Source of the DNA: Octopus sinensis
Taxonomy: Eukaryota
Direction of reading: 5' to 3'
Length of the DNA: 64,000 nt
Assembly (NCBI RefSeq): GCF_006345805.1
Contig: NC_043017.1
Coordinates: forward strand, 7,502,001 to 7,566,000
Under the pieces are notes generated by a model. It had not been told where the DNA came from. It saw only the letters and a list, made by a program, of their open reading frames with translations, and made no database searches. Every line of letters begins with the position of its first letter. Position 1 is the stretch's first letter. This document shows, piece by piece, positions 1 through 64,000 of this stretch. Made by a program: the position numbers and the translations under genes.

Positions 1-1379
1 TTTTATTTCTAATTTCTTTCTATTTTTACTTTATTTTTCTTCACATACTTTTTTCTGTAATAATTTCACAATCCCCACCACCACCACCACCACTACCACC
101 TCATACATGCCGACTGACCCCTTGGTACTCTTCCTTCCTGCTCGTAATAATGCCTTCCCCTGGTTGACGTCCTTTAGGACAAACTATTAAAAGCATTCTC
201 GCTTACGTAAATAGATTTTCACCAACTGATTAGAAACAATCCATTTATTTATTTATATATTTATTCATTGCAATGGTGATGGTGGTGGTGGTGGTGGTGG
301 TGGTGAAGGTGGTGGTGGTGGTGGTGGTGGTGAAAGAAGACAAAGGGAGATAAGTTGAACTGATTGTTCTAAAATCTTTTTGATGGTCTTCCATGACTGA
401 CTCTGCAGCATGGATAGGTACTGAAACAAAAAGTGAGCAGAACCAGCTTTGCTATTGAAGTTTGATGTTTATAGCTATAGAGTCCCCCACAAAAAAACCT
501 TGTGAGGAAAGTTGGTACAGAGAAGCTGATCTTGTGTGTGTGTGTGTGTCATCATCATCATTTAACATTGGTTTTCTATGCTGGCATGAGTGGGATGGTT
601 TGGCACAAGGTGGTCAGCCGGAGAGCTGCACCAGGCTCCAGTCATCTATTTTGGCATGGTTTCAGTGGACGGATGCCCTTCCTAATGCCAACCATTTTAC
701 AGAGTGGACTGAGTGGCTTTCAATGTGGCTCTGACGCTAATGCTTTTTGCATGGCACCAGCAAGGGCACCTTTCATGTGGCACCAGCATGGGTGCATTTT
801 GTGTGACACCAACATGAGTGCATTTTGCTTGGCACCAGCATATGACACCAGCACAAGGGCATTTTACATGGCTCCAGCACAGGTGCTTTTTACATGGCAC
901 CAGCACAAGTGTCACACTGAATTTCCCTGAGGACTATATTTAGAGTACACATTCTGTGGAGTCCTCAGCTACTTGCATGTTAATTTCATGAGCAGATTGT
1001 TCCATTGATCGGATCAACTGGAACCCTCATCATCGTAACCGATGGAGTGCCAGTGTACATAAGACTTGTAAAATATAACTAAATTTGAGATGTATAAATT
1101 TACGTTGATTTTTCACAGTATGACTTTAATACACATTGTATGCCTATAAGGGCATCCAGCTGTAAAAACCTTGCCAAAACTGACTTCACCTGTACTTGTG
1201 CCACATAAAAAGCACTAAGTCCACTCTGCTGGGTGGTTGGTGTAAAGAAGGGCATCCAGCCATAAAAATCCTGCCAAAACAGACACACAAGTTTGGCACA
1301 GGTTCCTGCCTGGCCGGCTCCTGTCAAACCATCCAACCCATGGAAGGCAGATGTTAAACAAGGACGATGATGATGACCT

Positions 1380-2345
1380 GACATAATTTATGACCTGTAT
1401 TATATGACTGGTAAGCTATGACTTAATTTGACATACATAACATACTGATATGATTTTCGTTGTATAATTTTTATGTGACTTAAATATGAATTGTATATGA
1501 CAAATAAGATTTATGCATGGTGCAGCATATTACCTGTATGATGCAACTCTCATACAATGACTTAAATATGAAACAACTATATGGTATGGTTTTTTATGAT
1601 ATGACATAAATATGACCTGTATGATATAATGCATAAAAGTTGTTGGATATGGCTTAATTTGATAGTTGGAACTGTATATAACCTGTATAACTGTGTGATA
1701 GGACTTAGGAATTGTTTATCATTTGAATGATATGACGTCATAAAAATCGTATGTGGTGTGACATAATTTGTATGATACAATTCTCAAGGTATGACTTTAA
1801 TATAAATTGTATGGTATGATTTTTTTAGGATACAAGGTAATTATGACTTACATAAGACTTGTAAAATATGACCTAATATTATGTAGTATGATTTGTATTA
1901 TGTGACATATAAAAATCTATAATTTCATGGCATGACTCAAATATGCATTAATTATAATGCATGGTTTTTAGGGTATGATATATAATTATAACCAATATGA
2001 TGTAACTAGCAGAAGACTTGTAAGGTATACCTAATATGACATACATAACTTTATGATATAACTTTAATATGAACTGTATGGTATGATTTTTCTATGAGGT
2101 AGTTATGACCTGTGTGATATGACTTTTATAAGACTTGTAAGATATGACTTAATATGACATAATTGTCTTGAATATGAAATGAATGGCATGCTTCTTATGA
2201 TATGACATAACCATGACTACTATGATATGACTTGGATAAGACTTGTAAGATATAACATAACATATAAAGGTGTATGCCATGATTTATATATAACATTTAT
2301 GATATGATATTTATGGGATGACTTATTTATGATATGAATAGTACA
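1380..2345. repeat. Diverged AT-rich ATATG/ATGAC-based satellite
   Basis: Dense tatga(c/t) motifs. aagacttgtaa recurs at 1061, 1854, 2013, 2130 and 2238. Confidence 0.7.
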
Positions 2346-2665
2346 GTGGTATGAAATATGATTTCTATCTATTTGACACACTACCAAATAAACTGAATTT
2401 TAAAGAACTTCCTCTAAAAAATCTATGATTAAAATTTAAACGGATGACCTATAAACTGATTCCATCACCTTATCCAAACTCTCGATTCACATCCTTCGTT
2501 TAAAAATGTCAATACAATATTATGTCAACTGTTTCCGGAAAGTTGTTCAGCTGTAATTTTTGATAAAATAAATTCTAAGCTTATAACAACTTTTACTGTC
2601 CATTGAAGAATATTCTTGTTAAAAAAAAAAAAGAAAAGTTTTTCCTCTTTCATATTTAAAATATA

Positions 2666-2996
2666 GGTGTAGGCATGGCTGTGTGATTAAGAAGCTAGCT
2701 TTGCAACCACACGGTTTCAGGTTCAGTCCCATTGTGTGGCATCTTGTGCAAGTGTCGTTTACTATAGCCCTGGACCAACCAAAGCCTTGTGCAGGGATTT
2801 GGTAGATGAAAACTGTGTGGAAGCCTATTGTATGTATGTGTATATATATATATTTGTGTATGTACATATGTGTGTGTGTGTGTGTGTGTAAAATATAAAA
2901 AATAAGTATAGGGATCTGGGGTCAATTTATATGACTAAGCCCTTCAAAAGCAGTGCTCCAGCATGGCTGCAGTCCAATAACTGAAACGAATAAAAG
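2666..2996 (+). mobile_element. SINE family A copy (internally deleted)
   Basis: Same head and tail as 40371-40790. Confidence 0.75.
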
Positions 2997-3444
2997 ATTT
3001 TAAAAATTGTTTACTTTTGTCACTTTGGTAAAATTTGAATCAACAACTTTGTGCCGGTCATTCATCTAACTTCCTGCTAAGGAATGGTAAAATTTTTTGT
3101 GGAACTGTAGAAATCAGTGATGGCTTGAATCTACAAGAACCATCTTAGATCACATCCGAGTTTGGTAACTTCACTTGCTCTAAAGAGTGGAAGATTTGAA
3201 GTTTTAGGTCTTGTACTTCATCTGAGAAGTAGTTTGTCACACAGCAATTGTCTTCTTGTTAACAGTTCAGTTTGAGAAATATCTATTCTATTCTAGGCAC
3301 AAGGCCTGAAATTTTGGGGGAGTGGGGGGCAGTCAATTAGATCAATCCCCAGTATGCAACTGGTACTTAATTTATCGACTGTGAAAGGAAGAAAGGCAAA
3401 GTTGACCACGGCGGAATTTGAACTCAGTACATAAACACAGACAA

Positions 3445-3682
3445 AATACCTATTTCTTTACTACCCACAAGGGGCTAAACACAGAGAGGACAAACAAAGA
3501 CAGACAAATGGATTAAGTCGATTATATTGACCCCAGTGCGTAACTGGTACTTACTTAATCGACCCCGAAAGGATGAAAGGCAAAGTCGACCTCGGCGGAA
3601 TTTGACTCAGAACATAAACACAGACGAAATACCGCTAAGCATTTCGCCCGGCGTGCTAACGTTTCTGCCAGCTCGCCGCCTT
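3445..3682 (-). mobile_element. SINE family B copy
   Basis: Nearly identical to 10177-10410. An older fragment lies at 3285-3440. Confidence 0.85.
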
Positions 3683-4918
3683 ACAGTTCTAGAAATATCA
3701 AGAGATCAATGTCAGTTAATCTCGCTCAAAAAATAACCATACTTTGATCCTGTGTGAGGAAGAAGACATTGTGTGTGTGTGTTGTTGTTGTTGTTGCTTT
3801 GTGTGTATGAATGTGTTGCTGGTTTTTGTTTGTGGATGTATTTATGTGTGTATATGTGTTGCCTGATTTGTGTATGTATATTATGTATGTATATGTATGT
3901 TATTGGTTTGTATGTGTGTATATCTATGTGTACGTATACTGTTGGTTAGTGTGTACCTGTGCATATGTATATGTGTGTATGTGTGTGTGTATGCTTTTGG
4001 TTTGTGTGTGTGTGTATGTGCATATGTATATGTGTGTATATATATATGTATGCTGTTGGTGTGTGTGTGTTTTCGGCAGTCCACATGAAATCACACCAAG
4101 TTCAGTTCATTGGATAACAGTGATGGCATTAAGGGAGTGGCAGGAGTGGGGGTGGGCTTCAGAGAGGAGACCTAACTATGGTGGTGTGGGTGGTGGTGAT
4201 GGTGGTGGTGGTGTTCTAGATGAAACCCGACAGGAAGTTCTGTCCTCCTCCTATTACGCACAGTTGCATCATATTAAAATAAAGGTGATAAGGTGGTAGT
4301 GGGGAAGGAGGATGATTTTTTTCATTTTATTTTATTGTATTTTATTTTATTTTATTAAAAGAAAAATTATTTGTTTGGTCACTGATTGGTTGGACAATCG
4401 GCTGGTTGGTTTAGTTGATAGTAGAGGTGGTGGTGGTGGTCGTGGTGGTGAAGTAGGTGGAAACTTTTTTTTTTGTCATTCTCTTTCACGCCTTTTCCTT
4501 TCTTTCCTTCTTTCTTTCTTTCTTTCTTTCCTTCCTTCTTTCTTTCTTTCTTTCTTTCTTTCTTTACACTGCTGCCTTTTTCTCTCTCTTCCTCTTTCTC
4601 TCTCCATTCAGGATAGCTGACTTGTCATTGTGTTCTTCTGTCAAAAGTTACTACTACTACTACAACTAATACTACTACTACTATCACCACCACTACCACC
4701 ACTACCATTCTACCACCACCACCACCACCACTTCTTCTACAGTAAGTACATGAGAGGAGAAGGGTATTAAGTAATGGCAATCGACCTATGAAATGCCGAA
4801 GAAATTTAACACCTAAGTGCTTTATATATTGTCAAAAAAAGTTAGTTTGTTAGTTATAACCCCTATGTTGTTTGTTGCCAGTACGCGATGAAGGCGGGCG
4901 ACACAGCTCAGCACTCAC

Positions 4919-4995
4919 CTATCCTGCGTTTCTGGTCGGGGTTTCAAGTTGTCTGTGCTACTGTTGTTGTTATTGTTGTTGCCCTCACTCAACAT
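4919..4995 (-). CDS. Candidate first coding exon (MLSEGNNNNNNSSTDNLKPRPETQD, phase-2 donor) of an unidentified minus-strand gene
   Basis: ATG at 4995 with an in-frame TAG six codons upstream. 25 open codons run to GATAG|GTGAGTG (donor at 4918) within a CpG-containing unique island. No downstream exons were recognised. Confidence 0.25.
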
Positions 4996-5349
4996 GCAAG
5001 ATAAATTCCTCTACCCTTGAAGCTGGTTTGCATTGCACCTCAATCATGTTTTTGGTATTTTGACTCTTAAGAGACTACGGTGATAAATAGGGAAGTTAAT
5101 CTTGTCGCGTCCACATTACCACCTACAACTGCAGCCTATACCACAGTTTCCTCCTGTATATTTGTGAGCAAGTATCGAATAGTTTCCCAATGTTGCTGAA
5201 GGAATTGGATAACCAGCTAAAACGGCCAGGTTTCGTGCGTGCATAGACATTTGTAAGACAGGTTAGTCCATGTATACTGTAACAGCTTGTTTTTGTTTTT
5301 CTTTCTGGGGTTTATGTGTGTATGTATTTATGTATGTATAGATTGTGTG

Positions 5350-5557
5350 TGTGTTTATAAATGTATACATGTGTGTATAAAAGTAATATATATTGTTTAA
5401 TGATGATGATGATTGATATACATATGTATATATATGGATGTTTATATGTATATTTATATGTTCATGTTTGTATGTATATATATATATAAATATATATAAA
5501 CATGTATTTATGTACATACTCATGTATATAAACATTTATGTATGTACATATATATAT

Positions 5558-5588
<31 letters not shown>

Positions 5589-6173
5589 AACATGTATGTA
5601 TATATATATATATACACACACACACACATATATCTACACCTACCCATAGTAGGATTCATTCAATTTCCATCTACCAAATCCATTCATAATGCTATAGTAG
5701 AAAACATTTTCCCAGAGTGCCACACAATGGAACTGAACCTGAAACCATGCTGCTGGGCAGTGAACTTCTCAAACATACCACATGCCTGCATCTAAATACA
5801 CATACATACTTACATACATACTTACATACATGCATACATACATACATACATACATATATGCATACATATATACATACATACATATATGTTTGTGGAAGGA
5901 TCATTTAAAACATATATCAATATGTGTGTGTATGTATATGTGTGTGTATATGTATGTGTGTGTGTGTGTGTGTTATAAATGTATACATGTGTGTATAAAA
6001 GTAATATATATTGTTTAATGATGATGATGATTGATATACATATGTATATATATGGATGTTTATATGTATATTTATATGTTCATGTTTGTATGTATATATA
6101 TATATAAATATATATAAACATGTATTTATGTACATACTCATGTATATAAACATTTATGTATGTACATATATAT

Positions 6174-6204
<31 letters not shown>

Positions 6205-6214
6205 AACATGTATG

Positions 6215-6250
<36 letters not shown>

Positions 6251-6576
6251 TATATCTACACCTACCCATAGTAGGATTCATTCAATTTCCATCTACCAAA
6301 TCCATTCATAATGCTATAGTAGAAAACATTTTCCCAGAGTGCCACACAATGGAACTGAACCTGAAACCATGCTGCTGGGCAGTGAACTTCTCAAACATAC
6401 CACATGCCTGCATCTAAATACACATACATACTCACATACATACTTACATACATGCATACATACATACATACATACATATATGCATACATATATACATACA
6501 TACATATATGTTTGTGGAAGGATCATTTAAAACATATATCAATATGTGTGTGTATGTATATGTGTGTGTATATGTA

Positions 6577-6590
<14 letters not shown>
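5350..6590. repeat. Tandem duplication, unit ~622 bp
   Basis: Duplicated ORF-track entries are offset by exactly 622 (5538/6160, 5692/6314, 5717/6339), and the unique segments are near-identical. Confidence 0.9.
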
Positions 6591-6635
<45 letters not shown>

Positions 6636-7127
6636 TGCTCCAGCATGGCTGCAGTCAAATGGCTGAAACAAATAAAACTATAAAAGTGTGTGTGTATGTA
6701 TATATATATATATATATGCATGCCCACACTCTACATATACACATATACATGCATCTATCTGGTATAAAGATAGGCTTGTATGTACATCTAGTAAGAGATA
6801 TAGATAGATGTGTATGTAAAAAAAACAATATATGGACAAACAATTATAGATGGCAGTAATTCATTTCACAAGATGAATATAAATCTTTACGGCTGTTTCA
6901 AAGTTTCGGTGACAGGTCGATGCTTTAATGCATATTGTGCAAACAAACATACATAATGAGGCAGTAATTATAATGAACATATGTGTATAACAATAATGTG
7001 TATAATGTGCAAATACACTATTGGTTTGCAAGAAGGATGAGAAGCTTCTCGTCCTTCTTGCAAATTTTTCCCTGTAAGTTTGGAATTATACTCCCTAATA
7101 TTATTAGTATTATAATCTCTCTCTCTT

Positions 7128-7263
<136 letters not shown>

Positions 7264-7272
7264 CATATATAT

Positions 7273-7311
<39 letters not shown>

Positions 7312-7316
7312 TATAT

Positions 7317-7354
<38 letters not shown>

Positions 7355-7452
7355 TTATAATAATAATAATATTAGGGAGTATAACTCCAACCTTACAGGG
7401 AAAAATTCAATTTAGTATTAAATCAAATTTCACAATATAAATATATATATAT

Positions 7453-7714
7453 ATATAAATTAGAGAAAACCCACTATTATGTAATTCAAACAATGATAGA
7501 CGTAAATCATAGCATATAGAAAAAATAAAATATATAAAACATGTACCTAGGTCACAATAAAGTACATAATAATAAACAGTGTATAATTAATAGACTATGT
7601 ACTTTATTGTGACCTAAGTAAATGTTTTATCATATATTTTATTTTTTCTATATGGTATGATTTACGTCTATCATTGTTTGAATTACATAATGGTGGGTTT
7701 TCTCTAATTTATAT
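7453..7714. repeat. Near-perfect palindrome (~115-bp arms, 27-nt loop)
   Basis: 7453-7568 is the reverse complement of 7596-7714, with a few mismatches. Confidence 0.9.
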
Positions 7715-7744
7715 CATTATCATCGTTTAACGTCCGCTTAAACG

Positions 7745-7780
<36 letters not shown>

Positions 7781-8060
7781 GTATTTGTGTGTGTGCATTG
7801 TGTAGATAGGATTAAAATCCGACCTGTGTCCCCTTCGGGCACGTCTGCTTATTTCAATATTCCAATCTTTATGTAGGTGTTATATTTGTGTGGGGTATGC
7901 ATAAGAGTTGAAAATACTAGAAAGTGGAAAATTTGTTGATATTGTTTATTCATCATTACACATGTTTCATTTGCTAATAGGAGTTATAAAATTGTACATG
8001 TTGTAGAAAACATGTAAGTTGTCAACTATTCCTATTAGAAATGTTTCAAAGAAAGAATAA

Positions 8061-8093
<33 letters not shown>

Positions 8094-8196
8094 CATATGC
8101 AAGAAGAAAATGGAGGAAAAATAACAGGAAGAAGTTGGTCATTTGCGCTAGTAAGGCATTAGTTTAATTATTTAATAAAGAAAAATGGTAGTAATA

Positions 8197-8253
8197 GTAT
8201 ATTTACAATCGTTTCTATTCACCAGTTGTAGTGGTAGAATCATCAGAATGCAC
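8197..8253 (-). ncRNA. Degenerate minimal hammerhead motif
   Basis: Minus strand GTGCATT-CTGATGA-[TTCTACCA...TGGTGAATA]-GAAA-C gatt G-T-A-AATATAC. Triplet is GUA and stem I pairs 6/7, but the stem II base is mispaired. Confidence 0.4.
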
Positions 8254-8293
8254 CTTTGGATTTAACCACCTCTAACTTATACCCATATATATA

Positions 8294-8329
<36 letters not shown>

Positions 8330-8333
<4 letters not shown>

Positions 8334-8592
8334 GTGCACACTGTAAAGTGGTTGGCATTTGGAAGGGCATCCAGCTGTAAAAAGCCTTGCCAAAATTGAC
8401 CTCACCTGTGCTTGTGCCATGTAAAAAGCACTCGGTCCACTCTGGTGGGTAGTTGGTGTTAGGAAGGGCATCCAAGTGTAAAAATCCTGCCAAAACAGTC
8501 TCAGAAGTCTGGTGCTGGCTTCTGTTTGGCCAGTTCCTGTCAAACCATTCCACCCATGCCAGCATGGAAGGTGGACGTTAAACGATGATGAT
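8330..8592 (+). mobile_element. SINE or LINE-3'-end family D (tail gtggacgttaaacgatgatg)
   Basis: Recurrent gttaggaagggcatccag...catgccagcatgg...aaacgatgatgatg. Same-strand copies lie at 1145-1380, 12335-12490 and 33130-33335. Confidence 0.75.
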
Positions 8593-9527
8593 ACACATGC
8601 ACACACACACTCACACTTGTGTGTATGTGTGTGTATATATATCATCATGGTTTTACCATCTACTTTCCCATGCTTGCGTAAACCAGACATGAATCTGTTG
8701 AAGCACATCAGTGTGTGTTTGTTGAGCTGGTGTACATTTGTGTGCGTGTGTGTGTGTGTGTGTGTCTGTTGTGTTGCGCATGTGAGCTGAAATAGTTTAT
8801 CTGTGTGTGTATGTGCATGTGTGCATAACATGCATATATATAATGAGTCTATGTGCATTCCTGTGTATAGTGCATGAAGTGTGTGTGTATGTGCCTGTAA
8901 CATGAGCGGAAATAAATCTTTCACCAATTTCATGGTGAAACAGATGTATGACTTTATTTTTTTGCAAAACGGTGCTGGTGGTGATTGTGGCAGTGGTGAT
9001 GGTGTAGGAGGGGGGTGGGGTGACAACAGTGGTGATGGTAACCAAGTGATATTGGTGATGATGACAGTGGTGGCGGTGATGTTATGTAACATCTCATATT
9101 TAGATATGTCCATCAGTCTGTCTGTCATTTTATCTGTAAACATCTGTCGGTCAGTTTGCCTGTCTGTGTGTCCATCCATCCATCCATCCATGAACTCAAA
9201 GGTCATCTGCTGTAGATGTACCTAATCTATAACACACCTCAATCAATCAGATCAATCCAATTGCTCTTAGCCAGCTTGACCAATTCAATTTTCCATGATA
9301 ACCAGTCAAGTGAATAAACCCTTACATTACTATCTCCCTATCCCACGACATCTGTTGTTCGCTCATATATCCATATCCTTTCAATGAATCACAATTTGAT
9401 TAATTAGTTTTGTACTCATTACAGCTGTTGATCTTGGTCACCTTTAATGAATTAATCTCCCTCCTTCCAATTGATTTTTTTGCTACAATGTAAATACAAC
9501 TTTTAAAGTACATGATATTGTTTAGGT

Positions 9528-9781
9528 CAGTGTTACCCAAACGTTTTTGGGTTGCCACCCCCTTGACACCCAGGCCACATTCCTAGTGCCCCCACCCCAG
9601 CTAACCATCACAACCATAAACCTCTTTCTGAAGTAAGTTCAAAGCAACTGTATTTCACATATAAAACTTAACTTAATAAACCCATTATTTTGTTGTTTTT
9701 ACACAAATCGTTACCCCATTATCACCCCACTTTTCTTCAATGCCCCCTTGGAACTTTCCACTGCCCACTTTGGTAACCCTG
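9528..9781. mobile_element. hAT-type MITE
   Basis: TIRs CAGTGTTACCCAAA and TTTGGTAACCCTG. The putative TSD is degenerate (gtttaggt / gtctcagt). Confidence 0.65.
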
Positions 9782-9784
9782 GTC

Positions 9785-10135
9785 TCAGTGGTTAGCAACC
9801 ATATGCTTTCAGGTTTAGTCCCACTGTGCGGCACCTTGGGCTAGTATCGGCTACTATATCCCCAGGCCAACCAAAGCCTTTTGAATGAATTTGATTGATG
9901 GAAACTGTGTGGAAGCCCATCATGTGTGATTGTTTGTGTTTGTCTGCCACTACTTGCTTGACAACTGATGTTGGCTTGTTTGCATCCTCATAACCTAGCA
10001 GTACAGCAAAAGAGACTGATAGAATAAGTACCAAACTTTAAAATAAATACTGGGGTTGATTTGTTTGCTAAAGCCCTTCGAGGTGGTGCTCTAGTATGGC
10101 CAGATTCTGATGACTAAAACAAGTAAAAGAAAAGA
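9785..10135 (+). mobile_element. SINE family A copy
   Basis: Homology to 40371-40790. Confidence 0.75.
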
Positions 10136-10176
10136 TAAAGAATATTGTCGGGTTTGTCCTCTTCAATAGTAATACC

Positions 10177-10410
10177 TATTTCTTTATTACCCACAAGGGG
10201 CTAAACACAGAGGGGACAAACAAGGACAGACACACGGATTAAGTCGATTACATCGACCCCAGTGCGTAACTGGTACTTATTTAATCGACCCCGAAAGGAT
10301 GAAAGGTAAAGTCAACCTCGGCGGAATTTGAACTCAGAATGTAACGGCAGATGAAATACCGCTCAGCATTTCACTCGGCATGCTAACGTTTCTGCCAGCT
10401 CGCCGCCTTA
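10177..10410 (-). mobile_element. SINE family B with 15-bp TSD
   Basis: Head ggcggcgagctggcagaaacgttagc. TSD ttcaatagtaatacc at 10162-10176 and 10411-10425. Confidence 0.9.
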
Positions 10411-10870
10411 TTCAATAGTAATACCATCATAGCGATGACATTGGTTTCAGTCTACATCATCATCATCATCCTTTTAATATCTGTTTTTCATGCTGATATG
10501 ATTTAAACAACTTGGCAAGATCCAGCTCAGTCAAATGGCTGTCTCATACCCCAGTGTCTGCTTTGGCATGGTTTCTATGGGTGGACGCACTTCCTAATAC
10601 CAACCACTTTATAGAGTATAGAGGGTGCTTTTTTTTCTTCTTTTGTTTTTGTGGCACAAGCATTAGTGAGGTCACCTTATAGTTTGCAAGATTAAAATCC
10701 CTTTCAATTAAGTGGGACTATAAGAAGGAGGGAGGCAGCTTTATGCTAAGTGATGATGGGTTAATGTATGAAAGAAGAGTGCCAAACACCATCGCTTCTG
10801 TAGTGGAGATATACATGGTTACTTCATATTATTCCGTAAGGAGCAGAAGGCTTGTCTCTTGGTTTCTCTG

Positions 10871-10912
<42 letters not shown>

Positions 10913-12814
10913 CTTCTTGTCGCAGGATTACTAATTTTTATCAGGTGAATGGACTGAAGGAACATGAAATGAAGTGATTTTTTTTTTTTTTTTTTGCTCA
11001 GGAACACAATGCATCACCTAGTCCAGGAACTGAAACCACAGTCTTACAATCATGAGGGCAACACCCCTAACCACTACACCACATGCTTCCTTTATATAAT
11101 CTATATTATACCAGTGTGGGTAGGACTAATTGGGATGGAGCTGAAAAATGGAGATAAAGATGGAACTTTTTCTCTGTCTGTCTGTCTGTCTGTCTCCCTA
11201 TCTATCTATATTTTTCTCGCTGCCACACGCAGTACTCCATCTATTCTATCTCTCTTTACCTCTCTTTCTCTCTGCTATCCCCCTTCCCCGATCATTCTCC
11301 CCTCCTTTTCTCTATCTCTCTCTCTTCCTCTCATGCCTTCCCTCTTAGTTTATCTCTCTCATCCTCTTAACTTCTCTTCCTCTCCTCCTCACCTCCCTGA
11401 CCTATCTCACCTTTACCCTATGTCTAGTTATTCACAACAGTTTGTTATTGTTGTGGTTGTCCTCGGTATCTATAGACATAGTCGTCAAACTACTGTGACA
11501 TTCACTTCTTTCTGAACCTTTTCTTCCTGATCTTCCTCTTCCCGCTTCTCTTCCTTATCTCCCTCCATCTACCCCTGCCCCCTTCCCCCACCCCCCCTGT
11601 ATGCATTTTATTTCATGAAGATTTACTTCTATTCTCAAGAATCTTCTGTCAACCAACCAATTTACGTAATAAAAGTCACTCAACCGTGACTGTACAAACA
11701 CCATTATACATTCACACCAACGTGACTGCATCTAAATGTGTGCGTGTGTGTGTATTTATATATATTTATTTTACATACACACAAATACACTACTAGATGA
11801 AGTATGCATGTGTGTATATATACACACATATGTGGTATATCTTATCCATTTACTAGCTTTGGTCAATAACCTGTTCCCATGCTGGTGTACCACCTTTTAG
11901 GCATTTTAATTTATCAAATTAAATCCAATTTGGTACTTATTATATCTATCTGTTTGTTGAATTACTAAGTCACAGAACATAAAGAACTACCACACAAATT
12001 TGATGCTTTTATGTGATCACTTAGCCATAGCAGCTATGATAGGTTTATGGAATGTAATATCCTTCATGTTAGTGATGCATCTAAAACTTACCTTAAGGTT
12101 ATTTCTATTGAGGTTTCCTATATTGCTGGCTAGTAGGGAAGTGTTTGTTGATCAAATTTTAATAAGCTGTTAGGCTTAACATTTAGTAAGTAGCAAAGTG
12201 TAAATGACACTTAACACACACACACATGTATACATACATGTGTGTGCATGTATGTGAGTGTGTGTATATTTGTGTCTCCTTGTCTTGCCATCATGTTATA
12301 GCTGTAAAATGATTGTTAGTGTGTCATTCATTTCTGATATTCTGTGAGAACATATCCAGCCATGGGAAAATATTGCCTTGCTTGAAAACGGGTGAGGGTC
12401 AGTCACAGGAAAGGCAACCAGCTGTGGAAAATCTTCCTCACTACACTCCATCCAATCCATGCAAGCTGAGAAGGTAGACATTAAAATGATAATGAGATTA
12501 GATAGATAGACAGACAGACAGATAAAAGAAAGAAAAGCTTGAGTGAGTTTAGGTATGGAGATATATACCTGATCTTATTTTTGAATCCACTCACTTTTCA
12601 AGGCATTATTTTAGTAAGGAGCTGCCTTGTTAAAGATTTCTTCTTTTGAATACAGGTTAAAAAATTTGTGTACATTATTTCATACTGCGTGTGTGTGTGT
12701 GTGCTGTTGTCAAATCAAAGTCCAATTTTCATTTCAAACTTTTATCTTGTATAAATACAGTTCAACACTTGGATAAATTAACTGATCAGTGTGTGTACAC
12801 ACAAACACACACAC

Positions 12815-13013
12815 ACACATTATTGTACAAAGTGGAAAATTCAATGCCTCATGTTATTAAGTTCTATCTTTGAGTAGTGACACTTAGTACTTTACACACA
12901 CACACACACCACACACACACACACAACACACACACACACACATTATTGTACAAAGTGGAAAATTCAATGCCTCATGTTATTAAGTTCTATCTTTGAGTAG
13001 TGACACTTAGTAC

Positions 13014-13016
<3 letters not shown>
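12815..13016. repeat. Tandem duplication, offset 123 bp, bounded by (CA)n
   Basis: Identical ~75-bp core tattgtacaaagtgg...cttagtacttta at 12821 and 12944. Confidence 0.9.
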
Positions 13017-13055
<39 letters not shown>

Positions 13056-14906
13056 CATGCATTTATGTTTATGCTTGTTTTATAGTTTTTCTGTAACTGA
13101 TACAGAACATGTTTACATGTTCTGTATGAAGGTCTCAAACACAGTTTATCAAGTCAAAATGATATTTAATCTTAACAATGACCGTTTACTTCACAGTTTC
13201 ACTGTTAAAAATGACATCTTCTCTTCACATGTAATTGATATTACAGTATAAGTGTGTGTCTGTGTGTGTATGTCTCTCTATCTACCTATCTATCTATCTA
13301 CCTATCTATCTATCTACCTATCTATCTATATATCTATCTGTCTATTTGTCTGTATGTATATATGTAAGATACACTGCACTCCTAGTTGAGTGCTTGTGTA
13401 TCACCTTATAAGTGCAGCATCGTATCATATAGCAGAAACTGTTATAAGGTCATGAAGTTCATTATATAATATCCTGTTCCTTTGTTTTTTCTATAATCTC
13501 ATAATTACACTCTGTACTCAACTAACGCTTTCCTCTGAAGCGTATGTAAATTGAGTTCTAACACCAGGTTATTCGTGCCTAAATGGAATATCAAAATACA
13601 CATATGCACACAGAGGTAAGAAACTTATTTCCTCACCATATGGTTTCAGGTTCAGTCCCATTGCATGGCTCCTTTGGCAAGTGTCTTCTCCAATAACCTT
13701 AGGCCAATCAAAGCCTTGTGAGTGGATTTGATGGATGGAAACTGAAAGAAGCCCATCATTGTATGTCTCTGTGTGTATATATATGTGCATATATATATAT
13801 ATATATACTATATTATATTATATTTATCATCATCATCATCATCGTTTAGCATCCGCTTTCCATGCTAACATAGGTTGGACGGTTCAACTGGGTTCTGAGA
13901 AGCCAGAAGGCTGCACCAGGCCCAGTCTGATCTGGCAATGTTTCTACGGCTGGATGCCCTTCCTAATGCCAACCACTCCATGAGTCTAGTGGGTACTTTT
14001 TATGTGCCACTGGCACAGGTGCCAGACGAGGCTGGCAAACAGCCACGATCGGATGGTGCTTTTTACATGCCAGCACGGAGGCCAGGCAATTATAACAAGG
14101 GATCGGAAACAAGCCTCTCTGCATGCTGAAAATAGATGCCAAATGACGCTAAGAACCACCTTAAAAACTCCAAAACCACAGAGACTGGTTTCCGATCCCT
14201 TGTTATAATTCTGTACATAATTATTAATATAGTATTTAGAAAATTTACCTGCAAGGTTTTTATTTTCATGCTGACCACCTGATAAAATCAAGAATGATTT
14301 TATCTTTTATTATATATATACATTCACACATGCTTGTGTTTGTCTGCAACTACTGTTTGACAGCTGGTGGTGGTATGTTTACATCTCCATAACCTGGCAG
14401 TTCAGCGAAAGAGGCCGATAGAGTAAGTACCAGGCTTAGCAAAAATTCTTCAAGATGGTGCCTCAGCATGGCTGCAGTCTAATGACTGAAATAGAAAATG
14501 AAGATAAAAAATGGCTGGAACAGATTCAATAAGACCCAGAGTCCCTAACCAGGACAGGGATCATTTGGGACCAGGTTGCACAGAAAGAATGAATTTTAAA
14601 ATCATATTTCTGTTTTATTGATTGTTGCAGTCTACACAGTGTTTTTGCATTATATATGCACTATGTGCATAATATCTTTTCTACTAAAGGCACAAGGCCT
14701 GAAATTTGTCCTTCCTAACACCAGTTACCTTACAGAGTGTACTGGGTGCTATATACATGGCACCATCGTGGGTGCTTTGTATATGGAGCCAGCACAGGTG
14801 TTGTATATGCAGTAGCAGAACAGGTGCTTATATTTGGAGCCAGCACAGGTGTATTATATGTGCTTTTTACATGGCACCTGCATATATGTATTATGGAATA
14901 GTTAAA

Positions 14907-15298
14907 TCTCTCTATATATAAAGCTGAAGTTGTCTGTGTATGGCAGGTTTAGTAGCCTTCAACTAACACTATCTCCTTCGAGACTCTACTGCGCAAGTTG
15001 ACCAAAATTGAGAGTATGATAGAAGAAGGCTTGCTCTTCCTTCTGAAGAAGAAAAAAATTCAAATTGGACCATGTTAACACCAAAAATTATTTACATCAA
15101 AAAGGCGCTTTTTTTCTATGAAAATCCCTCTTTTTATGATTTTTTTACTGCTGTGTCGCCATTTTTCAGTGTATTTCAACCAGAAAAATGTTCACTTGAA
15201 GAGAATAACAAGCTACATAATGCAAAATTTTTACTTTTCAAAAATTCCAATTCTAAAGGGTTGAAACAAACCTGAGCAACGCCGGGCGATACTGCTAG
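14907..15298 (+). mobile_element. Non-autonomous Helitron (392 bp)
   Basis: A|TCTCTCTATATATAAAGCTG 5' end, subterminal hairpin cctgagcaacgccggg, CTAG|T 3' end, no TSD. Confidence 0.8.
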
Positions 15299-15643
15299 TT
15301 ATATATTATACACTTTATTGTTTTGTTATGATTCCCTGGTCTCTGTAGTAAGATTGAGAACCACTGCCAGGAGACATCTCTTCCAGTTCTGCACACGACT
15401 AGAATAACTCCATTAGAAGTTGTTTTTTTTTTTGAGGTCTCTGTTCCATGGAGTCAGCACAAGGTGCCCCTGTTACACATGGATGATTACTTTGGCACGG
15501 AAGGTTGAGGAAGCATAAAGGGTGGTCTTGTCTGTGTCTGAAAGTGGGTGTTGTTGGAAGTAGGTCCAACAGCAAGTGGGTCTTTGCTGTATGAGAGGAA
15601 GAGTGTGGGGAATAAAATAATACCCCAATGATAAGTAACATTA

Positions 15644-15685
<42 letters not shown>

Positions 15686-16427
15686 TCAGTGGGATTTTTT
15701 TTGTTCTTAGTCTCTCTGAGATACTTTCCTTTCATGTTCATCCATGCAATGTCATGAATAACTAAACATATTCAGAATAATGTTCCACTCTGTTTTTTTA
15801 AGATTCTCCTGGTTGAATGGAAGAGTTTTAATGGAATTTTTTTCCTATAAAATTGTTTATCGAAAACTAGGCTGAGAGTTCTCGTTTTCTTGCTGTGTTA
15901 ATAATGTGTTGGTTGTGGTATCAATAGTGGCTGCTGCTGCTGCTGTTGTTGTTGTTGTTGTGGTGGTGGTGGTGGTGGTCGTCGTCGTCGTCGTTGATGT
16001 GGTGGTGGTGATTGTAGTAGTGGTAGGGGTGGTGTCAGCAGTAGACAGTGTAATGACGGTGGGTGTTGTGGTGGTGGTGGTGGAGGTGGTGGTTGTTGAT
16101 GTGATGGTGGTGGTTGTCATTGTTGGGAGGAATGGCAGTTGTGTTTGTTGTTGGTGTTGTTGTTGCTACTTTACCCCAGTCAGCCATTATTTAGCAGACC
16201 AACTGTGACCATCCTGCCTTTTCAAGTGTATATAAGACCACATGAAGGAGTTAGCTTGGCAGAGTCATTGGCCTGGTGGATAGAATGTCACACAGTGTTT
16301 GTTTCTATTTCTGCATTCGAAGTTCAAATCCCACCAAGATCAACTTAACAGTTCATCCAATCAGGGGAGGATAAAATAAAAATTACCTGACCAGTGTGGT
16401 GGATTGGCAGAATTATTAGAGTGGCAG

Positions 16428-16656
16428 TGAGCTGGCAGAAACATTAGCACGCCGGGCAAAATGCTTAGTGTTATTTCGTCCATCTTTACGTTCTGAGTTC
16501 AAATTCCACCGAGGTTGACTTAGCCTGTCATCCTTTCGGGGTCGATTAAATAAGTACCAGTTATACACTGGGGTCGATGTAATCAACGTAATCCCTTTGT
16601 CTGTCCTTGTTTGTCCCCTCTATGTTTAGCCCCCTTGTGGGCAATAAAGAAATAAA
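16428..16656 (+). mobile_element. SINE family B with 17-bp TSD
   Basis: TSD aattattagagtggcag at 16411-16427 and 16657-16673. Confidence 0.9.
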
Positions 16657-17319
16657 AATTATTAGAGTGGCAGCCAGGGTTGCAACAAGCTGAAATTGCA
16701 AACATAGCTCTTTGGATCTGCTACAAGATCAACTGTGGCCACAACACACAACTGCATTATCTGATCTGTCCTTCCCTTATGTAAAACAGTAGAATATGAT
16801 GTGAGGGGAAATGTGACTGCTATATCTAGCAAAACATGTAACCATATAGAAGCTCCTTCACTGGCTCGTATCTCCCCCACCCACTGTTCTTTAGCCCTTT
16901 CATGACTATATAACAAATGAAATGTATTGCCCTGTGCTTTTTAATTAACTTTGAAAAGTAATCAAGTATTTGAAAGGATTTAATCAAGTAATGAACTTTT
17001 CCATTTATTAACCCTTTTGATACCAACCCACTCAAGACCACCCCTTGCTCTCTCTCTCCAACAAACTTCCTGTTTTAAAATTATCTCAGTTAACACTTTC
17101 CGTCTAAATTTCATATTTATGCTCCGAATACCAAATTAATAAAGACAAAGTTTGTTTAATAAATTCTTCATTATTTTTCAAAACTAATTTTGAACGAAGA
17201 CGGCATATTTCAACTTAAACATAGGAACATAAAGATATTAACCTGGTGTTTGCAACATAATTTAACAAAGAGTTTATTAGACAAAACTATAATGAAAGGT
17301 TTCGATTTAGATACAAACA

Positions 17320-17615
17320 GGCGCAAGCATGGCTGTGTGGTAAGAAATTTGCTTTCCAACCACATGGTTCTGGGTTCAGTCTCACTGCATGGTACCTTGG
17401 ACAAGTGTCTTTCAGTATAGCCTCAGGCTTTGATGGATCTGATGGACAGAAACTGAAAGAAGCCCATTATATACATATATATATATATACCAGTGTGTGT
17501 GTCTTTGTGTATTTGTGATTGAGCTCCATCACTACTTGGCAACTGGTGTTGGTGTGTTTGTGTCCCTTATAACTTAGTTTGGCAAAGGAGACCAATAGAA
17601 TAAGTGTCAGGCTTT
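17320..17615 (+). mobile_element. SINE family A copy (3' truncated)
   Basis: Homology to 40371-40790. Confidence 0.75.
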
Positions 17616-18413
17616 AAAGAAAAAAATTGGGAAAGTGGACATTAAAACAATAATAGAGGCTGCAGTGGTGATGATAGCTGCAATGATGAGGATGATGATC
17701 ATGAGGAGGAGGAGGAGGATAAGAAAACTGTAATCTAATCTAAAATATGTAGCTTTTTTACATTGTTGTATAATTTTCTTTTGAAAATTGGTGGTGGTGG
17801 TGGTGGTGGTGTACTCTGTAGCCTTGTACCACATGTTATACACACCCCTAATTTTAATCTTGATTTCAGCAGAAGTAAAAGTGTATGTTGTTCTTGGGGT
17901 GTATATGGTATGTAGTAATAATGATAATGTCCTAATACAATAATGAGTGTAGTGGGTGCTTTTTACGTGCCAGGGGAGGCTGGCAACGGCCACGATCGGT
18001 TGGTGCTTTTTACATGCCACCGGCACGGAAGCCAGTCGAGGCAGCGCTGGCATCGGCCATATATATATATATGTATATATTATATATATATATCTGCCCA
18101 GAATCACGCTGGTGGGGAGGAGGAGAAAAAACAGTAATTCTGTGAAGGAGAAGTAGTGAGAGTAATAGTCCTGACTGAGAGGAAGTGAGAGAAAGTAACA
18201 GCAATGAGAGAAAGGAAGGGGTGAAAAGTGCGTGTACAAGGAAAGTATATGAATGTTTGTATGTGTGATTATTATGTACTTTATTTATATATAAAATACT
18301 ACAATTAGCTGTCATTATTGACGGCACGTGGTCAGCGAGTAATAAAAATTAAACATAAAACCTTAACTATGCAGAATGTTATTAAAGTTTCTTTTCTCTT
18401 CTTTTCCTTATAG

Positions 18414-18533
18414 GTAAGTCCTTGTTTTCAAATCAACCACCAGCCGTCCTTATTTACAAATCAACCACTAACCGCCTTTGAAAAATTTTATTGGAAACTA
18501 TTTCCGTCTTTCATTGAAAGCCGTTCGAGTGAG
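18414..18533 (+). other. Candidate non-coding exon or RS-exon whose acceptor is immediately followed by a donor (recursive splice site)
   Basis: 22-nt pure pyrimidine tract, then atag|GTAAGT at 18413/18414, and a second donor GAG|GTAAGT at 18533/18534. Confidence 0.55.
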
Positions 18534-19210
18534 GTAAGTGTTGTTGTTATCATTGTTGTCGTGTGATCCCAGATCAGCTCAGTTTAAGGGACTCTCTAAT
18601 CATGATTGAGCCATCTTTTATTTAGACACAGTGTATTTGGGAATGCATTATTCAATGTGTCCTTAGTTCCCCACCTCCACCACCACCACCACCTTTTTTT
18701 TTTTGTACAACAATTTGTCCTGCTATCATACCTGATATAAAGCTACCTGTTTCAATACCACACGTCTCCTCAGGTGAGGCTTCTTGTCTTGCAAGTTATT
18801 TGGCGACCACACCTGTCACAGAATTCTATATATTGGTCAAGCACATGATGGACAACTTCTTACTTTCCCATTATAAAAGGCCATTCTCTTTCATGGCATG
18901 AGGGGAATGGAGTGAATGCTGTGGCCAGCGGAGCTGACTCAAAACCAAACAGCCTGGCCAACCCAGGTGATTATAAAAGGCAGAAGTGTGGTGGTCTTTG
19001 AGAGAATAAAGGTCTCTTCAGTCATGAATGACTATGGGATTGCACCTTGAAAGTTTTCCTCCAAAGCACAAGTCCAGGCAAAGATGGGATCTTTGTGGTT
19101 TTCTAACTGTTTACAATTTTGTTCCAGATGTTTTCAAGTTTGGTATATGGATTAAGTTTTGTATATTAATTATGAAATATGAAATTCATTTTTCCTATAA
19201 ATCCATAATC

Positions 19211-20989
19211 AAAAAGATATTCTATTTTGGTTTAATAAGACAAATAACTATAAAGATCGTGGGTGGGAAACATCAGTTTGGAAAGGTGCATGATGATGAT
19301 GATGATGGTGGTAGTAGTAGTAGTAATAGTAAAGAAGAAAGGGATGAGGTGAGACTTCCTTCTTCATTTCCTTCTTCATTTTCTTCTTCTCATTATTGTT
19401 ATCATTTTCCTCCTCCTCTCCCCTCCCCCCATCATCAACTCACCTGCTACCACCGGAACAATATTGGTAATTACAGAGAAAACTAGCTTCCAACCGATAA
19501 TTAGGCTGTTAATTAAATGGTAGATTGGTGGTACGACTTCTCCCAGACCTTGCAGCTAGAAATATTACAAGGCTTTAGTTGCTTATAGAAAACAGACACA
19601 CACACACACACACAAACACGCATGAAGGTGCATGGCTCAGCGGTTAGAGCACTGGGATCCCAATCATGGGGTAATGAGTTCCTGTACCGGGTTGTGTTTG
19701 TGTTCTTGAGCAAGACACTTTATTTCACATTGCTCCACATAGCCAATCAGAAGCAAGTATTTTACATACTATTTCCATAGTAACCAAACCAAAGAAGCAC
19801 CACATGCTGTATAGATGATTGTGAAGAACTGTTTCCATAGGAACCAAAGATGCTCCACATATGCATAAGGAGATATGAGAAAGATAATTTATTTTATAAA
19901 ATCCTAGTTTAATGTTTTGACATTCCGATGCTTCTGATGATGGAAGATGCAGTGAACATGCTGTTTTCTGATTGGTCTGAAAATTTTGAAAATTATCAAA
20001 CTTTGAATACCTGAAACCCTCTCTCTCTTTCGGAGAGGCACTGAGCAGCAATATACGCACACATAACCAACACGCAGTAAAACTTCCACCTACCGATTCA
20101 ATCACAAAGCTCCGGTCGGCTCGGGGCTATAGTGGAAGCACCTACCCAAAGTGTCATGCAGTGGGACTGAACCCGAAAACCATGTAGTTAGGAAGCAAGC
20201 TCCTTGCAAAATTATCTAGAATAAATGAATAACAAATTCAGAATCAGCATCAAAAATTACATTAAGAAAATCTTTTAAAGATAATTGTAAAAAGTGATGA
20301 AAGCCACAAAGATCCCAAGGTTGTGTTACGGAAGACCAGCAGTCGCCCATGCATACCAGCCACCCCTCTCCCCTCTCCACACCACTGTTGTTATCCAAGA
20401 GAAAGGCAAAGGCCGAAACAGGCTTGGTACCAGTGATATCACAACTCATTTCTGTGGCTGAGTATACTGGAGCAATGTGAAATAAAGTGTCTTGCTCAAG
20501 AACACAAACACAACCCGGTACAGGAACTCATTACCCCATGATTGGGATCCCAATGCTCTAACCGCTGAGCCATGCACCTTCATGCGTGTGTGTTTGTTTG
20601 TTTGTGTCTGTTTTCTATAAGCAACTAAAGCCTTGTAATACTTCTAGCTGCAAGGTCTGGGAGAAGTCGTACCACCAATCTCCATCTAATTAACAGCCTA
20701 ATATCGGTTGGAAGCTAGTTTTCTCTGTAATTACCAATATTGTTCCGGTGGTAGCAGGTGAGTTGATTGATGGGGGGGAGGGGAGGAGAAGGAAAATGAT
20801 AACAAATATAATAGAAGAAAATGAAGAAGGAAGTCTCACCTCATCCCTTTCTTCTTTACATTACTACTACTATACCCACACACCACCACCATCATCATCA
20901 TCATCATTATCATCCTTTCTAAACTGATATTTCCCACCCACGATCTTTATAGTTATTTGTCTTATTAAACCAAAATAGAATATCTTTTT
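19211..20989. repeat. Inverted duplication: 19211-19737 versus 20468-20989
   Basis: ~525-bp arms are reverse complements, differing mainly in microsatellite lengths. The spacer is ~730 bp. Confidence 0.9.
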
Positions 20990-21234
20990 ATATATTTTGT
21001 TTGTTATTTCTACTACTACTACTACTGCTGCTGCTACTACTAGTAGTAGTAGTAGTAGTATCTTTCACCCATCCTTCCACCTCTTCCTTTAACCCCTACC
21101 CCCACCTACATTGCCTCAGTCTCTTTACACTCAAACCTAAATATTACAGTATAGCTAATCCCACCTGATAATGGAATAGCTACTCTCTTTTCACTTACAC
21201 ATCATCCTGTGTGTATATATGCATGTACATATGA

Positions 21235-21270
<36 letters not shown>

Positions 21271-21271
<1 letters not shown>

Positions 21272-21591
21272 AAGGCGCATGACTCAGTGGTTAGAACGTC
21301 AAGCTTATGATCGTGAGGTTGTGAGCTCCAATCTCAGACCTTGCTGCGTGTTGTGTTCTTGAGCAAGACACTTTATTTCACATTGCTCCAATTCACTCAG
21401 CTGTAGAAATGAGTTGCGAAGCTGTATTGGCCGTTGCCTTTCCCTTGGATAACACTGGTGGTGTGGAGAGGAGAGGCCGGTATGCATGGGCGACTGCTGG
21501 TCTTCCATAAACAACCTTGCCTGGACTTGTGCCTGGGAGGGTAACTTTCTAGGTGCAATCCCATGGTCTGTGTCGTGACCGAAGGGGGTCT
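21271..21591 (+). mobile_element. tRNA-derived SINE, family C (full length)
   Basis: Head gaaggcgcatgactcagtggttaga with tRNA-like A/B boxes. Related copies lie at 19620-19737 (+), 20319-20590 plus 19020-19080 (-), 43083-43300 (+) and 46290-46430 (-). Confidence 0.8.
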
Positions 21592-23189
21592 CATATATAT
21601 ATATTTTCATCATCATTATTTAACATCTGTGTTCCAAGCTGGGATTGGTTGGGTGGTTTGATAGGATCCAATGGGCCCAAGGATTGCATCATGCTCTGCT
21701 GTCTGTTTTAGTTTGGGTTCTATAACTGGATGCCCTTCCTAATGCCAAAACCACTTTACAATATGTATTGTGTCTTTTTTCTGTGCTACCAGTGCTAGTG
21801 AGGTCATCTTGCAGTTTGCAAAACTGTGGATCCTAAGAGAATAGTTTTATGCTAGAAGATAAGGGGTAAAAGTATGAGAGAAAAATGGCTGGTGCAGAAT
21901 GAGTTTCTTGTTGTAAGGGAGCTATTTGACTTCTCACATTTTAGAAGAGTGGGCAGGAGTGATTGGGTGGAGCTGAAAAACAATGATAATAATGATAGTG
22001 ATGAGGTGAGAGAACTTGTGCTTAATCAGGAAAAGTTTTGCTGTAACGTCATCAGTGTGCTGAAAAGCTTACGATACATGATGTTGACAGATTGACATAA
22101 ATGCTTTCCCTCTCCTCAGAGGCATAAAAAGAAATATACTCACACACATAAATACAAAAAGAGAAAGAGAGAGGATGAGAGAAACAGTAAAACATCTGAT
22201 GTCAAGTAAGTCATCATCAAATCAATGGAACCAAAATGTCTCATAATCCTTTTTTGAGTCTAGATCTGACTGAAGATTCTTCCAACTTCAAAATTCCTCC
22301 TTTTCCAGATTATGTTTCTGTTTCTGATCCCATCTACTTCTTATTTTGAAGTCACCATTCACTAGTTTATATTGAGTGGTATATTATTATTTTTTGATGG
22401 GAAGGGAGGAGGGTTACTATCCAGAGCTAGTTGGTCATCTCAATTCCTGGTGAATGTATTAGTTTTGCACATTTGCCTGATTACTAGGTGGTCAGTAGGT
22501 TGACTGGCTGGCTGGCTGTCCGTCTGGTTGGCTGGCTAGTTTCTGAGAGTTACTATTTTGCAGATGGTTAACTTATATATATTTATATTTACATACTTGC
22601 ATGCACACACAGATACAAACACTCACAGACTCCCCAACCAATGCATACATCACACAACACGTGCATACACTTACAGACACCCTGTCCCCCAGATGCACAT
22701 GTGCACACACACACATGCATATATATTCAGGTAAACAGACGGACAGACAGATAGAGAGAAAGAGGGGAGTCACCAATGAGTCTACAGTGCTTCTCCTGTT
22801 ATGCTGTTACCTCCAAGTAATTGCTTTCCAGTGAGCCAGCAAACCAAACTCTAAAGCTTTATTGCTAGTATTTCTTCCTCCAGTCATCCATCTACTCACC
22901 CAATCATCCATCCATTCATTCATTCATAAATAAAATAAATGAATGAACTAAGAAAGAAAGAAGGAAAGAAATGAATGAATGAATGAATGAATTACAAGTG
23001 TTTCCCCTTGACTTGGTAGTTCCTGGTTGCTGGCATCGGAACTATTTTTAGCCTCACCTCATGCTGTTTTTAGACGATCTCTGATGCTAAATTAGAATCT
23101 TTGCTGTGTGTGGGGTCAGGGAGAGGAAGGGGAACTCGGTTGATCTTCGGTTAACCAAGGAACGCAAGGAAAATCATTAGATTCAGATT

Positions 23190-24040
23190 TAGTCATTTTT
23201 GTGTGCGTGTGTGGGTGGGTGGGGTGAAAGTGATGGTAGTATGTGTGGGGGGAGGGGTGATGGTGGTTGTGCATGTGTGGGGGGTGATGGTAGTATGTTG
23301 TGGTGGCGGTAGTGGTAGTTGTGGGGGGGGGATGGTAGTATGTTGTGGTGGGGGGGTGCATGTGTATGGGAGGGGAGGGTAGTATGTGGTGGTGAGATTT
23401 GCGGGGGGGGGGGGGGGGGGGTAATGATGATGGTAGCATGTTGTTATGATGGTGGTGGTAGTTGTACATGCTTGCATGTGTGTGTGTGGGGGGGGGGGCT
23501 GTGATGATGGTGGTGGTATTGAAAATGGTAATGTTTGTGTCTCTCTGTATTGTATGGGTGGGTTGTAGTGGTGGTGATTGTGGTGGCATGTTTGTAACAA
23601 CGATGGTATGTTGAGGTGGTGGTAGTGGCTTGTATTGACAGTGTGTCAAAGTGGTAGTAGCTGCTGTATTAGTGATATGTTGTAGTAGTAGTAGTGCATT
23701 AAAGTGGTGGTGGTGGCAGTAGTAGTAGTATTAATGGTGGTAGTAGTCGTGGTGGTGGTGGTGACGGTGGTAGTAGTAATGGTGGTTGGTATTAGTAGTA
23801 GTAATGATGGTGGTAGCAACAGTTATGATTGTAGTGGTGATGGTGGTGGCAGTGATTGTAGTTATGGTTGTAGTAGTATAGGAGTGGTAATTGTGGTGGT
23901 AGTAGTAGTAGTATAAGAGTGGTGGTTGTGGTAGTAGTAGTAGTAGTAGTGTCAGTGGTGGCAGCAGCAGAGATTGTGGTGGTGGTGGTGGTTGTAGTAG
24001 TAATCATTATAGGAGTGGTGGTGGTGGTGGTAATGGCAAA
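23190..24040. repeat. GGT/GTA trinucleotide low-complexity region with a G19 tract (23403-23421)
   Basis: Seen directly in the sequence. Confidence 0.85.
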
Positions 24041-25178
24041 GGTGTTTGTTTCATAGAGGAGATTTTGAAAAAAGGAAAAAAGTCTATTTTTATTTTGTCT
24101 AATAAGTCAAAGATACAACAACAACAACAGCAACAATAACTGTTGTGTAAGCACCACTGCCTTTGTTTTTCTGTCATCTGTGAAGTACATCTAATTGTCT
24201 ACGAGTAGGTTTTTACTTAGTTGTTCAAACACCAAAAGTAGCAGATTCTAAGAATTGGACACCAACATGGCTGTGTGGTTAAGAACCTTGTGTTGCAGAC
24301 ATGTTGTTTTGGGTTCATTCCCACCATGCAGCACCTTGGACAAGTGTTTTCTACCACGGCCCTGGGCCAACCGAAGCCATATGAGTAAATTTGGATACGG
24401 AAACTGTTGTATCCGGAATGTTTTCCGCAAGCATTTTTACCACAGGAAAATTTGTCTCAGGATTTTTGGCCGTAGGAAAGTTCGCCAATTGTTTCAAGCA
24501 ACCTGTCTATTATACCTGTCTATGTAGCAGAGCTACAGGTTTAAAAGATAAATATTGAGCTCAGTTTGGTCAGTGAAACCCTATAAAGCAATGTAAAAGA
24601 GGATAATGTTTTCAAAAAAGGATTCTGCTTAACCCATAAAGCTCTGGGATTTGCACTTACATAGCATGGGCTGCTGAGGACATTTTATGAAGATGAGACA
24701 ACCATACAGACATAAAAAAACGCCCCCAAAATAGTTAAAATATCTTCTTAGTATATAATGGTTGAAAGTTTTACATCATCTGAAAAGTCATAAGTTGAAC
24801 TATTAGTCCTCTTGCATTCTGGGGGTATCGAAGCATTTGAGTGATGTTAGACCCCTACAAATGCCCATAAATTAAATGCATCTCTCTGGGCCATGATCAT
24901 GGCCTGTCGACCTGTGACTGACGGCCACAACTGTGGCCCATTTCACTTTGTGTTAAGTAAAACAATATAAAATATGATAACATTTACAAAGAACAAAAAG
25001 AAAGCAAAAAAGCAGTTAAATCTAACACAGAATTATAAAAAAAAAACATATATATATATATAAATATAAATATAAAAGGCAATTTTTTTCTGAGCTGCAA
25101 TCTTTCCAAATCAGGTTGCCTGCCATATCTTCAAAATTATCTATAAGGTGAAATTATCTTACACCAAAATTTCCTATA

Positions 25179-25330
25179 GGTGCAGGAATGACTGTGTGGT
25201 AAATAGCTTGCTTACTAACCACATGGTTCCAGGTTCAGTCCCACTGCATGGCATCTTGGGCAAGTGTCTTTTACTATAGTCTCGGGCTTTGTGAGTGGAT
25301 TTGGTAGACAGAAACTGAAAAAAGCCTGTC

Positions 25331-25361
<31 letters not shown>

Positions 25362-25435
25362 AAACTGACAACATTTGTTGTTTGTCTTTTACTTGTTTCA
25401 GTCAATGTACTGTGGCCATGCTGGGGCAAATGTGG
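25179..25435 (+). mobile_element. SINE family A head followed by an inverted tail fragment
   Basis: Head at 25179-25340 on +; tail sequence at 25384-25435 in reverse orientation. Confidence 0.65.
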
Positions 25436-27380
25436 TGCTTATACTTATACCAAACTGTCAGGGTATAGGGATGTAAACAATCTAAGAGATGCAGTTTGTG
25501 TACGACAGAGTTTCAGGGTGCCGTATACATGGCTGGTAGATGAAGGAGCGAGAAGGAAACACGGAACTGGGGAGAGAGAAGTTGGAAAGAACCAGTAACT
25601 GGAACTAGACAAAATGGGGATAGGAGGAGGAGGAGGGGGAGGAAACAAAAGGTAAAGGAAGGAGGCAGACACTGCACACCCAGAAGTTTAATTAAAATAT
25701 TTAAGTAAAAAGCATTCATAAATTAATCGGAGTGTAGGTAATGATGGGGGGGGGGCTAGAGAGAGAGAATGAATTGAAGTGAAAGTAGAACGAAAATAGA
25801 AATGAAGAGGAGAAGGGAGGTGGGGAGAGCCAAAACATTAAGCAAAAGAGAAATGGAGGTCGAATGAAGGAGGCAAGGGGTTTGTTTCAATTCTTGATTT
25901 TTATCATTTAGTAATGGCTGGCTGTATTTTACTACTAATCAGCTAATAGTCATTCACTCTTAACCTTGGTATTTCATAGTAAAGCATACTAATTCAACTA
26001 CTTGACTGGCAACAAGATTACTTAATGAAATCGGTTCAAGCCTACACACTCGTCCATCCACCCAGTCACTGAATTGGTCATCAGTGGTATGGTTTGGTAG
26101 GATGGACAGTCATGTGATGTGTAAAGTAATTATTGTAGATTGTTTTACAGAATTCTAAATATTGGTCAAGCACATGATGGACAGCTTTTACTATAACAAT
26201 TACGAAAGGTAGAAGTGTGGTGGTTCTTAAGAGAGGGTTGTGGTTTTTCTTAGAAATAAAATACTTAAACTAGTTACAATATATTTTAACTACATTTTTG
26301 AACACAAAAAAGCAATCTTTTCTAGGGTTAAAATATAAGTTGGATATTGTTATCGGTGAGTAGAAGCATGACTGTTGGTGTGACATCATCCAATATCTGT
26401 CTGTCCTGCCATTTTTGCCACTCACTATTCCTGGGTGGATTATTGGAGTAGAGTCCTCAGGCACCTTCACCATAGGGCCCTTATCAAAGGCAACCATCAT
26501 AACATTTTTATGCTGAATTCCCAAATCCAACCAACTGAGACTATAGTTATTATCCAACCATCTTACTCTTGGTCTTTTCCTTGGTTCAAGGAATCTGTCC
26601 TACAGCATTCTAACCCCTTGCCTGTAATACGAGAGCTTTGACCTCCCAATATGGAGAAGAAGCAGCTTGACCTGGAGAGGCTCCCTACACTCCAAACTAA
26701 GCTCTCTGTTGGGTGACATTACTCCAGTGGTCCCTTGGCAGAACTTCATTTCAGCCACATGTACTTGCAATTGTACTCTTTTGCTCATTACCCAACATTC
26801 TTGACCAAAAACTGTTGGACTCTACCAATACATTTGTTACGCACTACAGACTGAAACATGTACACACATATAAACACATGCACTTGCAAACACATTCATA
26901 CGCACACACACACACACACAAAGACTTGCATATACACACATGCACAAACACATGTACATACATACATGCAAGTGCATGCACACACACACAGACACTTAAC
27001 AAACACATGTATATGCATATAAGCACACATATCAAAAACTCACACATATACACACACATTCACAAACGCACACATTCACACGTATGCACACACACACACA
27101 CTACATTCCTGAGAATCCTGTCTATTTTCACTACATCATAATACTGTATCCATGTGGATCACACTGGAGTTGGTTTCTCCCTTTACACTTACCCGGTCGG
27201 CATGACATGCGAAATCTCTGTCAGAGATGCGATGACGAGAGCTATGACACAAATCCCAATAAATTCAATAATGACATAAGGGAGGTGAAATAATTTTAGC
27301 TAAGTATCATATTTTATGGCAAAAAAATGTCTCAGAAGATCGCCCCACATTCTATATTGGAAATCAATCCTCCCATTTGG

Positions 27381-27425
<45 letters not shown>

Positions 27426-27710
27426 GAGTGAGAGAGCAGTGCATGCCATCAAAGTGACACTGAGGTAAAATATATGAAGCCCAATATACCCATCATGACT
27501 ACCCGTCTGATAAGGGTACACCAGGCACATGCATCACAACCATATGTGCGCGACATGGTGATCGCATATCAAGATAAACAGCGCATGACCTTGCAGGTGG
27601 GGCCCAGTTAGAATTTTCTTCAGGTTGAGTAGCCCATCCTGCTCAAAAGGTCCCTGAATAAGGGTTGTTTGAGGATGTTGAAAGAACCACCCATGTTTCC
27701 AGAGGTGAAT
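27426..27710. mobile_element. ~285-bp CpG-retaining interspersed repeat inserted in a (TTA)n microsatellite
   Basis: Complex sequence flanked on both sides by (TTA)n (27381-27425 and 27708-27736). It resembles a microsatellite-targeting octopus repeat; not named. Confidence 0.5.
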
Positions 27711-27814
27711 TATTATTATTATTATTATTATTATTTGCAGTCAGTTGTCGAGACTATGATTATTCATGGCTTTACCATGACATCATAAGCTTTCTCCCTG
27801 GTGGTCGATTTTTT

Positions 27815-28146
27815 CACCTGAGTTTTCCGTTTGGGTTCAGTCCCACTATGTGACACCTTGATTTAATGTCTTCCATTATAGCTCCAGGCTGATGAATATC
27901 TTGTGAGTAAATTTGGTAGAAGGAAACTGGGTGGAATTCCATTATATGTGTGTATGTGTGTGTGTTTGTCTTCCACCAACGTTTGACAACTGGTATTGGT
28001 TTGTTTATGTCCCTATAGCTTAGCAGTTTGGTGAAAGAGACCAGTAGAAAAATAAGTACTGGGGATTTGATTTGTTCGACTTAAAACCCCTTCAAAGAGT
28101 TGCTCCAGCATGGTTAAGTCCAATGACTGAAGCAAGTGAAAGATAA
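27815..28146 (+). mobile_element. SINE family A copy (diverged)
   Basis: Homology to 40371-40790. Confidence 0.7.
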
Positions 28147-28760
28147 AAAGAAAAATTTTTTAATGAATTGGTGGTGGTGGTGGTGGTGGTGGTGGTGAGG
28201 GATATGGGTGTGAGGAGGAGGAGGAGGAGGAAAGTAGAAATCAAAATGGGAAAAAGAAAGAAAGGAAGACCTACAATAATAACAACAAATTAAAAAGAAT
28301 AGCAGGAAGAGGGAGAAGAGGAGGAGGAGGAGGAGGAGGAGGAAAGAAAATGGGAATGAAAAGAGAAGAAGAAGGAAGGAAAGTGACGCTTGATTGAATG
28401 AAGTATGTGTGTATGTGTCTGTGTTGGCATATATATATATATACATAGATGTGTGTGTGTGTGTTGACGTGCATATGGATGTATATGTGTAGGTTGGCAT
28501 GTATATGGTTGGAGGGTGTATATCGGTGTGGGTGTATGTTGGTATGTGGGTGTGTGTGTGTGTATATATGCATGTTGGCATGTATATATAGATGTATGTG
28601 TGTGTGATTTGTCATATGTATATATGTATATGTATATATATATATACATATATATATATATGGATGTATATGTGTGCATGTTGATGTGTACATGTGTGTG
28701 TGTATATATATATGCATGTTGGCATGTATATACAGATGTATGTGTGTGTGATTTGTCATG

Positions 28761-28810
<50 letters not shown>

Positions 28811-29399
28811 TGTTGATGTGTGTGTGTGTGCATGTTGATGTGTACATGTGTGTGTGTATGCTCGTTAGTGTGGTGTTATGTACTTACGGAGGTGCTTGTG
28901 TATTTGTGTGTATGTATGCATGTGTGAACGTGTATTTGTGTGTGTGTGTCTAAGTATAAGCATGTGTCAGTTCGTACATTTGTGTGTAATATGTATGTAT
29001 GTATGTGGGTGTGTATACAGGTATGTATGGGTGTGTGTGTGTGTATAAGAGTTAATGCCTGAAGTGGAGAGTAAGTGAGTGAGGGTGTGAGTGAGCAAGT
29101 GGGTGAGGGTAATTACTGAAGCAGACAATTGTATAAAGGTTAACAGGAAATAACCAGAACATTCCAGATATTGCTTTAATTAATCACCACCACTACCACT
29201 ACCATAATTACATACACACACACACACACACACAGATACACATGCTCATGCACACACACTCATACACTGATACCACATCCATCATCTCATACATACACAC
29301 ACCATCGTTGGTACCATCACTGCAATCATTATACAGACACACACATTCATTATTGTCACACATGTACATACGCACCATCAAACTCCCACACACACTATC

Positions 29400-29975
29400 A
29401 CCACACATGCACTATTATCCTCTACCACACATACCATCATACACACACCATCACACACCATCACACATGCACCTTCATACACACCATCAAACACGCATTA
29501 TCAGACATAGACACCATCATACATACATGCACACACACCATCACACACATACCATCATACACACACACACACACACACACCATCACACGCACACCATCAC
29601 ACGCTCACCATCACACGCACACCATCACACGCACACCATCACACACACACCATCACACACACACCATCACACACACACCATCACACACACACCATCAAAC
29701 ACACTATCACATACACACACCATCACATACACACACCATCAAACATACACTATCACATACACACACCATCATACACACACACACCATCATACACACACAC
29801 ACCATCATACACACACACACACCATCACACACACACCATCACACACACACCATCATACACACACCATCATACACACACCATCACATACACACACCATCAC
29901 ACACACACCATCACACACACTCACACCATCACACACACACACACCATCACATACATACACATACCATCACACTGG
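29400..29975. repeat. (ACAC)nCATC minisatellite
   Basis: Repeated acacaccatcac units. They give the spurious His/Thr ORF 29242-29985. Confidence 0.85.
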
Positions 29976-30964
29976 TCATGCTTAGAACACCTTCCATCCT
30001 AGACCTGCTGCATCAGGACTGACCCGGGGCTACGTCTTCTTCCTCTAACATCACTAGGATGTCATTAATCCACAACCCTAAGAAAGCAAATTTCATACAC
30101 TCAGCACCAGTCAGGCCTTTCTCAGCATTGGTTCCTGTTCAGAGTGGTACCAACCACTTCACTACGTCTAAAATCACAACTAGTAGAGCTGTTAGCATGT
30201 TGGATAGAATTACTTTACTCTTTTACTTGTTTCAGTCATTTGACTGTGGCCATGCTGGAGCACCACCTTTAGTCAAGTGAATAAAATCATAATTAACTGA
30301 TCCTCTTGTATTTTCTTTTGCCCAAAGCCTGGAGTTTTTTAGCATTCCCTCTTGGAGCATTGGATTGGCAAGCTTGCTGTGTCTGTTTTGGCCTTGTGCA
30401 TTCTAGGTTTGGAATCCCATCCTGTCCCATCACCAAAAAAATGGTCACACTTCTCTCAGGAATTATGACCTACAGAGATTATCAGCAATTTTCTCGGTTT
30501 GATCAAGGGATTGATTGCTCCAGATTTTTATTGATTTGTGAAAGATTTGTCTATTATGAAGTTGCTCCAATGTGATAATGCTCTTTTAGTTTTATTTTTT
30601 TTTTTTTTTGATGATTCAAGAGTGGCTAGTAGTTATAAAACAACAGCTTCATCATCATCATCATTCATTACCAATTATATACAACACTTACTATACCATG
30701 AAACCACCATCAGCACCTCTGCTCTATTCCATCACCTGATATTACCATACTAGTGTGCCTATGTCATCAAAATTAACCAAATGTTTCTTGTTTCTATAAT
30801 AATTACTACAAATTCACACGCACACACTCACACACGTGCTTACTATTTTACATGATTTTCAAAAGTGGAAAAAATTGTCAAAATAATGTTCACTTTAAAA
30901 TGTTTGTGTGTATATGTATGTATATATGTGCATGTCTGTGTATATATATGTATATATATATATG

Positions 30965-31007
<43 letters not shown>

Positions 31008-32134
31008 GTATGTAAATATGGAAACGTCATCATCATTGTTTAACATCCGCTTTCCATGCTAGCATGGGTTGGACGATTTGACTGAGGACTGGCGAACCAG
31101 ATGGCTGCACCAGGCTCCAATCTGATCTGGCAGAGTTTCTACGGCTGGATGCCCTTCCGTAGAAACTCTGTAAATGTGTATGTGCTTATGTGTATATATG
31201 TGTATGTTTGCACATATATATGTATATGCATGTATGTGTGTGTGTATTTCTGTGTCTGTGTGTAGACATAAAATGCAGGATAACTCAAGTTTTCCTGTTT
31301 GAACAAAAAACCATCGAAATTATTCTACAGCTGTATCTCCTGTCAACAAATACACAGATGTCAATGACACTTTGTTATTCCTTGTTCCCCCACTTACTCC
31401 AACCCCCTCTCATTTTAACCCCTGCTCACTCTCTCCCCCACCCCAATTTACTACTCCAGGCAAGCATGACAGTAAAAACCTCGTCTTGCCACTCACATTC
31501 ATTTTACTTCTCCAGCTGTTTCTCACTCACTCTCTATTTCTCCATTAACATCTTCCTACTTCTTTAACTTGACTGCAAGCGAATGCTCTAAGCTAACTTC
31601 TCTGTGGACTTCATGTTTTACCTTTCCTATCATTAATCAAACAGCAACTATAGGTGTTTGGTTACGTTTTTGGCTTCACCACAGAATTTTAGGTTTGATC
31701 ACATCATGCAGTACCTTAGGCAAGTGTCTTCTGCTTTGCATGTGAGTGTATGTGATCATCATGTTTGCATCTTCCCCGGCTTGCATAAGTTGAACGGATC
31801 TTCTGCAGCACAGCAGGAAACATCATATTCAACCTCAAAACATCTTTCCTTCTAGGTCTGAACGAAGATTTTTTTTTTCTTTCTTCCTTCCCTCTTAACT
31901 TTCTCTCAACTCCACCTATTTTCTGTATAGCTTTTTTTTTATCCTAAATATCATTATATAAATGTTTTAACCTTTTCCTTTTCAAATTCAATTTTGACAA
32001 TTTATGATTTCAGTTTTCATTTTTATTTTAATTTCTATATTAATTATTCTGTGCTTGTGCATGCAAATGAGAACATGACAGCTGGTATTTCAGATTCCAT
32101 TATACACACGTATAATGTGAACCTCACACACACA

Positions 32135-32165
<31 letters not shown>

Positions 32166-32181
32166 TACACACACACACACA

Positions 32182-32254
<73 letters not shown>

Positions 32255-32870
32255 CATATCAGTGCCTCTAGCATCCATATATGTGTTTATGTGTGTACCA
32301 ATATGTGTGTGAATACTATTGCTGACAAGCCTCTTGTGATTAAGCAAAATGAACTGCAAACAAAAAAATACCTGCTCTCTTTCATCAACTGACCCTTCTT
32401 TCTAATTCTAATCTTATCTCCCTTACTCTTTCCACCTCATCCTCTCCCAGATTCTTTCTCTTTCCCTCCCTCTTTCTCTCTCTCTCTCTCTCTCAGTTTC
32501 ACTCTCTCACTTTCTATTTCCCTCTCTTTATTTGTCCCACTCTTCCTCTATCTCTCTCCGCCCTCTCTCACTTTCACTTTCTCTCTCTACCACCACTTAC
32601 CACCCTACTCACTCCCATTCACACACACACACACACCTAATTTACCTTCCTTGTCACACACATACTAATTCTCTGTCGTTTGCTTTCATTTTCTCCCCCC
32701 CCCCCCATAGACTGTGGATAAAATAACACCCAACCCACTTTTCTGCAAAGACACCAGAAACACTTCTCCTAAAGAAACTTCTTTTACAATTCACTAATAA
32801 ATATCATTTTCGTTGGCAGAGGCCATAACTAGTTTTCCTGGGTTCTGGACATCTTTACACATACACACAT

Positions 32871-32905
<35 letters not shown>

Positions 32906-33411
32906 TCATACATACATACATACATGTATATATAGGTACATGTATATTCTACAGGTGAGTGTGCTGTGTACACATGTATGTATGTGTATATGGATATGTG
33001 TATATCTATATCTATACATTTGAGCATTGGGCCTCAGGGGATCAATGACAAATGACAGAGACCTTTGGCAATATGCCATGCATGAGTAGAAGACCCATGA
33101 AGCCAAGTGAAATTATAGTTGTGGCAAATGAATGGTGTCAGGCAATTGGCACCTGTGCCAGTGGCACATAAAAGCACCCATTACAGTCTCAGAATGGTTG
33201 GCATTATGAAAAGGGCATCCGGCTATAGAAACCATGCCAGATCAGACTGGAGTTAGGTGCAGCTCTTCAGCTTGTCAGCCTTGGTCAAACTGTCCAACCC
33301 ATGCCAGCATGGACAACAGACTTTGAATGATGATGATATATATAAGCATAACAGTGAGTGTCCTCACCCTCCTTTTTTTTTTTTTTTTTTCTGCATTCAG
33401 ATCCTTTAAGG

Positions 33412-33622
33412 CAGGGTTTTCCAACAAGAGGTGCTTCTCACCCCTTGAGGGGGCAAGATAGTGTTCCAGGGGCTGCAAGCAGGGCCGGATTTATTGGAGG
33501 TCAAAGAGGGAAATTTTCCTGGGCACCTTTATTCTTATAGAAATTATTACTTTAAGGGGTGCGAGAACATATTGAAAGTTTTTAGGGGTGCAGGGCATGA
33601 AAAAAAGGGTTGGGAATGGCTG
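33412..33622. mobile_element. hAT-type MITE with 8-bp TSD
   Basis: TIRs CAGGGTTTTCCAAC and GTTGGGAATGGCTG, flanked by identical CTTTAAGG (33404-33411 and 33623-33630). An internal CAGGGCCGGATTT at about 33480 resembles another hAT end. Confidence 0.85.
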
Positions 33623-34290
33623 CTTTAAGGATCAGTTGGGTCAACTGATCAAGTTCACAAACTCAAAGAAGATTTCTTTACCTCAATCAAGTGAACTGAA
33701 AGAAGTGAGTTGCTTTGTACTCATGACTCCTTGTCAACCAAACTATGACTAAATACACGGGTGGGTGTAGGGGGTGGGGGGTAAGGCCGTGGTGTATGAA
33801 CAAGGAAAAAGTTTGGAAGGATACCTGGGGTTGGACAAGACAAAAGTGACAGGTAATTTAGTTTGTCAAGTCACAGGTAGCATCTTGACTATAAGGATTG
33901 TGTTTTGGGTGGGTGGGTGGAAGGAGGGTGGATTTGAGTGTGTGTGTGTGTGTGTGGAGGTAATGATTGAATGTTAATGAGTGTCTGTTGTTTATTGGTA
34001 ACTGAATAGGTTATCTCTATCTCTGCCCCTCCCTTTCATTCTCTCTCTCTCTTTCTGTCCATCTTCCTCCTCTATAGGTGTGTGAGTGAGTTTGAATGTT
34101 TATAAATGTATAAATGCACATATGTGTGTGTATGTGTGCATGTGTGACATGCATTCACTAAGTTATATGTATATACATATGCCTGTGTGCATGTATGTTT
34201 ATATTTGTGTGTATGTATCTATATGTGTATACATATATAGGGTAATTACTGTACTCTATATCTGTACTCTATATATGCATGTATGTTTGC

Positions 34291-34321
<31 letters not shown>

Positions 34322-34677
34322 TGCACACACACACACATGGGTATGTCTGTCTTAATGTGTGTCAGTATGTATGTATGTACACACACACACATGCATATAT
34401 ATATAAACACACACACATATACATACATACATATATGTGTGTGTAGGTATACTTTTTACTAACAAATACATTAGCTTCTTGTTTGTGTGTGTGTGTGTGT
34501 GTGTACGTGTGTCATGTCAGTCAATAATCTACTTTGAAAGGAAAACCCCCAAAAGTTCAAAAACGACTTGTTTCCCCCCACCCTCACCCTACCGTAGCAA
34601 TTTACTTAGTTTCCCCTCCTCCAACGCCCCTCCCCCCAACGCCACCACCACCTCCACCACCACCCCACTTTTTGCAG

Positions 34678-34922
34678 AGTTTCACAGTTTCACAGAAGTT
34701 GAATAGTGGAAACAAAAATTATGGCAGTTTTACTGTCCGGCCTTTATTCGTTTACAGAGATTCACTTCTTATGAAGTTCGTTTGTGTGTGTGTGTGTGCG
34801 TACATGTATGTGTATACCCCTGTATCGACCAGACTGTTTGATGTTGTTAAACATTGCTTGCCACAATGTGCTTCTTTGCGTGCATTGTTGTTGCTTTTAA
34901 GTGATAACACCCGGCTGGATAG
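34678..34922 (+). other. Candidate 5' UTR exon of the Kir gene
   Basis: Unique sequence ending in GATAG|GTGAGC (donor at 34923). Possible acceptors tttgcag (34677) and tandem tttcacag (34687, 34695). A C-rich tract lies upstream. Confidence 0.45.
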
Positions 34923-35220
34923 GTGAGCGAGTGTGCGTGTGTGTACATGCGTGCGTACGTGCAAGTACACGTTTGGGTGTACAAACTGGAGAAAGAATTA
35001 GTGAATAGTTGTAATGGAGTTTAAATATTCTTTCAAAACTTGACAATTCGCTTTGTTACATTTCCAAAATTCATTCTGATTTGTCACCCGAAGAAAAAAG
35101 GGCACACAGGTGTGAAAAACTTGGACTATTAAATGGATTAATCACCAAATTTGAATTAACATGTATGCACACACACACACACACATTTTAAGTACTATTT
35201 TTCCTCTTTGTGTTACCATG

Positions 35221-35277
<57 letters not shown>

Positions 35278-35323
35278 ATGTATGTATTACAAAGGATATA
35301 TATACAATTAATAATTATTTATG

Positions 35324-35482
35324 AATGGCTGTGTGGTAAGTAGCTTGCTTACCAACCAACCACATGGTTTCAGGTTCAGTCCCACTGCATGGCACCTTGG
35401 GCAAGTGTCTTCTACTATAGCCTCGGGCCGACCAAAGCCTTGTGAGTGGATTTGGTAGACGGAAACTGAAAGAAGCCCATTG

Positions 35483-35514
<32 letters not shown>

Positions 35515-35720
35515 CGTGTTTGTGTGTCTGTGTTTGTCCCCCTAGCATTGCTTGACAACCGATGCTGGTGTGTTTACGTCCCCGTCACTTAGCGGTTCGG
35601 CAAAAGAGACTGATAGAATAAGTACTGGGCTTACAAAGAATAAGTCCCGGGGTCGATTTGCTCGACTAAAGGCGGTGCCCCAGCAATGCCGCAGTCAAAT
35701 GCCTGAAACAAGTAAAAGAG
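35324..35720 (+). mobile_element. SINE family A copy
   Basis: Collinear and highly similar to 40371-40790. Confidence 0.85.
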
Positions 35721-36675
35721 ATATGAATGCCCAAACATGTAATAACATATTGAGTGATAATAGTGGCTTTATAATAGTTTTTGACTGCTATTTCTAAACA
35801 TGTAAGGGTTTTTGCAACCCTCTCCATTATAATTGTTAGTTATTCATAATTATCAACACTCTTCTATTATATATATTATATGTACAAAACTTTTCTCCGT
35901 GTATTTGAAATTCTGTATCTGGTCCTTATCTCACAAAATAACCAAGAAGAGAAATAAAAAGTATTTTACATTTGAGATGAAAAAAAAACCTTATGAAATC
36001 TTTTAAATGCTGATTTATTCAGAGAATTCTATTTTTAACTGAACGTTTCAATGTCATAATAAATATTCATCCTACCTCAACTGTTTTATTATTTTATGGC
36101 TTAATAGATTTCAGATGGTGTATCAATATCTTTAGTACTTAACACCCTGATCCGTGTTGTGTATATGTTTTAAATTCATTAGAAACACTGACCCACGCAA
36201 GCCAAACATGTACAGCTATCTAGACTGACAAAATGTCCTCTCCTTCAATCTCATGTATATTTGATGTGGTGAATGTTACAGTGAAAGGCATTTGCGATTG
36301 TTCTAGATTGTTCTGGTCCTACAGCAGCAAGCAAGCAATCAATCAAGCTGCTAACACAAGGAATTACCAGCTATCTATTATGGATAAGTATTTGAAAGCT
36401 AAAGTGTGTTACCTCTGCAATTGACCTGCCACACCGGTTAAGTTCTTATTCCTGAAACATTAGTTTGTCTTGTACGTTTGGCTTTGTAATAAATGCTTGT
36501 GTGGGAGGAGAGAATGTGATGGAGGGAAGAAGGTCTGTTGGTGTACATATTATATGTGGTTGATGTATGTTAGCGCTGGTGTGAATGTTGATCTGTAGTT
36601 TTGTCATTGACAATGCGATTATTGCTTACACATTGTCAACAGCAATTTACATCTTGGTTTTATTCATTGTTTCAG

Positions 36676-36729
36676 ATGACAATGATGATGATGATGATGA
36701 CTGGAGCTGCGGATAAGGAGGCAAGCTAA
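36676..36729 (+). promoter_or_regulatory. Upstream ORF MTMMMMMMTGAADKEAS* in the Kir 5' UTR
   Basis: ATG ACA (ATG)6 ACT...AGC TAA. It is out of frame with the main ORF and ends 55 nt before the main ATG. Confidence 0.55.
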
Positions 36730-36784
36730 ACGCAAATCACTGGCTTATTGTCATCTGTGTCAGAGCCTATCTTTTTGAAGACTC

Positions 36785-38197
36785 ATGCAGGCTATGGTCA
36801 TGGAGACTGGGTATAGTCCAATACCAGGACATGGCTTGTCTCCACAAGTCGAACCGGACATCCTGACTTCTTCTGGGAAACTCGATCGGCGCACTTCAGA
36901 AGACTCATTTGCAGAGTATGCATCGCGAAACCAACAGCGTCAGCCTAACGGACCTATCGTCCATCGGAGAGCCGAACGGCACTTTTCAAAGAAACTGAGG
37001 CGACGCCTGATTTATAAAAATGGTGAAGTAAACATTACTCAGACAAACATACGCAAAAGACGGCGGCGGTATCTTGCGGATATCTTCACAACCCTTGTTG
37101 ACATTAAGTGGCGTTATAATTTAATGATTTTTGCCATGGCGTTTATTTGTAGTTGGTTGATATTTGCCTTAATTTGGTGGTTGATTTGTTTTTCACACGG
37201 GGATTTGGATCATCTTGATGACAAGAACTGGAAGCGCTGTGTTGTAGAAATACGCTCATTTACATCTGCTTTACTATTTTCCATTGAAACACAGCACACA
37301 ATTGGTTACGGATCAAGACACACAACAGAGGAATGTCCCGAAGCAGTTGTAGTCATGATGATCCAATCGTGTTTTGGTGTTATTTGCCAGGCCCTTATGA
37401 CTGGTATTGTGTTTGCTAAACTTTCTCGTCCAAAAAAGCGAGCTGAAACGTTAATGTTCAGTAAAAACGCTTGCATTTGCAAGCAAGATGGAGATATGTG
37501 TTTATTGTTTAGAGTAGGAGACATGCGTAAGTCTCATATTGTTGAAGCTCATGTACGCGGTGTTTTAATTAGACGAAAGACCACAAAAGAGGGAGAAATT
37601 CTCCCTCTTTTTCAATTTGATGTTAATCTTGGTTATGAAGATGGTCGTGATAGATTATTTCTAGTGTGGCCTGTGATTATAGTTCACAAAATTGAAGACG
37701 ATAGTCCATTTTGGGAAATATCTGCTGAAGATCTTCATCGAGAACAGTTTGAATTTGTAGTCATTTTAGAAGGTATCGTAGAATCGACAGGTATGACAAC
37801 TCAAGCGAGGAGCTCTTATTTACCCGGAGAAATCCTGTGGGGTCATCGATTCGAACGCCTTATCACTTTCCAAAAAGAAAATGGACAATATCAAATAGAT
37901 TTTTCTCGTTTTCATAACACCGTTAAAGTTGAAACGCCGCTTTGCAGTGCAAAAGAACTTGCAGAGTTGGATAATGCAATGCAGGAAACAGCCTCAATTG
38001 ATGAGGATGAAAATACCTCTCTGCTGTCAAAAGCTGAAAAATACCCAAGCCCTTATATTGTTAAAAGGCATGGCGCCGTTCAGACAGACTTTCCTGACGA
38101 TGACCAGGAGTCTTTTTCTAATCGAGATTCCATACGTAGTAGACAAAACTTATCTTCAGATAATGATGGCAAAGAAGAATCAGAGACTCTACTTTGA
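36785..38197 (+). CDS. KCNJ: Inward-rectifier potassium channel (Kir2/GIRK/Irk-like), 470 aa, single coding exon
   Basis: Pore signature SIETQHTIGYG (TIGYG = residues 172-176), conserved extracellular Cys pair (KRCVV, EECPE), slide helix DIFTTLVDIKWR, TM1 and TM2, PIP2 motif RPKKR, and cytoplasmic motifs SHIVEAHVR, FLVWP, VILEGIVE, SSYL, WGHRF. An in-frame TGA lies upstream at 36776-36778. The orthologue cannot be assigned without a phylogeny. Confidence 0.98.
   Translation: MQAMVMETGYSPIPGHGLSPQVEPDILTSSGKLDRRTSEDSFAEYASRNQQRQPNGPIVHRRAERHFSKKLRRRLIYKNGEVNITQTNIRKRRRRYLADIFTTLVDIKWRYNLMIFAMAFICSWLIFALIWWLICFSHGDLDHLDDKNWKRCVVEIRSFTSALLFSIETQHTIGYGSRHTTEECPEAVVVMMIQSCFGVICQALMTGIVFAKLSRPKKRAETLMFSKNACICKQDGDMCLLFRVGDMRKSHIVEAHVRGVLIRRKTTKEGEILPLFQFDVNLGYEDGRDRLFLVWPVIIVHKIEDDSPFWEISAEDLHREQFEFVVILEGIVESTGMTTQARSSYLPGEILWGHRFERLITFQKENGQYQIDFSRFHNTVKVETPLCSAKELAELDNAMQETASIDEDENTSLLSKAEKYPSPYIVKRHGAVQTDFPDDDQESFSNRDSIRSRQNLSSDNDGKEESETLL

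Positions 38198-64000: not shown

What the first reader, a model, noticed from the sequence alone, without database searches (positions are those of the whole stretch)
18388..18539. Textbook recursive splice site (YnAG|GTAAGT) with a 120-nt RS-exon
Seen: a 22-nt pure pyrimidine tract, then TAG immediately followed by a perfect donor GTAAGT (18414). A second perfect donor GAG|GTAAGT lies 120 nt downstream. The intervening sequence is unique, ATG-free and has an internal repeat (caaatcaaccac x2). Established: Drosophila ratchet points and vertebrate RS-exons in long introns of neuronal genes have exactly this structure. Inference: this lies in a long 5' intron of the Kir gene, about 18 kb upstream of the coding exon, and is removed stepwise or included as an alternative 5' UTR exon. 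I am not aware of recursive splicing being characterised in cephalopods. Alternatives are an ordinary exon that happens to begin with GTAAGT, or an exon ending at 18413.
Basis: partly seen in the sequence, partly recalled or inferred. Interest (0 to 1): 0.75.

Follow-up and report, generated by a model that had tools for sequence, protein, structure and literature searches.

The report
Conserved recursive-splice-type exon in octopus
In the long intron upstream of an octopus potassium-channel gene, a splice acceptor sits directly against a perfect splice donor, with a second donor 120 bases on. The same layout lies upstream of the same gene in the distant octopod Argonauta, so it is very probably a real recursive-splicing-type exon, although no RNA data could be examined.

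Summary
Y22 (18388-18409), A, TAG|GTAAGT (G at 18414) and a second GAG|GTAAGT (G at 18534) bound a unique, ATG-free 120-nt segment that holds a 28-nt tandem duplication. The window is Octopus sinensis CM016879.1:7,502,001-7,566,000.

The site lies 18,262 nt upstream of a conserved acceptor (36675|36676) of the single coding exon of a GIRK-like Kir gene. Expected chance count per window is about 0.004-0.03 for the acceptor|donor motif and about 1e-3 with the second donor.

Argonauta hians has the same architecture 9.6 kb upstream of its orthologous coding exon: Y-tract-CAG|GTAAGT, a 93-nt body, then G|GTAAGT. This motif occurs nowhere else in 311 kb (both strands) of cephalopod genomic DNA held. 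The exon body and flanks are no more alike than shuffles, and four-fold-site identity is 0.615. Identity at all 15 motif bases therefore points to selection on both splice motifs, as in fly ratchet points with cryptic RS-exons.

No octopus transcript could be retrieved, so use of the sites is inferred, as is the balance between exon skipping and inclusion. Verdict: a new member of a known kind (RS-exon) in a phylum where the held literature describes none.

The parts
18364..18370 (+). Candidate branch-point region TAACTAT (TTAAC fits yUnAy, branch A about 18366, 47 nt from the AG)
   Evidence: Inference only. The 7-mer is one of the few conserved blocks upstream of the tract in the Octopus/Argonauta alignment, but Argonauta has several alternative yUnAy candidates.
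18388..18409 (+). 22-nt uninterrupted polypyrimidine tract of the 3' splice site
   Evidence: 19/20 pyrimidines in the scoring window. Argonauta has 16/20 at the equivalent place.
18411..18413 (+). 3' splice site TAG (AG at 18412-18413)
   Evidence: Argonauta has CAG at L017 272-274.
18414..18419 (+). GTAAGT: core of the 5' splice site that would be regenerated once an upstream exon is joined to 18414 (ratchet-point donor)
   Evidence: The first 7 nt, GTAAGTC, are identical in Argonauta.
18414..18533 (+). 120-nt RS-exon (non-coding, ATG-free; frame 1 is stop-free but has no protein homologue)
   Evidence: The Argonauta counterpart is 93 nt, L017 275-367.
18418..18473 (+). 28-nt tandem duplication inside the RS-exon; accounts for 120 nt against 93 nt in Argonauta
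18531..18539 (+). Downstream RS-exon donor GAG|GTAAGT (G of GT at 18534)
   Evidence: Argonauta has GTG|GTAAGT at L017 365-373.
36655..36675 (+). 3' splice site of the Kir coding exon (ttggttttattcattgtttcag|)
   Evidence: It is homologous to the acceptor used in spliced decapodiform-like transcripts, and is conserved in Argonauta and O. bimaculoides.
36676..38205 (+). Kir coding exon: 5'UTR part 36676-36784 with an (ATG)n upstream ORF 36676-36729, then CDS 36785-38197 (470 aa, IRK + IRK_C; sources name it GIRK3-like)
38206..38211 (+). Donor GTGAGT of a 3'UTR intron, 8 nt after the stop codon
   Evidence: The same donor is spliced in L010-L012 and retained in L003-L009.

Best explanation
This is an RS-exon, that is, a recursive splice site plus its defining downstream donor, in the long 5'UTR intron of a GIRK-like inward-rectifier K+ channel gene. 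It is conserved among octopods. The proposed mechanism has three steps, all inferred. (1) The 120-nt unit is recognised by exon definition, with U2AF/U2 on the Y22 tract and AG at 18412-13 and U1 on the donor at 18534. (2) An upstream, not yet located, 5' exon is spliced to 18414. This removes the upstream intron segment and regenerates a donor NNN|GTAAGT at the new junction. (3) One of two donors is then paired with the coding-exon acceptor at 36675|36676, which is 18.3 kb downstream. If the regenerated donor is used, the 120 nt are removed and leave no trace in the mRNA. If the donor at 18534 is used, the 120 nt enter the 5'UTR. The two donor cores are identical, so the outcome should depend on the last three bases of whichever upstream exon is joined, and possibly on exon-junction-complex repression. 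I therefore expect alternative use rather than a strict zero-length ratchet. What is shown: the motif architecture, its non-random nature, the conserved downstream acceptor, and conservation of both splice motifs in Argonauta against a neutrally drifted body.
For: The architecture is read directly from the sequence.

Chance expectation is about 0.002-0.02 per window for the acceptor|donor pair, and about 25-fold less with the second donor.

Gene context: the Kir CDS is at 36785-38197. The coding exon has a conserved acceptor at 36675|36676. Spliced transcripts of relatives join alternative 5'UTR exons to the homologous acceptor, and no upstream exon lies within 10 kb in L016, a genomic contig from a related decapodiform-like species (about 94% identical to those transcripts). 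O. bimaculoides has four RefSeq protein accessions with one identical protein, which I take (inference) to be four mRNA isoforms differing in UTRs.

Conservation: A. hians L017 has ttttatcattttctgtctttcccacAG|GTAAGTC at 273, then a 93-nt body, then G|GTAAGT at 368, lying 9,608 nt upstream of its coding exon. That is about half the Octopus distance, in line with a genome about half the size (PMC12682272). About 1e-3 such sites are expected in that 10 kb, or about 4e-5 with the second donor. These are the only two Y-rich AG|GTRAGT sites in 311 kb (both strands) of cephalopod genomic DNA held.

The exon body and flanks are not more similar than shuffles (p about 0.17, 0.7 and 0.5). Four-fold-site identity is 0.615, so identity at all 15 motif bases has p of about 7e-4 under neutrality.

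This pattern, conserved SA|SD with a poorly conserved body and a conserved downstream donor, is what is described for fly ratchet points and RS-exons (PMC8605326; PMC6224609).
Against: There is no RNA evidence of any kind. The exact Kir protein occurs only in the two genome assemblies, and no octopus transcript contig was found.

The upstream exon and promoter were not located, so 'inside an intron' is shown only on the downstream side.

Orthology of the two sites rests on position, strand and architecture, because body similarity is not significant on its own.

Only two octopod lineages could be compared. O. vulgaris and O. bimaculoides loci reach only 10 kb upstream of the CDS and are too close to be informative.

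The downstream donor is as strong as the ratchet donor. In flies cryptic zero-length sites usually have the stronger donor at the ratchet point, so this may be mainly an included exon.

Decapodiform-like 5'UTRs show no exon starting with GTAAGT.
Confidence: 0.6

Rival explanations
1. It is an ordinary 5'UTR cassette exon, alternative or constitutive, at 18414-18533. Its first six bases happen to read GTAAGT. That sequence is never used as a donor, or is permanently repressed after splicing, as with the exon-junction-complex-repressed 'annotated RS-exons' of mammals.
For: The strong acceptor and strong downstream donor are 120 nt apart, and both are conserved in Argonauta. The downstream donor is as strong as any regenerated one. 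In humans 3.6% of annotated exons regenerate a usable 5' splice site, and 93.8% of those are constitutive (PMC6224609). Relatives of this gene do have alternative multi-exon 5'UTRs.
Against: The body of the exon has drifted to neutral levels, yet GTAAGTC at its very start is identical in both species. An unused hexamer would be kept with p of about 0.05 (0.615^6). A perfect GTAAGT is expected after only about 2e-4 to 5e-4 of acceptors.
Confidence: 0.2
2. An exon ends at 18413. GTAAGT at 18414 is the ordinary donor of an upstream, possibly first, exon, and GTAAGT at 18534 is a tandem alternative donor 120 nt further on. The pyrimidine tract is then exon sequence and not a 3' splice site. A variant is a dual-specificity AG|GT site used as acceptor in some transcripts and as donor in others.
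For: Promoter-like elements lie just upstream: TATATAAAA at 18288-18296, a CRE half-site TGACG at 18319-23 and an E-box CACGTG at 18325-30. A start near 18320-18330 would give an exon of about 90 nt ending at 18413. Two consensus donors are conserved.
Against: The TATA-like, CRE and E-box motifs are absent from the 270 nt upstream of the Argonauta site, where there is a palindromic repeat element instead. TA-rich runs are ubiquitous in this window. The textbook 3' splice region, a long Y tract followed by YAG, is conserved in Argonauta (16/20 Y plus CAG), and this model leaves that unexplained.
Confidence: 0.1
3. There is no splicing role. The motifs are chance juxtapositions in low-complexity, pyrimidine-rich intron DNA, or they are conserved U1-binding sites that only protect the long intron from premature cleavage and polyadenylation.
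For: Genome-wide, hundreds of chance Yn-AG|GTAAGT sites are expected in a genome of about 3 Gb (extrapolated). AGGTAAGT as an 8-mer is not enriched in the window. Body similarity between the species is not significant.
Against: Joint chance of the full architecture is about 1e-3 in the window and about 4e-5 in the Argonauta upstream 10 kb. It occurs on the gene's strand at proportionate distances in both species, and nowhere else in 311 kb. U1 protection would not require an abutting 3' splice site.
Confidence: 0.05

Closest known systems
Drosophila intronic ratchet points with cryptic RS-exons (Ubx, kuz, Bx; Hatton 1998, Burnette 2005, Duff 2015, Joseph 2018/2021)
   Same: It shares the juxtaposed (Y)n-AG|GTAAGT and the position in a long intron. 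It also has a short downstream exon closed by a second donor, and highly conserved SA|SD with a poorly conserved body (PMC8605326).
   Different: The RS-exon is 93-120 nt, against about 50 nt in flies. The downstream donor is a full consensus site rather than weaker than the ratchet donor. The site is in a 5'UTR intron, so inclusion would not break a reading frame. No saw-tooth coverage or splicing intermediate has been observed. The phylum is different (Mollusca).
Vertebrate RS-exons in long neuronal genes (Sibley 2015), where inclusion depends on which upstream exon is joined
   Same: It is an exon-definition unit that begins with a regenerated 5' splice site and is closed by a competing donor. 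It lies in a neuronal-type ion-channel gene with a long first intron and alternative 5' exons in relatives.
   Different: The intron segments known here (at least 18 kb) are far shorter than the >150 kb introns first described, as I recall. A poison-exon or NMD read-out is unlikely because the exon is upstream of the start codon.
Annotated, exon-junction-complex-repressed RS-exons of mammals (Blazquez 2018, PMC6224609)
   Same: It is an exon that regenerates a strong 5' splice site at its upstream junction and has a strong donor of its own.
   Different: Inclusion in mRNA is not shown here. That work found no lophotrochozoan data and no exon-junction-complex effect in Drosophila.
Dual-specificity splice sites (AG|GURAG used alternatively as 3' or 5' site; recalled from memory, Zhang et al. 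2007)
   Same: The AG|GTAAGT sequence could serve either role.
   Different: That class does not require a long Y tract together with a conserved second donor about 100 nt downstream, both of which are present here.

Membership tests
Recursive splice site / RS-exon | Tandem 3' splice acceptor and 5' splice donor: (Y)n-NAG|GTRAGT | tested here: met
   The site reads Y22-A-TAG|GTAAGT at 18388-18419. It is the only site in the window with at least 14/20 Y before AG|GTRAGT.
Recursive splice site / RS-exon | Downstream 5' splice site that closes a short RS-exon (exon definition) | tested here: met
   GAG|GTAAGT is at 18531-18539, 120 nt after the ratchet point. In Argonauta GTG|GTAAGT lies 93 nt after it.
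Recursive splice site / RS-exon | Lies inside a long intron of an expressed gene, with an exon of the same gene upstream | tested here: inconclusive
   Downstream side: 18,262 nt separate the site from a conserved acceptor of the Kir coding exon, to which 5'UTR exons are spliced in relatives. Upstream side: the exon and promoter were not located, and no octopus transcript was available.
Recursive splice site / RS-exon | Evolutionary conservation of the SA|SD motif (and of the downstream donor) against a poorly conserved exon body | tested here: met
   O. sinensis and A. hians are identical at all 15 motif bases. The body and flanks are at shuffle level. Neutral identity is 0.615, giving p of about 7e-4. 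Only two lineages were compared.
Recursive splice site / RS-exon | RNA evidence: upstream-exon-to-RS junction reads, saw-tooth intronic coverage, lariats with 5' end at the RS site | not testable with these tools
   There is no read-level data. Logan and NCBI look-ups returned only genomic contigs for octopods.
Cryptic ('zero-nucleotide') ratchet point subclass | Regenerated donor stronger than the RS-exon donor, so that the exon is skipped | tested here: inconclusive
   Bases +1 to +6 are identical (GTAAGT) at both donors. With an approximate position weight matrix recalled from memory, the downstream donor scores 11.7 bits (Octopus) and 9.7 bits (Argonauta). The regenerated donor would score 6-12.7 bits depending on the unknown last three bases of the upstream exon.
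Expressed / annotated RS-exon subclass | Exon present in mature mRNA isoforms | not testable with these tools
   No octopus mRNA sequence could be retrieved. The four identical-protein accessions in O. bimaculoides (which I take to be four isoforms) show only that UTR variants probably exist.
Protein-coding cassette exon | Translated sequence with homologues or a conserved peptide | tested here: not met
   Frame 1 is open, but it gives no hit in the 5.8-billion word index or in the 1.84-billion representative HMMER scan. The Argonauta peptide is unrelated beyond the first residues. The next exon has an in-frame TAA upstream of the start codon.
Interspersed repeat / transposon fragment or known RNA family | Further copies, or an Rfam or tRNA match | tested here: not met
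   There is no second copy in the window or loci. No Rfam hit lies at the site and no tRNA-like sequence was found. Only 64 kb plus the fetched loci could be searched, not the whole genome.

The most novel reading that the evidence does not exclude
Recursive splicing operates in cephalopods and has been maintained since the Octopus-Argonauta split. This RS-exon would work as a donor-competition switch in the 5'UTR of a GIRK-type channel gene, so that the identity of the upstream exon, and hence of the alternative promoter, decides whether 120 nt are added to the leader. It would be the first documented recursive splice site in Lophotrochozoa. It would also suggest that the mechanism dates back to the bilaterian ancestor, or arises whenever introns grow long.
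Probability: 0.5. Interest if true: 0.55.

Novelty: new member of a known kind. Interest (0 to 1): 0.45.

Why it matters
Recursive splicing has been shown experimentally in flies and vertebrates. The searched literature contains nothing on it for cephalopods or any mollusc. Cephalopods have very large, intron-rich neuronal genes, so they are a natural place to ask whether stepwise intron removal is a general solution to long introns.

This site gives a concrete, conserved and easily assayed candidate, with one junction, one lariat and two competing donors, in a gene relevant to neuronal excitability. Public octopus brain RNA-seq could settle it in an afternoon.

If confirmed, the Octopus/Argonauta pair would also show the fly-like signature in a third lineage: conserved splice motifs with a neutral body. 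The result would be confirmatory rather than paradigm-changing.

Tried and rejected
1. Octopus transcripts. An exact look-up of the 470-aa Kir protein found only the O. sinensis and O. vulgaris genome assemblies. Other members of its 90% cluster are genomic octopod contigs (L013-L015, L017) or transcripts of much more distant cephalopods (L003-L012, L018-L029; CDS about 83% identical). An N-terminal protein search returned no cephalopod fragment and did not even return the protein's own cluster. The full-length search added only one partial decapodiform-like protein.

2. Reaching the site in O. vulgaris or O. bimaculoides. Loci are limited to 10 kb of flank and the site is 18.4 kb upstream. 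Ten small ORFs around the site are not in the protein collection, so no short genomic contigs could be pulled. These species would in any case be uninformative, with four-fold-site identity of 1.0 and 0.964.

3. Homology of decapodiform 5'UTR or 3'UTR exons to the window. Sensitive blastn and nhmmer found nothing credible.

4. Coding-exon idea. The 40-aa frame-1 peptide has no homologue, so this was rejected.

5. Repeat or ncRNA idea. Self-BLAST, Rfam and ARAGORN were all negative, so this was rejected within the sequence available.

6. Proving orthology of the Octopus and Argonauta exons by body similarity. The similarity is not significant, so orthology is argued from architecture, strand, gene and proportional distance instead.

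7. A splice acceptor 5 nt before the ATG (GAAG|ACTC) was suggested by BLAST end-points. It was rejected once L016 showed that the region is collinear in relatives and that the real conserved acceptor is at 36675|36676.

Full report
**Source and gene context**

The window is identical to Octopus sinensis GCA_006345805.1, CM016879.1. Window 26785-48197 equals record 7,528,785-7,550,197, so window position p is 7,502,000 + p. O. vulgaris is about 97.7% identical over the shared 21 kb.

The only convincing gene in the window is a single-exon CDS at 36785-38197 (+). It encodes a 470-aa inward-rectifier K+ channel with IRK and IRK_C domains. Sources name its O. bimaculoides and Argonauta orthologues 'G protein-activated inward rectifier potassium channel 3(-like)'.

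**Observation**

Reading the sequence confirms each element:
- A pure pyrimidine run lies at 18388-18409 (22 nt).
- It is followed by A (18410), TAG (18411-13) and GTAAGT (18414-19).
- GAG|GTAAGT has its G at 18534, so the bounded segment 18414-18533 is exactly 120 nt.
- The segment contains no ATG.
- The stretch 18300-18660 has no second copy in the window or in any locus fetched.
- It has no Rfam or tRNA-like match.

The one correction is that a single A separates the tract from the TAG.

**Is it more than chance?**

The 8-mer AGGTAAGT alone is not enriched (4 found, 2.57 expected). Acceptor-like sites are rare, however. On both strands there are 7 with at least 19/20 pyrimidines before NAG and 42 with at least 17/20. 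GTAAGT occurs at about 2.3e-4 per position.

That gives roughly 0.002-0.02 expected juxtapositions per 64-kb window. A second GTAAGT within 40-200 nt contributes a further factor of about 0.04. The arrangement is therefore unlikely for a given window. A genome of about 3 Gb would nevertheless hold hundreds of chance acceptor|donor pairs, so the sequence alone could not settle function.

**Is it in a 5' intron of the Kir gene?**

Contigs encoding close relatives of the protein include spliced transcripts from more distant cephalopods. Their CDS is about 83% identical, and I infer they are decapodiform-like.

In these transcripts different 5'UTR exons are joined to one acceptor...TTTTTTTTTCAG|ATGATAATGG. 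A cassette of about 65 nt is optional, and a 3'UTR intron begins just after the stop codon. The related genomic contig L016 has no upstream exon within 10 kb.

The window has the homologous acceptor, ttcattgtttcag|ATGACAATGATG, at 36675|36676. It is identical in O. bimaculoides and conserved in Argonauta. The coding exon is therefore preceded by an intron. The candidate site lies 18,262 nt upstream of its acceptor.

That transcription of this gene begins upstream of 18388 is inferred and not shown. O. bimaculoides carries four RefSeq protein accessions for one identical protein.

**Conservation, the key result**

The Argonauta hians locus L017 reaches 10 kb upstream of the orthologous CDS. Its only AGGTAAGT reads ttttatcattttctgtctttcccacAG|GTAAGTCactat... 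at L017 273. A second G|GTAAGT follows at 368, so the bounded segment is 93 nt.

- The Octopus segment is 120 nt, which is 92 nt plus the 28-nt duplication.
- The Argonauta site lies 9,608 nt upstream of the Argonauta coding-exon acceptor. That is about half the Octopus distance, and the A. hians genome is about half the size of Octopus genomes (PMC12682272).
- In that 10 kb only five acceptor-like sites reach 16/20 pyrimidines. The expected number of AG|GTAAGT sites is about 1e-3, or about 4e-5 with the second donor.
- Across 311 kb (both strands) of cephalopod genomic sequence in hand, these two sites are the only pyrimidine-rich AG|GTRAGT junctions.

The rest of the region has drifted.
- Local alignment of the exon bodies scores within the shuffle distribution: p of about 0.17 for the exon bodies, 0.7 for the upstream flank and 0.5 for the downstream flank.
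- The body does not find its counterpart when searched against the whole locus.
- Global identity of the bodies is about 60-64%. This matches the four-fold-site identity of the two Kir coding sequences, 0.615.

Under that neutral rate, identity at all 15 bases of AG|GTAAGT plus G|GTAAGT has a probability of about 7e-4. Conditional on orthology, both splice motifs have been under purifying selection and the sequence between them has not.

Orthology itself rests on the same gene, the same strand, a proportionate distance and the same architecture. It does not rest on alignable sequence, and this is the main weakness of the argument.

**Interpretation**

The literature describes fly ratchet points as tandem SA|SD pairs in long introns. 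They have highly conserved splice motifs, a short and poorly conserved cryptic exon, and a downstream donor that is needed for exon definition (PMC8605326; PMC6224609). The octopod element matches this description point for point at the sequence level.

It differs in two ways. The body is longer (93-120 nt). The downstream donor is itself a consensus site. With an approximate position weight matrix recalled from memory, it scores 11.7 bits in Octopus and 9.7 bits in Argonauta. The regenerated donor would score 6-12.7 bits depending on the unknown last three bases of the upstream exon.

Under the donor-competition model this predicts alternative outcomes rather than obligatory zero-length removal. 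The 120 nt may be a 5'UTR exon that is included after some upstream exons and spliced out after others.

Frame 1 of the exon is stop-free in both species, and both lengths are multiples of three. However, the peptide has no homologue and is not conserved. The next exon has an in-frame TAA before the start codon. I therefore treat the exon as non-coding.

**Rivals**

- An ordinary 5'UTR exon whose initial GTAAGT is unused. This is plausible a priori, since 3.6% of human exons regenerate a usable donor and most of those are constitutive. It does not explain why the first seven bases alone are conserved in a neutrally evolving exon.
- An exon ending at 18413, with tandem donors at 18414 and 18534. 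This is suggested by TATATAAAA (18288-96), TGACG (18319-23) and CACGTG (18325-30) just upstream. None of these is present in Argonauta, whereas the textbook 3' splice region is.
- Pure chance, or a U1-only role. The joint probabilities and the conserved abutting acceptor make these unlikely.

**What could not be done**

- No octopus RNA evidence was obtainable.
- Only two octopod lineages could be compared at the site.
- The upstream exon is unknown.
- The genome-wide frequency of such sites could not be measured.

**Novelty and score**

The held literature has no paper linking recursive splicing with octopus, and only incidental co-mentions for cephalopods, squid or molluscs. If RNA data confirm it, this would be the first recursive splice site described in a lophotrochozoan.

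It is a new member of a known kind. It is credible and cheap to test, but not surprising given how long cephalopod introns are. I score interest at 0.45 and put confidence at 0.6 that it functions as an RS-exon with a used regenerated donor. I put about 0.85 on it being a genuine exon or splice unit of some kind.

Noticed in passing
window 18418-18473: A 28-nt tandem duplication (86% identical) lies inside the candidate exon. Removing one copy gives 92 nt against 93 nt in Argonauta, so the duplication probably arose in the Octopus lineage.
   Followed up: partly
window 18414-18533; L017 275-367: Frame 1 is free of stop codons in both species, and both lengths (120, 93) are multiples of three. 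Yet there is no protein homologue and no peptide conservation. The low G content of the segment (17/120) may explain the open frame.
   Followed up: partly
window 36676-36729; L017 9883 onward: The Kir coding exon opens with an (ATG)n microsatellite that forms a short upstream ORF, ATGACAATGATGATG...AGCTAA. The ATG run and the AGCTAA end are conserved in Argonauta, and the start is recognisable in decapodiform-like transcripts. It may act in translational control.
   Followed up: no
window 38204-38211; L003-L012: A donor AAAG|GTGAGT lies 8 nt after the stop codon. In distant cephalopod transcripts the same donor is either spliced to an exon about 9.5 kb downstream (L010-L012) or retained (L003-L009). 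This indicates a conserved, alternatively removed 3'UTR intron.
   Followed up: partly
window 18286-18330: TATA-like TATATAAAA, a CRE half-site TGACG and an E-box CACGTG lie 85-125 nt upstream of the site. They are not present at the Argonauta site. This may be a coincidence in TA-rich DNA or an Octopus-specific internal promoter.
   Followed up: partly
window 18772-18779: A second, weaker acceptor|donor juxtaposition, ...gtctcctcAG|GTGAGG with 14/20 pyrimidines, lies 358 nt downstream of the first.
   Followed up: no
L017 1-128: A near-perfect palindrome (tttcagggtcaatagcccc...ggggctattgaccctgaaa) resembling a miniature inverted-repeat element lies about 150 nt upstream of the Argonauta site.
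   Followed up: no
window, whole length: On the + strand (the Kir gene's strand) AG|GTRAGT occurs 9 times, against 3 on the - strand. The window is otherwise dominated by TA, CA and CCA microsatellites that create many spurious long ORFs.
   Followed up: no
L016 (ENA ERZ21867824 ctg81939l): A contig filed under an ENA metagenome assembly carries a cephalopod Kir gene. It is 94% identical to the Logan transcripts, so it is host DNA within a metagenome.
   Followed up: no
tool behaviour: The word-indexed protein search with the N-terminal 162 aa did not return the protein's own 90% cluster, whereas the full-length query did. Negative results from that index for short queries, including the 40-aa exon peptide, should be read with caution. 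The independent HMMER scan was also negative.
   Followed up: partly
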